Shown: positions 1 to 64,000 of the stretch, one piece after another
Numbering within the stretch: position 1 is the stretch's first letter
How the letters are laid out: each line of letters opens with the position of its first letter
IMG/VR virus record: IMGVR_UViG_3300025437_000009
Length of the DNA stretch: 64,000 nucleotides
Direction: 5' to 3' (one strand)
Source of the DNA: a virus
Lineage: Duplodnaviria > Caudoviricetes
The notes under the pieces: generated by a model
Told to the model about the DNA's origin: nothing
Databases searched by the model: none
What the model saw: the letters and a program-made list of their open reading frames with translations, nothing else
Position numbers and translations under genes: made by a program

Positions 1-1
1 G

Positions 2-487
2 TTATTCCTTGTTTGGTACGCAGTTATTTACACGCACTCCACCTTTGACTTTGGTCTTAGGTGTGCCAATGTGTTTGCCTGACCAGCACTTAGGATCTAA
101 TCGTGTTTTAGTTGCTTTCGCTTCAGTTAATACTTGATTGTACCATGTCATGGCATTTTCTAACATAACCATTAGATCCTGCACCGATTCGCAATGCCAC
201 TTGCGTAGAGCTTTGTTGATACGGCTGTTTGGATCACGTTTAGTTTTTGCACCAGCACGATGTTTCTTCATGCCCTTCATTCGAGCACAAAAACTCTTAC
301 GACGCTTAGAGGCTTTTGACCCCTTCTTTAACTTGCTAGGTTTTGTAGTAACGGCAGTCTGTAGTTTAGAGCCAGGATGACTACGGCGATAAGACGCAAC
401 ACCCTTTTTATTTAGGCCGCCATTTTTGTTTTTGCCTTTACTGGTTTGCCAGGCTTCAGCTTCTACAACAAAATCTGAACTTTTCAT
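2..487 (-). CDS. basic modular phage protein (DUF6321-like), putative internal head protein
   Basis: AWQ..GKN..GGLN.KG.ASY.R..PGS...SFCARM.GMKK....PNSRINKALRKW.C module recognised from T4-like/cyanophage proteins; N-terminus MKSSDFVVE. Confidence 0.65.
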   Translation of the reverse strand: MKSSDFVVEAEAWQTSKGKNKNGGLNKKGVASYRRSHPGSKLQTAVTTKPSKLKKGSKASKRRKSFCARMKGMKKHRAGAKTKRDPNSRINKALRKWHCESVQDLMVMLENAMTWYNQVLTEAKATKTRLDPKCWSGKHIGTPKTKVKGGVRVNNCVPNKE

Positions 488-488
488 A

Positions 489-2543
489 TTACTTGATGCT
501 TTCTTTTAATTCGTCAACTAAACTATTTAGTTTTTTGCTTTTTTCGTTCTGTAGCTTAGTCCAGTAGTCGGTGGATTCATCTACATGTTTAGGTTTCTTA
601 TGTGCCTTCTTCATAGCAATAGCAATAGCGGCCTGCTGTGCTGGGCTACCAGCTTCTTTCATAATAGGCATAAGTGTAATTTTATCCGCTTTGGTTTTGT
701 CGCCCTGATTATATAACTTCTTCTTCCAGTTATCGTGGAATTGACGAGCTTGTTCATAGTAGTCAAATTGTTTAACAGGTTTACCAGCTAGACAAACAGC
801 ATATGGTTCTACTTTTTTAAAGTCTTGATATCCCTCTGCTACACCCTGTTTTAATTTGCGTTCATAATCAGCTATAATCTCATTGCGATATTGTGGACTT
901 TGTGCAATAGCACGATTGATATGATCAGGATATACAGGAGTCTTGGCTTGTCGGTTTACTACTGCATGGTGACGTGGATCTGGATCATCTTCCCATTCGC
1001 CATCATCAAAATCATTTTCAAATTTCATATTACCACCAATTGGACTTGCGCTATCGTTAGCCATAAAGTCATTACTGTCTTCATCAACACCTGTTAATGC
1101 TATCACAGGATCTGCACTTTCTTTAGCCCATTGATCGTGCTCGCTTGACCAGTCGTTTGTACCATCATACCAACTGTCTTCTTCAAGTCCAACCATTGTA
1201 TACTTGTTAGCAGGATCTCTAACACCAATCTGCATGCCAGGATATTTGTTTTTGATAGCCTGTGCGTGACGCTGTGCCAACTCTTGTGACTCATGCGACT
1301 TAATAGGTACCCAATCTGCTCCTACACGTTTGCATACAGTATGATACCCTGCCGCATTAGGTACTGTAAGTCCTCGAATAGCTAGGTCTTTCATGCCGCC
1401 TTCTTCTAATTCACCTTGATTGGGATCGGATACAGGTTTAACATAAGCGCCTTTGTTGGTAAGATATTCGTGAATAAACTGTAACAAATAACTAGGATTA
1501 CCAAATAGATTTAACACTAGAGTCTTTTTAGTTTCTGAATCAGGCATTGCAGATAGGATGTCCATGACACCTTTAATCTGTTTGCGTTTGATTTTGATTG
1601 GAATCAAACTGCCCGGAGCTTCAATATCTACTGTATCGTGATTCGCTACATACGCATTGACAAATTTTTGTAAATTATCATCTGCTACTTGTTTAACAAA
1701 AGGAGTTGGGTTAACAGCTTCTGCTACCTTTTGTCCACCCACTAGACTTAATAAACTAGCCGCTTTTTGTTGTCTTGCTGTACCTAGGTCTTTTACTTTA
1801 CCTGCACCAGTAGTGGGCTTTGGTTGAACAGTGGGTTGATTAGCAGCCCAATTAGTAGCTGGTTGTGTTTGATACTGAGCCAATTGTTGTTTTGGACTTA
1901 CTACTCGTCCTGGTGTTTGTGTCAATTGACTAGCCATCTGACCTAGTGCAGGACTTGCAGTAGGTTCTTGAGTTGTTTGAGCAGTAGGCTCTTGTGCCGT
2001 TTGTTGAGTCTGTTGAGGCTCGGCGGCAGTTGATGATGTTCTTGGAACAATAAATGTAGGAGCTGTTCTTGTTTGTGCAGGCTTAGTTGAAGCCTTAGGA
2101 GTTCCAGTAACTGGATTAAATAAGTCTTTGGGTTTTTGTGTTACCTTAGGTTCTTCTCCACGCTCAATATCCTGTGCAGCACGTGCTTGCTCGGGCGGTG
2201 TAAGATCCATACCGGCAACTTTTTGTGTAAAGTCTTGGAAACGACGTTCTTTGTCTTGTACAAACTTGTTAGTAGAATCGATCTGTTTATATAAATCTTT
2301 TTCTTGTTTTTGCAGTTGATCAATTTGTTGTTGCTGTTGTTGATTTAACTGATCAGTTTTCCAACTGTGCGCCGCCAGGGCTTCTACATCATTAGCACCG
2401 GGATATTCTTTACGTGCAGCATCAATGGCCTTGCGAGTATCTGCATACTTAGTAGTTTTATAAAGATCTTTATCCTGAGATTTCTTTGCGCTAGCTTTTG
2501 CTTCTGCAAAGGTCAATGGATTAACTAAGTCGTACAAATTCAT
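489..2543 (-). CDS. 684-aa modular protein, putative protease-processed internal head protein
   Basis: long ORF; short modules separated by LEEG/LEED/VDED/VAEG/MKEA/VDES. Confidence 0.55.
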   Translation of the reverse strand: MNLYDLVNPLTFAEAKASAKKSQDKDLYKTTKYADTRKAIDAARKEYPGANDVEALAAHSWKTDQLNQQQQQQIDQLQKQEKDLYKQIDSTNKFVQDKERRFQDFTQKVAGMDLTPPEQARAAQDIERGEEPKVTQKPKDLFNPVTGTPKASTKPAQTRTAPTFIVPRTSSTAAEPQQTQQTAQEPTAQTTQEPTASPALGQMASQLTQTPGRVVSPKQQLAQYQTQPATNWAANQPTVQPKPTTGAGKVKDLGTARQQKAASLLSLVGGQKVAEAVNPTPFVKQVADDNLQKFVNAYVANHDTVDIEAPGSLIPIKIKRKQIKGVMDILSAMPDSETKKTLVLNLFGNPSYLLQFIHEYLTNKGAYVKPVSDPNQGELEEGGMKDLAIRGLTVPNAAGYHTVCKRVGADWVPIKSHESQELAQRHAQAIKNKYPGMQIGVRDPANKYTMVGLEEDSWYDGTNDWSSEHDQWAKESADPVIALTGVDEDSNDFMANDSASPIGGNMKFENDFDDGEWEDDPDPRHHAVVNRQAKTPVYPDHINRAIAQSPQYRNEIIADYERKLKQGVAEGYQDFKKVEPYAVCLAGKPVKQFDYYEQARQFHDNWKKKLYNQGDKTKADKITLMPIMKEAGSPAQQAAIAIAMKKAHKKPKHVDESTDYWTKLQNEKSKKLNSLVDELKESIK

Positions 2544-3301
2544 TATAGTGTTCCTGCTGATTTCTGTTTAATTTGTTGTAGGTTTTGAATTAACTTGTTA
2601 GCATCGGCTGGATTGGCATTTACTAGAGCATCTTCAACACCCTTGCCAAGAGCACCAACAATCTTCTTACCAGTCTGATCCATACCAGCTCCAGTAGTTG
2701 GGTTGACATTAGGATTCTGTGCGTTAGCTACAGCAGTCTTGGCAGCTTGACTTGCACCAACTCCAGTTTTAATTCCAACTAAATTTTGTAACTTTTGGAA
2801 TGCTTGACCAGTCTGTGCTGTTTGCTGAGCCAGTTGTCTTTGTTTAATAGGGTCTTGACCCTGAGGAGGATTATTTGCACCAGCTTCTTTTACTGTTTCT
2901 TGTTCTTTTACAAATTGTTCCCATGCGGCCATTAGTTCTTCTTCTAAGTCACCGTTTATTGGACTGCGACTATCATCAGGACCTGCACCCTGTACATAGT
3001 TCATCTCTAGGCCACTTTCTTCCATACCGCCTACACCCATACCTGGCTTAGGTGGGTTAGGATCAGTACCTTTCCAATAGCCACCAAACTTTGCACCCGA
3101 TGGATGCTTTTCAGCATCAGCCATAGAACCTTCATCCATGTCGCCCATGATGTTGTCCCAAAATTCTGCGTGCTCATGTCCCCATTTTTCACAGAACTGA
3201 TCACGTGTCATGCGCTCGGCATCACGCCACATGGCTTCTTTGGTCATGCCTTCATCTAAGCGTTTGAATGTCTGCAGAATGTTGTAAAAATTATTATCCA
3301 T
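2543..3301 (-). CDS. modular hypothetical protein, putative internal head protein
   Basis: ORF coupled to neighbours; LDEG/MDEG/MEES/VKEA motifs. Confidence 0.55.
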   Translation of the reverse strand: MDNNFYNILQTFKRLDEGMTKEAMWRDAERMTRDQFCEKWGHEHAEFWDNIMGDMDEGSMADAEKHPSGAKFGGYWKGTDPNPPKPGMGVGGMEESGLEMNYVQGAGPDDSRSPINGDLEEELMAAWEQFVKEQETVKEAGANNPPQGQDPIKQRQLAQQTAQTGQAFQKLQNLVGIKTGVGASQAAKTAVANAQNPNVNPTTGAGMDQTGKKIVGALGKGVEDALVNANPADANKLIQNLQQIKQKSAGTL

Positions 3302-3756
3302 TACTTAGGAGCCTTAATTTTAACAGGACCGCCTTTGGTCATTTGATTAGTATAGGTCTTTTGACGCTTGATCATTTCGGTAGGCATATTACCCTGCTGA
3401 GAAAAACTTACGGCAACACTAGGGCTACCAGTAGCACCAGCAGTGGCATTTTCATTCAGACTTTCAGTGAACATACGTTCTGCATCTCTAGCATCAAATC
3501 CTGGAACTTCTGGTTGATGTCCCATTTCGTGCTGACTTTTTAAATAATCAGTAACAGCATCAATCATACCTTTGGCAACAGCAATTTTTTCCTGGCACCA
3601 TTCTGGGATATCTTCGTTATTTTTTAAACTTTTGGCTAGTTCAACTGCATCGCGAACCATAGTATGTAGGTTATTTTTGACCATACCCACTTCGTCACTA
3701 TACTCGTACTTTTCTGCTGATTCTGCGTATTTGTTAATAAAGTCTGTAGTTTTCAT
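3301..3756 (-). CDS. hypothetical protein, putative internal head protein
   Basis: MKTTDFINKYAE start; late motif TAAATA upstream. Confidence 0.55.
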   Translation of the reverse strand: MKTTDFINKYAESAEKYEYSDEVGMVKNNLHTMVRDAVELAKSLKNNEDIPEWCQEKIAVAKGMIDAVTDYLKSQHEMGHQPEVPGFDARDAERMFTESLNENATAGATGSPSVAVSFSQQGNMPTEMIKRQKTYTNQMTKGGPVKIKAPK

Positions 3757-3780
3757 AATATAATTCCGTTGTTAGTGTAT

Positions 3781-4053
3781 TTATTCTGTTGTTGTAAACT
3801 CGTTTGCGGAAACAACATCATCTACTGTTATGTTCTTAGTCTGTATGCTTCCGCTTGAATTTATCTGCTCTACTCGTAACACATGTGATCCGGGCAGTAA
3901 ATTTACTATAATATTTTCACGCACAAATACTTCGTGAGCTGACCAAATAAAATCTCGTTCAGTTAATAAATCACGGTCTACATATATGCGATATGTGGGA
4001 TTAGATTCTCCTCGACGTGCATATACATCTACGGTGATTTTATGTTCGGTCAT
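3781..4053 (-). CDS. hypothetical protein (90 aa)
   Basis: ORF overlapping the stop of the upstream gene. Confidence 0.6.
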   Translation of the reverse strand: MTEHKITVDVYARRGESNPTYRIYVDRDLLTERDFIWSAHEVFVRENIIVNLLPGSHVLRVEQINSSGSIQTKNITVDDVVSANEFTTTE

Positions 4054-5057
4054 GGGTTAAATGCTAACTTAGCACGTTCTGCTTTAAGTTGCTCAATTCG
4101 TTGTTTGAGCTTTTCTTTATATTCTGCAGGTAATTGTTCTGTAGTAATACGTTGTTTAATTTCGTCAATTAAATTTCCTAAATGCTCGATCTCTCGCATA
4201 GTTAAACGATCAACAGCACTGGGCTCTGTTTCTGCTAAATCAAATGCTTTAAGGCTTTTTTTAATCTGTCCGGGACGCACATCTTTAGTCAAACTCATTG
4301 AATAGCGTGGATCATTGGCCTGTGCTTTACTAGCAACAACACCTACACCCGCGGCTTCACCAACTGGTTCGGGTTTTCCTACCTTTTGTAGCTGGGCTTT
4401 ATTTTTTAACTGTGGTGGTTCTACAGATTTTGCTGGCAACAGTTTATTATCCATAATCTGTTGAGCTTCGTGAGTATAACGTCCGTACAAATCTTTGATT
4501 ATTTGTTGACGTTGAGCATTATCGGCTTTTGCGTATAAATTTCTAATGCTAGTAGCACCAGTAATTTTTTGTCCTAGTATTTCAAATTCTTGTACTTTGA
4601 CAGTTTGAACGTATGCGTGTTTATCTGCACTTTCAACTGAGGTTTGATCATTGGGTAAGGGTTGTAATTTTTTTGGAGTACCGTCTGATTTTGTTCCGCC
4701 ATTGAATAAGCCTGGTTTTTCATCTACGTCTTTTTGGCTTACAGGGAAGATCATAACAGTATGGCTAAGATCATTGATTCCCAGTGCTTTGGCAGCAACA
4801 TCGGGGTTATAGTTGTTTGATAACTGTAGTATGCGATCAGATGGAATTCCCAACAAGTTCATGAAATAAACTCGTTCGGAAAGTGTAAAAGGACTGTCTG
4901 GGAGTTCTACTTTACCGCTGGTGCCAATATAGACATTTTCACGTCCGTATGTACCAACTAGGTTGTTGTAGACTGCAGCATGTCCGCGATGGAAGGGCTG
5001 GAATCTACCACAAAAAATAACAACAACACGCCGTTCGGCTAATTCATTAATAAACAT
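4050..5057 (-). CDS. HxGH nucleotidyltransferase (cytidylyltransferase-like) with C-terminal modules
   Basis: GRFQPFHRGH motif; SPFT..ER and SATSIR-like (GATSIR) motifs. Confidence 0.75.
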   Translation of the reverse strand: MFINELAERRVVVIFCGRFQPFHRGHAAVYNNLVGTYGRENVYIGTSGKVELPDSPFTLSERVYFMNLLGIPSDRILQLSNNYNPDVAAKALGINDLSHTVMIFPVSQKDVDEKPGLFNGGTKSDGTPKKLQPLPNDQTSVESADKHAYVQTVKVQEFEILGQKITGATSIRNLYAKADNAQRQQIIKDLYGRYTHEAQQIMDNKLLPAKSVEPPQLKNKAQLQKVGKPEPVGEAAGVGVVASKAQANDPRYSMSLTKDVRPGQIKKSLKAFDLAETEPSAVDRLTMREIEHLGNLIDEIKQRITTEQLPAEYKEKLKQRIEQLKAERAKLAFNP

Positions 5058-5087
5058 AGTAACAGTTCTCTATTACTATATTTATCT

Positions 5088-5543
5088 TTAAATGTTTTCA
5101 AGCAACCATATGTAAAAGGGTGATTCGACCGGTAAGGTCCACGAGCCGTTCCATCCTAGATCTACACAGTTATCAAGCACAGGCCTGGAGGGATCGTCCC
5201 CAACAAATGTGCTTTTTCTCCACGTTAATTCACCTATATCAATATCGTCAATCTCAACGCTATCAATATGTAATAACATGTCTTTGACAATCACAAAATC
5301 TTCTTTGGTTTCGTCATCTTTGACCACTTGATCATTGGTTTTATTTTCAAATCGAATCGTAAGTTTACAGGGACCTTCATCAACTGAAACATCAAATTCA
5401 ACAAATTCAACTATGCCCGACTCTTGGGAGATAATACCTTCGGAGTATTTTGTGTCATTTACTAAGACAGTATACTGGGGTTTTTTATCCCAGTATACGC
5501 CCGAAAGACCAATTTTAAAATGAAGATTTTCTGTACTAGACAT
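5088..5543 (-). CDS. hypothetical protein (151 aa)
   Basis: intact ORF in operon. Confidence 0.6.
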   Translation of the reverse strand: MSSTENLHFKIGLSGVYWDKKPQYTVLVNDTKYSEGIISQESGIVEFVEFDVSVDEGPCKLTIRFENKTNDQVVKDDETKEDFVIVKDMLLHIDSVEIDDIDIGELTWRKSTFVGDDPSRPVLDNCVDLGWNGSWTLPVESPFYIWLLENI

Positions 5544-5545
5544 TG

Positions 5546-6430
5546 TTATGGTGTTGGTGTTGCTTGTAGTGCTTTTTCCATTTGAGCACCCTGTGCTTTT
5601 AGTGTATCTTCAATGATACCCATGCTACCACGCTGACCGATAGCAATCTTATCTAAGTCACCAGCATATTCGTAATGTCCAACGTGGTTCAACAATACTT
5701 TACTGTGTGCCCAAATTTCGCCACCTAGTTCTTGCCAACGACGGCAGAATAGCCAATCTTCTGACAAATAGTGACCACGTTCGTCGATCTTGCAATCGAA
5801 GATTGAGTACATCATTGGCTCGTACTGCTTACCTAGACCTACATCGTCTACATATTTGCACTCTGGATGTGCAGCAATTAACTTTTCATATACTGAACGT
5901 TTGAATAGTAAGAAGCCTGTGCCCATTGTATCTACTGTAAAGATATCGCCTTGAATCTTAGTCTGTGGCATCAAGTTAATAACATAACTTACAGGTAGGG
6001 CCTTCTTAGGATACAAGCCACCGATGACTTCTTTATCGTAAGCCAACATACTTAGAATTGATTCTGGTTGGAAACGAATATCAGCATCAATAAACATGAA
6101 GTGAGTGGCCTGTGTGTTAGTCATCATCTTAGCCATTAAATTGTTACGAGCACGTGTTACTAATGATTCGTTAACCATTGTGTCTAATGACCAATTTAGA
6201 CCAGCTTGTGCGGCTAGTAATGTAAACCGTAGGAAGCTGGTCATTGTTGGTTCTGAAACCATACCACCATAGCATGGGATACCAATGTGCAAGTGAATTT
6301 TGCTAAAGTCAAACGGTTGACCTTGACCTTGTGGTTGTGCCACTGGAGCAGCGGCTGCTTGTTTTTGTTTTGCGGCTGCTGCTTTGATTAAATTCACAGC
6401 ATCGGCTTGACTGATTTTCTTATCGCTCAT
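5546..6430 (-). CDS. GT-A fold (GT2-like) glycosyltransferase
   Basis: IGIPCYGG, FMFIDADI (DxD), LSEDWLFCRRW motifs. Confidence 0.7.
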   Translation of the reverse strand: MSDKKISQADAVNLIKAAAAKQKQAAAAPVAQPQGQGQPFDFSKIHLHIGIPCYGGMVSEPTMTSFLRFTLLAAQAGLNWSLDTMVNESLVTRARNNLMAKMMTNTQATHFMFIDADIRFQPESILSMLAYDKEVIGGLYPKKALPVSYVINLMPQTKIQGDIFTVDTMGTGFLLFKRSVYEKLIAAHPECKYVDDVGLGKQYEPMMYSIFDCKIDERGHYLSEDWLFCRRWQELGGEIWAHSKVLLNHVGHYEYAGDLDKIAIGQRGSMGIIEDTLKAQGAQMEKALQATPTP

Positions 6431-6454
6431 TGATATCTCTCTTTAGTTAATTGA

Positions 6455-6619
6455 TTAGGCTGATGTTACTTCAACAAGTGTGCCTGCACCTGCTAATTCT
6501 TGTACTACTGCTTCTAAACTAGTAATTAGGTCTTCATTTACGGCTGTACCAGCGGTGTCTGAATCTTTAATTAATTTACTGATTTTAATAACCAGCACAT
6601 CTTCTTGTAATTTTGCCAT
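6455..6619 (-). CDS. small hypothetical protein (54 aa, MAKLQEDVLVIKISKL...), absent from ORF track
   Basis: AGGAG SD, TAAATA upstream, open frame to TAA. Confidence 0.7.
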   Translation of the reverse strand: MAKLQEDVLVIKISKLIKDSDTAGTAVNEDLITSLEAVVQELAGAGTLVEVTSA

Positions 6620-6644
6620 CACAGGCTCCTTGAATAATATGCTA

Positions 6645-7370
6645 TTATTTATCGGCCACTACAACCAGCTCGTGAATATTTGAAACCAAACCTGGAGAAA
6701 TTAATGCAATAAAAGTAGTGACACTAGGATCATTTGTGTAAAAATATCCATTCCACATGTAGCTACTAGATTTGGTTAGCATGGTCAAAAATCCATTGGG
6801 TATTTTAACCATTTCTGGCCCAAGAGAATTAAGATAGTTTAGTATGCTGTCCTTAACGTCTTTCGAATACTTACCATCACGGAGCACAACTTTATGGCTA
6901 TAGCCAAGATTCTTTTTGCGTATAATAGCACCAGAATCTAATAAATTCTTTGAAGTATCATCTTCTGGGCCAGTGATATTTTCAATATAGACGTGGTCTT
7001 TGGGACTAAAATATGTATCAATTATAGTTGTTAATTCTTCTTCGGAATTAGCGTATAGTTGTAGTCGAGGCTCTTCAATTCGCATTTTAATATTAGGTAA
7101 TCGCTGATGCCTTAAGGCTTTCATACGCTCAAGGAATTCAGGATCAGCCTTGTCTATATTTTTTGCTAGTCTTTCTCCCCACCATCCTTTGATATTTACG
7201 GATAAGACTCTGCGATGTTCTAATTCATCAACCACTGACCTTTTACTGTCTACAGCACGACCAGCTGGACAAAATACGATTAATCTATATAGATACCGCC
7301 CATAAAACTTTTTAGAAGTATGATCCCGTACAATCTTAGGATTGTACAGAATCCATTTTGATATATCCAT
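6645..7370 (-). CDS. hypothetical protein
   Basis: long ORF following clpA; start codon uncertain. Confidence 0.6.
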   Translation of the reverse strand: MDISKWILYNPKIVRDHTSKKFYGRYLYRLIVFCPAGRAVDSKRSVVDELEHRRVLSVNIKGWWGERLAKNIDKADPEFLERMKALRHQRLPNIKMRIEEPRLQLYANSEEELTTIIDTYFSPKDHVYIENITGPEDDTSKNLLDSGAIIRKKNLGYSHKVVLRDGKYSKDVKDSILNYLNSLGPEMVKIPNGFLTMLTKSSSYMWNGYFYTNDPSVTTFIALISPGLVSNIHELVVVADK

Positions 7371-9624
7371 TAGCATCAATCATAGGAGTTGCTGGGATAA
7401 ATTGACCCAGAGCAGTAAATTCAAAAGCATCATCCCGCCAATCGACTTCAATTACGGTGTGTGCAGGAATAGTGTCGAACAAAATCTTTTTACTTAGTGG
7501 TACTTTAATCAAATCGTTAATCTTACGACCTAAAGGACGAGCACCCATTTTACTATCGTAGCCAACTTCAGCTAAATGATCTGTTGCTGCTTCAGTTAAC
7601 CGAATCTTCAGTGATTTTTCACTTAGTAGATCATTCATTTCGTTAATAAACTTAGCAACAATCTTCTTAATACTGATAGTATCTAACTTATTAAACTTAC
7701 AAACACCATCTAAACGATTGCGGAACTCTGGTTTAAAGAAGTCTTTAACTGCTTTGTCATCTTCACCAGACTTTTGTAATTCACGACCAAAGCCAATGTT
7801 ATTACGTTCGTTATCTGCAGCACCAAGGTTACTGGTAAGAATAATAATGGCGTTACGTGCATCTGCTTTTTTACCGTTACTACTTGTAATAGTACCTTCG
7901 TCCATTAACTGTAGTAAGATATTCATTACATCCGGGTGTGCTTTTTCGACTTCGTCAAATAGAACAACACAGTTAGGATTCTTTTCAATGTCGCTGATTA
8001 ATAATCCGCCACCAAGATTTGAGTCATCATATCCAACATAACCTGGAGGAGCACCAATTAATTTAGCGGCTGCATGCTTTTCTTGATATTCACTCATATC
8101 GTAACGTAGCATCTTCATGCCCATACCTTCGGCCAACAATTTAGCAAGTTCTGTTTTACCAGTACCAGTTGGTCCCAGGAATAAGAAATTACCAATTGGT
8201 TTGTTCATTGATTTTAGTCCAGCACGTGCTACATAAATTTTATCCAGGACTGTATCTACTACAGAATCTTGTCCGTATAGTTTAGTTTTGATTGTTTCTT
8301 CCAGCCCCACAAGACTTTTAGTTGATTCAGATCCAATTTGTTCTGCGGGAATCTTAGTAAACTTACTGATAATGTCAACGATATGACTCTTACGCACAGT
8401 CCATGCTATGGCATTAATTTTTAATTTAGCTGCGGCTGTGTCAATTAAGTCAATGGCTTTGTCTGGTAACTTCTTGTCTGGTTGATAACGAACACTCAAA
8501 TCAACAGCGGCATCAATAGCTTCATCACTGATTGACCCTTCGTGGAATGCTTCAAAATATTCTTTAAGGCCATGTAAGATTTCTTTAGCTACTGCGGGAG
8601 TTGGTTCCTCGATGGTCATACGTACAAAGCGACGCATAAGGGCACGATCTTTTTCAAATGATTGTGTGTATTCTTCCCAAGTGGTTGATGCAATAACTTT
8701 AATTTGTCCTTTGGCCAGTGCAGGTTTAATCATATTAGCAAAGTCTACTGAACTGTTACTAGCTGAACCAGCTCCACGCATTTGATGTGCTTCATCAATA
8801 AACAAGATGCACTTGCCTTTGGCCTGTAGTGCACCAATGACATCTTTAAACTTTTCTTCAAACTCACCACGATATTTAGATCCAGCAAGCAATGACCCAA
8901 TATCTAAATTCCATACTGTGTAGTCGCGTAAGTATTCGGGAACACTACCCTCAACAATATTGCGGGCAAGTCCTTCGGCAATAGCTGTTTTACCCACACC
9001 GGCATCACCAACCATTAAGATATTACACTTGTTACGTTTGGCCAAGACCTGTGCTATTTCATCTAGTTCAAATTCACGTCCGACTACTGGATCAATTTTA
9101 CCGTCTTTGGCCTGCACATTTAAATTTTCACAGTATTCACGTAGAATATCATCGGCACGTGCATTGGCCGGCAAACGTTTGGCTTTACTTTCTACATAAT
9201 TTTGATTATAGAATTCAACCAATTGACTGCGTTCTAATCCATATTTGATAAAGAAATAACTTGCGTGGCTATTTGCTTCGCTGGCTATACTTAAAAAGAT
9301 ATCAATGACTTGTACATGATTACGTCCACTAAACAGGACCTGTGTAAATGCACGATTAAAAATTCTTTCAAGACTGTGAGTTTTCTTTGGAATATGATCT
9401 GCGTCAGGGGAAACTAGATATGTTTGTTTATTTAAATAATCCTCGAGGTCTTTAACTAGAGCATCAGCATCTATACCATAGGCCACAAGTAAATCATTAA
9501 ATGGTTTAAATGTTACAAGTCCGTGTGTTAAGTGTTCTATGGTAACATATTCGTGGTTATAATTTTTTGCTAGATCAGTTGCACTAGCAATAATAACTTC
9601 AATTTCTGGATTGTGTTGGATCAT
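7336..9624 (-). CDS. clpA: ATP-dependent Clp protease ATP-binding subunit ClpA
   Basis: Clp N-domain, two Walker A motifs (GDAGVGKT, GPTGTGKT), GSKYRGEFEE, LIGAPPGYVG, MGARPL; no ClpB middle domain. Confidence 0.92.
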   Translation of the reverse strand: MIQHNPEIEVIIASATDLAKNYNHEYVTIEHLTHGLVTFKPFNDLLVAYGIDADALVKDLEDYLNKQTYLVSPDADHIPKKTHSLERIFNRAFTQVLFSGRNHVQVIDIFLSIASEANSHASYFFIKYGLERSQLVEFYNQNYVESKAKRLPANARADDILREYCENLNVQAKDGKIDPVVGREFELDEIAQVLAKRNKCNILMVGDAGVGKTAIAEGLARNIVEGSVPEYLRDYTVWNLDIGSLLAGSKYRGEFEEKFKDVIGALQAKGKCILFIDEAHQMRGAGSASNSSVDFANMIKPALAKGQIKVIASTTWEEYTQSFEKDRALMRRFVRMTIEEPTPAVAKEILHGLKEYFEAFHEGSISDEAIDAAVDLSVRYQPDKKLPDKAIDLIDTAAAKLKINAIAWTVRKSHIVDIISKFTKIPAEQIGSESTKSLVGLEETIKTKLYGQDSVVDTVLDKIYVARAGLKSMNKPIGNFLFLGPTGTGKTELAKLLAEGMGMKMLRYDMSEYQEKHAAAKLIGAPPGYVGYDDSNLGGGLLISDIEKNPNCVVLFDEVEKAHPDVMNILLQLMDEGTITSSNGKKADARNAIIILTSNLGAADNERNNIGFGRELQKSGEDDKAVKDFFKPEFRNRLDGVCKFNKLDTISIKKIVAKFINEMNDLLSEKSLKIRLTEAATDHLAEVGYDSKMGARPLGRKINDLIKVPLSKKILFDTIPAHTVIEVDWRDDAFEFTALGQFIPATPMIDANGYIKMDSVQS

Positions 9625-9632
9625 AAAAATAT

Positions 9633-10493
9633 TTATTGTGGATTAGTTAATGAACGAACTATTTCTAATTGTTCTGTAGTAAGGTTTTGTGGTACAGTCA
9701 ATGCTACTTCAACGTATAAATCTCCTCGACGATCTGAATTTAATTCGTATAAACCTTGTTCTGGTAATCTAAATTTTATACCAGGTTGAGTTCCGGCAGG
9801 TAAAGTTAATATAAATGTTTTGCTATCTAATCCCACTATGGTAATATCACCACCTGCTGTTGCTAGTAAACAGTTTACACTAGCTCGGTGGTATAAGTCA
9901 ATGCCATTGGTAATAAATCCGTCGGCATTATGTACTTTAAAATGAACATAAAGGTCACCTCGAGGTAAAGTATTGAATAAATTATCTCCAAGTCCGGAAT
10001 ATTTAATTTGTGTACCATTGGTCACACCCCTTGGTATTTTAACTTCTACTGTTTCACGATGACCGTTAGTAGTCTGTACACTGATAGTTTTTGATTGTTC
10101 TTCTAAGGTTGTAACTAGGGGTAATGCAATTTCAATACGCAGGTCTTTGTTGCGTCTTTGTTGTTGTCTAGCTTGTGCAAAAGGATCTCCGCCAAACCCA
10201 AAACCAAAATTTCTAAATATTTCGTCAATGTTGGGATGATTCACGCCACCACTGTGCCAACGGAATATCACATTCTCATCACCGACACCACCACCAAAGC
10301 CATTACGTTGCATGTCATAGTGTTGACGTTTATTTGGGTCACTGAGTGTGTCGTATGCTTGTTGTATTTCTTGAAACTTGGCCTTGTCTCCACCCTTGTC
10401 AGGATGATGCTGACTAGCTAGTTTTCGATAAGCTCGTTTGATTTCGTCGGGAGAAGATTTGTCCCCAACCCCTAAAATTTCGTAATAATTCAT
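9633..10493 (-). CDS. dnaJ: DnaJ/CbpA-class co-chaperone (J domain plus C-terminal domain, no zinc finger)
   Basis: YYEILGV, HHPDKGG (HPD), RGDLYV. Confidence 0.9.
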   Translation of the reverse strand: MNYYEILGVGDKSSPDEIKRAYRKLASQHHPDKGGDKAKFQEIQQAYDTLSDPNKRQHYDMQRNGFGGGVGDENVIFRWHSGGVNHPNIDEIFRNFGFGFGGDPFAQARQQQRRNKDLRIEIALPLVTTLEEQSKTISVQTTNGHRETVEVKIPRGVTNGTQIKYSGLGDNLFNTLPRGDLYVHFKVHNADGFITNGIDLYHRASVNCLLATAGGDITIVGLDSKTFILTLPAGTQPGIKFRLPEQGLYELNSDRRGDLYVEVALTVPQNLTTEQLEIVRSLTNPQ

Positions 10494-10509
10494 AGTGCTA
10501 TTATAAATG

Positions 10510-10540
10510 AAAAAGCCGGCAGAGTCAACTTACCGGCTAT
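10510..10540 (-). terminator. intrinsic terminator containing the -35 of the dnaJ promoter
   Basis: AGCCGG/CCGGCT stem plus U-tract; TTGACT-N17-TATAAT overlaps it. Confidence 0.6.
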
Positions 10541-10558
10541 CAAATTGTAGAAAATGGA

Positions 10559-10714
10559 TTATTTCTTTTTCTTGGCAGGTGCAGTTGGTTTATCGTCTGC
10601 AACCTTGATTGATGCTTCTGCTTTTTTATGCTTTTTAATTTCTTTTTTTGGAGTAGCGGCAACTGCTGTAGTAGCGATCATCGCCATGATTAAGATTGAT
10701 AATAGTTTTTTCAT
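10559..10714 (-). CDS. small secreted Lys-rich protein (51 aa), absent from ORF track
   Basis: MKKLLSILIMAMIATTAVA signal peptide; AAGGA SD. Confidence 0.65.
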   Translation of the reverse strand: MKKLLSILIMAMIATTAVAATPKKEIKKHKKAEASIKVADDKPTAPAKKKK

Positions 10715-10725
10715 TTTTAAATTCC

Positions 10726-11400
10726 TTACATTAAAGGTTGTGTTGTTTGAGGTACAACTTTTTGTCCGCTTGCGTTTAAAGTTGGGGTTGTTGGTGTGGT
10801 TGAACCGAAGCCACCTGTAGTCGGTGTAGTTGCGGTACTACCAAATCCACCTGCACTAGCGCCGCCAAATGAACCTGTGGCTGGTGTTGAACCAAAACCA
10901 CCTGCGGATGCGCCACCAAAACCACCACTGCTTGCTCCGCCAAAGCTACCTGAGCTTGCGCCGCCGAAGCCCCCGGTTGATTGGCCGCCAAATCCACCAC
11001 CCATACCTGAGTTCATACCTCCGCCAAATCCACCACCCATACCGCCACCCATACCACCACCCATACCACCGGCCATGCCAGCTGGTACACCACTCATGTT
11101 AGTAGTGTTAACAGAAATTTGTTCTGTAGCTGTTGGATTAGCTGCTGTGCCTGCTAGTTTTTCTTGTGTTCGACCAAATGCTGAAATACCTAATACAGCA
11201 CCCATAGCAATGTGAAATAAGCCAGCACCTTGAAGTGTTAACGGGTTCCACTGTGTAATAGGTACATGGTTCATACCTTGCCATAAGGCCCATAGTACTG
11301 GAAACACCATCATGTCTGCGACGCATATTAACATATACATCCAGCCCATCATTGGACGCCATAGAGTCTGCATCCAATCTTCTCTTTTATTCTTTGACAT
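10726..11400 (-). CDS. 3TM holin-like protein (gene-transfer-agent holin type) with Gly-rich tail
   Basis: WRPMMGWMY...WNPLTLQG.GLFHIAMGAVLGISAFGRTQEK; SD and late motif. Confidence 0.75.
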   Translation of the reverse strand: MSKNKREDWMQTLWRPMMGWMYMLICVADMMVFPVLWALWQGMNHVPITQWNPLTLQGAGLFHIAMGAVLGISAFGRTQEKLAGTAANPTATEQISVNTTNMSGVPAGMAGGMGGGMGGGMGGGFGGGMNSGMGGGFGGQSTGGFGGASSGSFGGASSGGFGGASAGGFGSTPATGSFGGASAGGFGSTATTPTTGGFGSTTPTTPTLNASGQKVVPQTTQPLM

Positions 11401-11434
11401 ACCTAGCTCCTTATAATTGATTTTATAAGTGTAT

Positions 11435-11632
11435 TTATGCGTAAGTGTTAGTATTTTGTGGGGTTAGCTCGTGTGTTACTTGATCTTGGGCATTGTATAC
11501 TTTAACAGAATGTGCATCAGTTTGATCTTTAGCAAATCCTAATGCTTCTTCAAGTTCCTCAAATAAATGATCTGTAAAATGTAGGATGCCATTGATCCAA
11601 CTGTGTTTTCTTACTTTGTGTGACATACTCAA
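11435..11632 (-). CDS. small hypothetical protein, paralogue of 11636..11833
   Basis: H.VR.H.W.NG...S.KV....TYA shared pattern. Confidence 0.65.
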   Translation of the reverse strand: MSMSHKVRKHSWINGILHFTDHLFEELEEALGFAKDQTDAHSVKVYNAQDQVTHELTPQNTNTYA

Positions 11633-11635
11633 TCC

Positions 11636-11833
11636 TTAAGCGTATGTGTCAGGCGTTTGTCCTGATAAATTGTGTGTAATATTATGTTCGTGATCAAAAA
11701 CTTTAATACTATCTGCCATTTCGACGCTGTTGGCAAATGTCAGTGCTTCGGCTTCTGAACCAAAAAATGCATCTTTGACTTCTAAACGACCATTGCGCCA
11801 GTGATGTGTTCTCACTCTGTGTACTCGGCTCAT
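11636..11833 (-). CDS. small hypothetical protein, paralogue of 11435..11632
   Basis: shared pattern; tandem arrangement. Confidence 0.65.
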   Translation of the reverse strand: MSRVHRVRTHHWRNGRLEVKDAFFGSEAEALTFANSVEMADSIKVFDHEHNITHNLSGQTPDTYA

Positions 11834-11834
11834 A

Positions 11835-12893
11835 TTATTTTTCCTTAAATTGCGTAGTCCATATACGCTTTGTTTTATCTGTGTATTTAGTTAAATTACG
11901 CTGATTAAACCATACGTTAGTTTGTGGACGTCGATAAGTTCTTAGTAGGACGTTGGCTATTTGACTGCTTTCTGTGGGGTCGGCCCAACAAAAACGTGTT
12001 GCCCAAGGAATTTCATTGCAACCTACAATAGGTACACCTTGACTAATCAAATCTGCTGACACAATGTTAAACGTTTCTGAAAAATTACATTGCATACCGA
12101 TATCCATACTAGCACAGGTTTTTAAGAATTCTTCACGTGGAGCCCATTCGTGCCCAATTAGCTGATGTCCAGTGTCGGCCAATTGCTGGAAAAATCCACG
12201 TAGATTATGTAGCACAGGACTGCCCTGCATTTCAACACGGCCCGCATTGATATGAAAACGCAACTGTTTACCAATTTTGTTAGCAAACTTTAGTGCCGCT
12301 ACTGCTTGCACCATATGATTTTTTAAGGGACGTACTGCACCAAAGCACGCAATGTCTACCCAATACTTGTTGCGATCAAATTCTTTAGTTACATAGTCTT
12401 GTGGATAGTAATTTGGAAGATAGAAAATACGACTATCGGTTTCTGTTTGACCCCATCCTTTTTTAGTACTCAGGTATGTTCTAACTTCGTCAAGCATACG
12501 TGGAGCATTTACACCAATATCAATCTGTGGGAAATTGATATAATCCCCTAACCAGTCCATGGCCATACCTTCACCAGCCATAAAGGGCATTTCTGAATGC
12601 AGTCGAATGATCCATCGAACACCAGGATGTAGTTTGGTTAAGACACTAAACTTACTAGGAACTACCCATAGTGCTTCAACAATAACATGTGTTGGTTGAT
12701 GCTTGGTTACTAGCCTATCAATACAGTTATTATCAATAGCAACTTCAATAGTAGTGTCAATACCTAGGTCATTCAACATTTCAACCATAAAGTTGGCAGA
12801 ATTAAATAGGCCAGTTGACAGGCCTAGGGGAGAATGTTTGACAGGATTGAAGTCTTCTCGTCTCTTGAGAATAAACAGTATTTTTGTTTTCAT
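11835..12893 (-). CDS. GT-B fold (GT4-like) glycosyltransferase
   Basis: FGAVRPLKN and SETFNIVSADLISQGVPIV (ExF..E-like) motifs. Confidence 0.65.
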   Translation of the reverse strand: MKTKILFILKRREDFNPVKHSPLGLSTGLFNSANFMVEMLNDLGIDTTIEVAIDNNCIDRLVTKHQPTHVIVEALWVVPSKFSVLTKLHPGVRWIIRLHSEMPFMAGEGMAMDWLGDYINFPQIDIGVNAPRMLDEVRTYLSTKKGWGQTETDSRIFYLPNYYPQDYVTKEFDRNKYWVDIACFGAVRPLKNHMVQAVAALKFANKIGKQLRFHINAGRVEMQGSPVLHNLRGFFQQLADTGHQLIGHEWAPREEFLKTCASMDIGMQCNFSETFNIVSADLISQGVPIVGCNEIPWATRFCWADPTESSQIANVLLRTYRRPQTNVWFNQRNLTKYTDKTKRIWTTQFKEK

Positions 12894-12957
12894 TGAAAAT
12901 CCACAGTATAACACTATTTATGTTTTACTGTGGATTTAAATGTTACAGATTGATTTA

Positions 12958-13347
12958 TTATTGTGCTGGAGCGTCAACTACTGGAGCTGGTGCTGGAGAA
13001 ACAATTTGACTCTGTTGTGTAGCTAAGTCAGCGGCATGAGCAGCAGCTAATGTCTTATATTTCTCAACGTCAGCTTCGGCAGCGGCACGTGCGGCATTGG
13101 CGGCATCAACTGCCGTTTGATGCAGTTCAGCGGCCTTGGTCAATGCGTCTTGCAAATCTGCTTTTAGTTTGTTGACTAAATCGTTTGCGGCTAGCGCATC
13201 TTCGCGAGCTTGATCAAAAACTGTTTTGACTTCACCCAAAATTGCGTGTTCGATTTTTTGTACTTCGTTGATAACTGCCGTCTCAACAGTCTTGGCTTTG
13301 CTAAATGCTCCTAATAGTGCATCTGCAATTTTCTTTTCAATACTCAT
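12958..13347 (-). CDS. Ala-rich coiled-coil hypothetical protein
   Basis: intact ORF with SD. Confidence 0.6.
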   Translation of the reverse strand: MSIEKKIADALLGAFSKAKTVETAVINEVQKIEHAILGEVKTVFDQAREDALAANDLVNKLKADLQDALTKAAELHQTAVDAANAARAAAEADVEKYKTLAAAHAADLATQQSQIVSPAPAPVVDAPAQ

Positions 13348-13357
13348 TTGATTCTCC

Positions 13358-13615
13358 TTAGATTGCTCCAGCGATCAGTAACAGACCGTTGATGCAAGTA
13401 TTTAATGTTTCTTTAAACTGCAACTGGCTCATATCCTGGATAATTTCCAATTGTCGTTGCACGTCTTTTAGCGTTTCCGCTAGCTCTTGTGGACTTAACT
13501 GTCCAGATTGTGCTGCTTGTGTTGCTTGTGCTACATAATTTGCGGCATTGGCAAAGGTAGGATCACCTGAGTTTACCAGTGCTGCTAATTGGTTGTTGAT
13601 ATCATCTAATGTCAT
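13358..13615 (-). CDS. hypothetical protein (85 aa)
   Basis: ORF coupled to upstream lipoprotein. Confidence 0.6.
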   Translation of the reverse strand: MTLDDINNQLAALVNSGDPTFANAANYVAQATQAAQSGQLSPQELAETLKDVQRQLEIIQDMSQLQFKETLNTCINGLLLIAGAI

Positions 13616-14016
13616 CTTGGTCTATTCCCTAGAACGTGTTGTATTGTATCGGCACTATGCTCGATTCCTTCAAACTTCAATTTGCAAAAAAATGGGCTGA
13701 CTGGCGTACCTGTGTTGTATTGTGTAACTAACCCCTGAGCTATTTCGTTTAAGGCTTTAGCAGCTTTAGTACCATCGCCGTTACTAGGTAAGTTTTCACT
13801 GTAGGCTTCGAATAACTCAGTCTTTTGTGCCATAGCTACAGCATTAGGTTGGCTCATAACAGGATTACCGCATGCTTGAGCATAGTGTCGAGCATCAACA
13901 CGTATTTCAGATATTAGCAGATATTCGTTAGGATCATACTTGGTCATAGTCACTGCATCATATACAGCACAACCAGATAAATTCAATACAAATAGGGCTA
14001 ATATGAGTCTGCGCAT
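13612..14016 (-). CDS. lipoprotein
   Basis: lipobox LSGC after a hydrophobic signal. Confidence 0.7.
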   Translation of the reverse strand: MRRLILALFVLNLSGCAVYDAVTMTKYDPNEYLLISEIRVDARHYAQACGNPVMSQPNAVAMAQKTELFEAYSENLPSNGDGTKAAKALNEIAQGLVTQYNTGTPVSPFFCKLKFEGIEHSADTIQHVLGNRPR

Positions 14017-14017
14017 A

Positions 14018-14575
14018 TCAAAACCAAAGCCAGAGGCCTTGACTCATTAATAGTAGGCCTGTGCCGGCAACTAAGAAGCTGGCCCAGAACAGTTCCATAC
14101 GTACTGCCAAGATACTGGCAGATAGTAGCACGATTGCTAACTGATATGCAGTTGACGCATAGCCAATCCAGGGTGATTTCTTTTTAGCTAGGTCGCGTTC
14201 TGCTTCTAGTCGTTTAGCGTGTGCATACAAGGCCTTCTTGCCTTCTTCACCTTCTTCGTAGCTAGCGGCTTTGTCACTAAACTTTTTAGCCAACACAGGA
14301 TCTTTAACTGTTAATGCAGTTAGTTCATATTGTGTTTGCTTGATCGATTTAGCTTGATAAAAGTTCCAAAGATCGTTTGCTTTAATAGTGTTGTTCATTA
14401 CTGTTGAACTAAGACCGCCACCGATAACTGTGTTGAATGCCAACAATGCGGCAAACACGTTGATGACCATACCTGCTTTGTCTTTGATCTTTGCTTCACG
14501 TTCTGAACGTGAGCCTGTTAAAGGTTCTTTGCGACCTTTACTAATCATGTTTAATACTGAATCAATTAATGCCAT
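14018..14575 (-). CDS. membrane protein (DUF4337-like)
   Basis: TM segments; W.FYQAKSIK and LQ.AIVL.S.SI-like motifs. Confidence 0.55.
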   Translation of the reverse strand: MALIDSVLNMISKGRKEPLTGSRSEREAKIKDKAGMVINVFAALLAFNTVIGGGLSSTVMNNTIKANDLWNFYQAKSIKQTQYELTALTVKDPVLAKKFSDKAASYEEGEEGKKALYAHAKRLEAERDLAKKKSPWIGYASTAYQLAIVLLSASILAVRMELFWASFLVAGTGLLLMSQGLWLWF

Positions 14576-14589
14576 CTTCCGCTCCTTTA

Positions 14590-14862
14590 TTATTGTAGGC
14601 CTTGCCAAATTTTTTGTTGGGTATTATACCAGTTTTGCCAACCTTCATACTTTTCTTTGAGTATGTAGTATTGTGTATAGTTTTCGTTTGAATTTTCAAT
14701 CAAATCGCTTAGGTTTCTCTGCTCAGGCGCTAAGGGAGTTAGCTCCGGTGCTGGTTGTTGTAAATCTGTAGGTGCTGTAGGCCACTTTGGAATAATCTGT
14801 GCTTGATTACTAGCACAGGCCGTGAGTGCAAACATTATACATACCAAAATTAATCTTTTCAT
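14590..14862 (-). CDS. o-spanin (Rz1-like lipoprotein)
   Basis: lipobox LTAC, Pro-rich, directly after i-spanin. Confidence 0.75.
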   Translation of the reverse strand: MKRLILVCIMFALTACASNQAQIIPKWPTAPTDLQQPAPELTPLAPEQRNLSDLIENSNENYTQYYILKEKYEGWQNWYNTQQKIWQGLQ

Positions 14863-15332
14863 TTCTTAGTATCCAATATTTTGCTGCCCGAATTTTTTAC
14901 AGCACGGTTATAATCTTCCCATGCATCGTCGTTAAGTTTTGCACAGTCACGATCAATCTTAGCCTTATCTTTTGTGATAATCTGCTTAACACCATATGCT
15001 CGTCCGTTCACCAGATGTTCATTTGCAGCTAATGCATCTGCTAGTTGTTTGCTAGCATCTGCACTTGCTTGTTCGGCTAGCTGAGTTTTCTGTTGAGCTT
15101 CTTGCAGGGCCTGCTGTTGAACAGCAATTACTCCAGCACCGCCATAAAAGAACACACCCAGAACAAATACTATAAAAGCAACGGGACGTGCTATTAAGGC
15201 ATACAGTCTAACAGGTGGAATATGGCTAGCAATACCAGCAATGATGTAGGTAGCTACACCACCACCGGCCATAACGGGAAATACCCAGGTGGGTATGTTA
15301 CCTAAGAAGTGATTGACTATTAGTTCAAACAT
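14859..15332 (-). CDS. i-spanin (Rz-like)
   Basis: N-terminal TM helices, coiled coil, C-terminal Cys; follows endolysin. Confidence 0.7.
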   Translation of the reverse strand: MFELIVNHFLGNIPTWVFPVMAGGGVATYIIAGIASHIPPVRLYALIARPVAFIVFVLGVFFYGGAGVIAVQQQALQEAQQKTQLAEQASADASKQLADALAANEHLVNGRAYGVKQIITKDKAKIDRDCAKLNDDAWEDYNRAVKNSGSKILDTKK

Positions 15333-15967
15333 TATGATTGTAGTATCTGTAGGGCTCGTTGGTAGTGAGCAATACGCTCATCTAATCCAAGGAATCCACC
15401 GTTAATTTTGTGTGTCATGGTTTTCATGTCACCGGCATCAGCAACATCATTTAAACTGTTTGCTTCCCAGAACCAACAAGCTGACTGTACACAACCTTCA
15501 AAGGTCAACAAAAACTCGCTGACCTGTTCTGGTGTACTATCGATACTTTGTCCAAATGCTGTATAGTTGGCACGACCAGTGAGCTGAATCAAGCCACGAC
15601 CACAAAAGCGCCATCCGTCTCCACTAGCTTCGTCACCGTTACCCATGCGATTAGCGTAGATGCGATTAGCAATAGCTTCTTGTTTGTTAGGTTGCGAACA
15701 GTATTGTTGAATTTCATCCATACCGCTAAAATGATGACCAAATAACTTCATTAGAGTCTCTGGACGATAGTTTAGATTTTCTTGGATTGCTGTATAGCCA
15801 GCAGATTCTACTGCTGTCTGACCTAAAAAGGCCGCAACACGTGCTACAGTACTGATGTCATAGTCAGGTAATACTTTGCATAATGCCTCGTACCAATGAG
15901 GTACGTGCTGATTTTGTGGCAAAAATTGCTGTAACTGGTCCTGAGTAAAATTGAATTGAAACGCCAT
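15332..15967 (-). CDS. endolysin, glycoside hydrolase family 19
   Basis: ES..Y..IQENLNY, DGWRFCGRGLIQLTGRANY, WFWEANSLN..AD, INGG..GL.ER. Confidence 0.92.
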   Translation of the reverse strand: MAFQFNFTQDQLQQFLPQNQHVPHWYEALCKVLPDYDISTVARVAAFLGQTAVESAGYTAIQENLNYRPETLMKLFGHHFSGMDEIQQYCSQPNKQEAIANRIYANRMGNGDEASGDGWRFCGRGLIQLTGRANYTAFGQSIDSTPEQVSEFLLTFEGCVQSACWFWEANSLNDVADAGDMKTMTHKINGGFLGLDERIAHYQRALQILQS

Positions 15968-15968
15968 A

Positions 15969-15999
15969 GCTAACTCCTTACTTGATGTAAGTATTTAGC
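15969..15999 (-). promoter_or_regulatory. late promoter TAAATA inside an RBS-occluding hairpin of the endolysin gene
   Basis: GCTAA-ATA-CTTAC-ATCAA-GTAAG-GAG-TTAGC. Confidence 0.6.
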
Positions 16000-16030
16000 A
16001 ATTTATACTATTTGAGATATTACAACTGTG

Positions 16031-16579
16031 TTAGCGTATGATTCCAGCCAGATTTCTTAGAGATTCTGTGTAATCATTTTTGGGTGCTTTGGTAGTAACT
16101 TCTACACCTGCTACAGCTTTTAGTTTGTCAATGGCTTCTTGACCGTATTCTCTCTCGTAGGCTTCTGGAGTTAGGGGAATTAAGTCTTGTAGGGATTCTA
16201 GGCTTAAAGCAGTTTCTTTGTGAGCTTTATAGTAACGTACACGCCAATCTTCAATTTGTTGATCAGTTACATTCATTAGGTCATTCATCAAGCTCATGAT
16301 ATTTTCGGGAGCAGATTTGTCACGATCAAGTTCAACAAACACGATATAACTACCGTCTTCCATTTCACCTGAACTGAGGTCGGCATCTAAAACCCAGTCG
16401 TAGCCTTTTTCAACAAAACTAACCAGATCAGCAGCTGATTCTTTGGCACTGAGTTTAAAACTTAGTACAATAACGTCTGAGTCGTCGCCCAGTTTGCTTT
16501 TAAATTCATCAACGTGTAATTCAGGGTGAACCAAACGCTTTAGATCGCCTAGTTCTAGGCCTTCAAATAACTTATGCAT
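16031..16579 (-). CDS. conserved phage hypothetical protein
   Basis: ORF; start chosen from SD spacing (MHKLFEG). Confidence 0.6.
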   Translation of the reverse strand: MHKLFEGLELGDLKRLVHPELHVDEFKSKLGDDSDVIVLSFKLSAKESAADLVSFVEKGYDWVLDADLSSGEMEDGSYIVFVELDRDKSAPENIMSLMNDLMNVTDQQIEDWRVRYYKAHKETALSLESLQDLIPLTPEAYEREYGQEAIDKLKAVAGVEVTTKAPKNDYTESLRNLAGIIR

Positions 16580-17099
16580 TTTGAACATTTTCCTCAGGAC
16601 CTGACACGTTAGAATTTTCATCTTCACCAGTTTCATATGCTTGGTCAATATCTTCTAGGTCAACTGTACCACTAGCTAATTCTAAAGCACCCTGCTCAAT
16701 GTCTTTCATCAGCTTTTTAGGCATAACAATAGTAACTAACCAAACTGGTGTTTGAACCATTTTAGGTACTTTAGTTCCTGGTTTAAAATCCTTGGGATCT
16801 TTTACTTTTTTTGTGTGCTCAAAAAAGTCTTGTTTGTACTCAACATTACAGTCGTATTCGGCTAATCGTGCTGCACCCTTGGGGTTTGGCATTTTTTTGT
16901 AGGGCCACATAAATGTGCAGGTCACAAAGTATTTTTCGTAGATAGGACCCTCTACAAGTTCACCTTGCTTCCAATGTTCAAAAGCATAAAGATCGAGTTC
17001 ATCTAAGACACGTTCAAAATCCAGCAGGGTTGAGACTGCTGAATCCGTCATGAATATTTCTTTTGTATTGTTTAGTAGGTCTCTAATATTAGCCGGCAT
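16572..17099 (-). CDS. conserved phage hypothetical protein
   Basis: ORF with TAAATA 8 nt upstream. Confidence 0.65.
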   Translation of the reverse strand: MPANIRDLLNNTKEIFMTDSAVSTLLDFERVLDELDLYAFEHWKQGELVEGPIYEKYFVTCTFMWPYKKMPNPKGAARLAEYDCNVEYKQDFFEHTKKVKDPKDFKPGTKVPKMVQTPVWLVTIVMPKKLMKDIEQGALELASGTVDLEDIDQAYETGEDENSNVSGPEENVQNA

Positions 17100-17120
17100 A
17101 GTACAGTTATTTATCTGATA

Positions 17121-18305
17121 TTAGAACTTATAGAATTCGTTAGCACCGGTACTTTGGTAATTTGCTGTGCCAATTTTATAAAATGGACTTAAAAACCCTA
17201 CAAATCCCACAGGTTTTCCTAATTCCTTGTTGAAATATTTAAGGTCTATGTTATCAACTAAGAACGCAAGTCCTGCCTTCCATACATTGTATGCATGGGT
17301 ATCTTGAAAGTTTGTATAGAACCAGTAGTCCATTTCGTTGTAAAAACTATTGGTAGGTTTGCTAGTCTGAAATGTAGTATGATCGTAGTCAGGGTATATC
17401 AAGGGTTTAATAATTTGTTCAAATGTAGTGCGCTGACTAAAACTGTAATTTGGCCAACGTACTAGATGTTGAAGATATTGATTAGACTGTAAATTAAACC
17501 AATTTTTAATTAAATGTGCTTGTTTAGCCAGTAGCTCGGGCAGATCTGGACTCCAATAAAAATATTCATTGGTAACATTGGTATAATCTCCTACATTGGG
17601 ATTGGCACTATTGGCCTGTATATCCATGAAATACAAATACCAATGGCCATCCTTGATACATATCTTGGGTTTATCAATGCCCCATAATAGACAAATACTT
17701 TTGCCTTGATTTAATGTTTCTTTGTGATCGTCTACAGCATCAACTGTAAATTTAAAAGGATGTCCGGGCTGGAAATAATCTCTAGTATCATACACCCAAC
17801 TTTCATCGTGTTTACTATTGAGCATGTCAATGCTGTAATCATGTACTGTTATTTTTGTACTTGGACTGTGTACAGCAATCCAGTCTAACAAGGGTTTGGC
17901 AGCATAGCGCCATTCGCTTAGTGTATTTTCGGGTTTGGTATTAAAGGGATCATCAGTGACATTCTTTTCACCAGCCTTGGGATAACGAAATACAACTTCA
18001 TCGAGATGTATGTTGTTCTTGATAAAACTATAAACTACAGTACTGCTATCACCACCGCCACTGACCTCGAGACGGATATAATCGTAACGTTCTCTAATCT
18101 GTTGAGCACGTATTCGATATAATTCTTGTAGCGGGGTAGACGGTTCAACAAGCCAGTCGACCTGATCAAACTCTTCTTTATTATAATTCCACTCAGGGAA
18201 GATATTTTGTTTAGTAGCTTCAATAAGTGCATCTACTTTATTAAAATATCTCTGTTCCCCTACTTGATAAAAACCTAACCTGGGATTTTGTTCACGTATA
18301 GCCAT
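17121..18305 (-). CDS. PP-loop (adenine nucleotide alpha-hydrolase-like) protein
   Basis: VSGGGDSS motif. Confidence 0.55.
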   Translation of the reverse strand: MAIREQNPRLGFYQVGEQRYFNKVDALIEATKQNIFPEWNYNKEEFDQVDWLVEPSTPLQELYRIRAQQIRERYDYIRLEVSGGGDSSTVVYSFIKNNIHLDEVVFRYPKAGEKNVTDDPFNTKPENTLSEWRYAAKPLLDWIAVHSPSTKITVHDYSIDMLNSKHDESWVYDTRDYFQPGHPFKFTVDAVDDHKETLNQGKSICLLWGIDKPKICIKDGHWYLYFMDIQANSANPNVGDYTNVTNEYFYWSPDLPELLAKQAHLIKNWFNLQSNQYLQHLVRWPNYSFSQRTTFEQIIKPLIYPDYDHTTFQTSKPTNSFYNEMDYWFYTNFQDTHAYNVWKAGLAFLVDNIDLKYFNKELGKPVGFVGFLSPFYKIGTANYQSTGANEFYKF

Positions 18306-19216
18306 TACTTGACTGATATCCCGTCGGTCATCTTTTTCCAGAAATACTTTGATTCGTTGTAGTATGCAACTGGATTTTCATTTAGCATTTCTCTTGTAGG
18401 ACTACAAAAATCATCTGCTATAGCTTTTTTAACTAAAGGAGTTTTTGCGGCTTCCACTAATACTTTGCGCCAGGCTGAATATTTTTCTTCTGATACATTG
18501 GTAGGGACAATTAACTGTGCTGGACTTCCCATACGGGCCATAGCCGGCCCAAACCCTTGATCAAGCAGTAGTGGTTTGTTGTTGATAGAAACAGAACCAC
18601 CTATGCCTAACACATACATGCGTGACTTGGTACTATTTTCTTTTTCGTACTGTGTGGTATCGCCAAGAAGGTTAACTGCAAAATCAGTTTGCCCACTCAG
18701 TGCAGACATAACTGCTTCACTGGTACTCTTAAATGCAAGAATATCTAAATTGGGATATCGTTTGGCAATTTGAATAGCAGTCAAGTGTGTAGTTGTGCCC
18801 ATACCACTCATACCAATGGTCAATCTTTTGTCGGTGGGTACTTCTTTCCAGGACTTGTATTTGGATGAACTAATACCGAATGGTCCAAAACACACAGGCA
18901 TAAGTTCTTGGAAGTTGTCTTGATTGTAACCTGACTCTGGATACAAGTTAGAACGAATAAAGAAAGCCGAACTGGTTGCTAAAATAGTATTAGGGGTTTT
19001 TGCCACATGAGCTGCTGCAATAGCACCTCCAGCCCCAGGCTTGTAATCAACAATAAAGTTGTATTTTGACTGTAGCTTGTTAGCCGATTCGGCCAAAGCA
19101 CGATAGTAGTTAGCGGCAGTATCGCCTGCGGTCCAAGAATAAATGATTGTTACGTTTTCAGCCGATGCCGCAGTCAGTGCAAAGGTAGATAGCAAAATTG
19201 CTATAATTTTTTTCAT
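18305..19216 (-). CDS. Bug/TctC-family tripartite tricarboxylate transporter substrate-binding protein
   Basis: signal peptide; VDYKPGAGG.IA, GSG-like GMSGMGTTTHL, A.MSALSGQTD. Confidence 0.8.
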   Translation of the reverse strand: MKKIIAILLSTFALTAASAENVTIIYSWTAGDTAANYYRALAESANKLQSKYNFIVDYKPGAGGAIAAAHVAKTPNTILATSSAFFIRSNLYPESGYNQDNFQELMPVCFGPFGISSSKYKSWKEVPTDKRLTIGMSGMGTTTHLTAIQIAKRYPNLDILAFKSTSEAVMSALSGQTDFAVNLLGDTTQYEKENSTKSRMYVLGIGGSVSINNKPLLLDQGFGPAMARMGSPAQLIVPTNVSEEKYSAWRKVLVEAAKTPLVKKAIADDFCSPTREMLNENPVAYYNESKYFWKKMTDGISVK

Positions 19217-19253
19217 AAAGATTCCTAATTTAGATTATGTAATTGTATAAGAA

Positions 19254-19284
19254 ATGTAAGTGTATGTCAACCACACACTTACAT
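19254..19284 (-). terminator. terminator after dctP-like gene, with the -35 of the tctC-like promoter in its loop
   Basis: 10-bp inverted repeat ATGTAAGTGT/ACACTTACAT with TTGACA in the loop. Confidence 0.55.
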
Positions 19285-19288
19285 CAAT

Positions 19289-19777
19289 TTAACTACGTTT
19301 GATTTGGTCAATCAAGCCTGGGGTAAAAGTCGGCTCAAACTTTTCATACACTGACTGGGTTTTGGCTTTCCAATCTGCTCGTTCTTCGGGGGTTAGGTCA
19401 TGGATATTAACGCCCTCGGCTAATAAACGTTCGCGAGCTTCTTCACCATCGGCAATAGTTGCTTCGCGTTCTTTACGTCCGGCTTTGATAGCAGCATCTT
19501 TGATTACAGCACGTACTTCTGGGCTTAACTGTTGCCAAAAGTCATTACGCATAATCATAGTGGTTAAGAATAAACTATGCTTGCTATCAATTACACTTTT
19601 AGTAACTTCGTTTTGTCCCAACGGGTAAACACGGCTGTATACACCTTCGCCTGCATCACAATCACCTGCTTTGATATGTTCAGCTAGGTCTTCGATTTCA
19701 CAAACATAAGGTTCATCAACACCCAATGCTTTAAATGTTTCTTGTGCTACAGGATTACGGTTAGTTCTGATCTTCAT
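19289..19777 (-). CDS. TRAP transporter solute-binding protein (DctP-like), C-terminal half
   Basis: MKIRT...TFKALG, FWQQLSPE...I..AA. Confidence 0.75.
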   Translation of the reverse strand: MKIRTNRNPVAQETFKALGVDEPYVCEIEDLAEHIKAGDCDAGEGVYSRVYPLGQNEVTKSVIDSKHSLFLTTMIMRNDFWQQLSPEVRAVIKDAAIKAGRKEREATIADGEEARERLLAEGVNIHDLTPEERADWKAKTQSVYEKFEPTFTPGLIDQIKRS

Positions 19778-20240
19778 CAGTTAACCCTTTTAGTGTACTT
19801 ACTTGTTTGTTGCTCAACACATTGCGGAAACCGCCCGAGTATGTAAATGCCATGCCACGTACATTTGATTTTTCTGTAATCTTGTCTAACAAGAATTCGC
19901 CAACTTCGCCTTCTAACACACGAGTAGCGTGATCATGATCTTCAAAAATAAATGGCATTTCTAATGCCAACATATCTTGTTCATACTTTTCAGCTAACCA
20001 AGTTGTGTACATTTGGCTCATTTCAATCTTACCTTGTTCCATTAGGTCAAGTAAGTCATGTTTAGTAACTACAACACCATCATTATACTTTTGTGAATAC
20101 TCAGCCAATGTCATAACTTCTACTTCAATCTTTTCAGCTGTTTGAGCGGCATTAACAAAGTCTTGGAAATCTTTGGCAGCACGCACAAATAGACTCAATG
20201 GTTCGTGAGCAATAACCCAACGAATTTTAGTTGTTTTCAT
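19761..20240 (-). CDS. TRAP transporter solute-binding protein (DctP-like), N-terminal half, out of frame with C-half
   Basis: LEMPFIFED.DHA.RVL.GEVG..LL, YSGGFRN; no signal peptide. Confidence 0.75.
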   Translation of the reverse strand: MKTTKIRWVIAHEPLSLFVRAAKDFQDFVNAAQTAEKIEVEVMTLAEYSQKYNDGVVVTKHDLLDLMEQGKIEMSQMYTTWLAEKYEQDMLALEMPFIFEDHDHATRVLEGEVGEFLLDKITEKSNVRGMAFTYSGGFRNVLSNKQVSTLKGLTDEDQN

Positions 20241-20396
20241 TTTTAATTCCTTTATGTATATGTATTTTGGCTGGCGTTCTACGTGTATCACAGTAGTAAA
20301 AGGGTACTTACCCCAGGCGTCTGACGTCAACAAGAGTGTCGGCGTTGCTACTATTATTTATCCGTGATTAAAATCTATTGTGGATATTGATCCGAC

Positions 20397-20729
20397 TTGC
20401 AGTTAAGTCTCGAAGACTATGCCAAACAAAACAATGTCATTAGATTCGATGCGGCCTTTTGTCTAGGATCAATCAACTTTGGATCTGTAGAAGATATCGA
20501 ACATCAAATTGGTCTAGTGGTGCAATTACTAAAAACAAAAAATTCGAGAATTTATTGGCGTTGTAATCCCGGCCGTAAAGATCATAAAAATCCAGACTGT
20601 GAATCAATTGACTTTTATCCGTGGTCGTTTGACGATCACCATAGGCTCGCTGAAAAATTTGGTTTTACTGTTAATGAACTTGATTGGGACTCTAATAATA
20701 GGATTTATGCAGAATGGGTAAAGAAATAA
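20397..20729 (+). pseudogene. truncated class I SAM methyltransferase-like fragment
   Basis: FCLGSINFG and IYWRCNPG resemble the C-half of small phage methyltransferases; no motif I, weak TTG start. Confidence 0.35.
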
Positions 20730-20848
20730 CAACTCAGCATAATATTTAATCCAAATGAGTTGTATATAAACACGCTGTTTATCATCAGGAAACCAGAGCC
20801 TAAATACTTGTGTAGGTAGCACGACACTACTACTTCAAGGAGACAAGA

Positions 20849-21616
20849 TTGTCTAGACGTCAAAAGAGAGCTTCCGCTCTATTAGTAAACGATAGCAGTA
20901 TCAGCAGTTTCAGCAGTAACAATACAGTAAGAATGGACTTGTATCAAAAAAATTCAAAACCTCAACAACGTCCAATAACACTTCTACCAAAAAGCCTAAC
21001 ACAAGAAACATATATTGATCTATTAACTGATCCTAGCCGCCTGATAGTTTTTGCAACAGGTCCAGCAGGTACCGGTAAAACTATGTTGGCCGTACTAGCA
21101 GCACTCAAGGCCTTTAGATCGGGTGCATGTGATCGCATTGTGGTTACCAGACCAGCGGTAGGTGTTGATGACGAAGAGCATGGATTCTTACCTGGTGATT
21201 TGAATGAAAAGATGGCTCCGTGGACCCGTCCTATATTTGACATCATTGGAGAATACTATCGCCAAAGCGAAATTGTACGTATGCTAGATGAACAACAGAT
21301 TGAGATATCTCCCCTGGCATATATGAGAGGAAGAACATTTAAAAACTCGTGGATTATTGCAGACGAAATGCAAAACGCGACACCAAGTCAGATGAAAATG
21401 TTACTCACACGATTAGGCGAAGGCTCAAAGATGATTGTTACTGGCGATACACGTCAGGCAGATCGTAGCGAAGGCGAAAACGGATTATTGGATTTCCAAA
21501 ATCTAGTAGAAAGCTATAAAAAGTGTAACTACGTTAGTGGTGTAGAATTTGAACACCGAGACATTCAACGCCATCCTGCGGTACTTGAAATACTTAAGAT
21601 TTACGGGGAGGTTTGA
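20849..21616 (+). CDS. phoH: PhoH-like ATPase
   Basis: GPAGTGKT, GFLPG, RGRTF, DEMQN, GD..QAD; AAGGAG SD and TAAATA upstream. Confidence 0.93.
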   Translation: MSRRQKRASALLVNDSSISSFSSNNTVRMDLYQKNSKPQQRPITLLPKSLTQETYIDLLTDPSRLIVFATGPAGTGKTMLAVLAALKAFRSGACDRIVVTRPAVGVDDEEHGFLPGDLNEKMAPWTRPIFDIIGEYYRQSEIVRMLDEQQIEISPLAYMRGRTFKNSWIIADEMQNATPSQMKMLLTRLGEGSKMIVTGDTRQADRSEGENGLLDFQNLVESYKKCNYVSGVEFEHRDIQRHPAVLEILKIYGEV

Positions 21617-22197
21617 CCTACGATTATTTCGTAAACTTCCCGCCAGTTTTTAACTGTACGTACATGGTCATGATAGTGATTCATATTATGACCATGTTCC
21701 ATGAGTAAGCTATTAAGACCTAGGTCAGCACCTAGTTCAGCATTTTCAACTTTATCTTCAATCCACCAACAGCCTGTGTCCCTGTACTGGTATAGTGCAG
21801 AGTCTTTTGGTGCACCGGTATCTAAACAAATAATTTTTTGAAATACCGTCTTTCCAAACAACTTGCGTAGATTCATTTCACGCAGTTTGACAGCATTAGG
21901 TTCTACGCTTACTGATGTGATACAATGGAATACATATCCATGCTCTTTGTGTAGTTTTTCAACATAGTGCATACTATCACGCAGAGGCGGTAGGAATCCA
22001 ATGGCAGCACTTTCATTAAACATTTTGATTAACTTAACAATCTGCGGTCTTGATATACCGTAACGCACACTCATGTCGTAGTTTAGTTCTCCACCTGGAA
22101 TCAATTCAAAGCCGTGTTGCTCCATCCAAATTTCAAACGCATATTCCCAATTAAGCAGGACGCCGTCGGCATCTACTAGTATAACTGATTCTTTCAT
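21601..22197 (-). CDS. HAD-family 5'(3')-nucleotidase-like protein
   Basis: LVDADGVLLNW motif I; WIED..EN. Confidence 0.75.
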   Translation of the reverse strand: MKESVILVDADGVLLNWEYAFEIWMEQHGFELIPGGELNYDMSVRYGISRPQIVKLIKMFNESAAIGFLPPLRDSMHYVEKLHKEHGYVFHCITSVSVEPNAVKLREMNLRKLFGKTVFQKIICLDTGAPKDSALYQYRDTGCWWIEDKVENAELGADLGLNSLLMEHGHNMNHYHDHVRTVKNWREVYEIIVGQTSP

Positions 22198-22853
22198 AGG
22201 ACCTTTACATAGTTAAGCACAGTAACACGAGCATTATTTTTATACTCGTCCTCACGGTGATCTTTAATACGAGCTGATATCTTACCTACCTCACAGATCT
22301 TGTCTAAGCTACGAGCCCAGTAAAACAACAAATTACCTGCACCGTCATAGCCATATACTGCCCAGCAATCTAAACTTTTAATATAACGCTTTTCAAGCAA
22401 GGTAAAGTCAGTGGTGATTCGATCTCGAGTGTGGCCAACATAGCGACTGTGGTGTTCATAGCGAGCACTGATTTCTCTGACATGATCTTTGCGTTGATAG
22501 TCGTCAGCTAATTTTGGTACCCAAGCAACAATACCAAAATCTCGTGTTGCAATAGTTTGATTAGAGATTAGATCAACTGCTTGTCCTAAAAAACGATCTG
22601 GTGTGCCTTTGAGGCTTTGCATGATTACCGTTTGTTGCAGATATTGAACGATGCCTTCGGCTTCTTTGCGATGAAAATCATTTACCACAAACGGAGCTCC
22701 GTTACCTTCCAAATAGTTGGTGATCAGCTGACGATTTGGATCCTGAACCAAATCTCCTCTAACGGGATTACGCAGTATATTGCGACCATTTGACTCATAG
22801 GCTGCTATAGAAGCAGACAGTACGTCTAAGGTTGGGTAAGATTTTGTTTTCAT
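22194..22853 (-). CDS. hypothetical protein with OB-fold-like C-terminus
   Basis: ORF behind a sigma70 promoter. Confidence 0.6.
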   Translation of the reverse strand: MKTKSYPTLDVLSASIAAYESNGRNILRNPVRGDLVQDPNRQLITNYLEGNGAPFVVNDFHRKEAEGIVQYLQQTVIMQSLKGTPDRFLGQAVDLISNQTIATRDFGIVAWVPKLADDYQRKDHVREISARYEHHSRYVGHTRDRITTDFTLLEKRYIKSLDCWAVYGYDGAGNLLFYWARSLDKICEVGKISARIKDHREDEYKNNARVTVLNYVKVL

Positions 22854-22857
22854 AATA

Positions 22858-22889
22858 CATTATAGCATTTTGGCAATTTGGGGTCAACC
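22858..22889 (-). promoter_or_regulatory. sigma70-type promoter with conserved AATTGCCAAAAT spacer
   Basis: TTGACC-17-TATAAT. Confidence 0.75.
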
Positions 22890-22905
22890 ACCCCATAAAT
22901 ACTAG

Positions 22906-23799
22906 ATGATTAATGTATATCAACGTGGTGGGCATACTATGGGAGATACCCTTATAGCTATGAGCCTTTTCAACAGTTTAAACCAACCAGTAAATTTAAC
23001 CACTTCACCAGAATCCCTATACAATCGGTGGAAAGATATACTTAACATCAACGAACAAATTACAATAACTATTGACAACTACTGCCCATTATATCAAAAT
23101 CCACCTCACCCAAGATTTTTAGAAAGTTTTAAAGTCTTTAATCAATATATAAAGCCTGATTCGGTTCAGCTATTTGGACAACAGTTTACTACAGGACGTC
23201 GTGGCAAACGTGGTGTTGCTGTGCTAATCAACAATGGTGACCAAATAAAAAATAGTGACTATTTTGAACTAGTAACTACTACTAGAGAATATCCTTATAT
23301 TAAATTTCATCCTTGGGAATTATACGAAAAAATTTTATTATTAGTTCAAGCCGCAGGATACGATCCTTACATCATCGACAATAAAAATACATCTGTTGAA
23401 AATAAAATTTTTATCCTTAACGAACTTTGCGATTTTGTAATTGGTTATGAGGGTGGCTTGTGTCACTTAGCACATACTCTACGATTGCCGACTATAATAT
23501 TGCCTTGGCGTACACGTTTGGATGAAATTAATGTTACAGATTTTTTGCATCTCGATAAACAAACATATTTTGTTCGAGACACTAGTGAAATTTTTGGATG
23601 GTCCCCCGAATACCTAACAAATTTAGTTGACGGGTTATACCATGAAGAGGGTTTTAATAATCAATGGATGACGGTTGATTCATTTCCAGATTCTGGACCA
23701 TTTATTGACTATTATTATACCGGGTCAAGCGACCAATTCAGACAACAGTATGAGTGGGTTATACAATACATGGATAAAAAAACACTAGGCGGTTATTAG
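22906..23799 (+). CDS. GT9-like (heptosyltransferase-type) glycosyltransferase
   Basis: MGD.LIA N-terminus; IGYEGGLCHLA..L..P.IIL. Confidence 0.55.
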   Translation: MINVYQRGGHTMGDTLIAMSLFNSLNQPVNLTTSPESLYNRWKDILNINEQITITIDNYCPLYQNPPHPRFLESFKVFNQYIKPDSVQLFGQQFTTGRRGKRGVAVLINNGDQIKNSDYFELVTTTREYPYIKFHPWELYEKILLLVQAAGYDPYIIDNKNTSVENKIFILNELCDFVIGYEGGLCHLAHTLRLPTIILPWRTRLDEINVTDFLHLDKQTYFVRDTSEIFGWSPEYLTNLVDGLYHEEGFNNQWMTVDSFPDSGPFIDYYYTGSSDQFRQQYEWVIQYMDKKTLGGY

Positions 23800-24038
23800 C
23801 CTTTGAGTTTGGTGTGTACGTATTGATGTAGGGTGTTTAAATAGGAGGTTTGATTGGCCAATTTAGACTCTACGGCTTCTAAACGGCTACGCAACTGTTG
23901 ATTTTCTGTTTGAAGTTGCTCTAGTGTTACTTTAGTGTCTTTAAGAACTTTTTCGTGACTCAAGAGATTGGGACGTGGCGGAGCATTGGGATCCACAGCC
24001 CTTTTCTTTTTAGTGCGATACATGTCAAACATACTCAT
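23796..24038 (-). CDS. coiled-coil hypothetical protein
   Basis: intact ORF, overlapping neighbour. Confidence 0.6.
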   Translation of the reverse strand: MSMFDMYRTKKKRAVDPNAPPRPNLLSHEKVLKDTKVTLEQLQTENQQLRSRLEAVESKLANQTSYLNTLHQYVHTKLKG

Positions 24039-24358
24039 ACGTAATATTTATCCTGCGGTAAACTAGGCCATTTAACACATACTGTATCGGTGTCTTCAGT
24101 ATAGTAACCTTCAGCCCAATCGCCAGGTTCTACTACGCAAACATCTCCTGTGCGATATTCTTCACCATTTAAGATCATGCACCCACGAGTGATCAACTGC
24201 ATTTCAGTGACTATCTTGTGATAGTGTCGAGGATAGATTGTGCCTGCGGGGTTGGTTTGAAAACACACTTCATAGTCCGGGGTGCGATGTAGAGCTTCGG
24301 GAAAGTCGCCTACAAACCAACCGCGAGCACCACTATCACTCAGCCGGTGTCGCTTCAA
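24035..24358 (-). CDS. cupin (RmlC-like) protein
   Basis: GWFVGDF; HYH...E...G.M..NG....GD. Confidence 0.65.
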   Translation of the reverse strand: MKRHRLSDSGARGWFVGDFPEALHRTPDYEVCFQTNPAGTIYPRHYHKIVTEMQLITRGCMILNGEEYRTGDVCVVEPGDWAEGYYTEDTDTVCVKWPSLPQDKYYV

Positions 24359-24710
24359 CTTTAACTTCCTCTGTGGCTTCTTCTTGGGGAATAAACTGCT
24401 CTAAGTACGCCATATCCAACTGCGCCATTGTTTGAATAACATACTGTGGATAACCTTCTAAGAAATACTTAAACAAGTCATCAAATGTTTTTTCTGTACC
24501 GAACTTGTTGTAAACAACTTTCTTTTCGTTGAGGTTTAGAATAACACCAGCGTATTGGCGGTCCTTGCTACTCAAACCTTTGGTAAATTCGATACGTTCG
24601 TCGTACTGATAGTTATCAGGATTCTTGTTCCATCCTGCTACTTGTGTTTGTACTCCAGCACGTGGCTTTTGTACATAAAATGCGATAAGATGTATGTCTT
24701 TAATTTTCAT
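24336..24710 (-). CDS. hypothetical protein
   Basis: intact ORF. Confidence 0.6.
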   Translation of the reverse strand: MKIKDIHLIAFYVQKPRAGVQTQVAGWNKNPDNYQYDERIEFTKGLSSKDRQYAGVILNLNEKKVVYNKFGTEKTFDDLFKYFLEGYPQYVIQTMAQLDMAYLEQFIPQEEATEEVKVEATPAE

Positions 24711-25392
24711 AAATTTCCTTATATTTTTTAATTAAAAATTCTGAGTATGCTTTATTTCCTTCCGGACCGTGATGCCCGTCCCATCCATATTGACTATAAT
24801 CTGCTGGCCTGATGTTCAATTTTTGATTGTATGTACCGTAGGTATTGTCAAACAAATTGACGATTTCTTTGTGATTGCTAACTTCTAAATAAAAATCATT
24901 TACTAAAGGAAGTGGATTATGTTCTAATGGTTTAGAGCAAAAGTGAAACATAAATTTGCAGTTTGCATATTTAAAAAATCCATACAGGTTTAAAAGGTTA
25001 GAAAGAAATTGCGTTTCTTCAAATTCTCTACTGTAGGTTATGATGTTTTCTTTAGGTGAATCAATTCCAGAGTGTTTTTTACTTCTCACCCCACGTTCTT
25101 TTGGATTGGGATTTTTTTTGTCAGGTGCATTACCTGTTCTAAACTCCGAAGCAAAGAAATCACGGCGTTCAAGATGTGTAAATCCCAGCAGGAAAAAAAC
25201 TTCTGTATTTTTATTTTCAATAGCAAATCGTGTGGCATTACGCATAATACCTTCGTTTGATTTTCCAATGTATGCATAATTAACAACAGATGATGCATTT
25301 ACATGGTCACCGAATAGAGACCAGTAACTGTCTTGAGCTTCTACATAATACCAAGGAGTAGTGTAACTGTCCCCGTCAACATACAGAATCAT
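24700..25392 (-). CDS. SGNH/GDSL hydrolase-like protein
   Basis: GDSY N-terminal motif; C-terminal GHHGPEG. Confidence 0.55.
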   Translation of the reverse strand: MILYVDGDSYTTPWYYVEAQDSYWSLFGDHVNASSVVNYAYIGKSNEGIMRNATRFAIENKNTEVFFLLGFTHLERRDFFASEFRTGNAPDKKNPNPKERGVRSKKHSGIDSPKENIITYSREFEETQFLSNLLNLYGFFKYANCKFMFHFCSKPLEHNPLPLVNDFYLEVSNHKEIVNLFDNTYGTYNQKLNIRPADYSQYGWDGHHGPEGNKAYSEFLIKKYKEIYEN

Positions 25393-26315
25393 TATTGTTC
25401 AATCTGTGTTAGTTCTACTAGTGTTGCTGAAAGATTAATTTCTTGATCTGCTACTAAGGGAATGTTCACAAGGCCCTTGCGTATGGCTAGAATTGCGGCG
25501 TCTTGACCTTCTTGTGTTTTTGACCATAGCTCTAAGTTATCATACATCCAGCGGAATACATCATCTGTGGCATCTGTATTTGATTGAGCACAAATTACCT
25601 TGCGTGCTTCAACAATCTTACCTGCTTTAAACAAAGCTACAGCATCAAGTTTCCAATCCTTGACACCGCGATCATTTTCTCCAGGTTGACTTAACGTTCC
25701 TGTGGTTGAGTTTGCTTGTAGCAAGTTCAAACATTTGCGTAGATCTGGATATGTTGCTTTGACATACGAGTCTAAAGTATCGAGATCAAACTCTACTGTT
25801 TCGGTCACTAAGATAGTTGCTGCACGTGCAGTAAACTCTGTTACGTCACTTTTATCAATGTGGAAACCTTGACAACGACTGTGTAGTGCATCCATGATCT
25901 TGTGTGGCAGATTACAGGTCAGGATAAAACGTGCAGACTCTTGATATGTTTCCATTAGGCCACGCATGATAGCCTGTGCGTTGTGTGTCAGGTAGTCCGC
26001 TTCGTCTAGGAGCACCACTTTAAATTTGCCCCACGGCATAGTACTAACAAATCCTTCTACACGACTTTTAATAAAATCCACGCCGTTATCACGTGATGCA
26101 TTGATGTGTAATACATCATATTCTTCAATGGCCAGTTCGTTGATTAAGACCTTAGCTAGTGTGGTCTTACCTGTACCCGGTGATCCGCTTAATAAGATAT
26201 GGGGGATAGCACCATCCCGAATCCAAGCATCTACCTGTTCACGTTGATTATTATCAGTAAACACATAATCTGCTACTGTCTTAGGGCGATATTTCTCTGT
26301 CCAAAGTTCTTTCAT
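25392..26315 (-). CDS. clamp loader small subunit (RFC / T4 gp44-like)
   Basis: LWTEKYRP, GSPGTGKT, LLDEAD, ALHSRC. Confidence 0.9.
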   Translation of the reverse strand: MKELWTEKYRPKTVADYVFTDNNQREQVDAWIRDGAIPHILLSGSPGTGKTTLAKVLINELAIEEYDVLHINASRDNGVDFIKSRVEGFVSTMPWGKFKVVLLDEADYLTHNAQAIMRGLMETYQESARFILTCNLPHKIMDALHSRCQGFHIDKSDVTEFTARAATILVTETVEFDLDTLDSYVKATYPDLRKCLNLLQANSTTGTLSQPGENDRGVKDWKLDAVALFKAGKIVEARKVICAQSNTDATDDVFRWMYDNLELWSKTQEGQDAAILAIRKGLVNIPLVADQEINLSATLVELTQIEQ

Positions 26316-26503
26316 TCTTTTACCTGTTGTATAATTGATTGTGCTATTGTATTGGCTTTGTCGTCTTGAATCGAGTATTGATGTAACCGATCTGCATCAT
26401 AACGGATACTTTGACTTAATTCGCATTCTCCAACTTCGGCTTCGACTAAACGAGCAATGTCATGCAGTTGAATTACTGCATCAACTAGTTTAAGATTTCT
26501 CAT
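26312..26503 (-). CDS. hypothetical protein (63 aa)
   Basis: ATGA-coupled ORF. Confidence 0.6.
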   Translation of the reverse strand: MRNLKLVDAVIQLHDIARLVEAEVGECELSQSIRYDADRLHQYSIQDDKANTIAQSIIQQVKE

Positions 26504-26640
26504 ACTAGTTCTTCGGCAATACCCAATAACTCTGCACCGGCTAATAGGCCAGCTGCCATTTGGAAATCACAGTATGCTAAAAAATAACAAGCGGCAATAC
26601 GTACTAGACTTTTAATAAGACTAACTTTGAGATGGTTCAT
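26500..26640 (-). CDS. small membrane protein (46 aa), absent from ORF track
   Basis: MNHLKVSLIKSLVRIAAC...LGIAEELV; ATGA overlaps on both sides. Confidence 0.65.
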   Translation of the reverse strand: MNHLKVSLIKSLVRIAACYFLAYCDFQMAAGLLAGAELLGIAEELV

Positions 26641-26840
26641 TTTGTACCTTTGAAAAATTTAATAATATTATTGAAACGTGTTTTGAATGTTGTTGATGAT
26701 ATCGTTGCTGGCACATGCGGACAACGTCCTTGGCGCCAAGTACAGGAGTCTGTAATGACCTGGCGACAAATACTGCATTTTGGTGGTTGTTTGATTTTTC
26801 CTACTGCTTGAGTAGCTGTACGACTCTGTCCTGTTCCCAT
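26637..26840 (-). CDS. small Cys-containing protein
   Basis: CSIC....C.W.QGRCPH. Confidence 0.5.
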   Translation of the reverse strand: MGTGQSRTATQAVGKIKQPPKCSICRQVITDSCTWRQGRCPHVPATISSTTFKTRFNNIIKFFKGTK

Positions 26841-27022
26841 TGTTCTTCCCCAGTGAATGTTGGCAAACGATTATATTCATCTTCTAGCCAACATTTTAAC
26901 ATATATAATTCTTGTTTACAAGAAGAACTGGTAAAACCGTCATTGTATGGGGATTTTATTTCTGCCAAACTTTTCATTATGGCAAATTTGGCAGGATGTA
27001 GATTGGGTTTTTCAAATCCCAT
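26801..27022 (-). CDS. hypothetical protein (73 aa)
   Basis: ATG one base after the groES stop. Confidence 0.6.
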   Translation of the reverse strand: MGFEKPNLHPAKFAIMKSLAEIKSPYNDGFTSSSCKQELYMLKCWLEDEYNRLPTFTGEEQWEQDRVVQLLKQ

Positions 27023-27023
27023 A

Positions 27024-27398
27024 TTACCAGCGGTCTTTGGAATCGATTTGGGTAGCGTCCGAAACAGTATCATCGCCTGCGGGCTCAACATCAGATACTA
27101 GTAGGATATCATTTGGGTCAATACGGCGTAGTGTAAGTTCACCGGTATCGTCCTCAACTTTGACACCGCGTGTCCAACGACCGTGTGCTACTAGGATCCA
27201 TTGTCCAACTTGGACATCTTGTTGATCTGGACCAACAGAATATACGTTAGCCCAACGTGGACGGATACCAGCACCACGTCCATCATCGTTTAACAAATAG
27301 ATACCACTACTTAGTTTACGTTCTTTAAAATTCATGTCTCGTACCAGCACATGATCGTTTAGTGCCCGTATAGTTTTGATTTTAATTGAGTCAAGCAT
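27024..27398 (-). CDS. groES: co-chaperonin GroES-like
   Basis: IRALNDHVLV, SSGIYL, V.SVGP....VQVG..ILV, DILLV. Confidence 0.85.
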   Translation of the reverse strand: MLDSIKIKTIRALNDHVLVRDMNFKERKLSSGIYLLNDDGRGAGIRPRWANVYSVGPDQQDVQVGQWILVAHGRWTRGVKVEDDTGELTLRRIDPNDILLVSDVEPAGDDTVSDATQIDSKDRW

Positions 27399-27399
27399 G

Positions 27400-27843
27400 T
27401 TAGATTCTTCCTGGACCGTTTGATTTCTTTTGTTCTTTTGGTGAAGGCATAGGTTCTTGAGTAACTGTAGTGGGTTTAGCCACTGAACTTGCTAGACTAC
27501 CACGTGCAGCAGGCGTAGCTGGTTCGGTGTCTGTTGCTGTTGGTGTAACTGGAACTGTTAAATTATTGGATAACTCTGCTAATTTTTGAGCATTACTAGC
27601 TTCAATTAAGGCCTGGCGGCGTGCTGTGTTTTCTGGGCTGTTTGGACTATAACCAGCGTCTGGAACAGAGTAAAGTTGATCCATAATAGCGTTACGGCCT
27701 GTAACAACTTGTTTACCTGAACCTAACAAATCGCCTCTAGCATTTACTCGCATGTTTCCCACAGCTACCGCGGCTTCGTTGGTCAATTTGACCTTGTCCA
27801 TATCAATGGCTTTGCCCCGGGCGGTTTTGTATATCTTTGTCAT
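27400..27843 (-). CDS. hypothetical protein
   Basis: YKTARGK.IDM, VGNMRVNARGD. Confidence 0.6.
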   Translation of the reverse strand: MTKIYKTARGKAIDMDKVKLTNEAAVAVGNMRVNARGDLLGSGKQVVTGRNAIMDQLYSVPDAGYSPNSPENTARRQALIEASNAQKLAELSNNLTVPVTPTATDTEPATPAARGSLASSVAKPTTVTQEPMPSPKEQKKSNGPGRI

Positions 27844-27855
27844 TTACTTCTCCTG

Positions 27856-28380
27856 TTATTTTAAAAATTCTTCAATTGGAAGATCGTAGTACAATGAATT
27901 AATTTTATGTACGCCTAACAAGTATAATACATAACTTGCAACACTTGATCCACGGCCTAATCCCCATACTACATTATTTAATCTCATTGTATCTACAAAA
28001 TATTTTAAATATTTCAAAAGATTAAACAGATCTCGTTCTTGATACAATAGTAGCTCTTTACCAACTCTTTGTAATTCCTCTTCAGTTTTGCACTGATCCA
28101 AAATATATTGGGCAATATCTAAAGTTTTGTATTCCTCGGGCATGTACCAATCAGCCTGCTGTGCTTGATCAAATAATTCAAGGGATATTTCTTCTTTAGC
28201 ATCTAAAGGAAGATATTTCTTTAATTTTGGTAAATCAGAAAACATTTTGCCGTGGCTAGCATTATATTCTTCTGGATCATCTACATAAAATAAATTTAGA
28301 TCCAAGTTGGGATTTTTATACAGTAGGTCGCACAGTTCATCAGTGTTGCAATGAGCTTGTCCGTATTTGTCGTAATTCAT
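27856..28380 (-). CDS. dnaE: DNA polymerase III alpha (DnaE) stand-alone N-terminal fragment
   Basis: RV..EL..Y, GLGRGSSVASYVLYLLGV..I..L.YDL..EEFL matches DnaE GPGRGS..GSLV.Y.LGIT.IDPL...L.FERFL. Confidence 0.75.
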   Translation of the reverse strand: MNYDKYGQAHCNTDELCDLLYKNPNLDLNLFYVDDPEEYNASHGKMFSDLPKLKKYLPLDAKEEISLELFDQAQQADWYMPEEYKTLDIAQYILDQCKTEEELQRVGKELLLYQERDLFNLLKYLKYFVDTMRLNNVVWGLGRGSSVASYVLYLLGVHKINSLYYDLPIEEFLK

Positions 28381-28628
28381 TGAATGTCAATAATGTTCTT
28401 AAAGTTCTTAGAATTTTTTTCTATGGTCTGTTGCATGTCCGCCATGGCCTTTTGATTACGATTGCTGATTTCTTCCTGATAATCTTGCAATAACATTTGT
28501 ATTTGACCAACAACGTCTGATCGTCCAAACCGATGAGCTGCATTTAACTGCGAGACCAATTTACCATAATTGGTATTGAGTTCGTCTTGTGTTAGTTTAG
28601 TTAAGTCTGGCGCTAAAGGATGTCCCAT
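28377..28628 (-). CDS. hypothetical protein (83 aa)
   Basis: ORF with SD behind a sigma70-like promoter. Confidence 0.6.
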   Translation of the reverse strand: MGHPLAPDLTKLTQDELNTNYGKLVSQLNAAHRFGRSDVVGQIQMLLQDYQEEISNRNQKAMADMQQTIEKNSKNFKNIIDIQ

Positions 28629-28645
28629 ACATTCTCCAAAATAAA

Positions 28646-28683
28646 ACTCCTTACATAATTATATAGCAATTTGTGTAAGGAGT
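28646..28683 (-). terminator. terminator after structural genes, overlapping a sigma70-like promoter
   Basis: 10-bp inverted repeat ACTCCTTACA/TGTAAGGAGT followed by a U-rich tract. Confidence 0.55.
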
Positions 28684-28704
28684 CAATGAGTTTATGGTTT
28701 ATTA

Positions 28705-29958
28705 TTACCAAGTGGCTATATTTGCCCGTTTCCAATTATTTGGTCCTAAACAAATATAGATATAATTAGCATCATATGAAATTTGTCCAGTTACACCGCC
28801 GGCTGTATGGCTAGATGGCACATAGGTGTTTGCAGTGATTACGTTGCTGAAAAACTTAACACTTTGGTCATTTTCAATACCAATTGCTTGATTAATTTTA
28901 TTGGCGCTTTGACCACCGTCATCGGCAGTAAAGAATGCAATGTTACCGCCCAATCCATAGGCTACATTAGAACCTGTAGCAAAAAAATCAATACTTGCTA
29001 CCTGTTGGAATACATTACCAGTTCCTGCAGAACCTGTGTAGGCCAGGCCATTTACATATCCTAGTAAATCACCGGAATGAACTGGTTGTATATAACTAGG
29101 AGTAATCAAATTACCACGTGCACCTGTTACAGAGTAACCACCAATACTGCCTGTGTCAAACTGTGTATAGGCCACGTTGGCCAATTGAATATTACCAACA
29201 GCAACAGAGTTAAAACTACCTAGTGAGCTAACGCTGTCTTGTCCTTGCTCCAAAGCCATTGCTGTTTGGAATCCTGTACCATAGTTGATCATTAGAGTTG
29301 AATTGACTTGATCGTTGTAGTACAGTTTGGGATCACGAAGACTTGCACGATTACGTGTAACGTCAAAGATTAAATAGTCAGCACCACTATTGATTGAACT
29401 TATATCAAAAATGTAATTTCCTGGCGCATCAAAAGTAATTTGTTGTGTTGCAACATTGTAGCCAGCAATATCAGCAACCGCAATGTCAACGTTTGATGGT
29501 AGAGTAATAGTATGGGTTACATTGGTTACAACAATCCACACACGCATGACACCGTAACCAACTGCTCCAGTACCTACAGTGGTTGGCCAGTTAATAAAAT
29601 TTAGTGTAACAGGTCCAGCAGTTGTGATCTTTTGAAAGTTTGCACCAGTATTAGATGCAGTACTACCAAAGTCTAAGGTTGCAGTACCATTTACTGCTCC
29701 TAAATCCAAATAGCTTTGAGTCCAAGCACTTAACTGTGGACGACGGATCTGTGTACCCGCCATATCGTTATTCAAAGTTTGACCGTTAAGCGCAGTAGTT
29801 ACCAGAGCTTTAGTCTGCAGATCTGAGATTTCATTTTCTGCTGCTATAAAGTTGTTTTGTATGTTAGTAAAGTTATCACGAAAACCCTGACTGGAATTGT
29901 CTTGGCCTGCAATCGGGAATGTTCCGTCTACTGAGTATGGGTTAATATTTGATGCCAT
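28705..29958 (-). CDS. virion structural protein (tail/baseplate-associated)
   Basis: beta-rich; N-terminal PIAGQDN..QGFR.NF motif; C-terminal G.ISYD.NYIYIC....WKR. Confidence 0.6.
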   Translation of the reverse strand: MASNINPYSVDGTFPIAGQDNSSQGFRDNFTNIQNNFIAAENEISDLQTKALVTTALNGQTLNNDMAGTQIRRPQLSAWTQSYLDLGAVNGTATLDFGSTASNTGANFQKITTAGPVTLNFINWPTTVGTGAVGYGVMRVWIVVTNVTHTITLPSNVDIAVADIAGYNVATQQITFDAPGNYIFDISSINSGADYLIFDVTRNRASLRDPKLYYNDQVNSTLMINYGTGFQTAMALEQGQDSVSSLGSFNSVAVGNIQLANVAYTQFDTGSIGGYSVTGARGNLITPSYIQPVHSGDLLGYVNGLAYTGSAGTGNVFQQVASIDFFATGSNVAYGLGGNIAFFTADDGGQSANKINQAIGIENDQSVKFFSNVITANTYVPSSHTAGGVTGQISYDANYIYICLGPNNWKRANIATW

Positions 29959-29969
29959 TTTTTATCCTG

Positions 29970-30299
29970 TTAACTTATTACCACATTGCCCCAGCGACCT
30001 AGGTGTGAAGTATATGCTTGTACGTTGCCGTAGGTAGTATTATAAACTAACATACCATTGCCTGGTGATGCAATAGATGATACCTGAGACTGTGTTAGAC
30101 TAGCTAACTGCACGACAGTTGCAAATACTCCAGTTTGAAGAGTTGCAACATTGGCCTGAAGGGCTGTGATTTCCGAAGCAGCCTGTGTTAGATTATTTTT
30201 TATGTTAGTAAAATTTGTTCTAAAACCCTGTGTGTCATTATCCTGACCTGCGATTGGGTAGGTAATATCAATGTTTGTTGGATTGATCAGCGATGTCAT
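29970..30299 (-). CDS. small virion structural protein, N-terminal paralogue of 28705..29958
   Basis: shared INP..ID.T.PIAGQDN..QGFR.NF.NI.NN. Confidence 0.6.
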   Translation of the reverse strand: MTSLINPTNIDITYPIAGQDNDTQGFRTNFTNIKNNLTQAASEITALQANVATLQTGVFATVVQLASLTQSQVSSIASPGNGMLVYNTTYGNVQAYTSHLGRWGNVVIS

Positions 30300-33200
30300 T
30301 AATTAAATACTCCATATTGTGGGAATTTAACATATTTATCCTCTGTTCCTGGAGCATAGTAAGTATCTCTATTACTAAAGAATTTAGTAGTGCCGCCATT
30401 AAACGTAGTTTTAGCAGATCTTGCAACACTAGAATACTGTAGTTTATAAACAGTATACGCAGGAACAGTTTGTCCAATAACCAATATTGAATTATAGTAT
30501 AAAATAGCACTTGCATAGGTACCACCAAACAGCACACGAACACGCTGATTGGGTTGTATTTCTTGAACAAAAACTAAATTTATAATATCATTAATAATAT
30601 CAACTCGCCACACTCCACCTCGTTCATTGACTGCACTAGTACCCTGAGCCTTTTCTAAATATCCTGGTATAACGGTATATTCATCGAATCCTTCACCATC
30701 AAAACCTGCATTGTGTCCAGTGTTTATATTTCCTCCACTGTAGGCGTCAATATAATTTACCCAACCGTCATATGGGCCACCGTTAATAAAATTTTCTTGT
30801 TGTACAAATATCAGAGTATCACCAGACTGGAAATTAGTAATTCCATCTAAACCGCCATTGGCAATGACATATTCAACAGAACGGCCATTGATTTGATCAA
30901 ATGGTACTCCGAATATACCGTAGTCAACAGTGGCAGTTATGGTTCCAATATTTTGATTTGGTAGTGCATCAAATGTAGTTTCTCTACCTAAGATATATCT
31001 GTCAGTTGCAGTATCGAAGTTAGTGGTGTAGAAATCATCTAACAAGTATCGGTCAACGGTAAATTCAATATTATTAAAATTAATACCAGCGTTACGTAGT
31101 CTATAAGCAATCAAATTACTTGCACCTGGATTAGTATAGGCCAAGACCACTGCTCGAGTATAACCCAGTGGATTGTTAAATGTATTTGCAGTTGATCCAA
31201 GTTGGTTACTGGTCATCCATTCTGGTAAACTACTTTGATCATAATATCCCACACCTTCAGCTAATCGATCGATCATATTTTGGCTACTGTTGGGGTAAAC
31301 AATCTTAAAGGTATTACCGGCAGCGTCAACGTAAGGATTAGCAATAGTATTAGTTAAATTAATTTCTAGTGCTGGACCATTGCCAGCACTATTCAATTCA
31401 GGATCAATGACATCAATGTAGATAACTTCATACTTTACCTGATAGTTTTCATCTAGGACCACGGCTGTTTTTATGTCACCAAAATTATAAGTTTTAGTCC
31501 AATGATTTTCTACGATTGCGTTAGCATAGGTAGCTAAATCACTAGGTTTTAATCCTGGTAAGAACAACATGTCAATGCTTTGTTGTATACCAAACCATGG
31601 ATCTTCAGGTCTGTAAATTAAGCTAGGAACAAAAATTTCTGTATTTGATACCACACTATTGAATATTTGTCTTTGATCAAAAGCTGGCATTGCACGTAGA
31701 TATAAATTGTCGTAGGGTTCTATATCAACAACATCCAGTGTAACTTTAAATTCTTTAGTGGAGCTAACAGAACCGTCAGTAGCAGCAACCTGCACAGTAA
31801 AATTGTACACACGGTCAATGGTTAATGTATTGTTGTCAAATGTTGTTGCATAGTCGTCAACACTAAATGCTTCAAAACTTACACGACCTGAAATATCACC
31901 GCTAGGCAATAATTCTAATCCCTGTGGTAATCTAATAGGAACATAGGCTTTGTCTAATAGTGTGTAGACTAATTCTTTTCCAGCAACGCTAACCGCCTCT
32001 ACAGCTAATTCGCTTACACTACCATTGACAATAGTACCAAGATCACTTGGAGTTATCCAGTTAATTATATTATTAACATCTCCAAGAACGGGTAGGGTGA
32101 CAAAGTCTGGTGTGCTATAATATGTTTGTCCGTTAACAGTTTTGCTAACTAACACCCCAAATTGATAGGTTTTATATGCTTCAGTCTGAGTAGACAATTG
32201 ACCATATATCCAACCTGTGCTAGAATCTAAAGCTAGTCCGGGCAAGTTTGAAATGGCCACGTTTGCGCTGTTATAACTGTCAAAGCCAACACCACCACGA
32301 TTTTGATCAATCGGAGTTAAATCTTCAGTCGGGGATCCGTTGGTACCAGTACCGCCATAATCAAAACCGTTGTCGTAGCCTACAACCTGTGTATCAAAAG
32401 TTCCTATACTGTTAAACACTGAATAGGTAAGTGTGGCATTTTGAAAATCGTAACCATCAAATTTAAACGCATAGTAACTACCAGCACGTCCTGTTGGTAA
32501 TGTACTGACGTTGGCATTAAGTATTACTGGCAGATAAACGTTACCACTGTCAGCAGTTAGATAAGAATTATCAACTGTAGTTTGACTATTGTCTGCACTA
32601 AAACTATTACGAGCGGTTACGTTAAGAATGTAATTTTGTAAATTATAGTTAACGCCGTCAAACGCTCGAATAGTAAAATTGTAACTAGCAGATTGATTTA
32701 CCTCAGTGAAATCATATGGTGCTAGGCTGTTGTAATCATATTCTTGTAACTCAGTACCGGATGCTATGTATTGACTAGCTGTTCCAGTACCAGTACCGGC
32801 GCCTGTGGCTGTAAAGATTGTACCTAGATTATTATTTGTCGCACCAATTAGAGTAAAATCTGTTGTTCCTACAGTTTGTATCTGATAGTTTATTCCAGTA
32901 ACAAATTTACCAGCAGGTATCACTATGTTGTATAGAGCTACTGTACCAGTGCCGGTTCCAGCACCTGTGGCATAAAAAATTTGACCCACTTTATTAATAC
33001 TTGCACCTACCAAAGTAAAATCTGTAGATCCAAGACTGGTAATTTGATATACTACATTGGCAGTTAATGCACCAGCAGTGATAACGCTGACCTGTGCTGA
33101 ACCATCATAGCCAGCTGGCCCAAATTGCCCAACCAATTGATTTGGCTGTATGTATCCACTGAGTAAACCTGTAGAACTTAGGGTAATTCCTGGAGGTAAA

Positions 33201-33937
33201 GATCCAACGTTTGACCAAGTTATACTTACGTTAGGATTTAGTTCGTTAACCACTAACTGTTGTTGATAGTAACTTCCATCAAAGAAACTGCCAAGATAAC
33301 TATTCTTAGGTTGGATGGTTGGTCCATATACGTTTGTGATTGTTAGACTAAATGCACGATCGCGAACATGTCCTAGGCTGTTTGTAGCACGAATGGTAAA
33401 TCGAAATGTTTCGGATGTATCAACTGCAATGGAATTTAATAGCGTCGGAACACCCTGTAGGTATCCTTTGCTAACAACCTGCATACCAGGTGGCAGTTGT
33501 CCAGAAATAAAACTAAAGGAAGTTGTGACATTAGCAGAAGTTTCTGTGACTTCTAGTGGCAATTGATAAAATTCGCCGTTGGGTACTGTTCCTAAAGTTC
33601 CGGCCGGAGTCACCCATGCAAAGTCACTATTGACATTGTTGGTAATAATTATTGAAAATTGTTGATCGGCCGGAGTAGCTCCTGCGGCACTGGTTGCACG
33701 CACAACAAAAGTATATGTTTGTGTGGTAAAATATGTATTAGTGGTTGTTGGAGTTCCGCCGAGTCTACCTTGACTAGATAGTGTTAACCCAGTAGGTAAT
33801 GATCCGCCGATAACCTGGTAGGTTATAGTGTCACTGGAGTTATCTGGGTTATAGGCCAGCAACGCTTCGGTAAACGCGAATCCAACGAATAAATTTGCAA
33901 GATTACCCGGTGGAGTTACCCAACTTAATTGTGCCAT
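30299..33937 (-). CDS. 1212-aa putative Ig-domain (He_PIG-like) baseplate/tail protein
   Basis: repeated G.LP.GL.L.S.G.L.G.P and F.V.A Ig repeats. Confidence 0.7.
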   Translation of the reverse strand: MAQLSWVTPPGNLANLFVGFAFTEALLAYNPDNSSDTITYQVIGGSLPTGLTLSSQGRLGGTPTTTNTYFTTQTYTFVVRATSAAGATPADQQFSIIITNNVNSDFAWVTPAGTLGTVPNGEFYQLPLEVTETSANVTTSFSFISGQLPPGMQVVSKGYLQGVPTLLNSIAVDTSETFRFTIRATNSLGHVRDRAFSLTITNVYGPTIQPKNSYLGSFFDGSYYQQQLVVNELNPNVSITWSNVGSLPPGITLSSTGLLSGYIQPNQLVGQFGPAGYDGSAQVSVITAGALTANVVYQITSLGSTDFTLVGASINKVGQIFYATGAGTGTGTVALYNIVIPAGKFVTGINYQIQTVGTTDFTLIGATNNNLGTIFTATGAGTGTGTASQYIASGTELQEYDYNSLAPYDFTEVNQSASYNFTIRAFDGVNYNLQNYILNVTARNSFSADNSQTTVDNSYLTADSGNVYLPVILNANVSTLPTGRAGSYYAFKFDGYDFQNATLTYSVFNSIGTFDTQVVGYDNGFDYGGTGTNGSPTEDLTPIDQNRGGVGFDSYNSANVAISNLPGLALDSSTGWIYGQLSTQTEAYKTYQFGVLVSKTVNGQTYYSTPDFVTLPVLGDVNNIINWITPSDLGTIVNGSVSELAVEAVSVAGKELVYTLLDKAYVPIRLPQGLELLPSGDISGRVSFEAFSVDDYATTFDNNTLTIDRVYNFTVQVAATDGSVSSTKEFKVTLDVVDIEPYDNLYLRAMPAFDQRQIFNSVVSNTEIFVPSLIYRPEDPWFGIQQSIDMLFLPGLKPSDLATYANAIVENHWTKTYNFGDIKTAVVLDENYQVKYEVIYIDVIDPELNSAGNGPALEINLTNTIANPYVDAAGNTFKIVYPNSSQNMIDRLAEGVGYYDQSSLPEWMTSNQLGSTANTFNNPLGYTRAVVLAYTNPGASNLIAYRLRNAGINFNNIEFTVDRYLLDDFYTTNFDTATDRYILGRETTFDALPNQNIGTITATVDYGIFGVPFDQINGRSVEYVIANGGLDGITNFQSGDTLIFVQQENFINGGPYDGWVNYIDAYSGGNINTGHNAGFDGEGFDEYTVIPGYLEKAQGTSAVNERGGVWRVDIINDIINLVFVQEIQPNQRVRVLFGGTYASAILYYNSILVIGQTVPAYTVYKLQYSSVARSAKTTFNGGTTKFFSNRDTYYAPGTEDKYVKFPQYGVFN

Positions 33938-33938
33938 G

Positions 33939-36371
33939 TTATAGTATTACCGCTTCAATAGTTTTTAGACCATCTGTTAAATCTGTTTCAAGTGCTTTAG
34001 CAAACACCGCTGGTCCATAAGTACGATCATTACCTACGCTAGCAGCATATCCTGGAGCAGTTGATGTAACCAGTAAATCGCCTTTAGTAACTGGTCCAAT
34101 AACTTGACATGGAACACGTCCGCGTAAAGCCAATGGTAAACCACCGTTAGCACCATTCATTAAGTATGCAGGATTTGTAGATATTGCACCAGCTACACGT
34201 GTATCGGCAAATGTTGTGGTTACAGTAATTTCTTTGTTGCCGCCAAATACCACAACAGTACCCGGTGCATATTCTTCGTCACCTAAATAGTTTTCTGCCA
34301 AGTCCGCATATTGTGCGTGAACTGCTGTACCATAAATGCTGTTAAACCAACTTGTACTAGAACCAATATTTTGTGTTACATTTCCAGCTGGGGTAATATT
34401 ACCAACAGTAATATTTGCTAGAGTCAATGGAGTTGTAGTTGATGCGCCACGACCTGTTACTGTAGCTAGGTTACTTGTGGTATTAACTGTAACAGTCTGC
34501 CCACTTGCTGTAGTACTGATGTCAGTACCACCAGCTATAGCCAAAGATTGTGTTAGTAATGCAACACTACCAGTACCCGATGTTCCCGATATACCTAATG
34601 ATGTAGCAACAGCAACATTAGAAGCACTAAGGATACGACCTTTACTGTCAGTAGTAAATGTAGCGATAGATGAGGCATTACCATAAGTTCCAGCAGTAAC
34701 CCCGGTTGTAACTAAGTTTAATCCAACTGTTCCGCCATTGGGAACGTTGGCTGAAATTTCTGTTGTGTTGGCAATACTAGTTGAAACATAAGCAGTTCCA
34801 TTTGCAAATCTGTAGTTATTGGTATAAACAGATGCCACTGCTAAGTTGGCTGATGCGCTAACACCTGTAATATTTGGTTGATTGGCAGTTAATATAGTAC
34901 CCTGTAGATTGGCATTGACCTGGCTGACTGTTAAGTTACCAGCTGTAATGTTACCAGTAGCATTTAACGTATTAACTGTAACAACACCGGGGGTAGAAAT
35001 ATTACCAGCTGAGATATTTCCTGAACTAGAAATACCACTGTTAATTTCCATGCCAGCAGCAATGATATTAGCTGAAGTATAGATATTACCTGTAGTGGTA
35101 ATGCCAGTATTAATTACTGTACCAGCCGTGACTACAAACGAAGCATTAACGTTGCCTTGAGTAACGATACCTGAAGTATTAGTGATATAACCAGTACTGT
35201 TTAAATTGCCTGCAATGTTTGCACCACCTGAAGTAACGATCAGTGGAGCACCAGTTACACCGGATCCACTGATAAACACAGCCGCAGCACCAACAGATGT
35301 TGAAACCTGTAGTTGATTTAGTGTACCAACTGAAGTAATATTTGGTTGAGCCGCAGTTTGAACAGTTCCGTATAGAGGACCGACTAAAGCACCTGCGGTT
35401 ACGTTACCGGCAATACCTGCTCCACCGTAGGATAAGATCAGTGCACCAGTTGATGTACTTGTACTTACAGTACCGTTGGTAATAATTACCGGAACGTTGA
35501 ATACGTTACCACCACCGTAGATATTTGAAGCACCTGGAGTATTAGTTGTTAAGACCTGATAACCACCAGTGTATATTGTTCCTGATACTACAGCATTACC
35601 ACCAGTATATAAGTCACCTGCAATACCTGTACCACCAGCAACAGTTAATGCACCAGTTGAAGGACTAGTTGCAGGAGTGGTATTGCTTAAGAAAGCACTA
35701 CCAAACTGCACATTACCATAAACACCACCAGCAACAATATTGTTGCCTTTGGTAGCATCGATCGGAGTTATTTTATAGATAAAGTTATTAGTTGTGTATT
35801 GGTGACCAAAGAATGTGTAGGTATTGCTGGTATAATCGTTGGTAATATTTCCAAAAATACCAACGTCTTGTGTATCACCGCCTGGATTAATGTTAGCGTG
35901 AATTTCGAATAGTCCAGCTGATGTTGAACTAGTAACCTGTGTAGTACTAACAGTGGTTTGAACATACAAATTAGCGAAAGGAAATGCTTGGCTACCAAGA
36001 TTATATACACCACCCACAGTAGGAATAATGCTACCAGCAATGTATAAATTGCCATTTAGATTGGTGGTGCCATTGCTGTATAATCCTGTGGCCGCAATCA
36101 CGTTACCGGCGGTTGAGTTGCCTGTAAAGTTAGATACTGTACCTGTTGCATTAGCAACAAATAAATTAGCAATATTAGCAAAATTAAGGTTAGTATTGAT
36201 GCTGACATTGGCGTTTAACCAATCTTGATTGGGGTTTCCTAACTGTGTTGAAATGTTAGCAAAATTGCTGTCAACTTTGATAAAAGCAGTACGAATAACG
36301 TCGCCTGTGCCATCGTTGGGATTTGTACCAACACCAACCGGGTTATATTCTGAATTGTTCCAAAATGCCAT
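33939..36371 (-). CDS. tail fibre/spike with T4 gp9/10-like N-terminus and C-terminal autoprocessing chaperone (peptidase G2-like)
   Basis: VGTNPNDGTGD.IRTAF.K.D.NF; YADLAENY...GTVVVFGG...ALRGRVPC.V.GPV.KGDLLV. Confidence 0.75.
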   Translation of the reverse strand: MAFWNNSEYNPVGVGTNPNDGTGDVIRTAFIKVDSNFANISTQLGNPNQDWLNANVSINTNLNFANIANLFVANATGTVSNFTGNSTAGNVIAATGLYSNGTTNLNGNLYIAGSIIPTVGGVYNLGSQAFPFANLYVQTTVSTTQVTSSTSAGLFEIHANINPGGDTQDVGIFGNITNDYTSNTYTFFGHQYTTNNFIYKITPIDATKGNNIVAGGVYGNVQFGSAFLSNTTPATSPSTGALTVAGGTGIAGDLYTGGNAVVSGTIYTGGYQVLTTNTPGASNIYGGGNVFNVPVIITNGTVSTSTSTGALILSYGGAGIAGNVTAGALVGPLYGTVQTAAQPNITSVGTLNQLQVSTSVGAAAVFISGSGVTGAPLIVTSGGANIAGNLNSTGYITNTSGIVTQGNVNASFVVTAGTVINTGITTTGNIYTSANIIAAGMEINSGISSSGNISAGNISTPGVVTVNTLNATGNITAGNLTVSQVNANLQGTILTANQPNITGVSASANLAVASVYTNNYRFANGTAYVSTSIANTTEISANVPNGGTVGLNLVTTGVTAGTYGNASSIATFTTDSKGRILSASNVAVATSLGISGTSGTGSVALLTQSLAIAGGTDISTTASGQTVTVNTTSNLATVTGRGASTTTPLTLANITVGNITPAGNVTQNIGSSTSWFNSIYGTAVHAQYADLAENYLGDEEYAPGTVVVFGGNKEITVTTTFADTRVAGAISTNPAYLMNGANGGLPLALRGRVPCQVIGPVTKGDLLVTSTAPGYAASVGNDRTYGPAVFAKALETDLTDGLKTIEAVIL

Positions 36372-36380
36372 AGCTTAATA

Positions 36381-36414
36381 ATCCTATATATACGTTATTT
36401 ATCGTATATAGGAT
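36381..36414 (-). promoter_or_regulatory. late promoter in the loop of an SD-occluding hairpin
   Basis: ATCCTATATACG-ATAAATAA-CGTATATATAGGAT, 9 nt before the ATG. Confidence 0.65.
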
Positions 36415-36447
36415 CTAGCCGGCTTTGTCGGGAATTAAGTGGGTATA

Positions 36448-36993
36448 TTATAAACGACGATTAACGGCGTCCCAGTCAATGATACGCCAAATGTTGTCTA
36501 AATATTTTTCTTTGTTTGCATGATAGTCTAGTGACCAAGCGTGTTCCCACCAGTCTACTAGTAAGGCTATATCAGTGCGTTTTGCATGATTACGAATTGT
36601 TTTAATCTGTCCGGATTTACTGAGATAAATCCAACCAGATCCTTGAATCTTCATTGCTTCTGTTTTGAAGTTCTTTTTAAAGTCTACAAAGTTTGTGTGA
36701 TGTCGATTAATAATATCAAGTATAGTGCCACGAGGACGGCTTACCCCCGGGTTCTTGAATTGACTAAAGTAGATGCCGTGCAAGTATGCACCTGCTTCGT
36801 TGAATCCACGATCACCTTCATGTTTGTTGAAACGATCAACATACCCTTTATACAACTTGCCATAGTGATAGTCGATAGTTGCCGAGCTCATCACTGGACT
36901 TAAAGCAGTTTTAGAATAGGGCAGTTTAATTTGCTCTAGTGTGCCTTTTTCTTTTGCTTCTAGGAGGTCTAGTGTTTGTCTTATATCAGTCAT
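36448..36993 (-). CDS. sod: Fe/Mn superoxide dismutase
   Basis: LPY...AL.P, YHYGK, LH..YF, GSGW.YL, DWWEHA...DY. Confidence 0.85.
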   Translation of the reverse strand: MTDIRQTLDLLEAKEKGTLEQIKLPYSKTALSPVMSSATIDYHYGKLYKGYVDRFNKHEGDRGFNEAGAYLHGIYFSQFKNPGVSRPRGTILDIINRHHTNFVDFKKNFKTEAMKIQGSGWIYLSKSGQIKTIRNHAKRTDIALLVDWWEHAWSLDYHANKEKYLDNIWRIIDWDAVNRRL

Positions 36994-36997
36994 ACTA

Positions 36998-37216
36998 TTA
37001 TTTATTGCGGTATACTACACGACCGCGGCTTAGATCATACGTCGACATTTCAACATCAACTCGATCACCTAATAATATGCGTATATTATTCTGTCTTAAC
37101 CTACCGCCGATCGTGGCAGTAATTTTGTGTCCATTTTCTAGTATTACACGAAACATAGCGTTTGGTAGAACTTCGTCTACTACTCCACTCATTTCAATTA
37201 TATCGTCTTTAGCCAT
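36998..37216 (-). CDS. infA: translation initiation factor IF-1
   Basis: [26 protein letters not shown]...G...N.IRIL.GD.V.VE.S.YDL.RGR.VYR. Confidence 0.95.
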
Positions 37217-37266
37217 CCCAACCTTCAAAATATTTCATATATTATCTCCCTTACCGAGTATACTAT

Positions 37267-38001
37267 TTATTGGCGCTCGATGTCTTCTTCTGTACAATCA
37301 TAACCCCACTGTATTTCTACAAGTTTACAAGGTTCACTAAAGGGATTAGTCAGTTGGTGCCATTCTTGGCGTGCTACAAAGTAACTACCGTGTACTCCTA
37401 AGGTAGTTGAGCCTGTGGGATTGATCACACGACACATGCCCTCGGTTACTTTCCAATATTCTGAACGATATTTGTGACGTTGCATACTCAGACTCTTGCC
37501 TGGTTCTACTACCAATTCTTTGACTTTGGTTCTCGGTAATTCATATAACACTCGATAATATCCCCATGGTCTTTGAGTTTTTGGAGATTTCCATTCGTCC
37601 AGTATCCAACTGCTTGAATTGGCTTTATTTTCCCCACCAACACCAAATGCAAACTCTACACCATCAATTGACATTTCAGGAATATTATCTGGTGTACGAT
37701 CACCCCCATTGGCAAATATGATGTCTGCTTGGGGGAATTTAGCCCTGGCTCGATTGATTGCGTCTATAGCAGTACCATCGTCGTCGTTGAACTCTAAGAC
37801 CCAGTCAACCATTTTTAGATTTTTTACAATAGTCAATCGTTCATTGAATGGCATAAACGCTCGGCCCTTTTTGCGTTCTAACCAAGCGTCTGAGTTTAGC
37901 CCAACAACTAGCTGATTGCCCAATCGTTTAGCAGCATCAAAGTATGCTATATGCCCTGAATGTATGGGATCAAATCCGCCGGTTACTATTACAATTTTCA
38001 T
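37267..38001 (-). CDS. sugar-nucleotide cytidylyltransferase-like domain fused to a mannose-6-P-isomerase-type cupin
   Basis: GGFDPIHSGH, ANGGDR, RPWGYY, LSMQRH..RSE.W. Confidence 0.85.
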   Translation of the reverse strand: MKIVIVTGGFDPIHSGHIAYFDAAKRLGNQLVVGLNSDAWLERKKGRAFMPFNERLTIVKNLKMVDWVLEFNDDDGTAIDAINRARAKFPQADIIFANGGDRTPDNIPEMSIDGVEFAFGVGGENKANSSSWILDEWKSPKTQRPWGYYRVLYELPRTKVKELVVEPGKSLSMQRHKYRSEYWKVTEGMCRVINPTGSTTLGVHGSYFVARQEWHQLTNPFSEPCKLVEIQWGYDCTEEDIERQ

Positions 38002-38387
38002 CTACGCATTTTACTAATATCAACAGCTTCTTCGTCTGAGAAAATAGGCACAGCATTTGACTTGTGCATGGTACCGATGCCTTTGACTTTAGTACCAGTA
38101 TACTCTTGATTGGGTGCAGTAGTACAGGCTACCCAGCCAGTGTCTCTAGACTCAATATAAGGAGTTTCACGTCCTGCGGGTATCTTAACTGCGACAGTAA
38201 GTGGAGGAGCCTTCATCGCACGACTGCGTTTCTTAGTGTCTTGTTCTACACCCATTGCCTTGAGCTTTTCTCGCCACATAGTGTCTAGCATTTCAGCCTT
38301 GCGTTTGGCTTCTGAACTAGCCCATTTCTTAGGTCCACGTTTTTTGCCGGTGGTACTGAGCCACGGTCCTTCTAAGTGCATTGTCAT
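37998..38387 (-). CDS. conserved phage hypothetical protein
   Basis: YTG...KGIGTMHKSNAVPIF. Confidence 0.65.
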   Translation of the reverse strand: MTMHLEGPWLSTTGKKRGPKKWASSEAKRKAEMLDTMWREKLKAMGVEQDTKKRSRAMKAPPLTVAVKIPAGRETPYIESRDTGWVACTTAPNQEYTGTKVKGIGTMHKSNAVPIFSDEEAVDISKMRR

Positions 38388-38392
38388 AAGTG

Positions 38393-38424
38393 TATTATAG
38401 CTTATTTAGAATTATTTGCCAACC
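38393..38424 (-). promoter_or_regulatory. sigma70-type promoter
   Basis: TTGGCA-17-TATAAT. Confidence 0.55.
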
Positions 38425-38759
38425 TGTTTTGGTTGCCAGTCGGTTTTGGCACAAATAATGTGGTTAGTGGGAAGGAAAAACATATGGGTCGGGAATCGAC
38501 TTTTTAAACTGTTGATAATCTCTTCGTCTGTACTACCTTGCCCGAGAAACTTGTTATTATCCATATCATACCAATAATACGTATCTCGATCTTTTTCTAC
38601 ACGCACACGGTGTATAATTGAATCAAGGTGTTTGGTTAGTTTAATAGCAAGTTCATCATTGGTTTTTTTGAACGCCGCTTCTACAGCAGTAAAAACTGTA
38701 ATAATGGCCCAAGTACAAATGACCCAACCTATTAACAAACCGGTATCTTCAAATAACAT
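38412..38759 (-). CDS. membrane-anchored hypothetical protein
   Basis: N-terminal hydrophobic helix. Confidence 0.55.
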   Translation of the reverse strand: MLFEDTGLLIGWVICTWAIITVFTAVEAAFKKTNDELAIKLTKHLDSIIHRVRVEKDRDTYYWYDMDNNKFLGQGSTDEEIINSLKSRFPTHMFFLPTNHIICAKTDWQPKQVGK

Positions 38760-38760
38760 A

Positions 38761-39417
38761 TTAATCCCAAAGTGTACGAAAATATTTACCAAAAAGACGC
38801 AATCCATTCTCGATGCGTTTATTATGCGCTTCTAAACCTGCTCGATCTACTTTTAACTTTTTAAAACCCTTCATAAAGTCTTTTTCTTTTTCACTTTCGG
38901 TGTGATCAAAGAACTGATCTTCTCCATCAGATTTGTCAGCTAGTTGCTCAAATGTCCATATTAATTCATTGAGTACCCAATTGAAACGCATTTCAGCATG
39001 GTTATCCCAATCCCATGAATTAGTTAGTCCTTTGCGAGCACCGGGAGCATAACTACGCATTTCTTTAGGTACATCCTTGTTGTCAATCCAACCATATCCG
39101 TGCTTTTGCTTTTGTAGCTTTTTAAGCATAGGCAAGATAATCAGTGCTAGTGTATGATCCATTGACCAAACATCATACGGATCAATGTGAACATACTCTA
39201 TACGCTTCTTTTTACTTTGAATCCATTCGCAAACTCGGGTTAGCCAACTATCGTTACCATCCTTGTCGTTGGCCAACCATGTACCAAAGTCGTGTACCCA
39301 TTCTGGCTTATCCTCGATGCCGTACTCATCCTTGACGGGCTTAACCCAAAAGCAAAGTAATTCTGCTATTTGGTAAGGCCCAATCCAAGATGTGTATTTT
39401 CCTAGGTACACCTTCAT
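38761..39417 (-). CDS. hypothetical protein (218 aa)
   Basis: intact ORF; GL.LFGKYF..LWD end. Confidence 0.65.
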   Translation of the reverse strand: MKVYLGKYTSWIGPYQIAELLCFWVKPVKDEYGIEDKPEWVHDFGTWLANDKDGNDSWLTRVCEWIQSKKKRIEYVHIDPYDVWSMDHTLALIILPMLKKLQKQKHGYGWIDNKDVPKEMRSYAPGARKGLTNSWDWDNHAEMRFNWVLNELIWTFEQLADKSDGEDQFFDHTESEKEKDFMKGFKKLKVDRAGLEAHNKRIENGLRLFGKYFRTLWD

Positions 39418-39662
39418 TATTTTTTAACAGTTTCTTGTAACTTTTTGACGTAGCCTAATTGTGCTACACGAATGTCATACATTGTTTTGAGCAATAGTGC
39501 CATAAAACTTACAGCAATTACTGTACAAATACCCTCGACTACTTGTCGTTCACTGTAGATATTACTGAGATATTCTAATGTGAGACGCATTAAAGCGCCG
39601 ATGGCTAGTGCTGATACTACAAAACCTGCTATTTCTAAACCTGCTTTTAATTTAACGTTCAT
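39417..39662 (-). CDS. small two-TM membrane protein
   Basis: two hydrophobic helices. Confidence 0.6.
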   Translation of the reverse strand: MNVKLKAGLEIAGFVVSALAIGALMRLTLEYLSNIYSERQVVEGICTVIAVSFMALLLKTMYDIRVAQLGYVKKLQETVKK

Positions 39663-39707
39663 AATATATCCTTATTTTCCGAAGTTATTAATAATTTACT
39701 ACAGTTA

Positions 39708-39739
39708 TATTATAGCATTTTGGCAATTATTGGTCAACC
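39708..39739 (-). promoter_or_regulatory. sigma70-type promoter with conserved AATTGCCAAAAT spacer
   Basis: TTGACC-17-TATAAT. Confidence 0.75.
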
Positions 39740-39972
39740 CATTGCTCGCACTTCATACGTGCTGTAGGCTCCCATTCTTCGTTAAACAATACATATTCAC
39801 CTTGACTTCCCAGATCTCCATCTTCACGCATAATTCGGCTAATTTCGGGAAAGTAGTTAAGGAACGCTTGACCAAATCGATAGTCTGGTGCCTTAAGCCG
39901 AACCCACATCAGGTGTTTAAGAAACTCTTCGTACTGCTCTTTAGAAATTTTATATTGGTTTGGATTTGTCAT
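39727..39972 (-). CDS. hypothetical protein
   Basis: ATGA-coupled; R.GQAF.N motif. Confidence 0.55.
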   Translation of the reverse strand: MTNPNQYKISKEQYEEFLKHLMWVRLKAPDYRFGQAFLNYFPEISRIMREDGDLGSQGEYVLFNEEWEPTARMKCEQWVDQ

Positions 39973-40181
39973 AGGTATGTTAGTTGGAACCAAGTGGCAT
40001 CGGCTGGGTTTTTAAAAGCAAATATGGTTTTGTGATCGACGTGTTCATTCATTTCCCACTCAAATCCACCTTGTATAAACTTATAGGTAAAATCCTCGTG
40101 TATAGTTAAACGCTCACGCAGACTTTGAACTATTTCAAGAGTTTCAGTCACGGTAGTAGACTCTAATATAACTTCGGTCAT
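39969..40181 (-). CDS. small paralogue-family protein
   Basis: C-terminal FAFKNPADATWFQLTYL. Confidence 0.6.
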   Translation of the reverse strand: MTEVILESTTVTETLEIVQSLRERLTIHEDFTYKFIQGGFEWEMNEHVDHKTIFAFKNPADATWFQLTYL

Positions 40182-40417
40182 AACCAACGTAATCTAAAAT
40201 GTGTAGCATCTGACGGATTTCTAAATCTAAAGCTGAATCCTTCGGTGCTTTCGTAACCATGTATGTGATATTCTCCACCAGGTGCAGTTTCCAACCACTC
40301 TAAAATTTGGTTAATAGGAAGTCGGGACCCAACACGCATAATATCTTCCCATAAGACTATGACTTCGGTCCAATCCTCTGGTGGAGGCCACATTTCTTCT
40401 GATGTGATGTGTCTCAT
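40178..40417 (-). CDS. small paralogue-family protein
   Basis: C-terminal FRFRNPSDATHFRLRWL. Confidence 0.65.
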   Translation of the reverse strand: MRHITSEEMWPPPEDWTEVIVLWEDIMRVGSRLPINQILEWLETAPGGEYHIHGYESTEGFSFRFRNPSDATHFRLRWL

Positions 40418-40662
40418 TTAAACTTTAGGGTAAATGCTGTTGCATCCGATTCTTCAATGAACCAAAATGCTGCTACATGATCATAATTGTAGTCAATATC
40501 CGATGTATCTACTAATTCTGACCATACTAAACTTAGATCATTGTTCCAGCACCATGTACGCATCTGTTTGAAATGAAAAGCAGGGTCACCTATGTGTACG
40601 CAATGACAACGTTCAAGTATCGAATCGGGTGGTCTTGGTATGGTATAGTTATTTACGTGCAT
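40414..40662 (-). CDS. small paralogue-family protein
   Basis: C-terminal FWFIEESDATAFTLKFK. Confidence 0.65.
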   Translation of the reverse strand: MHVNNYTIPRPPDSILERCHCVHIGDPAFHFKQMRTWCWNNDLSLVWSELVDTSDIDYNYDHVAAFWFIEESDATAFTLKFK

Positions 40663-40880
40663 TATTCACGGCCATCTAATTTATCTATAGTTGATTTAGC
40701 ATACCAACCTATATGTCCTTCTGGGTCCATGCGTTGTATATCATCTAATGCTGTCCGCATAATTTCACGTTCATCTTCTAATTGATAAACACGATTGCGT
40801 AGATTACTAGCATCTACCCAAGATATTAACATAGATATAAACTTAGCAACAAGCACACTCCAGTTGATCACGGTTGCCAC
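40662..40880 (-). CDS. hypothetical protein
   Basis: coupled ORF. Confidence 0.5.
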   Translation of the reverse strand: MATVINWSVLVAKFISMLISWVDASNLRNRVYQLEDEREIMRTALDDIQRMDPEGHIGWYAKSTIDKLDGRE

Positions 40881-41131
40881 TTCAAGTAGTCAAACTCATC
40901 ACCGTAGACCCAGTACCCGCCACCCGGGCTGGGTACAAATCTACGATACACCATATCGCCTGGTTTATACCAACGCTCGTTAATCTGTTTGGGAAATATC
41001 TTTAGACGATACGGTTCCCAGGGATTATTTTTAGGTAGGTCATCAAACGCAACACTTTTGATTTTCCTGCCAGGATGACTGTTAGCCGCTACTTTAAACG
41101 CTGGTTTCATTTTAGGTAATACTGCGGCCAT
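40868..41131 (-). CDS. hypothetical protein
   Basis: coupled ORF. Confidence 0.55.
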   Translation of the reverse strand: MAAVLPKMKPAFKVAANSHPGRKIKSVAFDDLPKNNPWEPYRLKIFPKQINERWYKPGDMVYRRFVPSPGGGYWVYGDEFDYLKWQP

Positions 41132-41364
41132 TATTTAAACCTCAATCTAAACATTATAGCATCTTGTTCATTAGTAAACCAATAACAATCTTCATGTGGG
41201 CCTTCTACAACTACAGCCATAGCAATGTCTGGAAAGTCTCGCCACCAAGCGGCTCCCCATTCACCTATATTTTGATTCAGCCAAGGTTCACACTCGGTAT
41301 AGTGACTGTAGGTCTTTACTGGAACTGATAGTTGCGGTCCGCGTTCTACAGCCATTATCCCCAC
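41131..41364 (-). CDS. small paralogue-family protein
   Basis: C-terminal YWFTNEQDAIMFRLRFK. Confidence 0.65.
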   Translation of the reverse strand: MGIMAVERGPQLSVPVKTYSHYTECEPWLNQNIGEWGAAWWRDFPDIAMAVVVEGPHEDCYWFTNEQDAIMFRLRFK

Positions 41365-41660
41365 CTCAACAAAAACATAGTACGATCTTCTTCAGTATTA
41401 AAATGTACCACCATACCCTTTTGTGTTATGGCGCCATTGCTGTCCTCAATCCATTGATCTATTTCTCGTTGATTTAAATGCCAAAAGGCATAGTCTTCGA
41501 TGATCAACAATAAATCCTTGTCAATGGGAGATGTGGCTACAATAAACCGACCACCTGTCTGCACTTGTATCACGCCGTTAAGAAATGTAAGTTCTTGACC
41601 ATTATGTTCTACTGTAACTTGGTCAAGAGTTGGAGTTAGTTGCTTGCGGTTTTTTTTCAT
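41355..41660 (-). CDS. small paralogue-family protein
   Basis: C-terminal VHFNTEEDRTMFLLRWG. Confidence 0.65.
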   Translation of the reverse strand: MKKNRKQLTPTLDQVTVEHNGQELTFLNGVIQVQTGGRFIVATSPIDKDLLLIIEDYAFWHLNQREIDQWIEDSNGAITQKGMVVHFNTEEDRTMFLLRWG

Positions 41661-42000
41661 AAATCACTGTTACACGGTTAAGTGCTTGTCTTTCGGTATT
41701 ATGTCTAGTCTGTACATAGATTTGTCCATCGGGATAATCATAAGTCAGCATCCAGTTAAAATAACGTTGGTCGTACATTTGGCGCTCTTTATACATTACA
41801 GTTTCTACTAGGTTGGGTAGAGTTCGTTCTACGCTAGGATATGTACCTTCAGGACGTTTGATACGCTCGATTAAAATTTCTTCTTGCAATTCTCGATATG
41901 ATAAAGGTTCTACTTCAATCTCTGTAAATAAAGGATTCTTACGCTCTTTATTCAAAAACGCAATCATATCTTTGTCCCGCATAATAACTGTACGCTTCAT
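41623..42000 (-). CDS. hypothetical protein
   Basis: coupled ORF; start uncertain. Confidence 0.5.
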   Translation of the reverse strand: MKRTVIMRDKDMIAFLNKERKNPLFTEIEVEPLSYRELQEEILIERIKRPEGTYPSVERTLPNLVETVMYKERQMYDQRYFNWMLTYDYPDGQIYVQTRHNTERQALNRVTVIYEKKPQATNSNS

Positions 42001-42275
42001 AGTGATTCTACATCCTTGCAAATTAATTTGAGCCATACCAGCTCTTGCTCGTCAACTCGACCCCACGAGGTATCGGTAACGGGTCCTTTAATTAATGTAA
42101 CACCATTGGCATTTTCCAACCATACTCTAGTACTATTTTTAACTGCTTCGTCGTGCCAGACCGGATTGAACATATCAGTCTTACCCGGATGCACGTCAAA
42201 CTGTGCTAGGTACCGGCAGTTAGTACGTCCAAACATTTTAACATCTCTATTAAGTTCGTAATAGTAGTTGATCAC
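41997..42275 (-). CDS. hypothetical protein
   Basis: coupled ORF. Confidence 0.55.
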   Translation of the reverse strand: MINYYYELNRDVKMFGRTNCRYLAQFDVHPGKTDMFNPVWHDEAVKNSTRVWLENANGVTLIKGPVTDTSWGRVDEQELVWLKLICKDVESL

Positions 42276-42526
42276 TCTTTAATACCTAAATACTTTAAGT
42301 TATAATATGTAAGTGCTTCGCCTTCTAGGGGTGCATAAATGCGTATCTTAAATCCCCAAGTGTTGGGATCTGAGTCACAGAAAAATACCAAATCATTACA
42401 TTTAGATTTGAGCCATTTGGCTTCTTCTGACTGTTCCCATTCGTAGATGGGAAAGGCCGCATACAGGTACGGATCTTCGCAATCGCTCATGGCAATTTCT
42501 TTAACTAAAGTTCCTCTACTACCCAT
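42272..42526 (-). CDS. small protein, divergent member of the paralogue family
   Basis: C-terminal L.GEALTYYNLKY. Confidence 0.55.
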   Translation of the reverse strand: MGSRGTLVKEIAMSDCEDPYLYAAFPIYEWEQSEEAKWLKSKCNDLVFFCDSDPNTWGFKIRIYAPLEGEALTYYNLKYLGIKE

Positions 42527-42773
42527 TGATCATTCTCCCAACAAACTCTACTGCATAGTCTTCATTGTAACGACGCACACCGCCAGTTTTTAATTGAAAC
42601 ATAAGCGCATCCTGTTCATCATTAAACGTAAAGTCCATCCAATTTTCTGTAGGATGAAAACTTACCTTTTCTCCGGGCAAGCCATAGGTTTCCACAGTCC
42701 ATGCAAGTAGTTCGTTCCAAGCATCGCCGTGATTGTATTCATCAGTCCAAGGTACTCTAATTGTTATCGTCAT
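42519..42773 (-). CDS. small paralogue-family protein
   Basis: FTFNDEQDALMFQLK. Confidence 0.65.
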   Translation of the reverse strand: MTITIRVPWTDEYNHGDAWNELLAWTVETYGLPGEKVSFHPTENWMDFTFNDEQDALMFQLKTGGVRRYNEDYAVEFVGRMING

Positions 42774-42981
42774 TCTTTGCCTTTAACATGCGCCAAGCAA
42801 GTGGATCTCTACGTTCCCAACAACCAAAAAACTTTTTCTTTTTCTTACTATATCTAAGCCAGATGTACCAACGATCTAAACTTAATGTAAAGCCAATGCT
42901 ACCAGTATCTTTATAATGATAAATGGATAGTCCAGGCTTAATGTTTTCGCCCTCGTTACGCCACTGTATCATTGTATCCAC
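42757..42981 (-). CDS. hypothetical protein
   Basis: coupled ORF. Confidence 0.5.
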   Translation of the reverse strand: MDTMIQWRNEGENIKPGLSIYHYKDTGSIGFTLSLDRWYIWLRYSKKKKKFFGCWERRDPLAWRMLKAKNDDNN

Positions 42982-43169
42982 CTTAGTCTGAATAGTGTTT
43001 CACTTTCTGCGTCGGGTAAATAGAACCTCCAATGATAACTGGGGAAGTCGGTCATGAAGTTCCATTTATCCGAGTCAAAATGTCTGTGACACCATCGTAT
43101 AATTCGCTCAATCTGTGTTGGGGTTAGATTAGTTGTATTAAGTACTACGCAATTTGATTTAGATTCCAT
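42969..43169 (-). CDS. small paralogue-family protein
   Basis: C-terminal FYLPDAESETLFRLRW. Confidence 0.6.
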   Translation of the reverse strand: MESKSNCVVLNTTNLTPTQIERIIRWCHRHFDSDKWNFMTDFPSYHWRFYLPDAESETLFRLRWIQ

Positions 43170-43173
43170 ACAC

Positions 43174-43203
43174 TATTATAGCATATTGGCAATTATTTGT
43201 CAG
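43174..43203 (-). promoter_or_regulatory. sigma70-type promoter with AATTGCCAATAT spacer
   Basis: CTGACA-17-TATAAT. Confidence 0.6.
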
Positions 43204-43600
43204 TATGTTTGAGTGTCGCCCACATTTGCTTTTGTTCCAAAAATTTTAGTTCAAGTTCTCGGTAACGGTCAGCACAGGCCTTGAGTTCGTCAAACTCCTG
43301 CTCCAATACAGCGTTTCTTTTGATTCGTGTGGGGATCATTAGTTCGTCTCGGATGGTCTGCATGGTTTCTCGGAGACTTAGACCATCAAGTTCAATATCT
43401 TGTTCGGATATTTTGACTTTTGGTTGCTTGTCATAGTAAGGAGTTGCAGTGGTTGTCCAAATTGGGTTTGCTCCAGTTGCAGTAGTATAAACTAATCCGC
43501 TACCATTTCCTCCCGTTATGGTCACGTTACCGTAACTTGACCCGGCCAAGCCTGCAGCAGTGACCGGAATTGTAGTTTTGTATGTTGGTGTTTTGGCCAT
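43193..43600 (-). CDS. hypothetical protein (135 aa)
   Basis: ORF with AAGGA SD. Confidence 0.6.
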   Translation of the reverse strand: MAKTPTYKTTIPVTAAGLAGSSYGNVTITGGNGSGLVYTTATGANPIWTTTATPYYDKQPKVKISEQDIELDGLSLRETMQTIRDELMIPTRIKRNAVLEQEFDELKACADRYRELELKFLEQKQMWATLKHTDK

Positions 43601-43606
43601 AAAAAA

Positions 43607-43650
43607 TCCTTATACGGTTAAGTATAAGGACTTTTCATGGTGTTGTCAAT
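43607..43650 (-). promoter_or_regulatory. sigma70 promoter whose -10 box and the downstream SD form the two arms of a hairpin
   Basis: TTGACA-17-TATACT; TCCTTATAC/GTATAAGGA 9-bp inverted repeat. Confidence 0.6.
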
Positions 43651-43652
43651 CG

Positions 43653-43751
43653 TTAGCTATTCAAAACTTTTGCCACACTATTCATTACTGATGCAATACG
43701 ACCAATGTCACGCAAGTTTTCTACTGTGTAGCCTTCTTGCTTGAGTGTGTC
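43653..43751 (-). pseudogene. orphan duplicate of the ahpD 3' end (32 codons plus stop)
   Basis: translates DTLKQEGYTVENLRDIGRIASVMNSVAKVLNS*, 26/32 identical to the C-terminus of 44677..45192. Confidence 0.85.
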
Positions 43752-44602
43752 AATGAGCCTTCCGCCACACCTTGCTCTACGCTTTCTTTCACTCCGAGTT
43801 TATCAATGATATACTTGCAACTTGATGCAGAAGTATTGATGAAACCCATGAACATTGGCCTATCATCTTTCATCATTGGCATTATATTTTTAACAAAAGA
43901 TCGTGCAGTTTCTTGGGTATAATTTGGAGGAAGTCCAACATAATTGGCTAAAGCAGTCGATGCTTTGTATGATTTATTTGAATACTCCTCTAACATATTC
44001 ATAAAACCATCATCTCTCGGTTGAGTATTTTTGAATACTCCTTTTGCCATTTCAAAAGTTCCAAAGCATTCCGCAGTAATTTTTGCCATTTCTCTGTAAT
44101 CAGAATCGGCGACCGCTTGCTTAGCCGCACCTAATCCGATTGCGCCAACAGCCGCCGCACCCAAGCCTTTCAAAAATCCTCTACGGTCAATTTCATCTAA
44201 CTGTGCTTCCGCCACACCTTGCTGTCCTTGGACAGGGCTGTCTCTAAGTGCATCTCGATAAAACTCTTTGAAATCTTGTGCCAATTCTCTTGCTGACCAC
44301 GCCCAAGTTTGACTGTCCCAATCGTCTGTCATCTCAGCTTCAAGTTTAGTACTCGGGTCTCGACCACGACTAAACCCTATACGAACAGTATGTTCAATTT
44401 GTTTATTAACCAACTTTGCAAATAGTTTGCCATTGGGATTTGGATTAATTGTTACTTTATATCCGTGTTTTTCAGCAAACTGTATCGTTGGCTGTAAGAA
44501 CTGGATTTTAGGATCAACAACACCAGCTTGGGCTGGAATATCTTCCGCCACCGGAGTCTGTGCGGTTTCTATTAAGTTAATGTAATCTCTAAGTGTTTTC
44601 AT
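43721..44602 (-). CDS. modular putative capsid-targeted protein with internal Tat signal
   Basis: MKTLRDYINLIE start after TAAATA (alternative ATG at 44665); LDE-IDRRGFLKGLGAAAVGAIGLGAAKQAVA. Confidence 0.65.
   Translation of the reverse strand: MKTLRDYINLIETAQTPVAEDIPAQAGVVDPKIQFLQPTIQFAEKHGYKVTINPNPNGKLFAKLVNKQIEHTVRIGFSRGRDPSTKLEAEMTDDWDSQTWAWSARELAQDFKEFYRDALRDSPVQGQQGVAEAQLDEIDRRGFLKGLGAAAVGAIGLGAAKQAVADSDYREMAKITAECFGTFEMAKGVFKNTQPRDDGFMNMLEEYSNKSYKASTALANYVGLPPNYTQETARSFVKNIMPMMKDDRPMFMGFINTSASSCKYIIDKLGVKESVEQGVAEGSLTHSSKKATQ
43759..43776 (-). repeat. 18-bp direct repeat AGCAAGGTGTGGCGGAAG, copy 1
   Basis: identical to 44206..44223. Confidence 0.85.
44206..44223 (-). repeat. 18-bp direct repeat AGCAAGGTGTGGCGGAAG, copy 2
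   Basis: identical to 43759..43776; 10-bp core also at 44542..44551. Confidence 0.85.
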
Positions 44603-44676
44603 AATGTAGTATTTATTCCTTGTTCTTACAGTTATCGCCGTGCCAACATAAGATCGATCTCTCATAGAAATATTTA

Positions 44677-45192
44677 TCAACTATTCAACACCTTTGCTAC
44701 ACTATTCATTACTGCCGCTATTCTGCCGATGTCTCTCAACTGCTCAACAGTATACCCCATCTTTTTTAATCCATTATAATGGGCCGAGACACAGAACTTG
44801 CATTTTCCAACAATGCTTGCGGCAAGGCTATATGCCTCAAATCGTTCTTTAGTCGTACCACCGTGGGTTGTGATTGCGTTCATTCTGAGTTGAGCCGGAA
44901 GACCTTTAAGGTTAGCATCTTCTGCCATCTCTACATATGGATACCAAGTGTTGTTCATCGACATCAAAGATGCGGCAGTGAGTGCGGCATCTCGCTCTTG
45001 TGAGTTTTCCATAGAACTTTGAATAAAGGTAACTAATTTCCCGTTACCTGTGCTCATTGCGGCGGCCAGCGCACAACCTTCTGCTTCCTCAACTGCTAGA
45101 GTACTACGCTTAATAACAGCGTCCAAGTTCAACTTAGTGTCCTTGGCGTACTCAGGCAGACCTTCTTTAAGTTGATCTACCCAGGCAGTCAT
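44677..45192 (-). CDS. ahpD: alkyl hydroperoxide reductase AhpD
   Basis: YAKD.KLNL, AASLM.MNN.WY, CKFCVSAH; follows ahpC. Confidence 0.9.
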   Translation of the reverse strand: MTAWVDQLKEGLPEYAKDTKLNLDAVIKRSTLAVEEAEGCALAAAMSTGNGKLVTFIQSSMENSQERDAALTAASLMSMNNTWYPYVEMAEDANLKGLPAQLRMNAITTHGGTTKERFEAYSLAASIVGKCKFCVSAHYNGLKKMGYTVEQLRDIGRIAAVMNSVAKVLNS

Positions 45193-45731
45193 TATAAAGT
45201 CTCTCCGCCAACTGTACGGTTGCAAGCACATAGTTCGCCAGTTTGAAGTGCGTCAAGAATACGCAAAGTTTCTTCAGGGCTACGACCTACGTCCAAGTTG
45301 TTTACAGTAACGTGTTGGATTGTGTTGTCTGGATCAACAATGAATGTAGCGCGAAGTGCCGCACCAGCTGGAGCATAGAATACGCCCAACTGCTCTGCCA
45401 AGCTCAACTCACCACGCTGTGTATCAGCAAATTGGTTGTGCTTGATGTTGATCAAGTCTGGATGGCTCTTCTGCCATGCGATCTTACAGAACTCATTGTC
45501 TGTTGAACCTGTTAGCAATACTGCGTCACGGTCTTCAAAGTCTTGATTCAATTTGTCGTATGCTACGATTTCTGTAGGACATACAAATGTAAAGTCCTTA
45601 GGGTAGAATACGATTACTTTCCATTTACCTTCAAAAGAAGTTTCATCAATGTTGAAGAAAGCATCTTCTGGTTGGCCTGGCTTAACGCCTGTTACTACAA
45701 AGTGTTCTAATTTATCACCGATTGTTTTCAT
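45192..45731 (-). CDS. ahpC: peroxiredoxin AhpC
   Basis: FYPKDFTFVCPTE; GELCAC. Confidence 0.95.
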   Translation of the reverse strand: MKTIGDKLEHFVVTGVKPGQPEDAFFNIDETSFEGKWKVIVFYPKDFTFVCPTEIVAYDKLNQDFEDRDAVLLTGSTDNEFCKIAWQKSHPDLINIKHNQFADTQRGELSLAEQLGVFYAPAGAALRATFIVDPDNTIQHVTVNNLDVGRSPEETLRILDALQTGELCACNRTVGGETL

Positions 45732-45758
45732 TTTGATTTCCTTTAAGTTAATATGAAA

Positions 45759-46409
45759 TTACTTTTGTGAATTGCAGTTATAGCAAATCACTTCTAAATT
45801 GTCTTCTACGTTATTGTAGATGTCGTTGTCCCATTGTGTTACAGTTAACGGTGCTGGACGACCTTGCCATTCTGTAATACCGCAGGTTTCACATTTATGA
45901 CCACGCTTTTGGATAATATAATCTTGGATATAGTCCGGAACAGTTTTCCAGTTATATACACTACAATCGCTCATCCATTCTTCAATTCTTTTTTCACTAA
46001 GTAATTTTTTTCTATGATTTTGCTGGCACTGATTGTTACAATATTTGCTTTGATACGATCCGCCTCTTACAGGATTTTCTCTGTTACAGAATAAACAGTT
46101 GAATATAATTTGTCTAGAATTTAACATGTCAATTGCGTTATGAGATAATCCTTCTCCGCCTGGAGTTTTATTGTGTAATATTCCTGTATTGTTATTTTTT
46201 CTTCCATACTCGGCTATTAATTGTTTTTCTAAATTAAACGCTTCGTCTTCGCTTAAGTTATCTTTATAGAATACAATTCTATTTTTGTCCTCCGGTGGAT
46301 GAACACTTCTTCCATAACATCTTGTAGCTCGACCGTTGCGACCTTTGCCGATATAGTACGGAGTACCATCTTCTCTTAAATACCCGTAAACGTAAAAATC
46401 ATTAATCAT
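45759..46409 (-). mobile_element. free-standing GIY-YIG endonuclease-like gene fused to a degenerate HNH zinc domain
   Basis: FYVYGY..EDGTPYYIGKG...RA; KCETCG...NLEVICYNCNS lacking the HNH His residues. Confidence 0.6.
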
Positions 46410-46549
46410 TTTGATTAGCCATTTAATATTTTAAAACCAACTCTTATTTTTTGTGATGCTTTTAAAGCACTCTTATTTTTACTTATTGCTTTATAGCAAC
46501 CAATTATATACGTAGATAATGGTTTTGTCAAAGATTTTGGTAAAACTGA

Positions 46550-47383
46550 TTAAAGTTCTATGTTGAACTCATCGGCACGGAATTGATCAGCACGTTCTTC
46601 GTAGAGATAGTAGCCCCGTGGGTTACATATCACACGAGTGTTGCCAATCATATAGTCAAACATAGTATGAGTATGTCCGTGAGTCCATAATATGATCTGT
46701 GAGTGATCTAATATAAAATTGCTTAGGTCACTGGCATAAGCGCCATTGGTCAATCGGTCACTCTGATACTGAGGAGCGATACTAGCCATGCTCGGTGCAT
46801 GATGAGTTACTACTACATATTTTTTAGTAGGATCGTTTTCTACTACAGATCTAATATAAGACAATGAACGATAGTGTGTTTCCACAGTTTTCTCTGGAGT
46901 AAGTCTGTGATAGACATTCTTAACTTCATTAAACATAGTGATCTGACGATAGTCGTTCATCATTGAACGCATCTGGTACATAGTAAGATCATCCATCTTG
47001 TTCATGTCAGTCCATAAGGTAGCACCAACAAACACTACGTCATCGATAGTGTGTGTTTGATCCTCGAGCAGGGTAACATTCTCAGGCAAGTTAGCGGCAA
47101 TATGTGCATAGGTTTTTTGAAATTGAAAACCATAGTGTTCGTGATTGCCCATGACCATAACAACTTCGCGATATTTTTTACACTCTTCATTAAAGAAACG
47201 TGCATAACGATCGGGACGTTTGAGTGGATCTTCTTTGGGTAGCAGGACCATGTCTGGGTTATACATGTCTTGTTTTAGATGACGTGCTTCGCAGATATCG
47301 CCAGACAGAATTAGTACGTCACCGCCGGGTAAGGTAAGGTCAGCAAAATCGAGGTGGAGGTCAGAAATGACATTAATTTTCAT
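46550..47383 (-). CDS. calcineurin-like metallophosphoesterase
   Basis: SDLH, GD, GNHE, HH.P, HGHTH. Confidence 0.88.
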   Translation of the reverse strand: MKINVISDLHLDFADLTLPGGDVLILSGDICEARHLKQDMYNPDMVLLPKEDPLKRPDRYARFFNEECKKYREVVMVMGNHEHYGFQFQKTYAHIAANLPENVTLLEDQTHTIDDVVFVGATLWTDMNKMDDLTMYQMRSMMNDYRQITMFNEVKNVYHRLTPEKTVETHYRSLSYIRSVVENDPTKKYVVVTHHAPSMASIAPQYQSDRLTNGAYASDLSNFILDHSQIILWTHGHTHTMFDYMIGNTRVICNPRGYYLYEERADQFRADEFNIEL

Positions 47384-47407
47384 ATAGTAATTATACTACA
47401 GAATAAA

Positions 47408-47776
47408 TTACCAGTCAATGAATCTTTTTTGGCTGACTAGCCAACCGATGCTATTTATGTCCGATTCAATTTCTTCGGTCACATAGCTTTCTTCTACAAA
47501 TCCAGTGAAATCAGTACCAGAGAATCCAGTACCCGAACAATACCAATCTATATAACTGTCATCTTCTCGAATTTCGGCAATCAAAGTAGCCGCATAACTC
47601 CAGGAACAGTCCCAATGAATATTTGATAAAATACCCCAAACATCCTTGGGTTGGTATTGATTGTTGCATAATGCCGCATAGAAATTTTGAGCATAGATTT
47701 CTTGCTTGCGGATTTTGGTTATGATCCAATCCGTACTTCTAACATCACGTTCTAAGTTATAAACCTTGCGTGGCAT
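47408..47776 (-). CDS. hypothetical protein, paralogue of 50081..50458
   Basis: YAQN.Y.ALCN...W.CSW......Y..WYCSG. Confidence 0.65.
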   Translation of the reverse strand: MPRKVYNLERDVRSTDWIITKIRKQEIYAQNFYAALCNNQYQPKDVWGILSNIHWDCSWSYAATLIAEIREDDSYIDWYCSGTGFSGTDFTGFVEESYVTEEIESDINSIGWLVSQKRFIDW

Positions 47777-47799
47777 TAATATATTTAATGCCCCCAAAG

Positions 47800-47826
47800 A
47801 AAAAGCACCGCGAACGGTGCTTTTTT
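47800..47826. terminator. bidirectional intrinsic terminator
   Basis: AAAAAGCACCG-CGAA-CGGTGCTTTTTT. Confidence 0.8.
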
Positions 47827-47847
47827 GACAGTTTTGTTACAGTAGTA

Positions 47848-48153
47848 TTACTCTACAGAAACTAAACCTTTAGCGATTGCAGCATAAGCAATCTGAACCA
47901 TACGACGGCTAGCTTCACCATATGTATACTCAGTTACTTTAACACCGTTGCCAGCAAGGCGTTGGTTGCCGTAGATAGCAAAACCAGCATGACGAATTTC
48001 GCTGATAGTAGCAGTTGGGTTCTTGATACCAAAACGCTTGGCGATTTGAGCAGCGCTCAATGTTTCACGTTCACGTACTAATGCGTTGAACAATTTACCC
48101 TGTTTAGTTTTTGGATCAAACTTCTTGAATTTTACTGAAATAGTTTTAGACAT
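47848..48153 (-). CDS. winged HTH DNA-binding protein
   Basis: LSAAQIAKRFGIKNPTATISEIR..G. Confidence 0.6.
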   Translation of the reverse strand: MSKTISVKFKKFDPKTKQGKLFNALVRERETLSAAQIAKRFGIKNPTATISEIRHAGFAIYGNQRLAGNGVKVTEYTYGEASRRMVQIAYAAIAKGLVSVE

Positions 48154-48289
48154 TATGTCTCCTTTTTAAATTTAAAAGCTGTTTACTAACAGCGTGATGT
48201 TATTATGCACTAACATTCGGACATGTGCAAGTATTATTTTAGCCAAAAACTTATAAATAAGTATATCATTTATCCAAAAGGAAAATAGT

Positions 48290-48514
48290 ATGGCAAATAA
48301 CATTTACAAACAAGGTGTACCAGCAGCTACTGGAGTACCTACAGCAGGTAGTTTAGGAACTCAAGGTGTAGCCGCTACTGCCGCTAGTTACCAAAATATC
48401 TATGGCCCAAACGGTGTACCAGCTACAACCGGTAAAGCAACATATTTAGGTGCAAACGGTGCTAATGGTACAACTGTAACTAAAGCCCCAGCTAAAAACA
48501 CTCCACAGAGCTAA
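48290..48514 (+). CDS. low-complexity late protein (Gly/Ala/Thr-rich)
   Basis: full TATAAATA at 48252 plus AAGGA SD. Confidence 0.6.
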   Translation: MANNIYKQGVPAATGVPTAGSLGTQGVAATAASYQNIYGPNGVPATTGKATYLGANGANGTTVTKAPAKNTPQS

Positions 48515-48517
48515 TGT

Positions 48518-48751
48518 ATGGCTACTAATACAACAGTTACAAACACTATCTATAAAGCAGGTAGTGCAAAAGAAGTGGTTGTTCCCGCGGCAAAGGTTGT
48601 TGTTACAGCACCGGCAGTAGTTCCAGCTAGTACTGTTAGAGCCCTTCCCGGTTCTACAACTACTACACCAGCTCAGGTTGCAGTTACCGCAAACAAAGGT
48701 ACTATCTATAAGATGGGTGTACCACCTGTTGCAGGTAAAGCAAAGTACTAG
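48518..48751 (+). CDS. low-complexity late protein (Val/Thr/Ala-rich)
   Basis: tightly coupled; IYK.G motifs. Confidence 0.55.
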   Translation: MATNTTVTNTIYKAGSAKEVVVPAAKVVVTAPAVVPASTVRALPGSTTTTPAQVAVTANKGTIYKMGVPPVAGKAKY

Positions 48752-48754
48752 TAT

Positions 48755-49084
48755 ATGACATACCCTGGGCAAGGCACTCCCAGTCCTGCAATTGGTGTAC
48801 CGAACCTAGTTCCTACACCAGTTGGCCCAGCGGTAGGTGTTGCTAATCGTACTCCACAGTATACACCACCACCCGTAGTTGCTCAAACTCATTCATCTGG
48901 ACTACAGGCTTCTGTTCCAGCAGTGGGACAAGCAAAGCATAATCCAAATCCCTACAACAACGCAGATCCAGCGATAGGTATTCCTAAGCATACACCAATA
49001 CAAACTCCATTGGGTGTCAATCCGCATTTTGAAACACCTACACAGGATTGGTCTTGGGACTATGGCAACGGTGGTGGTTATTAA
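48755..49084 (+). CDS. low-complexity Pro-rich late protein
   Basis: tightly coupled. Confidence 0.5.
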   Translation: MTYPGQGTPSPAIGVPNLVPTPVGPAVGVANRTPQYTPPPVVAQTHSSGLQASVPAVGQAKHNPNPYNNADPAIGIPKHTPIQTPLGVNPHFETPTQDWSWDYGNGGGY

Positions 49085-49671
49085 ACTCCACGACCCAGTA
49101 TAGTTCCATACACCGGTTGTTCTTCAGTATACAGTACTTTAAATCCTCGATCCAACAGATATGGCACAACTGCTCCACTCTTACCCGAGTAGTGTCCCCA
49201 CCATTTGTTGAACCAGGTATCATCACAAACTACCAAACAGCGTTCAGCCATGTGTGGTAGGGCTAGAATCATCTGCGACAAATGAGCACGTTGGCTATTA
49301 ACATTATTCATTTCTAATCCTAATGTTGCATAACGACTCTGTTGCTCTAAGATGAAATCTGGAGTTTTATCTGGATGCCAATCCCAATCGAAATTATCTA
49401 AATATAAAAAATCAATCGGTCGCATACTGTAGATACGTTGTCGTAGATAGTTTTCGCCAGTTGAGTTAATAATTTCAACATTGGGAAGGTCGAAACCTCG
49501 AACAAAATCGCAGTTAAGGGGATCTACATCAACGGTGATTAAATGATCACACCAACCGGAAAGGATTTTGGTACTGCCGTCATCACCATTTCGGCTAGTA
49601 CCAATTTCAACAAATTCACCGCGATTGATTTGATCTAGATACTGCTCAGCTTCTAGAAATACACGACCCAT
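49081..49671 (-). CDS. class I SAM-dependent methyltransferase-like protein
   Basis: VEIGTS, TVDVD, IDFLYLD. Confidence 0.6.
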   Translation of the reverse strand: MGRVFLEAEQYLDQINRGEFVEIGTSRNGDDGSTKILSGWCDHLITVDVDPLNCDFVRGFDLPNVEIINSTGENYLRQRIYSMRPIDFLYLDNFDWDWHPDKTPDFILEQQSRYATLGLEMNNVNSQRAHLSQMILALPHMAERCLVVCDDTWFNKWWGHYSGKSGAVVPYLLDRGFKVLYTEEQPVYGTILGRGV

Positions 49672-49838
49672 TACTCTTTGTCACCACCGCGATTACGGCT
49701 GGTCTTCATACGACTATTGACCGCTTCAGCCAAGGCAAAACCACGAATATATTCGCGACGTTGTTTTTTATCGGTCATTGTTGCAGCTACTCGTTTGACT
49801 GATTTTGATACTTTTACTGCACGTGGATCGTATGCCAT
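49671..49838 (-). CDS. small basic protein
   Basis: SD AAGGA; coupled ORF. Confidence 0.55.
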   Translation of the reverse strand: MAYDPRAVKVSKSVKRVAATMTDKKQRREYIRGFALAEAVNSRMKTSRNRGGDKE

Positions 49839-49839
49839 T

Positions 49840-50076
49840 TTATTTTCCTTTAAGTTGGTCCAACACCAATTGTTTACTGCGTTCAATATCTTCTTCGGCT
49901 TCGGCTTTGACTAACCTAGGCCCTAGAATGTTAATTATATCAAGTATAGCACGATTTCCTTCTTCGGTCAAATGACAATATTCATGTCCAATCGTTGAGT
50001 GATAAAAGTACTGTCTATCCTTAATAATTTCTTTAATACTACCAACAATCATTTTTTCAACATCGCGTCTTAACAT
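49840..50076 (-). CDS. hypothetical protein
   Basis: AAAGGA SD before MLRRD. Confidence 0.55.
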   Translation of the reverse strand: MLRRDVEKMIVGSIKEIIKDRQYFYHSTIGHEYCHLTEEGNRAILDIINILGPRLVKAEAEEDIERSKQLVLDQLKGK

Positions 50077-50080
50077 TCGA

Positions 50081-50458
50081 TTAATCCTTTTCTTTAGGCC
50101 ATGGACTTGGATGCCAACCCAGAGTCGCAAAATCTTCACGTATTTCATCTGTAACGGTCCCTTCCGGAACATATCCTTTATTTCTATCAGCGTCACCATT
50201 TCCTAATCCATCTCCTATACCACTACAATACCACGACATATAATCGCCACCTTCCGCTTCAAAGTTGGCTACAATACCCCCGGCACTACGCCAACTACAC
50301 GACCACCACTCATCTTTGAGTATGGGCATAACATCAAGTGGTTGCCAACGCATATTGCATAATGCTGAATAGACATTCTGTGCGTAGGTTTTACTTGCCC
50401 TTACCTTTTCCAAAAACCAAGGACAGTTAGAAAGCTCGTCTGCAAGATCACGATCCAT
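50081..50458 (-). CDS. hypothetical protein, paralogue of 47408..47776
   Basis: YAQN.YSALCN...SCSWRSAGG.VA...YM.WYCSG. Confidence 0.65.
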   Translation of the reverse strand: MDRDLADELSNCPWFLEKVRASKTYAQNVYSALCNMRWQPLDVMPILKDEWWSCSWRSAGGIVANFEAEGGDYMSWYCSGIGDGLGNGDADRNKGYVPEGTVTDEIREDFATLGWHPSPWPKEKD

Positions 50459-51769
50459 TTAAATCTTTTCGCCTGGCTCAAATCCACGGAATCCTTTGAA
50501 ACGTGGGAATCTTAAACTGTACGATCCGTCTTGGTTTTGCGTAACTGCGTCTGCACGTACTTCCACAATATTACCGATAAGGTTATCCCTACTGGCCCAA
50601 TAAGTAATGCGATTATCATCTGTAAGTCCTGATCCGACATTAGTACGAATGAGTTTACCATCATCTGTTCCTTCTACAATTAATGCACCGAGACGTCCTA
50701 GATTTTTACCAGTACCTTCTTCGGTGCCTACTACGGTTAGTGATACTTCAATATATGGCTTTTGCTTTAACCAAGCAGTGGTACGCTTACACTCGTATGG
50801 TGCTTCAGGATCTTTGATCATGATACCTTCGTAGCCGCCTGTGATAGCGTCTGCATTGATACGACCAAAACGACGGCGTCCGCCCTGCGAATCTAAATCA
50901 ACAAGCTCTTGTCCCAATACTGTGACATTGGGCATATGATCAGCTATGGGATCAAACCAAATTTTAAGTGCATTACTGCGTTCACGTTGTGGAATTGGAC
51001 TGTACCCTGCTTGAAAATCTTTTAGTGTAAGAATATCGAATAAATTAAGAACTGCATCTTTGGCCGCTACATCACTCTTACGATGTACTTGTTTCATTAA
51101 GTCTTGAAAACTACTTGACATTACTTCGCCATCAAATACCATTGGCTCACGTAGGAGTTTGGCATGTTTGACAAACTGCTGTTTGATGTGCTCGAAGTTT
51201 ACTAGTTCCTTGCCATTACGACTATACTGATCAACATGCCCACTTGGATAGACGATAGTAATAACACGTACTCCATCCAGTTTAACTTCAATAAGTTTCC
51301 GTCCGGAGACTTTGCTTTCATGATTAGCACCATCGTGAGCAAGTTGGCAACTAAAAACAGGTATAACATAAGTTCCATTAATTTTCTCCACTTGTTTATT
51401 GATAGTTTTTTCGCTGACACCACAGCGTAGATCTTTAATAAGAATACGACGATACCATTGATTCCATTCTTGTTCTCGGGCATTCATACGCATATGGTTC
51501 ACTGCGGTAAGTGCGGCATTACCAGTTAATTGACGACCGGATAATTGTTCGGCAGTCCTCCAAAACGTATCAGGATTTAAACCTTTCCCATCGCCCGACT
51601 TTTCTTCAACCTGTCGAATGCCATAGGTAATCATTGGATCCAGTGCAGCACGACATCCACGAAAGAATTCAGCATTGCCAGCATCAGCTTCGCGTTTAAC
51701 TACTGATTCTTTAAACAAGCGACTGTTATCGCTTTCAAGTTCAGCTATGACTTCCCAAGGTTTCAACAT
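50459..51769 (-). CDS. ATP-dependent DNA ligase (T4 gp30-like)
   Basis: EVKLDGVR (KxDG), FDGE, EGIMIK, KQK, SLRFPRF. Confidence 0.93.
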   Translation of the reverse strand: MLKPWEVIAELESDNSRLFKESVVKREADAGNAEFFRGCRAALDPMITYGIRQVEEKSGDGKGLNPDTFWRTAEQLSGRQLTGNAALTAVNHMRMNAREQEWNQWYRRILIKDLRCGVSEKTINKQVEKINGTYVIPVFSCQLAHDGANHESKVSGRKLIEVKLDGVRVITIVYPSGHVDQYSRNGKELVNFEHIKQQFVKHAKLLREPMVFDGEVMSSSFQDLMKQVHRKSDVAAKDAVLNLFDILTLKDFQAGYSPIPQRERSNALKIWFDPIADHMPNVTVLGQELVDLDSQGGRRRFGRINADAITGGYEGIMIKDPEAPYECKRTTAWLKQKPYIEVSLTVVGTEEGTGKNLGRLGALIVEGTDDGKLIRTNVGSGLTDDNRITYWASRDNLIGNIVEVRADAVTQNQDGSYSLRFPRFKGFRGFEPGEKI

Positions 51770-51791
51770 TCTGCTCCTATCTAATATTATA

Positions 51792-51823
51792 CATTATAGC
51801 ATTAACACAGTTTTGGGTCAACC
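51792..51823 (-). promoter_or_regulatory. sigma70-type promoter
   Basis: TTGACC-17-TATAAT. Confidence 0.65.
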
Positions 51824-52446
51824 TTATGGGGTTCTAGTCCTTGGTCTTCGACCCCTTCTTTATACCAGCTTGTTAATTCTTCTTCGTTTTCACGTTCATA
51901 TTCAGCCATAGTTTCTGAAATACCATATGCGTCATCTAATTCCTGTGGCAACTGCTGTTGAACATCTCCAGAATCCAAGCCCGACAAATCATAGTAATCG
52001 TCATAGCCATCTTCAAAGATACCAGCAAAAGCACAGCCAGGTTCATAGTAGGTAGCATAGACAGTAAAGCCTAGATCAATGAGCTTTTCATAGGCCGCAA
52101 TGGGTGGCGACCAAGCAGAGTCAAAGTAAACAACTAAATCATGATCGGACCACGTGTTGATACCTTGACCGTTGCCTATGTCCCACTTTGTACCCCATTC
52201 ATTAATGCACCAGTCATACCAAGATTCATATCCGTGCTTTTCTTTGTTAGCCTGTTTGAGTGCATCAACTGCTTGCTGTTTATCAGGATCACTGTAATGA
52301 GTAGTGGCTTCTTCGTTGAGCAAGTCTGGGGGCACCGGAATAAACTCTTGTAGGAAATTACCGTCGGCAAAGGCGTCTTTAGCACGAGCAATCATAGTAG
52401 GATCTTCGTGTGTTATAGTTAATGTATTACCACACCAGTTAGGCAT
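51802..52446 (-). CDS. DUF1281/YubB-like ferredoxin-fold protein
   Basis: MPNWC.N.L, WYDW.I..WGTKWD, FDSAWSPP. Confidence 0.7.
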   Translation of the reverse strand: MPNWCGNTLTITHEDPTMIARAKDAFADGNFLQEFIPVPPDLLNEEATTHYSDPDKQQAVDALKQANKEKHGYESWYDWCINEWGTKWDIGNGQGINTWSDHDLVVYFDSAWSPPIAAYEKLIDLGFTVYATYYEPGCAFAGIFEDGYDDYYDLSGLDSGDVQQQLPQELDDAYGISETMAEYERENEEELTSWYKEGVEDQGLEPHKVDPKLC

Positions 52447-52807
52447 AAGAGTTTCCTTTCAATTGATTCCACATATACTTCTGTTCGCATTCTTTGTAAT
52501 AAGCACCGCGAGCCTCTTTGTTTACACACCAGTCAGCCACAGCTTTATAACTACCTTGACATTCACGTGGCGCACACTCACGAATCCACATGGCCAAACC
52601 CCAGAAACTTTGTTTATTAGCAGAGTCCGCATTGTATAAAGCACGTTCAAAGTCATAGGCAAACATAGCCTCCAAGTGCCCGCCAGGCGGCAAGCCATCA
52701 AACAAGAAACGATTTAGTGCGTCGGTGGTTTGCTCAGAGAAACGCATACCCATGTATCGGAGATTGTCGTATACTTCTCTTTCAATGTTAAGTCTAATAC
52801 GTTCCAT
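52439..52807 (-). CDS. hypothetical protein
   Basis: GLPPG..L.A.F..D...A...AD. Confidence 0.6.
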   Translation of the reverse strand: MERIRLNIEREVYDNLRYMGMRFSEQTTDALNRFLFDGLPPGGHLEAMFAYDFERALYNADSANKQSFWGLAMWIRECAPRECQGSYKAVADWCVNKEARGAYYKECEQKYMWNQLKGNSYA

Positions 52808-53238
52808 TATGCCGGTACCTTTGCTAGTTCTTCGTGTAAAGGTTTAAACTCACCTTTTCGATCTGCAACATACCAAACACCGTAATCATACAAATAAAAG
52901 TATTCGCTGGCGCAACCTGCATAATGATCTACAAACTCCTCTTCGCTACCAAACGATTTAAACGGAGCATCTTCGCCTCGGTCACGTTGATAAAAAGTAC
53001 ATTGAGTAGCTGCACCATCGGGCAAGTATTCTGCACGAGCACCAAAGTCGTGTTGCTCGCCAATTGTTGCACCAATGCTACTAAGGTCGCCCATTGAGAT
53101 TAGTTTATTAACCGCAATACTGTCTTGATAGTAGACGTTTAATACCGCACCAACGTGCTCAACATAGCCATCCCAATGGCAATAGATTGCCTTGATACGA
53201 TCACCGTGTTTGATACCAATTGCTGAACGTGTTGCCAT
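52807..53238 (-). CDS. conserved phage hypothetical protein
   Basis: MATRS.IG, IYCHWDGY. Confidence 0.65.
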   Translation of the reverse strand: MATRSAIGIKHGDRIKAIYCHWDGYVEHVGAVLNVYYQDSIAVNKLISMGDLSSIGATIGEQHDFGARAEYLPDGAATQCTFYQRDRGEDAPFKSFGSEEEFVDHYAGCASEYFYLYDYGVWYVADRKGEFKPLHEELAKVPA

Positions 53239-53239
53239 A

Positions 53240-53581
53240 TTATTGCTCCTCTACTTGTTTAACATGCTTACAATCACCGCGAAATGTAAAACCAGGACAT
53301 GTACATTGTAACGTACCTTCTATTTTCTGGACAACATATTCATTGCCTTTAGATCCAGTAAATTTCCAAGTTTCTGACGTTACTTCGTCTAGATCAATTT
53401 CACCTAGCTCTTTTACTTCTACAAAGGTACGACCGCGAGCATCAAACCGATAAGGCTTCTTAAATGTTTCTGCAACATCTGTACCACGACGGATGTAGCC
53501 ATACATCTTACTTTTATCTGTTGACAACAAGTAGACGTGATTTGGCACAGCCCATTGAGTAGTTTCTTTAAAGAACTTCAT
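53240..53581 (-). CDS. SWIM zinc-finger protein
   Basis: GSKGN.Y.V, CTCPGF.FR..CKH. Confidence 0.75.
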   Translation of the reverse strand: MKFFKETTQWAVPNHVYLLSTDKSKMYGYIRRGTDVAETFKKPYRFDARGRTFVEVKELGEIDLDEVTSETWKFTGSKGNEYVVQKIEGTLQCTCPGFTFRGDCKHVKQVEEQ

Positions 53582-53582
53582 C

Positions 53583-53813
53583 TTAGAAATGTGGGTCCAT
53601 GTATTCATGTTTACCTGGCATCAAGTAGCAATACTTACAACCAGTTTGGGTGTAATATACAGTACCATCTTTAGCTACTTTACGGGTATATTGACGACCA
53701 GTTTCAGTAAAAATAAAACGCTTGGTCATACGCACAATTTTACCATCATAGTAACGATCACCGCCAATACCGTGGCTAACATCATCACCAATTTTGTATT
53801 CTACTTGTGTCAT
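53583..53813 (-). CDS. hypothetical protein
   Basis: GGAG SD, promoter upstream. Confidence 0.6.
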   Translation of the reverse strand: MTQVEYKIGDDVSHGIGGDRYYDGKIVRMTKRFIFTETGRQYTRKVAKDGTVYYTQTGCKYCYLMPGKHEYMDPHF

Positions 53814-53841
53814 ATCTGCTCCTTATTAGTTACTATACAAG

Positions 53842-53873
53842 TATTATACTATTTTGGCAATTTGGACACAACC
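53842..53873 (-). promoter_or_regulatory. sigma70-type promoter with conserved spacer and leader
   Basis: TTGTGT-CCAAATTGCCAAAATAG-TATAAT. Confidence 0.65.
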
Positions 53874-53939
53874 AAAATTTACCCCGTAAAAAACCCCCAT
53901 TTAAGGGGGTTAAAATGTGTGGCTTTTTTACAACAGAGA

Positions 53940-54254
53940 TTATTGTCCGTAACTTGAGTCCCATGTTAGGGTAGAGTCTGCCATATATCTTTCTTGGAAT
54001 GTTAGATATTCTGCATCTTGTTCAACATCACTGTTGAACGTTATGGTTCTACTGTGCGGGTTATTTCTAGTAATTGTCACATTACCAGCACTTGCTGCAT
54101 TTGCCCAGATTGCTCGCTGACGTGTGTGAGCTTGCGTAAAAGTTATAAACTCTTCAGCAGAAAGAGTCTCCTGTGCCCACGTATCTATACTTATCGGGGT
54201 CGAAACTCCGTCGATAATTTTTGTTGGGTCAGTAAATGTAGCGGTTATTGCCAT
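53940..54254 (-). CDS. hypothetical late protein (104 aa)
   Basis: TAAATA and AAAGGA upstream. Confidence 0.6.
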   Translation of the reverse strand: MAITATFTDPTKIIDGVSTPISIDTWAQETLSAEEFITFTQAHTRQRAIWANAASAGNVTITRNNPHSRTITFNSDVEQDAEYLTFQERYMADSTLTWDSSYGQ

Positions 54255-54290
54255 AACGTAATCCTTTATGATATAGTATTATTTATCATA

Positions 54291-54314
54291 CTAAACCCGC
54301 CGAAGCGGGTTTAG
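54291..54314 (-). terminator. hairpin ending the tmRNA
   Basis: CTAAACCCGC-TTCG-GCGGGTTTAG. Confidence 0.75.
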
Positions 54315-54560
54315 GTTATTTTCTGTTACGAGGTATAACTACCCTAGGCGCTGTTAGGCTGCCAATGCGAACTGTTCGTCGTTTGCGTTTACGTTATTTG
54401 CTTTTTACGTCTACTCCTGACGTGTTGCCTTTGTCGCTATCTCACCATGTCGAAACCAAATACGGGCCCACCGAAATATACTACACAATACACTTCGGTG
54501 GACCCGCCGGGGGTCGAACCCGGGTCCACAATGCCTTTGCTAGAAAGGAATTACAACAAT
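54315..54560 (-). ncRNA. ssrA: circularly permuted two-piece tmRNA, tag (A)ANDEQFALAA
   Basis: T-arm CCGGGTTCGACCCCCGG plus CGGGTCC-A-CC (54497..54523) precedes the 5' end GGGCCCG (54469); G3-U70 pair; tag ORF 54354..54386; outer ends approximate. Confidence 0.9.
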
Positions 54561-54691
54561 TACTTGACTGCTTCTGTGTGCTTGTGCTTCAAGCTCTTCT
54601 TTAGCAGTTTAAACCAAAATTTCTTAACTTTATCAAGGTTATGCTCGATTTCGGCCTTGTAAAGTTTACGAACTAATTTTTCAACTTTCAT
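54560..54691 (-). CDS. small basic protein (43 aa), absent from ORF track
   Basis: GGAGG SD; TTGACC-17-TATAAT at 54711..54739. Confidence 0.65.
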   Translation of the reverse strand: MKVEKLVRKLYKAEIEHNLDKVKKFWFKLLKKSLKHKHTEAVK

Positions 54692-54722
54692 ACAGCCTCC
54701 TTAAAAGTTAATTATACATTAT

Positions 54723-55526
54723 TTATTGAATTTGGTCAACGGTATTTGCGTGTTTTGGACGAGTAACAAACTTTTGTCGAACTGATTCAAATAATTCATA
54801 TTCTTCTGGAGTGATAACCGCCGAATCAATTTCTTTGCGAACAGCCTGATGAAATTCAAATAGTTGCTGGATGTCTGCTTCGTACTTAAAGTATTTGGTA
54901 ATGTGTTTAGTATCATAAGCATCCATAATTAAATGAAATCTATCTTCATTTGAATCATTGCGTATTTGATGCCAATCATTGACCCATACCATATACGCAT
55001 TTCCCGGTTCCATATATAGGTCGGTTCCGTGCATAATAAATTTGCACTTTTCGTTAGTTATCAAAGGTATATGAAGTCTGGCCATATATTCGTGATCGCC
55101 AGAGTCTTTGTGTACTAAACTCTTTGCGCCAGCTTTTAAACAGGTTACACGAGCACGTCTCGGTGTTAGGCCAAATGCTTCTATTTGATCAATGACTTTT
55201 GCGAACTCGCCAACACAGGCCTGAGTTGGTTTATCATGTTCGGTACTCATAGCAATACCAAAAAACTTTAGTGTTTTATAGTTATTAGCGTTCTTAGGAA
55301 AAAATATTTCTAATTCTTTGCCTTCATCGTTTTGAAAATAATCCCAACCGTCACGCCAATCGCCAGTACGAGAAGTAACGGACCAACCACCAAAGCCATG
55401 GTATGCAGGTGTTTCGTATTCTTCGCCTTGAATAACCTGTTGTCCCAATGGAAATATATGTTCCTTAAGATCCTGTACTAACTTACTATGATCGAATGTG
55501 ACCATATCTAATTTTTCATAAAACAT
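54723..55526 (-). CDS. Asp/Asn beta-hydroxylase-like 2OG-Fe(II) oxygenase
   Basis: R.R...L..G....HKD, RLHIPLITN, WH...N.S.EDR.HLIMD. Confidence 0.8.
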   Translation of the reverse strand: MFYEKLDMVTFDHSKLVQDLKEHIFPLGQQVIQGEEYETPAYHGFGGWSVTSRTGDWRDGWDYFQNDEGKELEIFFPKNANNYKTLKFFGIAMSTEHDKPTQACVGEFAKVIDQIEAFGLTPRRARVTCLKAGAKSLVHKDSGDHEYMARLHIPLITNEKCKFIMHGTDLYMEPGNAYMVWVNDWHQIRNDSNEDRFHLIMDAYDTKHITKYFKYEADIQQLFEFHQAVRKEIDSAVITPEEYELFESVRQKFVTRPKHANTVDQIQ

Positions 55527-56058
55527 TTTGAATATCCTTGATCATTTCTTTTACTTCATCAAAACTGTATTTGTTAGTTGCCAATTGTAACACTTCTCGT
55601 ACCGGTTTGTCAAAGTCATCGATTGACACTTCGTGTATTACCTTGTTGTCTATTAGATAAATGTCATACGGATCAGCATTAAATGTTCCCAACAGAGTCA
55701 ACGATTCTTTAGAGTATATATGCCCTTCTCCGTGATCAGCATACTCAATCCCTCCAATACCCAAGTTGTTGGCATACATGTTGGTAGAATATCCGGCTGG
55801 TTGTACGTAGCAATTAAGTCCAGCAGTTTCTACTATGTCAGTGTGCGGCGGTATGTTATCATTTATAACTAATAAACTAGAATAAAAATCACCGTGTACT
55901 TCCTTGGGTAATAAATTATACAATGTTTCCAATATTGTACTTGCTACATCATAGTATCTAATACCATAGAATTTGTCTGCTGGTCTGGTAGCAAACTCTA
56001 TTTGCTTTTTTAAAACAGTTATAAGACCACTAGGTGCTTGACCAACGTACTTAAACAT
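55516..56058 (-). CDS. 2OG-Fe(II) oxygenase-like protein
   Basis: IPPHTD...IHEV (HxD...H). Confidence 0.6.
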   Translation of the reverse strand: MFKYVGQAPSGLITVLKKQIEFATRPADKFYGIRYYDVASTILETLYNLLPKEVHGDFYSSLLVINDNIPPHTDIVETAGLNCYVQPAGYSTNMYANNLGIGGIEYADHGEGHIYSKESLTLLGTFNADPYDIYLIDNKVIHEVSIDDFDKPVREVLQLATNKYSFDEVKEMIKDIQNVL

Positions 56059-56599
56059 CTAACAGTCCGTAATCATTGAGCATAGCGTAAACTTCTGCAT
56101 AGGTCATGTCAGTACTGAGATTAAGAACAAATCTAGGATTGTCTGCTGATAATTCATCTACACTATGTATTGCTGTGGTGTCTAGTAGGTAAACATCGCC
56201 TGGATGCGCTATAAACTGCTCTTCGAAGTTTAAGTTAGTTGGCTTCATACTACATGCACACTCGCCGGCAGTAAACTTTTCAAAGTTACAACCGTTGCAG
56301 TCTTTGGCTAACTCTTTGTAGTCACCAGAATAAAATCTAGTAGTGGCGTTATTTTCTGAAAGATAAATGTTGATCTTACACTGGATGCCTTGGTCTCTGT
56401 GCGGCACAATGCGACCACGCATGGCCAAATGTGTTAGAAAGAATCTCTGCTGATACTCTGGCGGTATAATGATACTGCTGTCGAGATCTACATATGAATA
56501 GGTGGATAAAGTACCGGCGCAGATATATTGAGTACCAAGTAGTTTAAAGTTTTCATATTTGGCAGGGTCAATTGATTTTAAACGAGCATGGTACTTCAT
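56051..56599 (-). CDS. 2OG-Fe(II) oxygenase-like protein
   Basis: IVPHRD...GDVYLLDT..IHSV...R. Confidence 0.6.
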   Translation of the reverse strand: MKYHARLKSIDPAKYENFKLLGTQYICAGTLSTYSYVDLDSSIIIPPEYQQRFFLTHLAMRGRIVPHRDQGIQCKINIYLSENNATTRFYSGDYKELAKDCNGCNFEKFTAGECACSMKPTNLNFEEQFIAHPGDVYLLDTTAIHSVDELSADNPRFVLNLSTDMTYAEVYAMLNDYGLLDV

Positions 56600-57249
56600 A
56601 GTAATCCTTTAATTTTGAGCATAGAATCTACCCAACTTGTTATAACTAATTTATCAGTACTGTCGTCGGTTAGTTTGTAATTAAAATCAGTAGACAAACT
56701 AACACGTAGAGAATTGCTTTTATTTGCCTTAACTCCGTGTAATACATAGGATGGAAAGAAAATTAGGTCTCCAGACACGGGCTGTATATGTTTAATTTGA
56801 GTCTTGTGTTCTCCCACTAACCCAGTATCTAAATAATAAAGTTCTCCGCCTTCTGCGGGAGTAGTTATATAGTAAGTAGAGGCTATAGTCGAATCTGGAT
56901 GTCCGTGAAATTCGATAACTTCGTCAGGTTCTTTTATATTTGGCCAACTCGATAAGGGTGTGAATATGGCCGTATGTGTGTCGGGTAGATAGTCGTTTAC
57001 TGTAAAAGTTATTACATCTACCTTAGTATCTAGTAATTCTTTTAATCGTGGGCTGCTATCAGTATAATCTAATAGACTACTACCAACATTTTTATCTATG
57101 CCCAGTTTAATGTTGCTGGCTATATTGTACAATTCTACCAACAACTCTTGATTAAAGTTATCGTTAAATTTGGTTTTGTAAGTCCAAACAGGACTTTCCC
57201 ATAGTGTTTGTTTTACACTACTTTCGTATATGCCTTTTTCATACGACAT
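56596..57249 (-). CDS. putative 2OG-Fe(II) oxygenase (TIGR02466-like)
   Basis: H.HP.S.I...YY, GDL.FFPS...H.V, R.SLS. Confidence 0.8.
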   Translation of the reverse strand: MSYEKGIYESSVKQTLWESPVWTYKTKFNDNFNQELLVELYNIASNIKLGIDKNVGSSLLDYTDSSPRLKELLDTKVDVITFTVNDYLPDTHTAIFTPLSSWPNIKEPDEVIEFHGHPDSTIASTYYITTPAEGGELYYLDTGLVGEHKTQIKHIQPVSGDLIFFPSYVLHGVKANKSNSLRVSLSTDFNYKLTDDSTDKLVITSWVDSMLKIKGLL

Positions 57250-57252
57250 GAT

Positions 57253-57666
57253 TTAGTTGGTGGTTGGGATTATCCCGTTTTCTTGTTGAAATTTAATCAA
57301 TGGTGCAAAGTCTAGACCTTGTTTTACAGCCAGGTCTTCTGGGAATGGGCGATTGTTTGCGGTCAACCACTCTTTGTATTCTGCTACGATCCAGCTAGGT
57401 GTATAGTCTATGCCCTCATGATGATCGGCTAAGGCTTCATAAAATTCATTACCGTAGCGTACAAAATTTGTAAAAGGTGCGCCCTTTAAAAAGAATAGTG
57501 TATCCAAAATTGGAGAATGATCAGTAATCATTTTAAAAAATTGATCTTTTTCTTCCGCTGATAGGTTATGTATGATTCCGTTTACTTCTGTATCTAAAAA
57601 ATATTTTATACAGTCGTTATATTGGTCTGGTGTTACTTCTTCAAAAATTTTATTCACGTTAGGCAT
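57253..57666 (-). CDS. hypothetical protein (137 aa)
   Basis: coupled ORF within the operon. Confidence 0.6.
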   Translation of the reverse strand: MPNVNKIFEEVTPDQYNDCIKYFLDTEVNGIIHNLSAEEKDQFFKMITDHSPILDTLFFLKGAPFTNFVRYGNEFYEALADHHEGIDYTPSWIVAEYKEWLTANNRPFPEDLAVKQGLDFAPLIKFQQENGIIPTTN

Positions 57667-58656
57667 TTATGCTTCCTTTAACAATTTTGATTTAACACGG
57701 CCGAATAAATTTTTAACATTGAGTATTGCCTTGCCAGTGTAGTAACTGAAATACAATAAAGATAAAATAGTCCAAGAAGTAAAGAAACCGTGTTTTCTAT
57801 ATTTGCGCGGCACTCTTGGAATACTACCAAAGAATTTACACAAAGGACGACCGATGGACATTAAGATACGACCATAGTCGTTGTCTTTGTTTAGAGTACC
57901 CATAATATAGGCCATATGCTCTGACCATGGTTGGCCAACACGATATAGTATATCTGTGGCAAATTCTTTTTGTTTGAGCTTACGTTCTTCTTTGTCTAAA
58001 ATCCAAGGCATAAAGTCTGGACCATGACCATCCATCCATTGAGTACAAATCTTAGCCCACTTGATGTAGCCACGATAAATTGTTTTATCTTTTTTACGTA
58101 GAACTCGACCGTATGCTTGGTCTGCTGACCAAACTTCTTGGCTCATCATTCCCATGTCGTAGAATTTAGCACAAACAATCTTAGAGCAGTTGCAAGCACA
58201 GTTACAGTTGTAGCTTACCAGGCCAGTATTGCAATTATAACTTACTGCACCACCGCAGTTACAATTATATGTACAGGCACAATTACAGTTGGACTGTAAC
58301 CACGCTTGACCGTCGCAGTTAGCACAGTTTACATTAGTTGAACAGTTAGCACAGTTCGAACAATCACTAGGACCAGCAATAACACAATTAGTACACTGAA
58401 TATTACCACAGTTACAGTTGTTGGTACAGTTGCCATTAGGGCCGCCCGATGGCGAACAGTTGCCGTTGTTACAGTTGCCTTGGTTGTTATTTTGAAAATA
58501 AGTTAAACCATAGAATCCCTGTAGGTGTGGGGTGCCGGGACGTTGCCCTGGCGTGATTAAATTGTTAAGAAAACTTAGACTAGCGGAATACCCGGGACGT
58601 CCAGTTTCTGAAAGAATTTGGCTAACTGATATAGGGCCGGATGATGGTAGTGTCAT
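57667..58656 (-). CDS. Asn-Cys-repeat protein: virion-type N-terminus, 22-Cys core, KIVC domain, C-terminal TM
   Basis: MTLPSSGPIS start; Cys-rich residues 62-157; own TAAATA 7 nt upstream. Confidence 0.75.
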   Translation of the reverse strand: MTLPSSGPISVSQILSETGRPGYSASLSFLNNLITPGQRPGTPHLQGFYGLTYFQNNNQGNCNNGNCSPSGGPNGNCTNNCNCGNIQCTNCVIAGPSDCSNCANCSTNVNCANCDGQAWLQSNCNCACTYNCNCGGAVSYNCNTGLVSYNCNCACNCSKIVCAKFYDMGMMSQEVWSADQAYGRVLRKKDKTIYRGYIKWAKICTQWMDGHGPDFMPWILDKEERKLKQKEFATDILYRVGQPWSEHMAYIMGTLNKDNDYGRILMSIGRPLCKFFGSIPRVPRKYRKHGFFTSWTILSLLYFSYYTGKAILNVKNLFGRVKSKLLKEA

Positions 58657-59375
58657 AGTATAGTATTTATCTTGATCAAATTAAGAAACTCTAGTATTTT
58701 TATATAGCACCATCCTAGGTCAATTTCAAACCAACGTTTAGCAAAATTTGCACAGGCCGGAAACTCGTGATGATTATTGTGCAGTTCTTCACCACAGCCT
58801 AGTAGTCCCAAAGGTAAAACATTTGTACTGGTATCGGGCCTATCATAGTTCCTGTAACCAATTTTGTGCCCAAATCCAGTGATAGTGGCATTTACAAACA
58901 GACTCACGGAAAACATGTGCACCAGCCAGGCCACAATACCTAGCCAGCCAAATAAACCAATGTTTATTGTTAGTAGTATTAACAGGCCTAATTTTGTATG
59001 GCAGTAGACATTCTTTTCTAACCAATTCTCTTTAAAATCACGACTGAAGTGTGCGGTTTCCCAATCGGTATTCCAATATTGGTATTCTCTAAAAAAGTTA
59101 GGTATTAAACAATGTCCAGTGACCCGCCAAAAACCAGATAATAACGGACTATGCGGATCACCGTGTACATCGGTAAACATATGATGTATTCGATGTTGGG
59201 CAATAAATGGCTTGGGATAGATTCCCTCGGTTATCCAGAACAAAAAACGGAATACATGCTCGACTATAGGATACTTGATTGTATACTGCCGATGTATCAA
59301 GTATCTATGCAGATATATCGATGTTAATACTATACCAAGATGTGCTGTACATATAGTATATACAACAACGTCCAT
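58653..59375 (-). CDS. membrane fatty-acid desaturase (delta-9 type)
   Basis: His boxes HRYLIH, HRIHH, HNNHH; GDPHSP; EIDLGW. Confidence 0.88.
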   Translation of the reverse strand: MDVVVYTICTAHLGIVLTSIYLHRYLIHRQYTIKYPIVEHVFRFLFWITEGIYPKPFIAQHRIHHMFTDVHGDPHSPLLSGFWRVTGHCLIPNFFREYQYWNTDWETAHFSRDFKENWLEKNVYCHTKLGLLILLTINIGLFGWLGIVAWLVHMFSVSLFVNATITGFGHKIGYRNYDRPDTSTNVLPLGLLGCGEELHNNHHEFPACANFAKRWFEIDLGWCYIKILEFLNLIKINTIL

Positions 59376-60823
59376 TATGCGCTTTCTACGCGGCTTTTCC
59401 CATAAACTTCAACATCATCGATGGTACCAATTTTTTCTGCTACCACTTTAATAGGAATAATCTTCTTAACGGCCTTTTCCTTGTGTTCGTAGATAGTGCC
59501 AAAAATATCCTGGCGTTCTAATGGTAGTGCATCATTTTTAATCAGTGTAGGAATATAACCCGTTATTTTTTCTATAGCTAGGGCAAAAAGAGCCACATTG
59601 TCTGAATAAGCATTGGCACAAGATATTTCCCAAAACTTATTGTCTAAGAACATACAAGCACCCTTACAGACATGCAACACTGGGCAACTGGGGCATTCTG
59701 CACGATTTGACCAATGTGTTGAAGTTTTGATTGCTACATTATCATAGTCATCTAATGTACCGCCTAGGTGACTTTCACCGTTTTTGCTGGTTTCTACTGC
59801 TGAGACGTTTTGACAGGTTATCACATTGCCACGCAGGTCCACAGCGATTGCACGTTGATCATCCATGCCACATTTTTGTCCTAGGGTATCTGCTTCTTGG
59901 TGTGTTAGTACACTTTTAATAAATCCGTCAATCTTACCTAATTGTCCGGTAAATCCAATACGACCTTGGGTTGAAAAAATATCCGCAAATGCAGTACGTC
60001 TAAAATCAAAATGTTCTTCTAGGGTTTGTAGACTGTTGCTCATACCCTCTTCGTCATAAGCATCAACAATAGAACCTTCACCTAACTGTATGTCGGGATT
60101 TCCTGTTAGTTCTACAAACCAATCATAAATTGCCTTACGGCTTTTATTTTTAGCATGCAACATGGGGTTGAAACTGATGCCTTTTTTCAATCGACTCATC
60201 ATGCGATAAAAACCTAATAGTCTTTTCTTTTGGTCTGGATCATCAAACGGATCTGGTCCGCGAACTGACTGCCCAGGACCGTCATGTGAGATACTAACTG
60301 AAAAATTTAGTGCCATTAACCAATCAATCATTTCGTCGGTTAGAATACTACCGTTGGTAATAACAGAAAATAATGGTTTACGTTTCCAGTCTTTAAATCT
60401 TTCTAATAGTGCTTCAGCTAGGGGTTTGAAAGTTTTCCAATAGACAAATGGCTCACCTCCCCAAAACTCTACCTTAAGTCCATCTTCTTCACTGAACTCT
60501 AATACATCCAATTTGGCAAGAAAAGCATCAATATCTTTCTTACTAGTTTCTGGAGCACGCTCTACAAATTTTTGTGAACAGTAATCACAGGTGTAGTTAC
60601 AACTCAGTCCAAGTTGAATTTTTAATAGTTGAATGCCGCGGGATTTTTTAAGAGGACGGTCGCGGTCGAAAGGTATATAAGGTTCTAGTCCCTCTATCTT
60701 GTATGAACCCTTTGGATATTCGTACAAGTTACCTTGTTCGTCTTTGAGTGTATTGGCTTGATTGTCGTAATAAAAAATACGTTTATCGTCGGTGCTGCGT
60801 TCAGCATGAATTTCAAATAGCAT
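59375..60823 (-). CDS. radical SAM/SPASM-domain enzyme (peptide-maturase type)
   Basis: CNYTCDYC; FWGGEP; TNG; S.SHDG; SPASM CG...G.V..C...C..C.....C.G.C....C. Confidence 0.92.
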   Translation of the reverse strand: MLFEIHAERSTDDKRIFYYDNQANTLKDEQGNLYEYPKGSYKIEGLEPYIPFDRDRPLKKSRGIQLLKIQLGLSCNYTCDYCSQKFVERAPETSKKDIDAFLAKLDVLEFSEEDGLKVEFWGGEPFVYWKTFKPLAEALLERFKDWKRKPLFSVITNGSILTDEMIDWLMALNFSVSISHDGPGQSVRGPDPFDDPDQKKRLLGFYRMMSRLKKGISFNPMLHAKNKSRKAIYDWFVELTGNPDIQLGEGSIVDAYDEEGMSNSLQTLEEHFDFRRTAFADIFSTQGRIGFTGQLGKIDGFIKSVLTHQEADTLGQKCGMDDQRAIAVDLRGNVITCQNVSAVETSKNGESHLGGTLDDYDNVAIKTSTHWSNRAECPSCPVLHVCKGACMFLDNKFWEISCANAYSDNVALFALAIEKITGYIPTLIKNDALPLERQDIFGTIYEHKEKAVKKIIPIKVVAEKIGTIDDVEVYGKSRVESA

Positions 60824-60843
60824 CGGGATCCTTGGGATTATTG

Positions 60844-60930
60844 TTATTGATCAGTATCAAGCCAATCTTTGACTGTGATTATTGCATAGATCAAAAGTGC
60901 AGAAAAGATTATAAAGGCTAGATATGTCAT
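60844..60930 (-). CDS. 28-aa single-TM peptide, absent from ORF track
   Basis: MTYLAFIIFSALLIYAIITVKDWLDTDQ; ATG 5 nt after TAAATA. Confidence 0.45.
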   Translation of the reverse strand: MTYLAFIIFSALLIYAIITVKDWLDTDQ

Positions 60931-60935
60931 AACAA

Positions 60936-60975
60936 TATTTATTAATAAGTGCTAACCAGTAACACTTATTAATAA
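60936..60975 (-). promoter_or_regulatory. late promoter overlapped by a 13-bp perfect inverted repeat
   Basis: TTATTAATAAGTG-11-CACTTATTAATAA; TAAATA at 60936..60941. Confidence 0.6.
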
Positions 60976-61013
60976 ATGGGGTCTAATACGCTTCCCAGCG
61001 AAGCCCCATGTTA

Positions 61014-61340
61014 TTACTCAGCTACAGCTTCTTTAGATTCAGCACGTGCTTTAATAGCTTCGAGGCTTGGCTTAACTTTACCAGCTTTAGCTTTAACTAC
61101 GCCATTGTACTTAGCATCAGCCGCATCAATAGCAGCTTTGTAGTCAGCATTAGCATACAATTCTGTAGACTTCAAGAAAGTTACTAACTCTGGCTTAGTC
61201 ATTGCTTTTGGCAACTCAAGCAAATTAATGTCTGAGTTATTTTTAGCCAAAATCTTAATACGAGTCATGTCGTTTGCGAAACGTACTTTGTATTGACCAT
61301 TATTTTTAGAAACACCGCCAACTTTAAACAACTTATCCAT
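61014..61340 (-). CDS. conserved phage hypothetical protein
   Basis: FKV.GVS...G..KVRFAND; GGAG SD; promoter at 61408..61436. Confidence 0.65.
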   Translation of the reverse strand: MDKLFKVGGVSKNNGQYKVRFANDMTRIKILAKNNSDINLLELPKAMTKPELVTFLKSTELYANADYKAAIDAADAKYNGVVKAKAGKVKPSLEAIKARAESKEAVAE

Positions 61341-61463
61341 TTTTAATACTCCGTTTTTAAGTTAAAAAATACTACAATTTAATACAGACACACTCTGTAT
61401 ATTCCATATTATAGTTTATTTCGAATTTGCTGTCAACCATAATATGAAATTCCGTTTACCAAA

Positions 61464-61592
61464 TTATTTGGCTAATTCTTGGCTTTGGGTTTTGACTGTT
61501 TCGACACCCTTGTCCAACATTTTGGCAATACCACTAAAGCCAACGGTTGCAAGGATTAAACCAAAAACAGTACCCAGAATAAATGATCGCAT
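61464..61592 (-). CDS. small membrane protein (42 aa), absent from ORF track
   Basis: MRSFILGTVFGLILATVGFSG; TAATG coupling. Confidence 0.6.
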   Translation of the reverse strand: MRSFILGTVFGLILATVGFSGIAKMLDKGVETVKTQSQELAK

Positions 61593-61732
61593 TATGCACT
61601 CTCCTCTTCAAAAATTCTAACTACATCTTCCATACTAACATAATCTTTCCAATAAATGTAAATATCATTGATAGTATGCCCACGGTGAATCATACTTCTA
61701 ATGTCTGCATCAATTTGACTAAAAGAACCCAT
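61592..61732 (-). CDS. small protein (46 aa), absent from ORF track
   Basis: TAATG coupling on both sides. Confidence 0.55.
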   Translation of the reverse strand: MGSFSQIDADIRSMIHRGHTINDIYIYWKDYVSMEDVVRIFEEESA

Positions 61733-62010
61733 TATGCACTCTCCAACATATTTGCAGGTACACGATATAAACCAACAGGGGTACGGACTACTACATTCTT
61801 CCTACCTACCCGTTCAACCACACCGTTATATCGCTGACCGTTGCGGTTGCTTGTAAACTTAACTACACTACCTTTAACAAATTGTCCAGTATTACGAAGT
61901 GCCAATTGATTGCGTGCAAATGTCAAGGCCTGCTGGATAGAATCCAAATCTGCATTGGTCATATGACCCGATACAATCGCACCTCGAATATCAACTAAAT
62001 CCGGAATCAT
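61732..62010 (-). CDS. SH3/KOW-like small protein
   Basis: G..V.F...R....G.V..V.RK.V.V. Confidence 0.6.
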   Translation of the reverse strand: MIPDLVDIRGAIVSGHMTNADLDSIQQALTFARNQLALRNTGQFVKGSVVKFTSNRNGQRYNGVVERVGRKNVVVRTPVGLYRVPANMLESA

Positions 62011-62020
62011 TGTTATCTCC

Positions 62021-62362
62021 TTAGTCTAAACGTGAACCAGCATAAGCGGTAAAACCATACTTTTCAAAAACCTTGGCAGCTGCTCTGGCACCTTCTTCTA
62101 GAGTGTCAATGTTTTGGCAACCATACCCACTTGGGTTCCAAATCTGAAAACCACCAGTGTAACTCTTACGAACACCTGCGGCCTTAAGAGCACGTCCTAA
62201 ACGAGTGTTACCTTTGATGCCAAAAATATCTACCCAAGCAAAACCACATGAGTATTTGTCCTCACCACCCAATTTTTCTTTAAAAAACTTATCAGCGGCC
62301 AAGTAAGCTTCATGTTTAGCTTCGGCAATAATTGTTTGAATTTGTTCTTTAGAGTAGTCCAC
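62021..62362 (-). CDS. conserved phage hypothetical protein
   Basis: CGFAWV.I, QNID.LE.GA.A.A; GTG start with AGGAG SD. Confidence 0.65.
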   Translation of the reverse strand: MDYSKEQIQTIIAEAKHEAYLAADKFFKEKLGGEDKYSCGFAWVDIFGIKGNTRLGRALKAAGVRKSYTGGFQIWNPSGYGCQNIDTLEEGARAAAKVFEKYGFTAYAGSRLD

Positions 62363-62390
62363 GTCAGCTCCTAATTAATTACTATACAAG

Positions 62391-62422
62391 TATTATACTA
62401 TTTTGGCAATTTTGGGTCAACC
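62391..62422 (-). promoter_or_regulatory. sigma70-type promoter with conserved spacer and leader
   Basis: TTGACC-CAAAATTGCCAAAATAG-TATAAT. Confidence 0.75.
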
Positions 62423-62426
62423 AAAA

Positions 62427-62582
62427 TCAAACACCGCAGGCCGCATAAAAACGGGTACGATCAAAGTTATTATTGTGCTGTCCAGCGGCATTTGCCACAG
62501 CAAGAGCGGCTAATTTACGGGCAGTTAGGTCACTGATATAGCTGATTTCTTGGGCTAAAGTAATAAAGTGTTTACGGCTCAT
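62427..62582 (-). CDS. small protein (51 aa), absent from ORF track
   Basis: MSRKHFITLA...FDR.RF..ACG; AAGGAG SD. Confidence 0.7.
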   Translation of the reverse strand: MSRKHFITLAQEISYISDLTARKLAALAVANAAGQHNNNFDRTRFYAACGV

Positions 62583-62610
62583 TTCAACTCCTTGTTAATT
62601 ACTATACCCA

Positions 62611-62641
62611 TAGTATACTATTTTGGCAATTTTGGGTCAAC
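62611..62641 (-). promoter_or_regulatory. sigma70-type promoter with conserved spacer and leader
   Basis: TTGACC-CAAAATTGCCAAAATAG-TATACT. Confidence 0.75.
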
Positions 62642-62715
62642 ATTTTGGTTGTGGCATTTTTACAACATTTTTTCGATACGAATAAATATATGATAACAAC
62701 AAGGAATTTTATCCC

Positions 62716-63303
62716 ATGAACGCTACAATTAGCACAGTTAGAACTCGTCCAAATACTGATACTCCATTTTTTGCCAATACAGCGGTTAGATCGTTGTTAG
62801 ATTCATTGGTTACTGCTGGAAGTGTTACCATTAACAGCGGAGATACTTCAGGCCTATCATATACAGAAGATAAAATCTTTAACAATGTATCAGATTTAGA
62901 AACCTATTTAAATCTACAAGAAGGACTACAGATAAAGTCCGATTATCGAGATTTTATTTCTGCTAATCCTGGATACAACACCTCTAAAACCATTACTTTT
63001 AACCAAGACGGTGCATCATCAATTACAGCCAATGTTGCTGTAACCTATTCTTTTGCTAGCGGCACAAATGTAAATTTTTTAATATTAAATTTAGTTTATG
63101 ATAACACAGAAGTTGCGTCAGACCCAATAGTCACCGATACATCATTGGTTCGATACTTTGAATGGTCATCCAATTCTAGTTCACTGGCTGTTGGATTCGA
63201 TTCTTCCGTCCTTAATTATTTTATTACTGATTCCTCAATAGCAAAACAATTAATCTCAAACGGGATAGATAGACAAATTACATTAAATGTAACATCCAGT
63301 TAA
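62716..63303 (+). CDS. hypothetical late protein (195 aa)
   Basis: ATAAATA and AAGGA upstream. Confidence 0.6.
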   Translation: MNATISTVRTRPNTDTPFFANTAVRSLLDSLVTAGSVTINSGDTSGLSYTEDKIFNNVSDLETYLNLQEGLQIKSDYRDFISANPGYNTSKTITFNQDGASSITANVAVTYSFASGTNVNFLILNLVYDNTEVASDPIVTDTSLVRYFEWSSNSSSLAVGFDSSVLNYFITDSSIAKQLISNGIDRQITLNVTSS

Positions 63304-63334
63304 TAGTGTAGATAAAAACAATAATACATCAATT

Positions 63335-63358
63335 AAAAACCCGCCTAGTGCGGGTTTT
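63335..63358. terminator. bidirectional terminator between convergent genes
   Basis: AAAAACCCGC-CTAGT-GCGGGTTTT. Confidence 0.75.
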
Positions 63359-63363
63359 GTGTT

Positions 63364-63963
63364 TTATACAGATTCGTTAGTGCGCTGATATTCCGAAGCT
63401 CGACCGTCAAGGCTAACATGCCAAGCATAGAATTTGGTATTGGGGTACTCCTTCTTTAGGGCCACAAAAGACTCTAAATTAGGAACAGCATCATCATACA
63501 TGATGGCTTTGCTATAAGGATGTTTCTTTAACAGTTCGCTGATGATGAGTTGTTTCTTGGTTTCTGTGGGTATACGATCTTTGATGTTACCCGCACGATA
63601 CACGTGTACACGACTCATATCTATACCATACTTACGGAAGGTATCCAAGAACAGCTCACGGTCATTGAAATCTTCGCGTGCCGTGACCATGACCACTTTG
63701 TTGCCGGTATTGATGTCCTGTTTGAGTTGATTGATCATTGGTATGATTGGACGTGCTTTTTCAAAGAATTCGCGTGCATCACGGAAGTCGCCAAAGTCAA
63801 ATGATTCTCCAGGCTGTAGTTTATAGTGTGTGAATTCGTGGCTGTTGAGACTTTTAACAACTCGACCGCCTTTGATCACGTGTACCTTGGTCTGAGTATG
63901 AACCAGAGTATCATCAATATCAAAGATCACCAGTTTTGTTGGCTGTATTTCTTGAGCTCTCAT
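63364..63963 (-). CDS. HAD-family phosphatase (polynucleotide-kinase/phosphatase-like)
   Basis: LVIFDIDDTL, VTAR, MYDD. Confidence 0.75.
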   Translation of the reverse strand: MRAQEIQPTKLVIFDIDDTLVHTQTKVHVIKGGRVVKSLNSHEFTHYKLQPGESFDFGDFRDAREFFEKARPIIPMINQLKQDINTGNKVVMVTAREDFNDRELFLDTFRKYGIDMSRVHVYRAGNIKDRIPTETKKQLIISELLKKHPYSKAIMYDDAVPNLESFVALKKEYPNTKFYAWHVSLDGRASEYQRTNESV

Positions 63964-64000
63964 CTGGCGCTCGCTACAAAACGCAGGTCTCTACTGATAG

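Follow-up and report, generated by a model that had tools for sequence, protein, structure and literature searches.

A stranded ahpD 3' end in a lake phage as the probable footprint of a free-standing HNH homing endonuclease cassette

Free-standing homing endonuclease genes (HEGs) of phage T4, the seg and mob genes, are known for intronless homing, marker exclusion and co-conversion. The ahpD locus described here resembles them in that a free-standing HEG is found beside its target gene and sequence identity decays with distance from the HEG. The anatomy of the cassette differs, as to our knowledge the T4 HEGs are intergenic, do not duplicate the end of the target gene and carry no passengers.

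In fungal mitochondria, mobile ORFs (mORFs) carrying a foreign gene C-terminus have been described for the Glomus genes atp6, atp9, cox2 and nad3 and for atp6 of Allomyces macrogynus (PMC3630166, which cites Paquin et al. 1994). As in the window, by which the whole 64,000-nucleotide stretch of IMG/VR record IMGVR_UViG_3300025437_000009 is meant, mORFs combine an endonuclease ORF near the 3' end of a gene with an in-frame replacement C-terminus and a native end located downstream, the two ends differing mainly at synonymous sites and the native one being closer to insert-free relatives. Unlike the mORFs, the host in this case is a lake phage of about 350 kb, the enzyme is of the HNH_3 rather than the LAGLIDADG or GIY-YIG type, an auxiliary redox gene serves as target, changing passengers occupy a slot of the cassette and the endonuclease gene of the window is reduced to 53 nt. 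HEG-islands with nuclease genes at exchange boundaries have been reported for ICP1-like phages (Barth et al. 2023, PMC10448857, which also lists references on SegG and SegE). These islands share with the present locus that nucleases bracket a conserved block far more identical than the rest of the genomes, that island homology serves homing and that nuclease families are interchangeable. They carry essential structural or replication genes, whereas the auxiliary ahpCD pair is concerned here, and duplicated target-gene ends are not described in the consulted sections of PMC10448857, in contrast to the displaced terminus and non-homologous passengers of this locus. As regards the passenger, the T4 internal proteins, which have an N-terminal capsid targeting sequence and are cut by gp21 after Glu (PMC9026906), provide a further point of comparison.

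The stranded ahpD end and the HNH cassette

The features of the locus are as follows.

45192..45731, minus strand: ahpC, peroxiredoxin of 179 aa (Pfam AhpC-TSA, 78 bits), whose stop overlaps the ahpD start
44677..44754, minus strand: replacement terminus, last ~25 codons and stop of intact ahpD, 98-100% identical to L232, L239 and L308
44666..44676, minus strand: 11-nt spacer from ahpD stop to HEG start, stop plus spacer reading GATAAATA-N5-ATG, shared with L002, L003, L232 and L308
44648..44665, minus strand: 5' stub of the HNH HEG relic, 18 nt, ATGAGAGATCGATCTTAT (MRDRSY), differing by 0-1 nt from the opening 18 nt of intact HEGs in L002, L003 and L232
44613..44647, minus strand: 3' stub of the HNH HEG relic, last 35 nt including the stop, 100% identical to L232:4653-4687
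43721..44602, minus strand: passenger ("cargo") ORF, 882 nt, 293 aa, with shorter versions after the intact HEG in L232-L239 and after the relic in L308
43653..43751, minus strand: stranded ahpD 3' remnant, codons 140-171 and stop, recognised by translation, alignment and comparison with relatives
43601..43630, minus strand: hairpin TCCTTATAC-N6-GTATAAGGA followed by T6, just past the remnant and directly before the next gene's start, kept in L308
43193..43600, minus strand: backbone gene of 135 aa downstream of the cassette, present in L214, L219 and L220

With its start corrected to the ATG at 45192, ahpD encodes 171 aa, matches Pfam CMD (45 bits) and TIGR00778 (32.4 bits, cut-off 27.8), and has the CxxC...H core of CMD/AhpD proteins in the form C131-K-F-C134-x3-H138; against the full-length model TIGR00777 it scores 120 bits, under the cut-off of 192. 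Downstream, the minus-strand segment 43653-43751 repeats the 32 terminal codons of ahpD in stranded form (translation DTLKQEGYTVENLRDIGRIASVMNSVAKVLNS followed by a stop). The initial annotation had reported such a stranded and differently coded end, and it is real: 26 of 32 residues are identical to the intact end (44677-44775), 17 of those 26 being specified by other codons, so that 9 codons are identical, 17 differ synonymously and 6 non-synonymously, with 32/96 nt different in all. Matches of the remnant 32-mer to ahpD ends of relatives (E = 1e-9 to 1e-15, tblastn) place the likeness to ahpD far above chance. The expectation that ahpD of insert-free relatives ends like the remnant was borne out, with nucleotide identities of 87% for L069 and 86% for L033/L031, and 30/32 aa for L078. 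Identity of the remnant to the intact end of its own genome is lower, at about 67-75%, and the displaced end is hence nearer to insert-free alleles than to the inserted end. In loose ends of contigs from the lake runs X6 and X10, remnant-like sequence is preceded by an intact ahpD reading ...KCEFCVKAHY. All remnants compared retain an open frame and the original stop, and that of the window is of the same lineage as the remnant of L308.

Comparison of 80 of the 154 matching ahpD loci and 80 of the 165 matching HEG loci revealed eight distinct related arrangements with the order ahpD, HNH HEG, variable passenger slot and ahpD 3' remnant. This order is shown by each of the 14 loci with a HEG of 88% or higher identity to that of the window, with the HEG intact at one fixed site in ahpD; the remaining ahpD loci fetched have no HEG, other than L004, whose contig stops short of it, and relics are present in the window and L308. 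The HEG cassette with a replacement terminus, which the initial annotation had drawn from known homing endonuclease cassettes, was in this way recovered intact in relatives. In L003/L005, ahpD is followed by a gene for a 228-aa HNH_3 protein (36.6 bits, cut-off 24.8) and the remnant begins directly after the HEG stop. The HEG and the replacement terminus are constant while the slot content differs between loci: it is empty in L003, contains a leader gene of 77 or 136 aa in L232-L239, genes of 373 and 80 aa in L002 and a 642-aa gene in L231, and is about 180 nt long in L240. The cargo, suggested earlier to be the mobile element, is not the mobilising unit; what drove the insertion was an HNH HEG carried in cis.

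Only 18 and 35 nt of the HEG ORF are left in the window (44613-44665, 53 nt in total), with a 634-nt internal deletion between the two stubs, so that the window carries a relic and is not itself a member of the free-standing HNH HEG class. From the HEG 3' end through the passenger leader, 85 nt are 100% identical to L232. Replacement of the HEG by cargo in a single event was rejected because the HEG 3' end is still there, which makes the loss of the HEG a separate internal deletion. L308 has another internal deletion of the same HEG, and a third deletion variant occurs in lake contigs besides intact HEGs.

5' of the endonuclease ORF lies an in-frame replacement C-terminus, and the native one has been moved to its 3' side. 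The window ahpD is 35-80% identical to those of L232, L239 and L308 up to nt ~438 and 98-100% identical from nt ~439 into the HEG, a pattern of flank co-conversion in which the last ~78 nt of ahpD move along with the HEG. The 11-nt spacer is absent from the HEG-less L001. Two junction types were distinguished, one with TAA followed by (T)CTGYGT (L003, L232, L239, L308) and the other with ATGAGCAAAGC (L002, L231, L240). VENL is common to the window remnant and those of L002 and L231; this feature of the second group, combined with the leader of the first, indicates that cassettes have recombined. In the comparison of ahpD termini, residue 132 alone tracks HEG status: Glu132 is found at 6/6 distinct HEG-bearing sites, and the HEG-less distinct sites comprise 60 with His132 and 4 with Glu132 (raw counts, kinship ignored), the relic-only L308 having His132. 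The notion that the replacement terminus was specially recoded is weakened, as the GLKKMGY version it carries is common among natural alleles. A mirror case is seen in L034, where an ahpD 5' stub precedes a SegE-like GIY-YIG/NUMOD3 gene and a full ahpD, and in L266 a distant HEG relative is fused to the duplicated C-terminus of another gene. Terminus duplication was found in only 3/66 distant relatives and is therefore not general to the HEG family.

The passenger gene and changes in the window's lineage

The following features bear on later changes.

44738..45192, minus strand: ahpD nt 1-455, converted tract, 0-4 differences from L001, L002 and L003 over 455 nt
44206..44221, minus strand: 16-nt repeat CAAGGTGTGGCGGAAG (codes QGVAE), copy 1, at the boundary of modules 1 and 2, exact
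43759..43774, minus strand: 16-nt repeat, copy 2, at the end of module 2, exact; the 447-nt module 2 between the copies is absent in L308
43743..43759, minus strand: deletion junction GGCTCATTG / ACACACTC, placed by comparison with L308

The passenger consists of a leader MKTLRDYINLIE with a linker to VAE (aa 1-20), module 1 (aa 21-133) and module 2 (aa 134-282), followed by a fortuitous C-terminal tail GSLTHSSKKATQ. Its ATG is preceded by AATAAATA-N7, and AATAAATA-N5-7-ATG is found at further gene starts in the window. The leader, of a form like that of a T4 capsid-targeting sequence, has 12 residues ending in LIE, VAE sites come after it and the modules end in QGVAE; the 16-mer coding for QGVAE is found in over 120 IMG/VR stretches, and a contig often has several copies. 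Peptidase_S77 prohead protease genes are present in three nearly complete relatives (343-374 kb). In these features of sequence and gene content the passenger resembles the T4 internal proteins, to whose members IPI-III it has no sequence homology, and unlike them it is built of shuffled modules, one with an internal Tat-like signal. The protein may be expressed late and cut after LIE, VAE and QGVAE by a protease of the T4 type, and the proposed capsid-targeted effector is a plausible reading of it. The Tat-like signal of module 2 lies at residues 138-155, not at the N-terminus, and scores 20 bits against Pfam TAT_signal (cut-off 22.7); the junction QGVAEGSLEE(I/V)DRRGFLKG recurs in at least nine proteins. 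The cargo modules could be assigned to no family by sequence searches of Pfam, PHROG, NCBIfam and PDB, and a feature search of the ESM Atlas gave no usable match for module 1. An AlphaFold model of module 2 is a four-helix bundle (pLDDT 78), for which Foldseek against PDB returned nothing below E = 0.6, all matches (ferritins and the KinB sensor among them) being generic helical bundles; no function is therefore given to it. RNA contigs match module 1 only, a module common to many phages, and one comes from an L125-like locus; they are hence uninformative on expression at this locus. Searches of INPHARED with the region and the cargo (megablast, blastn, tblastn) found nothing useful except one 66% ahpC match in a Ralstonia phage.

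The closest relative, L308, has the same backbone (92-95% nucleotide identity on both flanks) and still has the tail without the deletion, a stop belonging to the cargo itself and a remnant that begins at C134. Comparison with relatives shows a gain of module 2 in the window by recombination at the 16-nt repeats. The window also lacks 186 nt present in L308, comprising the cargo tail module, the cargo stop and remnant codons 133-139. Since this deletion removed the cargo stop, the passenger ORF now ends out of frame in the remnant, its last 10 codons (THSSKKATQ and stop) being the remnant read in another frame; the run-on noticed in the initial annotation does read remnant sequence, and it stems from this later loss and not from the insertion. 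The junction GGCTCATT had first been read as remnant AHY codons that had lost 2 nt; this was rejected, as L308 shows that the deleted tail module begins with these codons (GSL).

Within ahpD nt 1-455 the sole difference between the window and L003 is in codon 132 (AAG vs GAG). L001, L002 and L003 have an ahpD ~100% like that of the window, an ahpC of 66-90% nucleotide identity and unalignable flanks. By comparison with these relatives, ahpD nt 1-455 is shown to have been overwritten by a very recent conversion tract, and a short patch of the remnant, compared in the same manner, to have been converted from the intact end. L001, with the identical ahpD tract and neither HEG nor remnant, may represent a convertant.

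Proposed mechanism and competing accounts

The remnant is very probably the footprint of a free-standing HNH HEG cassette that invaded ahpD at its CxxC codons (C131-x-F-C134). The cassette comprises a replacement ahpD 3' end, the HNH gene 11 nt past the ahpD stop and a slot after the HEG stop, and its insertion leaves ahpD whole with the resident 3' end shifted downstream. The HNH enzyme is predicted to cut cassette-free ahpD near codons 133-136, a placement read solely from the remnant starts (C134 or K136 in relatives; D140 in the window), which could instead be recombination junctions. A co-infecting genome that bears the cassette would serve as template for repair of the break, its ahpD body acting as left homology arm and its stranded end as the right one; with both arms flanking the cassette, replacement end, HEG and slot content would be copied together. 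Later changes in the window's lineage, listed without regard to their order, were the 634-nt HEG deletion, the gain of module 2, the 186-nt loss and the conversions of ahpD nt 1-455 and of the remnant patch.

According to a competing account put forward in the initial annotation, the cargo with its replacement terminus is itself mobile and is moved in trans by a GIY-YIG-like nuclease encoded upstream of ahpC.

45759..46409, minus strand: nuclease-like gene of 216 aa upstream of ahpC, with PHROG HNH endonuclease matches at residues 163-215

This gene lies 27 nt from ahpC in the window, is conserved at ~92% nucleotide identity in L308 and accompanies ahpC, whole or as its C-terminal half, in 15/80 loci; moreover, trans-mobilisation of cassettes with defunct HEGs is known for T4 mobE and I-TevIII, and with its own HEG dead the window cassette could move only in trans. 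Its product is GIY-YIG-like at the N-terminus by eye only and HNH-like at the C-terminus, stays under every Pfam and NCBIfam threshold and has no PDB match. L003, L232 and L239 have the cassette with other genes upstream of ahpC, and no link of the upstream gene to the site emerges; 14 loci have the cassette's own HNH HEG intact in cis, both ends of which are kept in the window, and it is the cargo that varies while HEG and terminus stay constant. The trans account is on these grounds very improbable. Genes in the gap between ahpC and ahpD are mostly metabolic and are not HEGs. In L214, L219 and L220 the 135-aa backbone gene is found 0.5-0.8 kb past a metallophosphatase gene with no ahpCD between, and a related-locus search with this gene found no relative.

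An integrase-type site-specific insertion, with an attachment site carrying a gene 3' end as for islands in tRNA genes, would produce the same anatomy, the gene being made whole by the copy on the element and its former end left at the far junction. It is nevertheless highly unlikely, given that a recombinase is present in none of the eight arrangements, the repeated ends are 67-83% identical with no exact core, and the left edge of identity varies from nt ~438 (window vs L232) to nt 1 (window vs L003), which fits homologous co-conversion. Tandem duplication of ahpD with decay of the second copy and later insertion of an unrelated gene, named beforehand as the finding that would overturn the insertion, would account for two same-strand ahpD 3' ends ~1 kb apart, but is scarcely credible: two full copies occur in 0 of about 95 ahpD loci, the ends differ at 32/96 nt, mostly synonymously, with the remnant nearer to alleles of other phages, and a HEG or HEG relic lies between the full gene and every partial copy. 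A chimeric contig in which strains were joined where they share the ahpD end, to which breaks of public-run contigs in repeated parts (43710-43719 and 44536-44565) might point, is just as hard to credit, since X4 contigs from another lake sample span both the cargo/remnant and the ahpD/relic/leader junctions, so that the arrangement is not an assembly chimera, and the same order is found on the same backbone in L308, an independent ENA assembly, and the same architecture in 14 IMG/VR contigs.

Meaning for homing endonucleases in phages

With the HNH cassette as the preferred explanation, the locus shows the whole life cycle of a HEG in one lake phage population, from invasion that brought a spare gene end and spread over diverged alleles to co-conversion sweeps and decay, the HNH enzyme having decayed independently at least three times. 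Two features of the locus were not found described for phages in the literature searched: replacement of a target terminus of the kind known from fungal mitochondria, and a passenger slot filled differently in different phages. With such a slot a HEG would become a carrier of accessory genes instead of being purely parasitic. For genome annotation, the cassette accounts for both a run-on ORF and a stray fragment of a gene, and a 53-nt intergenic stretch is recognised as a dead gene.

A more far-reaching reading, which we regard as possible but rather doubtful, is that the HNH cassette acts as a naturally occurring gene drive equipped with a payload bay, which in these giant lake phages would spread a shuffled family of modules, loaded into capsids, freed by the prohead protease and in some cases exported by the Tat pathway of the host, and would stay mobilisable in trans after decay of the HEG. 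As the stranded ahpD end would be the right homology arm, any gene between HEG and remnant would, on the payload-bay reading, be copied into each susceptible allele that is cut, and if so, a payload whose own HEG has decayed would still be moved by intact HEGs of co-infecting relatives.

The stranded ahpD end and the HNH cassette

Every gene in the region is encoded on the minus strand, in the order listed here.

Features of the ahpCD locus in the window
45759-46409, minus strand, nuclease-like gene of 216 aa, first in order and followed by ahpC
45192-45731, minus strand, ahpC, between the nuclease-like gene and ahpD
44677-45192, minus strand, ahpD of 171 aa, between ahpC and the 293-aa ORF
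43721-44602, minus strand, cargo ORF of 293 aa, between ahpD and the remnant
43653-43751, minus strand, ahpD 3' remnant, last in order, translated DTLKQEGYTVENLRDIGRIASVMNSVAKVLNS and stop

The initial annotation described the stranded ahpD end accurately: 26 residues of the remnant are identical to the last 32 ahpD codons, 17 of these 26 with different codons (32 of 96 nt differ), and the remnant is read out of frame as the C-terminal end of the 293-aa ORF, THSSKKATQ and stop. Both junctions are bridged by contigs from a second lake sample. The remnant is less similar to the intact ahpD end of its own genome than to those of other phages (L069 87%, L033 and L031 86%, L078 30 of 32 aa), and in every remnant the frame is still open and ends at the original stop. 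The predicted insert-free allele was also found, as remnant-matching contigs in two lake samples run on upstream into intact ahpD (...KCEFCVKAHY).

In the related loci L003 and L005, a 228-aa HNH_3 homing endonuclease gene (HEG) starts 11 nt after ahpD, and an ahpD 3' remnant directly follows the HEG stop, its first codon being the second Cys of the CxxC motif. A search with this protein gave 165 relatives, 80 of which were fetched (14 at at least 88% identity and 66 more distant). The order ahpD, HEG, slot, remnant holds in 14/14 of the former, and the 66 more distant relatives adjoin other genes.

Slot content between HEG and remnant
L003: nothing
L232-L239: 77-aa or 136-aa gene beginning MKTLRDYINLIE
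L002: genes of 373 and 80 aa
L231: 642-aa DEAD-like gene
L240: about 180 nt

As far as about nt 438, the window ahpD is 35-80% identical to those of L232, L239, L240 and L231, and past this point, through the stop into the HEG, identity rises to 98-100% with L232/L239 and 88-95% with L240/L231, hence at least five distinct ahpD backgrounds carry the same terminus and HEG. Judged by these alignments, the replacement terminus is part of the cassette, and its recurrence with the HEG on several backgrounds is a sequence signature of homing. Thus, the earlier proposal of a cassette with a replacement terminus stands, since the terminus travels with the HEG, but that of the cargo as the mobile unit does not, since slot content varies and the HEG is constant in 14 loci. 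Mobilisation in trans by the GIY-YIG gene upstream of ahpC is not supported, the HNH HEG sitting in cis at ahpD in all 14 loci at least 88% identical.

Decay of the HEG and probable exchange at ahpD

The window holds a relic of this HEG. In the space between the ahpD stop and the cargo start, an 11-nt spacer comes first, then nucleotides 1-18 of the HEG (MRDRSY) and its last 35 nt including the stop, and finally the 10-nt spacer found ahead of the leader gene in L232. Of the 687 nt of an intact HEG, 634 are missing, and 100% identity to L232 extends over 85 nt, starting at the HEG 3' end and taking in the leader.

HEG deletion variants
Window, 44613-44665: 18 + 35 nt left
L308:3013-3102: 45 nt + 24 nt left, in frame
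Sequencing run X10, loose end at window 44636: HHIDG/DNCKNKE fusion

That one HEG has suffered three different internal deletions points to repeated, apparently independent decay. Through the 634-nt deletion, the cargo ORF and the former HEG start codon at 44665 now share a reading frame (window 44602-44665), and translation from that codon would prepend 21 residues to the cargo leader.

The closest relative, the ENA contig L308, has the same backbone as the window, with nt identities of 92% on the upstream side, ahpC included, and 95.5% on the downstream side; its order is ahpC, an additional 173-aa gene, ahpD, HEG relic, cargo, remnant and 135-aa gene. Its cargo (P0004) consists of the leader, module 1 and a tail module with its own stop, directly followed by the remnant. 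Compared with L308, the window has an extra module 2 of 447 nt exactly between two CAAGGTGTGGCGGAAG copies; lacks 186 nt from tail module codon 4 to remnant codon 139, which fused GGCTCATTG to ACACACTC and caused the out-of-frame run-on of the cargo ORF; carries a 16-nt patch in the remnant that agrees with the window's intact ahpD end, apparently by ectopic conversion; and differs in the ahpD body.

Over nt 1-455, the window ahpD differs from that of L003 solely at codon 132 (AAG vs GAG) and from those of L001 and L002 at 2-4 sites, whereas ahpC of the same contigs is just 66-90% identical and nothing else is alignable. L001 has the shared tract without HEG or remnant. We infer a recent HEG-stimulated co-conversion, or marker exclusion, in which a genome with the cassette was the donor; the crossovers would then fall within the conserved end of ahpC and within the shared terminus. 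Remnants start at C134 in L003, L232, L239 and L308 and at K136 in L002, L231 and L240. Both points fall where the 3' half of ahpD is most conserved in nucleotide sequence, and this stretch is the probable HEG target. Glu132 is present in 6/6 distinct HEG-bearing site sequences, while distinct HEG-less ones comprise 60 with His132 and 4 with Glu132, counts not corrected for phylogeny; the relic-bearing genomes have Lys132 (window) and His132 (L308). This phylogenetically uncorrected association suggests that residue 132 and its codon may decide sensitivity to the HNH enzyme.

Passenger modules and gene starts

Module 1 (aa 21-133) shows 95-100% nt identity to segments within large proteins of other contigs, which are strings of modules with QGVAE between them, and one DUF6321 protein slot holds module 2 in one phage and module 1 in another. 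The exact 16-mer coding QGVAE occurs in more than 120 IMG/VR stretches (L083, L125, L082 and others), with window copies at 43759-43774 and 44206-44221. This repeat bounds modules shuffled among the small leader gene, large polyproteins and the DUF6321 protein; the window's 684-aa ORF (489-2543) is a member of the large polyprotein family.

The cargo leader ends in LIE and module borders are VAE. T4 internal proteins have a 10-residue capsid targeting sequence, and gp21 cleaves after Glu (PMC9026906); by analogy, the LIE/VAE sites would fit Glu cleavage by gp21-type proteases together with a T4-like capsid targeting sequence. Module 2 starts with a Tat-like RRGFLKGLG segment (Pfam score under threshold), and proteins of 121 aa with ordinary Sec signals are homologous to its core. 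Many unrelated modules (P0025, P0027, P0031, P0036, P0039, P0045, P0047, P0054, P0060) share the junction QGVAEGSLEE(I/V)DRRGFLKG(L/M)GAAA, which lies at 44105-44200 in the window (cargo aa 135-165) and is a putative protease site directly before a Tat-like signal. The AlphaFold model of module 2 is a four-helix bundle, for which a Foldseek search of solved structures in the PDB gave no match. Packaging, processing and export of the passenger are hypothesised from such sequence features.

Recurrent at gene starts is AATAAATA (or GATAAATA) with ATG 5-7 nt on (21 nt at 3785), found on the minus strand at window 44617, 37006, 9637, 3785 and 60943 and also at 44672-44679; motif plus ATG occurs 7 times on the coding strand vs 2 on the other. 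The T4 late promoter is TATAAATA, which the window motif resembles, and a leader is nearly absent. At the cassette, the motif overlaps the stop codons of ahpD and HEG.

Variable position of the ahpCD block and precedents for the cassette

No close relative of the window was found among cultured phages. IMG/VR contains many freshwater relatives, some being nearly complete genomes of 343-374 kb that encode a T4-type Peptidase_S77 prohead protease. ahpC and ahpD are common throughout this phage group, with a variable backbone position. When window 43600-46550 was compared with L214, L219, L220, L218 and L051, backbone relatives had the metallophosphatase gene and, 0.5-0.8 kb on, the 135-aa gene without ahpCD in between, and L218 had ahpCD at another place; hence, the whole nuclease-ahpC-ahpD block shifts position between phages. 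Among the loci fetched, 78 have both ahpC and ahpD, and in 30 of these (within L011-L073) the two genes are 0.27-2 kb apart. Genes sampled from this second variable slot include those for class II aldolase, GDSL-like hydrolase, TerC, Na/H exchanger, 2OG-Fe oxygenase and, in occasional loci, a NUMOD3 nuclease. Immediately after ahpD, the phage contig L001 has an ORF of 386 aa (6662-7822) with a signal peptide and a porin-like sequence.

In the window, L001 and L002, ahpCD is flanked by nuclease genes from three families, as in the HEG-islands of ICP1-like phages (PMC10448857). A mirror image is seen at L034:2414-3784, where the 5' stub of ahpD (about 45 codons) is followed by a SegE-like GIY-YIG/NUMOD3 gene and then by a full ahpD; this nuclease shares its C-terminal zinc ribbon with the HNH HEG. 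At L266:3413-4897, a distant HEG relative (45% identical) continues in frame into 55 aa that duplicate the C-terminus of a different upstream gene (163 aa), a further instance of terminus replacement at a target other than ahpD. The cassette anatomy has its closest precedent in fungal mitochondria, where mobile endonuclease ORFs supply a foreign C-terminus and leave the native one stranded (PMC3630166). The population pattern comes closest to those of phage HEG-islands and T4 intronless homing. The locus is set apart by its combination of features: a HEG that replaces a gene terminus in a giant phage, a passenger slot of changing content and several independent HEG decays side by side.

Follow-up and report, generated by a model that had tools for sequence, protein, structure and literature searches.

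A DNA word of about 20 nucleotides, which encodes the peptide linker QGVAE, appears to act as a recombination handle and probably also as a protease site, joining protein modules into polyproteins in giant T4-related phages. We put the probability of this reading at about two in three. The word was studied in a 64,000-nucleotide stretch of phage DNA (the window), and the gene in which it is repeated was compared with related loci from IMG/VR and other collections.

According to the mechanism that we propose, the linker, which many uncultured giant T4-related phages share, would join independent small protein modules into polyproteins. As DNA, it would offer a short identity in a fixed reading frame, so that whole modules could be exchanged, added or deleted in frame when two phages, or two copies of the word within a genome, recombine. 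As consensus-flanked modules spread, the silent positions of the word would stay fixed. As a peptide, Val-Ala-Glu followed by a small residue would be a cut site for an S77 prohead protease. A single capsid-targeting leader would load the whole module chain, which would be cut into separate small proteins in the head and injected with the DNA. In the window, the chain comprises the leader, an N-module, a linker, a module with a twin-arginine (Tat) signal, and another linker. A cut at linker 1 (and at an L-D-E site five residues later) would free the twin-arginine signal at an N-terminus, and the host could then export a four-helix domain of periplasmic type. The sequences themselves show the conserved DNA, the module shuffling, the breakpoints at the linker and the past of the locus; recombination as the mechanism, cutting, packaging and export are inferred from them. 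The features on which this proposal is built are collected in Table 1.

Table 1. Features of the cargo gene and its surroundings, in window coordinates.
Feature	Position	Strand	Remarks
ahpC	45192-45731		AhpC-TSA, 6e-22
ahpD-like gene (CMD family)	44677..45192	-	Pfam CMD, 1.5e-11; conserved pair with ahpC
HNH homing-endonuclease remnant	44613..44676	-	About 634 nt lost between the first ~30 nt and the last 35 nt; intact in L135, L136 and L138
AATAAATA box, late-promoter-like	44610..44617	-	Located 7 nt upstream of the ATG; marks the 5' boundary of the cassette that L214, L224 and L225 share
Cargo polyprotein gene	43721..44602	-	293 aa; leader, N-module, linker, Tat module, linker, junk tail
CTS-like leader MKTLRDYINLIE	44567..44602	-	Ends in a site of I-x-E type; resembles the T4 CTS
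First linker, degenerate, 10-nt core (TPVAE|D)	44542..44551	-	Relatives read EQGVAE or ESVAE at the same position
N-module, 112 aa	44207..44542	-	Most widespread family: 21 loci, 6 left-hand and 10 right-hand neighbour families
Linker copy 1, 18-mer (QQGVAE|A)	44206..44223	-	Identity with six relatives stops here
Predicted twin-arginine signal (RRGFLKG, hydrophobic stretch, AVA)	44108..44206	-	Directly past the linker and past the L-D-E site
Mature part of Tat module	43775..44107	-	Predicted four-helix bundle, two conserved Cys; pLDDT >90 over residues 30-137
Linker copy 2, 18-mer (EQGVAE|G)	43759..43776	-	GSL comes next, from the beginning of a module since lost
Older ahpD 3' end relic, frame-shifted	43652..43761	-	Supplies the gene's 11-residue tail and stop codon

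Linker repeats and the gene that carries them

The 18-mer AGCAAGGTGTGGCGGAAG is present in two exact copies in the whole window, both on the minus strand and exactly where the original prediction had placed them; the chance expectation from shuffled sequences is 0.01. A scan of the window allowing up to three mismatches revealed no further copies. The 10-nt core GTGGCGGAAG occurs three times (at 43759, 44206 and 44542, the last again as predicted) versus 0.02 expected. All three core copies are in frame in a single gene on the minus strand (44602..43721), in which they encode TPVAE|D, QQGVAE|A and EQGVAE|G. The two 18-mers lie at a distance of 447 nt, and the sequence that they enclose (44206..43775) amounts to exactly 144 codons. 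These open with a predicted twin-arginine signal of canonical form, and the repeats do bracket precisely the Tat-bearing module as had been claimed.

The QGVAE sequence is also found in the product of the open reading frame 489-2543, where it is encoded by CAG GGT GTA GCA GAG, unlike in the 18-mer; this earlier observation was confirmed. In the window, which has a G+C content of 39.5%, GTG accounts for 12.8% of Val codons and GCG for 6.1% of Ala codons. Since the linker uses these rare codons and other codons serve at the QGVAE of ORF 489-2543, the protein sequence does not force the linker DNA, and the identity of the 18-mers exceeds codon bias. ORF 489-2543 (684 residues) is itself another module chain, and has three modules in common with a 794-residue ORF of L003. 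The adjacent ORF 2-487 encodes a DUF6321 protein with the CTS-like leader MKSSDFVVE.

The product of the gene with the repeats is made up, in this order, of a leader, the degenerate linker, the 112-residue N-module, linker 1, the Tat module, linker 2 and an 11-residue tail. The leader MKTLRDYINLIE resembles the capsid targeting sequence (CTS) of T4, MKTYQEFIAE (PMC8442874), and ends in (L/I)-x-E, a likeness judged by eye over 12 residues, for which no statistic is possible. Many genes in related loci begin with MKxxEF(I/L)xE.

Upstream of the gene lies the box AATAAATA, of which the window contains seven copies on the gene strand (60943, 54727, 44617, 37271, 37006, 9637 and 3785) versus one on the other strand. 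The T4 late promoter is TATAAATA. Comparison with this element suggests that AATAAATA may be a T4-like late promoter variant that gives rise to almost leaderless transcripts. Three of the copies are located 5-7 nt before an ATG, namely those of the cargo gene, of a superoxide dismutase (SOD) gene (at 36993) and of a ClpA-like gene.

Database searches with the gene were largely unproductive. INPHARED contained neither a DNA nor a protein match, PHROGs and PADLOC gave nothing, Pfam gave a weak TAT_signal match only, and the ESM Atlas returned only unnamed clusters below 0.9. In the modules of relatives, Pfam identified DUF6321 and, weakly, KOW and GNAT. ClpA-like, radical-SAM, AhpC/AhpD and tail-fibre-like genes are present in the window, which comes from a large phage for which no close relative was found among deposited phage genomes. 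Oxidative-stress genes are located next to or near cargo polyprotein genes in three different phages (L003 6762-7199; L005 9537-9977; window 36448-36993 and 44677-45731), and comprise Dps-like, SOD (with a CTS-like leader) and AhpC/AhpD genes.

The linker word and its modules in other phages

The consensus of the linker DNA is about AG CAA GGT GTG GCG GAA GGC, read as QGVAE|G. A search of IMG/VR with the 16-mer CAAGGTGTGGCGGARG matched at least 120 stretches, often with 2-5 copies on the same strand 150-500 nt apart; this was the count of the linker DNA in relatives that the original prediction had proposed. Among the matches listed, 172 of 174 copies of the 16-mer were in frame as QGVAE, within open frames of at least 70 codons. 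The giant contigs contained one to six exact copies of the word each, and a reversed control pattern none. In two loci (L230 and L232), a 20-nt sequence matched the second linker copy of the window exactly.

Two exact direct repeats around one insert-like module could in principle also be a local target-site duplication, or a chance identity of codons in this gene. The word is in frame, encoding QGVAE|G, in at least 118 other IMG/VR contig stretches, where it lies between unrelated modules, and it is thus not specific to one insertion site; the low chance expectation given above speaks against coincidence. We rejected both explanations and give them next to no probability.

Most of the linker census was drawn from loci picked by the pattern itself, and therefore carries an ascertainment bias. 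In loci found by protein similarity alone, GTG-GCG was used in 15 of 17 distinct junction contexts. At junctions without a pattern match in the pattern-found loci, Val was encoded by GTG in 78 of 115 cases and Ala by GCG in 84 of 138, compared with 18% and 7% elsewhere in the same ORFs; of the VA dipeptides elsewhere in these ORFs, just 29 of 491 were encoded by GTGGCG. The preference extends beyond these two codons. In 157 of 324 contexts, the codon preceding the word ended in AG (AAG, GAG or CAG), irrespective of the residue; the linker Gly was encoded by GGT in 290 of 310, and the residue after the word mostly by GGC. Judged by these codon preferences, it is the nucleotide sequence of the linker, over about 20 nt, that is conserved. 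Free variation of synonymous positions at QGVAE sites, which would have spoken against the original prediction, is not seen.

Homologues of the gene share only the first ~140 residues, with the N-module, and are otherwise chains of different modules, in which nearly every junction is (Q/E/K)-G-V-A-E. When 199 proteins were cut at the linker, 538 modules of at least 35 residues were obtained, which fell into 423 families. For 17 of the 18 families with at least three members, several different neighbour families were found. The DNA of the N-module is 92-98% identical to that of four other loci (L001, L002, L005 and L006) although the flanks are unrelated, and none of the window's neighbouring genes occurs beside the N-module in L001-L011. 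The identity is about 15/15 per 15-nt window over some 300 nt of the N-module, and drops to random immediately past the linker. Likewise, L214 matches the window at 96.8% identity between the AATAAATA box (44616) and a point inside linker 1 (44208), and outside this segment the two are unrelated.

Behind the same leader and N-module, six different continuations were found: the Tat module in the window, a 17-residue tail in L214, another module with a GKRRDGK tail in L215, a GKRRDGE tail alone in P0002, a GSLEEYG... module in P0001, and a DUF6321 module in P0003. Module content after the linker therefore differs between close relatives, and the earlier proposal of in-frame module swapping at the linker DNA is supported, as DNA identity between relatives breaks at the linker.

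The N-module itself was modelled by AlphaFold with low confidence (pLDDT 55). In L007 (5986-6339), and also in L008, it constitutes a stand-alone gene of 117 residues that lacks leader and linkers, with the same edges as in the polyproteins. When the N-module of the window was compared with its otherwise near-identical copies in L001-L006, nearly all differences changed an amino acid, and they were concentrated in the ten residues that follow the upstream linker (44513-44542). Synonymous differences amounted to just 2-3%.

A synonymous comparison within orthologous N-modules is uninformative, since the whole module is so similar in DNA, and diverged module pairs were compared in its place. Linker codons differed by 19% beside modules that are at least 95% identical (interior synonymous difference 3%), and by 19% beside modules that are less than 60% identical (interior synonymous difference 49%). 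Linker divergence is thus uncoupled from module divergence, as would be predicted for a common, recombining linker pool. In several independent pairs, identity blocks of 93-99% end inside the word. Such blocks, together with the independent assortment of linker variants, are what crossover within the word predicts. A length of 18-20 nt is short for efficient homologous recombination, and we count this against the role as a handle.

The constancy of the word could instead be enforced at the level of RNA or translation, with rare codons and SD-like stretches (AAGGUG / GGAAGG) slowing the ribosome; modules would then be shuffled illegitimately, and selection would keep the junctions at the linker. 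GTG and GCG are indeed rare codons, SD-like stretches do lie within the word, and the sole insertion that can be reconstructed in the window used microhomology and not the linker. However, three of the five codons (CAA, GGT and GAA) are the commonest ones, so that the word is not a rare-codon cluster, and neither the identity blocks ending in the word nor the independent assortment of its variants is explained. We therefore regard a translational origin of the conservation as unlikely, and favor recombination in the word.

History of the locus

The gene adjoining the cargo gene, ahpD, allowed us to reconstruct how the locus arose. Among 80 loci with related ahpD genes, 78 also contain ahpC. 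In the closest relatives (L135, L136 and L138; ahpD 98% identical), an intact gene for an HNH homing endonuclease of 233 residues follows ahpD, and past it lies a relic, the 3' end of an older ahpD from the active-site Cys-x-x-Cys/His region onward. The window retains the two ends of the endonuclease gene and the same relic. The ahpD relic of the window is 75% identical to 44681-44757, and 77-83% identical to the relics in L136 and L135. Between the decayed HNH gene and the relic sits the cargo cassette of 851 nt (44612-43762).

The 3' join of the cassette is found at GCTCATT, where Gly-Ser-Leu of a common post-linker module coincides with Ala-His-Tyr of the relic. The 5' join is found at AATAA, overlapping the endonuclease stop codon and the promoter-like box. 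As read from these two joins, the cassette is attached by microhomology at both ends, which marks an illegitimate insertion rather than a linker-to-linker event. For the placement of this cassette, the notion of the linker as a handle was therefore not borne out. QGVAE|GSL opens modules in 15 other contexts with the same DNA. By this comparison, the tail past linker 2 is composed of three residues of a lost module and the frame-shifted relic, and the second repeat is the end of a truncated chain and not the mark of a linker-to-linker crossover.

We had considered that the cargo insertion itself displaced the end of ahpD. This was rejected: as the relatives carry the HNH gene together with the ahpD relic, the endonuclease gene displaced the ahpD end first, and the truncated cargo gene landed later. 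The active-site region of ahpD looks like a homing target in the window and in L135, L136 and L138. In L134 (5659-6819), where ahpD is 99% identical, the next gene encodes a 386-residue protein with a signal peptide that resembles a Gram-negative porin, and neither an endonuclease, nor a relic, nor a cargo gene is present past ahpD.

The homing-endonuclease scar raises the question whether the linker word might be the target of a site-specific phage nuclease, with the cut triggering repair from another phage. An asymmetric conserved word of ~20 nt would match the size of a homing site, and a further GIY-YIG/HNH gene lies nearby, at 45759-46409. Yet homologues of four local endonucleases were found in only 9 of the 120 linker stretches listed, in 4 of them within 3 kb of a linker. 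The ahpD loci are richer in such homologues (16 of 80), and the local HNH gene is tied to ahpD and not to the linker. A nuclease target is thus very doubtful as an explanation of the word, and exchange by recombination within it remains our preferred reading.

Proposed cleavage and packaging, and known systems

The original prediction had taken the linker for a protease site within an internal head protein. This part of the proposal gained from several findings, and stands as a sequence-based reading. A Peptidase_S77 domain was detected in five of six large related contigs (G001, G007, G008, G009 and G010; E 1e-23 to 1e-27) and not found in the sixth (G006); the protease is thus known from related contigs, among them two relatives identified by ahpD, and not from the window. 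In G001, the S77 gene lies together with portal, scaffold and major capsid protein genes in a block that resembles that of T4. The T4 CTS is removed by a cut of the prohead protease (PMC8442874; PMC3012670), and in phiKZ and SPN3US T4-related proteases of S77 type act at x-X-E motifs, cleaving on the C-terminal side of Glu (PMC5694885). The linker, with Val-Ala-Glu ahead of Gly or Ala, fits the aliphatic-x-Glu rule of T4-type (S77) prohead proteases. Against this, the residue at P3 in descriptions of the T4 enzyme, gp21, is Leu or Ile rather than Val.

The same modules start either directly past a CTS site or directly past a linker. This applies to the Tat signal and to DUF6321; the latter stands behind a CTS-like leader in ORF 2-487 of the window and in L003, and behind linkers in other cases. 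The positional interchange of the CTS site and the linker is the strongest indirect argument for cutting. Taken together with the CTS-like leader of the gene, it makes a prohead protease cut site the most likely identity of the linker peptide.

A further argument comes from the Tat module. Pfam scores the TAT_signal match of the gene product at 20 bits (E=6e-4), under the cut-off of 22.7, and that of P0012 at 22.1 bits. The predicted signal begins at residue 144 of the gene product and not at its N-terminus. Tat signals work only at the N-terminus, so that a cut at the linker or at the L-D-E site would be required for function. All 14 twin-arginine signals seen (window 44108-44206; L039, L044, L079, L099, L130; P0012, P0018, P0033 and P0035-P0038) lie at most eight residues past a CTS-type (aliphatic-x-Glu) or linker site, and differing mature domains follow them. 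This arrangement points to masked export signals as a class of their own among probable capsid cargo.

QGVAE might alternatively be a flexible hinge, and the proteins might remain uncut or might be processed by a different enzyme, for instance a zincin-type peptidase as in polyvalent proteins, perhaps outside the head. Cleavage at the linker is so far deduced from sequence, HExxH-containing proteins are encoded in related loci, and polyvalent proteins have been proposed to be processed by their own metallopeptidase (PMC5512222). Against this count the position of the Tat signals, which need an N-terminus, and the interchangeability of linker and CTS site before the same modules; the gene itself is without a peptidase domain according to Pfam. 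An uncut hinge or a different protease thus appears quite improbable to us, and cutting by the prohead protease is retained as the preferred reading.

The mature part of the Tat module is ~31% identical to proteins of 121 residues that have Sec signal peptides and two conserved Cys, suggesting that it is a domain of periplasmic type. A Foldseek comparison with the PDB returned generic four-helix bundles only (E about 1), and no specific match. No relatives of the module were found in IMG/VR by peptide patterns, and a set of 5.8 billion yielded P0012 only. In this sole close homologue, the module is flanked by NESEE and NESVE and not by QGVAE. We count these flanks against a movement of the Tat module itself through the linker, which we do not claim.

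Among known systems, the internal proteins IPI-III and Alt of T4 (PMC3012670, PMC8442874) come closest. They share the MK..EF/Y-I..E leader ending in an aliphatic-x-Glu site and the highly diverse cargo behind a conserved leader, and the related contigs with S77 and the late-promoter-like box before the gene add to the likeness. In contrast to T4 internal proteins, which are single proteins with one cut, the present ones are chains of unrelated modules with a repeated internal site that is conserved as DNA; P3 is Val, and the system in the window is known from its sequence and not from virions. In phiKZ and SPN3US, many inner-body or ejection proteins are similarly cut after Glu at x-X-E, sometimes at several sites (PMC5694885), but their motif is S/A/G-X-E, and they are not shuffled module chains with a DNA-conserved junction.

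As a DNA element, the word recalls the PeSL cassettes of T4-type phages (Arbiol et al. 2010, PMC2839356; PMC4122927), short conserved DNA words scattered in plastic regions, where recombination swaps, deletes or circularises the DNA between them. PeSLs are intergenic, consist of a sigma70-like promoter and a stem-loop terminator, and move whole genes, whereas the linker word lies in frame within coding sequence and would move gene parts; no inverted repeat or hairpin was found at it. The glycine-rich motifs of gp38 and the His boxes of gp37 in tail-fibre adhesins (PMC3157838) are likewise conserved in-frame motifs between variable segments that are exchanged between the motifs. They belong to one structural core with a fixed order, unlike the independent domains described here, which occur in any order and number and are joined by a motif that resembles a cut site. 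By analogy, the system may work like the T4 CTS and gp21 cut extended to module chains, or like PeSLs or gp38 motifs moved into a coding linker with a cut site.

Polyvalent proteins (Iyer et al. 2017, PMC5512222) also combine unrelated domains of effector type, two to 15 per polypeptide, and are thought to be packaged, injected and processed. With two modules in the window and up to seven linker sites per ORF in relatives, the chains fall within this range. Polyvalent proteins differ by a proposed in-built metallopeptidase, and no common linker or DNA-level junction has been described for them; their hallmark domains (MPTase and other catalogued effectors) are absent from the gene according to Pfam. 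In the literature that we searched, we found no mention of QGVAE in a phage, nor of a Tat signal on an ejection protein, and no paper dealing with this linker system.

A more far-reaching version of our proposal is possible but tentative. Modules flanked by the 20-nt word would form a gene-internal cassette system, semi-autonomous and mobile among very different giant phages, in which the word is both recombination and protease site; some of the cargo, such as the Tat module, would enter the head and be injected, and once the cut had unmasked its signal, it would be re-exported to the periplasm via the host Tat system. Phage-injected proteins with a masked export signal are a testable idea that has no earlier description.

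If our main reading is correct, these phages possess a built-in, frame-preserving trade in small injected proteins, which are probably tools for host takeover or against host defence. It would explain the free recombination of a very large cargo pool, which amounts to 423 families in our small sample. With the linker as a sequence tag, candidate injected effectors would be simple to find in metagenomes, and the linker chain suggests a natural design by which several proteins may be delivered into T4-type capsids from one gene.

Follow-up and report, generated by a model that had tools for sequence, protein, structure and literature searches.

How can a twin-arginine (Tat) export signal be of use to a phage protein in which it starts at residue 138 and not at the N-terminus of the open reading frame? 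The gene that raises this question lies in a 64,000-nucleotide stretch of DNA (the window) from IMG/VR virus record IMGVR_UViG_3300025437_000009 (Duplodnaviria; Caudoviricetes). It belongs to a giant freshwater T4-like phage, and its product (P0001) is probably packaged in the capsid. We give even chances to the following answer: P0001 would be packaged, the prohead protease would expose the Tat signal, and the Tat system of the next host would export the cargo after injection.

Organization of the gene and its product

P0001 is modular: behind its leader come an N domain that ends in a QGVAE linker, then the Tat signal, and a four-helix bundle that ends in a second QGVAE. The gene and its parts are:

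43721..44602, minus strand: whole gene, 293 aa (P0001); ATG at 44602, protein opens MKTLRDY
44610..44616, minus strand: ATAAATA, T4-late-promoter-like, 8 nt 5' of the ATG; candidate promoter
44671-44677: second copy of ATAAATA
44567..44602, minus strand: leader, aa 1-12, MKTLRDYINLIE, ending in L-I-E; capsid-targeting-sequence-like
44543..44566, minus strand: spacer, aa 13-20, TAQTPVAE, with V-A-E at its end
44207..44542, minus strand: N domain, aa 21-132, 12.7 kDa, closing with the first QGVAE linker
44192..44206, minus strand: AQLDE, aa 133-137, pentapeptide bounded by the predicted cuts VAE132 and LDE137
44108..44191, minus strand: Tat-type signal peptide, aa 138-165 (IDRRGFLKG, Ala/Gly h-region, A-V-A); TIGR01409 match
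43760..44107, minus strand: predicted exported domain, aa 166-281, 13.1 kDa, four-helix bundle, closing with the second QGVAE
43721..43759, minus strand: tail of 12 aa, GSLTHSSKKATQ, and stop codon; out-of-frame read into an orphan copy of an ahpD 3' end

The start at 44602 is backed by homologues that open MKT[LF]RDYINLIE and by the late-promoter-like motif, which sits between this ATG and the in-frame starts further upstream. Across the 64-kb window ATAAATA occurs 20 times on the strand of the gene versus three times on the opposite strand, mostly 6-35 nt before ORF starts.

A Tat signal in mid-protein

The first-pass annotation had reported a Tat motif about 135 residues into the protein, directly after an LDE site, and the reading frame bears this out: positions 44108-44206 of the minus strand translate to AQLDE-IDRRGFLKGLGAAAVGAIGLGAAKQAVA, the interval originally given (44105-44200) corresponds to residues 135-166 of the 293-aa ORF, and the RR pair opens at residue 140. 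The NCBIfam model TIGR01409 (TAT_signal_seq) matches with 21.4 bits (curated cut-off 16.7), its positions 1-29 falling on residues 138-165, and the match begins at I138, the first residue past L-D-E137. The Pfam family TAT_signal (PF10518) scores 20.0 bits, slightly under its gathering score of 22.7. The twin-arginine core (D139-R-R-G-F-L-K145) is near the consensus S/T-R-R-x-F-L-K, and the h-region and AxA site that had been described are both present, the former as 15 uncharged, Ala/Gly-rich residues (G146-A160) and the latter as A163-V-A165. The h-region is short and weakly hydrophobic, with a mean of 1.44 for the top 19-aa Kyte-Doolittle (KD) window of the protein; across the family h-regions are 43% Ala and 30% Gly, with a mean KD of 1.21. 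A scan of P0001 for further hydrophobic segments found none beyond residues 142-165, the second-best 19-aa KD window reaching 0.62.

In its D-RR-G-F-L-K core, its uncharged 15-residue Ala/Gly h-region and its AxA site the segment resembles bacterial Tat signals (TIGR01409, PF10518). It differs from them in starting at residue 138 and in following the acidic L-D-E-I-D (none of 115 bacterial instances of the same core has [LIV]xE two residues upstream), and it would turn N-terminal only through the predicted cut at E137.

Leader, predicted cut sites and prohead protease

T4 IPII and IPIII open with MKTYQEFIAE, which the leader MKTLRDYINLIE resembles (as judged by eye, the leader being too short for a profile). 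T4-like leaders are found in at least 70 of 157 members of the motif family described below, and one of them reads MKTYQFITE. Seven [LIV]xE sites are present in P0001, five of which fall exactly at module borders (E12, E20, E132, E137 and E281). The motif of the T4 prohead protease gp21 is L/I-X-E, with a 10-residue capsid-targeting sequence (CTS) and redundant cut sites (PMC9026906); accepting V at P3, as the VAE sites of P0001 would demand, extrapolates this published rule.

Peptidase_S77, the family of gp21-type proteases, is encoded in the related records G001 (at 48036-48686; a syntenic relative in which a T4-type head module is present), G003, G004 and G006, with no S77 match in a fifth related record that is 99% complete (G005). 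TatA and TatC were sought in five related records and neither was found, so that the phage would rely on the Tat system of its host.

A motif family coupled to a cut-type site

A profile of the motif retrieved 552 protein cluster representatives at E≤1e-3, of which 105 reach E≤1e-10, the family being counted in 50%-identity clusters of uncultured phage proteins. RRxF is present in 149 of the 150 best-ranked matches; the match to P0050 (6182 aa), which is without RRxF, was rejected as a low-complexity false positive. Among 150 aligned relatives RR, F and L are invariant, and RRGFLKG is retained across synonymous codon changes, from which we conclude that the motif is not there by chance.

A survey of homologues, as proposed in the first-pass annotation, came out in favour of its interpretation, which is supported in part: RR is invariant, and [LIV]xE lies 2-4 residues before it in 157 of 160 motif occurrences (exactly two residues before it in 141), these occurrences coming from a pool of 157 proteins collected by the motif-profile search and a first search. 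The motif and its [LIV]xE are placed either deep within proteins or right behind a T4-like leader, with RR inside the first 21 residues in 34 family members. The family consensus is QGVAE-GSLEE-ID-RR, and variants such as VDE-DLT-RR, VAE-ADMN-RR and LTE-VD-RR differ in sequence and keep a cut-type site.

The ranking of the top 150 came from a profile that itself contains LxE columns. This bias is avoided in a DNA-pattern scan for RRGFLKGxGA, for which upstream sequence was not a selection criterion. In viral contigs an [LIV]xE site lies 2-4 residues before RR in 37 of the 46 distinct instances (exactly two residues before it in 28), and the reading frame stays open upstream for a median of 195 codons. 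The same core in bacterial genomes has the site in five of 115 instances and exactly two residues before RR in none; this control consists mostly of Pseudomonas orthologues, and the scan is smaller than the profile survey. The copies of the motif probably all share one ancestry, in which case the coupling of LxE to RR could be one inherited block rather than a selected one; the occurrences counted here are not independent of one another.

When 50,697 GenBank phages were searched at the nucleotide and protein levels with the region, the protein and two motif peptides, nothing matched (filtering for low complexity may hide the peptides), and these searches turned up no cultured phage that carries the motif. 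PHROGs searched with P0001 returned nothing significant.

Domains carried before and behind the signal

The N domain recurs across many modular metagenomic proteins, where (Q)GVAE or a PVAE-type sequence always precedes it. It matched no Pfam or PHROG family, and its AF2 model is of low confidence (pLDDT 53), with a helix, four strands and a helix.

Behind the signal, the helical domain with a Cys pair of the first-pass annotation is recovered as a four-helix bundle in the AF2 model (core pLDDT about 80, pTM 0.68). Cys179 and Cys262 are the sole cysteines of P0001, and both are conserved in P0013, the only homologue of the bundle that was found (56% identity over the aligned Tat-plus-domain stretch); there the module is likewise internal but part of a different architecture. 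Fold searches with the bundle model against PDB and AFDB clusters returned only generic helical bundles (ferritin/Dps, interferons, small lipoproteins) at E>0.2, a word-based search with residues 160-285 gave no match, and a feature search of the ESM Atlas gave no usable one. The role in superinfection exclusion or envelope remodelling that had been suggested for this domain finds no direct support here, the fold searches having yielded nothing specific.

Most cargo modules behind the motif are without a known family. Among those of 150 family members, however, 16 match TonB_2, 12 match TonB_C and 11 match TolA, and NCBIfam assigns 15 to tonB_Cterm, 14 to tolA and one to an OmpA-like family. 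TonB/TolA C-terminal and OmpA-like domains act in the periplasm only; judged by these matches, the recognisable cargo is of a periplasmic kind. Three proteins (P0019, P0063 and P0147) each carry two Tat-type signals, and would have no consistent topology unless they are cut.

A possible route from capsid to periplasm

We infer packaging, every cleavage, cytoplasmic delivery, dependence on Tat and a function of the bundle, and the route would run as follows. As a modular proprotein comparable to the internal head proteins of T4, P0001 would be made late in infection, and its 12-residue leader would bring it into the prohead in the manner of a T4 capsid-targeting sequence. A gp21-type prohead protease would cleave behind the Glu of [L/I/V]-x-E at E12, E20, E132, E137 and E281. 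The cut past L-D-E137 would create the new N-terminus IDRRGFLKG and with it a complete Tat signal, RR being at positions 3-4. The fragment would be ejected with the DNA into the cytoplasm of the next host and exported by the host TatABC, signal peptidase I would cleave after A-V-A165, and the 13-kDa four-helix bundle freed in the periplasm would act on the envelope at the first moments of infection.

For the giant T4-like phages of lakes and the sea as a group, we put a little short of an even chance on such a two-step delivery, in which chains of modules are packed into the capsid, cut by the protease, injected and re-exported by the Tat system of the host. With the same reservation, this reading would have ready-made TonB/TolA C-terminal decoys, OmpA-like domains and the bundle reach the periplasm moments after infection and ahead of any phage gene expression, and would make QGVAE both a cut site and a recombination joint of fixed spelling at which modules are shuffled between phages.

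It is known from work on the loop mechanism in thylakoids that Tat tolerates N-terminal extensions and that a free N-terminus is not strictly required; cleavage at E137 may therefore not be needed. The signal might be used in the producing cell late in infection, the full-length protein inserting as a loop without any unmasking or role in the capsid. The downstream module would cross the membrane and be released by signal peptidase, the upstream part would stay cytoplasmic, and the periplasmic product would contribute to lysis timing, to exclusion or to the envelope of the infected cell. This reading is equally compatible with the Tat motif and the periplasmic cargo; the 34 family members with RR within the first 21 residues have it in the normal position of a signal, and where RR occupies residues 16-17 the producing cell could export the protein directly. 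Internal Tat motifs are also functional in dual Sec/Tat membrane proteins (PMC3471235 and PMC5449189), but the known internal motifs come after Sec-inserted transmembrane helices, of which P0001 has none. Export from the producing cell moreover leaves unexplained why there is a T4-CTS-like leader, why [LIV]xE stands beside the motif in phages and not in bacteria, why unrelated soluble modules are chained by cut-site-like linkers, and how the two-signal proteins would insert. On balance we consider it rather unlikely.

Nor is it likely that the segment merely resembles a Tat signal, being an Ala/Gly-rich membrane-active or oligomerising peptide (e.g. the peptide of an ejection protein that inserts into the inner membrane at DNA entry) or an element that docks to the capsid interior or the scaffold. 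Ejection proteins of other phages do act at membranes, and three other viral contigs (L055, L057 and L064) have an internal RRGFLKG without LxE in proteins that run on for more than 1000 aa. But the match in P0001 spans the full D-RR-G-F-L-K consensus, the h-region and AxA, and lies above the curated TIGR01409 cut-off; the invariance of RR, F and L in 150 sequences is not needed by a generic membrane helix; 15 uncharged residues with a KD of 1.44 are short and weak for a membrane span; and the TonB/TolA/OmpA-like cargo must reach the periplasm.

Comparison with known systems

The T4 proteins IPI, IPII, IPIII and Alt have a capsid-targeting sequence, are processed by gp21 and are injected with the DNA. 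P0001 is like them in its short leader, which is of the MKTYQEFIAE type and has [LI]xE at its end, in the gp21-family protease (Peptidase_S77) of its relatives, in being encoded among hypervariable, shuffled genes away from the core head module, and in its presumed late expression. Unlike P0001, which has a Tat signal behind a predicted cut site, the T4 proteins have no export signal and do their work in the cytoplasm. Proteins of the P0001 type are also chains of several modules with QGVAE linkers, and their packaging and cleavage are inferred where those of the T4 proteins have been shown.

Serial signals are familiar from the bipartite presequences of thylakoid-lumen proteins, in which a stromal transit peptide is removed by a processing peptidase and a Tat-type transfer signal is exposed. 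P0001 would share with these the order of events, the second (Tat) signal becoming N-terminal after proteolysis in a first compartment; in P0001, however, that 'compartment' would be the capsid and the protease the prohead protease, and there is no homology.

Polyvalent proteins of phages and conjugative elements, reportedly described by Iyer, Burroughs, Anand, de Souza and Aravind in 2017, are said to be likewise multi-module and co-delivered with DNA, and are thought to be processed into separate effectors. Their modules, by contrast, are said to be mostly directed at DNA or RNA or against restriction, without QGVAE linkers or a T4-type leader, and we know of no export signal reported for them.

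An RR motif that is functional away from the N-terminus is also a feature of dual Sec/Tat proteins, e.g. the actinobacterial Rieske protein Sco2149. Such motifs follow Sec-inserted helices and stay as anchors (PMC3471235 and PMC5449189); in P0001 the signal is the sole hydrophobic segment and has a peptidase site.

A literature search for a Tat signal behind a prohead-protease site in packaged phage proteins returned no paper that describes this arrangement. The cytoplasm is where injected phage proteins such as T4 IPI and Alt are known to act, and the same layout in hundreds of uncultured phage proteins suggests that injected proteins may be passed on to the periplasm of the host cell. If true, this would be a new viral means of seizing the cell envelope at time zero, with possible uses in excluding rival phages or colicins, in disturbing TonB/Tol-dependent uptake and in countering DNA-entry defences, a periplasmic defence system acting at DNA entry being described in PMC13128918. 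It would also be the first counterpart in bacterial viruses of the 'bipartite presequence' logic of chloroplasts, and would mean that Tat signals can be silenced by position. Since the family comprises hundreds of 50%-identity clusters whose cargo is mostly without a known family, it amounts to a catalogue of candidate periplasm-directed phage effectors.

Cassette insertion and QGVAE repeats

The surroundings of the gene contain the following repeats and ahpD-like sequences:

44206..44223: 18-nt exact repeat, copy 1, coding for QGVAE; flanks the Tat-plus-bundle module
43759..43776: 18-nt exact repeat, copy 2, coding for QGVAE; where the gene meets the orphan ahpD fragment
43653..43768, minus strand: orphan second copy of the ahpD 3' end; 27 of 38 aa the same as in the intact gene
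44677..45231, minus strand: intact ahpD-like gene (CMD family), directly upstream of the P0001 gene

The flanking duplication of the ahpD 3' end and the QGVAE-coding repeats indicate that the P0001 gene is a recently inserted cassette, the intact ahpD-like gene being the target of the insertion and outside the mechanism proposed above. Copies of the N domain with 92-98% identity occur in phages that mostly share 25-65% identity in their other proteins, which argues for recent transfer, and the nearest relatives of the domain are without the Tat module. The modular build with QGVAE linkers, in which V-A-E is a candidate cut site, and the recent insertion of the cassette are two features on which the first-pass annotation is silent.

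The linker (CAA GGT GTG GCG GAA) is written in most loci with two rare codons, GTG (13% of Val codons) and GCG (6% of Ala codons); from codon usage, the spelling CAAGGTGTGGCGGAA has an expected frequency of 0.2%. Such conservation could mean that the GTG of the linker initiates translation, giving M-AEAQLDEIDRRGF..., an ordinary N-terminal Tat precursor, with the modules made as separate proteins. AAGGA stands 9 nt before the linker GTG in the P0001 gene, and T4 gene 21 is annotated with an internal start. We nevertheless hold internal starts to be very unlikely: the sequence before QGVAE varies among proteins, the AAGG within the linker is just 1 nt from GTG, and many motifs have no upstream QGVAE or Val/Met codon (e.g. 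NESEELDE-ID-RR in P0013, and FEDEQLEE-ID-RR) yet keep [LIV]xE, while recombination, which is directly visible at the P0001 locus, accounts equally well for conservation at the DNA level.

That the gene is a non-functional chimera left by the insertion, whatever the motif does elsewhere, is likewise very unlikely: the duplicated ahpD 3' end in which the ORF ends out of frame, the recently transferred N domain and the Tat-less nearest relatives of that domain would fit, but the ORF is intact, with a promoter-like motif, a proper leader and every module border preserved, the Tat-plus-bundle module is 56% conserved with both Cys in the different architecture of P0013, and the junk tail, sitting behind the last VAE site, would be trimmed off.

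This tail (GSLTHSSKKATQ) is probably junction debris. We also considered whether the C-terminal domain is a diverged or frameshifted AhpD, which is ruled out, as the last 12 codons alone overlap the orphan copy and do so in another frame.

The QGVAE linkers probably have a double role, offering V-A-E cut sites at the protein level and microhomology for the shuffling of modules at the DNA level.

A Tat-type signal within a modular protein

An ORF on the minus strand (43721-44602) encloses the Tat-like peptide and encodes P0001, a protein of 293 aa. The ATG at 44602 was taken as the start because homologues open with MKT[LF]RDYINLIE and because ATAAATA, which resembles the T4 late promoter TATAAATA, is found at 44610-44616. 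There are 20 copies of ATAAATA on the gene (minus) strand of the window versus three on the plus strand, usually 6-35 nt ahead of a start codon (e.g. at 9630, 17108, 24045, 36999 and 58664); the spacing to the ATG is often just 6-9 nt, a hint that late transcripts carry very short leaders or none at all.

The first-pass annotation placed a Tat signal in mid-protein, unmasked by a predicted prohead-protease cut at LDE, and the motif does lie there: residues 133-165 are AQLDE-IDRRGFLKGLGAAAVGAIGLGAAKQAVA, and the NCBIfam Tat-signal model TIGR01409 matches residues 138-165 over its whole length (21.4 bits; cut-off 16.7), its first matched residue directly after L-D-E137. The Pfam Tat model scores 20.0 bits, slightly below its threshold of 22.7. 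The signal has an uncharged run of 15 residues and a best 19-residue Kyte-Doolittle window of 1.44; no second hydrophobic segment was seen in a Kyte-Doolittle profile of the whole protein, whose only cysteines are C179 and C262.

P0001 is modular, as shown by metagenome homologues that each match parts of it only:

Modules of P0001 (residues)
1-12: leader
13-20: spacer, VAE at its end
21-132: N domain, QGVAE at its end
133-137: pentapeptide AQLDE
138-165: signal
166-281: bundle, QGVAE at its end
282-293: tail

Five of the seven [LIV]xE sites fall exactly on module borders. The N domain is present in many other proteins (57-98% identity) with widely differing partner modules, joined via a conserved linker, (E/Q)QGVAE(G/A); its structure model is unreliable. 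The metagenomic protein P0013 has this Tat-like segment together with the domain behind it, likewise internal, after ...NESEELDE-IDRRGF. AlphaFold predicts this domain as a four-helix bundle (core pLDDT about 80, pTM 0.68) behind a disordered signal, and searches of the PDB and AFDB clusters found generic bundles only, with no specific fold match.

Cleavage-type sites precede the motif in phages

A profile of 53 positions, built from 13 motif segments, was searched against 1.84 billion cluster representatives and matched 552 proteins at E<=1e-3 (105 at E<=1e-10). RRxF[LIM][KRQ] is present in 149 of the top 150 matches; the remaining one was rejected as a low-complexity false positive. Pooling this top list with the first-search matches gave 157 proteins with 160 motif occurrences: 126 are deeper than residue 21 (up to residue 1076), typically as QGVAE-GSLEE-ID-RRGFLKG, and 34 come straight after a leader, e.g. 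MKTLREYIDQLDE-ID-RR or MRINEIITETQVDE-ID-RR. A glutamate close to RRxFL, which the first-pass annotation suggested looking for in homologues, proved to be the rule: [LIV]xE ends 2-4 residues ahead of RR in 157 of the 160 occurrences (exactly two residues in 141), in a set biased toward [LIV]xE by the upstream columns of the profile. The site is retained in divergent contexts (VDE-DLT-RR, VAE-ADMN-RR and LTE-VD-RR).

Because the profile included these columns, we added a scan with a degenerate DNA pattern for RRGFLKGxGA, covering IMG/VR and one genome per prokaryotic species.

Distinct RRGFLKGxGA instances in viral contigs and bacterial genomes (counts are non-independent: Pseudomonas orthologues are numerous in the bacterial set, and the viral instances are related by descent)
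Instances: viral 46; bacterial 115
[LIV]xE 2-4 residues before RR: viral 37; bacterial 5
[LIV]xE exactly 2 residues before RR: viral 28; bacterial 0
Position: viral, median 195 open codons upstream; bacterial, Met <=35 residues upstream in 106

The coupling of [LIV]xE to RR is thus clearly a property of the phage version, not of Tat signals generally. RRGFLKG is held through synonymous variation, with six Leu and four Gly codons in use. Another class of internal RRGFLKG has no upstream [LIV]xE (viral contigs L055:1227-1255, L057:665-693, L061:3500-3528, L064:14145-14173 and L070:4433-4461); three of its five ORFs run on for >1000 aa (1073, 1154 and 1750), and the class may consist of large ejection proteins from unrelated phages.

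Proposed packaging, cutting and export

Both T4 IPII and IPIII start with MKTYQEFIAE and IPI with MKTFKEF; P0001 starts with MKTLRDYINLIE. The leader pattern M[KRN]x(1-3)[DEQ][FYILV][ILVFTE] is found in at least 70 of the 157 family proteins, and many others open with MIIFDLFE. In the metagenomic protein P0168, an N-terminus (MKTYQFITE) almost that of the IPII/IPIII capsid-targeting sequence is accompanied by an internal DE-DLS-RRGFLRG at residue 217. The T4 prohead protease gp21 recognises L/I-X-E and cleaves behind the Glu, the N-terminal 10 residues of IPIII are enough for packaging, foreign protein packaged in T4 can be delivered into cells, and propeptides of giant phages have redundant cut sites (PMC9026906). 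V at P3 (VAE) as a cut site is an extrapolation from this rule. T4 gp23 is cut at L-T-E/A; in the capsid protein of G001, a related 228-kb IMG/VR contig, the equivalent N-terminal position reads Y-L-R-E/N.

We propose that the leader would direct P0001 into the head, where a gp21-type protease would cut at module borders and expose a new N-terminus, IDRRGF...; the fragment would be injected and exported by the host Tat system, the signal being removed after AVA165. We give this whole chain, in which each step after translation is inferred, an even chance; the narrower claim, that the segment functions as a Tat signal and sends the next module to the periplasm, is quite probable. E. coli CueO likewise has its RR at positions 3-4. 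An internal signal used uncleaved in the producing cell would dispense with the protease and is unlikely: P0019, P0063 and P0147, from the metagenomic family, each carry two motif signals, so cutting is hardly avoidable as an explanation.

The 150 modules that follow the motif were excised and compared with Pfam and NCBIfam. Pfam assigned TonB_2 to 16, TonB_C to 12 and the TolA C-terminal domain to 11, with single matches to Peptidase_M48 and Gly-zipper_Omp and four to DUF6321 (probably module read-through); NCBIfam assigned tonB_Cterm to 15, tolA to 14 and an OmpA-like PdsO to one. Most modules, including the P0001 bundle, matched no family in either collection. The recognised TonB/TolA/OmpA-like domains act in the periplasm only, and a TonB C-terminal domain present as a soluble periplasmic protein has a dominant-negative effect on TonB-dependent uptake. 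That the segment is instead a membrane-active or capsid-internal peptide merely resembling a Tat signal is improbable.

In full-text literature searches, no paper reported a Tat signal on phage proteins that are packaged or injected, and none described the QGVAE linker. Capsid-targeted proteins, the gp21 rule and Tat signals are separately known, and a Tat signal is unmasked by proteolysis in chloroplasts; each part is familiar, but no such combination is known.

Genomic setting and insertion of the cassette

No match was found among GenBank phages. The window is syntenic with G001 (matched proteins mostly 25-65% identical), which has a T4-type head module: a major capsid protein (Gp23 family, 326 bits), scaffold and Peptidase_S77 (gp21) prohead protease (87 bits). 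Peptidase_S77 is also found in three further large motif-containing records, one of them a complete genome (355 kb, terminal repeats); small fragment records were uninformative in this survey. G005, the motif-containing record of contig L075 (342,865 bp, 99% complete), had no Peptidase_S77 match at E<=1e-3 (a single candidate was scored and failed), so G005 either has a diverged protease or departs from the motif-protease association. TatA and TatC were found in none of five related records.

The P0001 gene is, judging from sequence, a recent insertion, because of four features: (i) beyond the gene lies a duplicate of roughly the final 38 codons of its neighbour ahpD (27 of 38 aa identical), so that 77 nt, 75% identical, flank the gene (44681-44757 and within 43653-43776); (ii) the junction is an exact 18-nt repeat coding QGVAE, which also bounds the Tat-plus-bundle module (other copy 44206-44223); (iii) the final 12 codons of the gene extend into the orphan ahpD copy in a different frame; and (iv) its N domain and the G001 copy share 92% identity, the remaining proteins of both phages being far more diverged.

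At most loci the DNA for QGVAE reads CAAGGTGTGGCGGAA, for which codon usage predicts 0.2% (GTG is 13% of Val codons, GCG 6% of Ala codons); the linker is therefore conserved as DNA too, most simply as a recombination joint, and the shared rare spelling points to module shuffling by recombination there. Translation starting internally at the linker GTG, which would make the signal N-terminal, is very unlikely. A dead chimera, a reading confined to this particular phage, is the least probable.

Next to the insertion, an AhpC/TSA peroxiredoxin gene and an AhpD-like (CMD family) gene overlap by 40 nt (44677-45731, minus strand), a predicted peroxide-detoxifying pair forming an auxiliary metabolic module. 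Beside ahpC, a 216-aa ORF (45759-46409, minus strand) without a Pfam match at E<=0.1 has a GIY-YIG-like opening by eye (YVYGYL...PYYIGKG) and Cys-rich C-terminal motifs, and may encode a homing-type endonuclease close to the insertion site. A second modular protein of the window, P0031 (684 aa; 489-2543, minus strand), has the QGVAE linker and C-terminal modules common to metagenomic relatives (AQQAAIAIA...; ...YWTKLQNE..LNSLV.ELKES). Its locus is syntenic with G001 191938-200535, and the adjoining ORF (2-487, minus strand) shares 60% identity over 95 aa with the C-terminal part of a 359-aa modular protein of G001.
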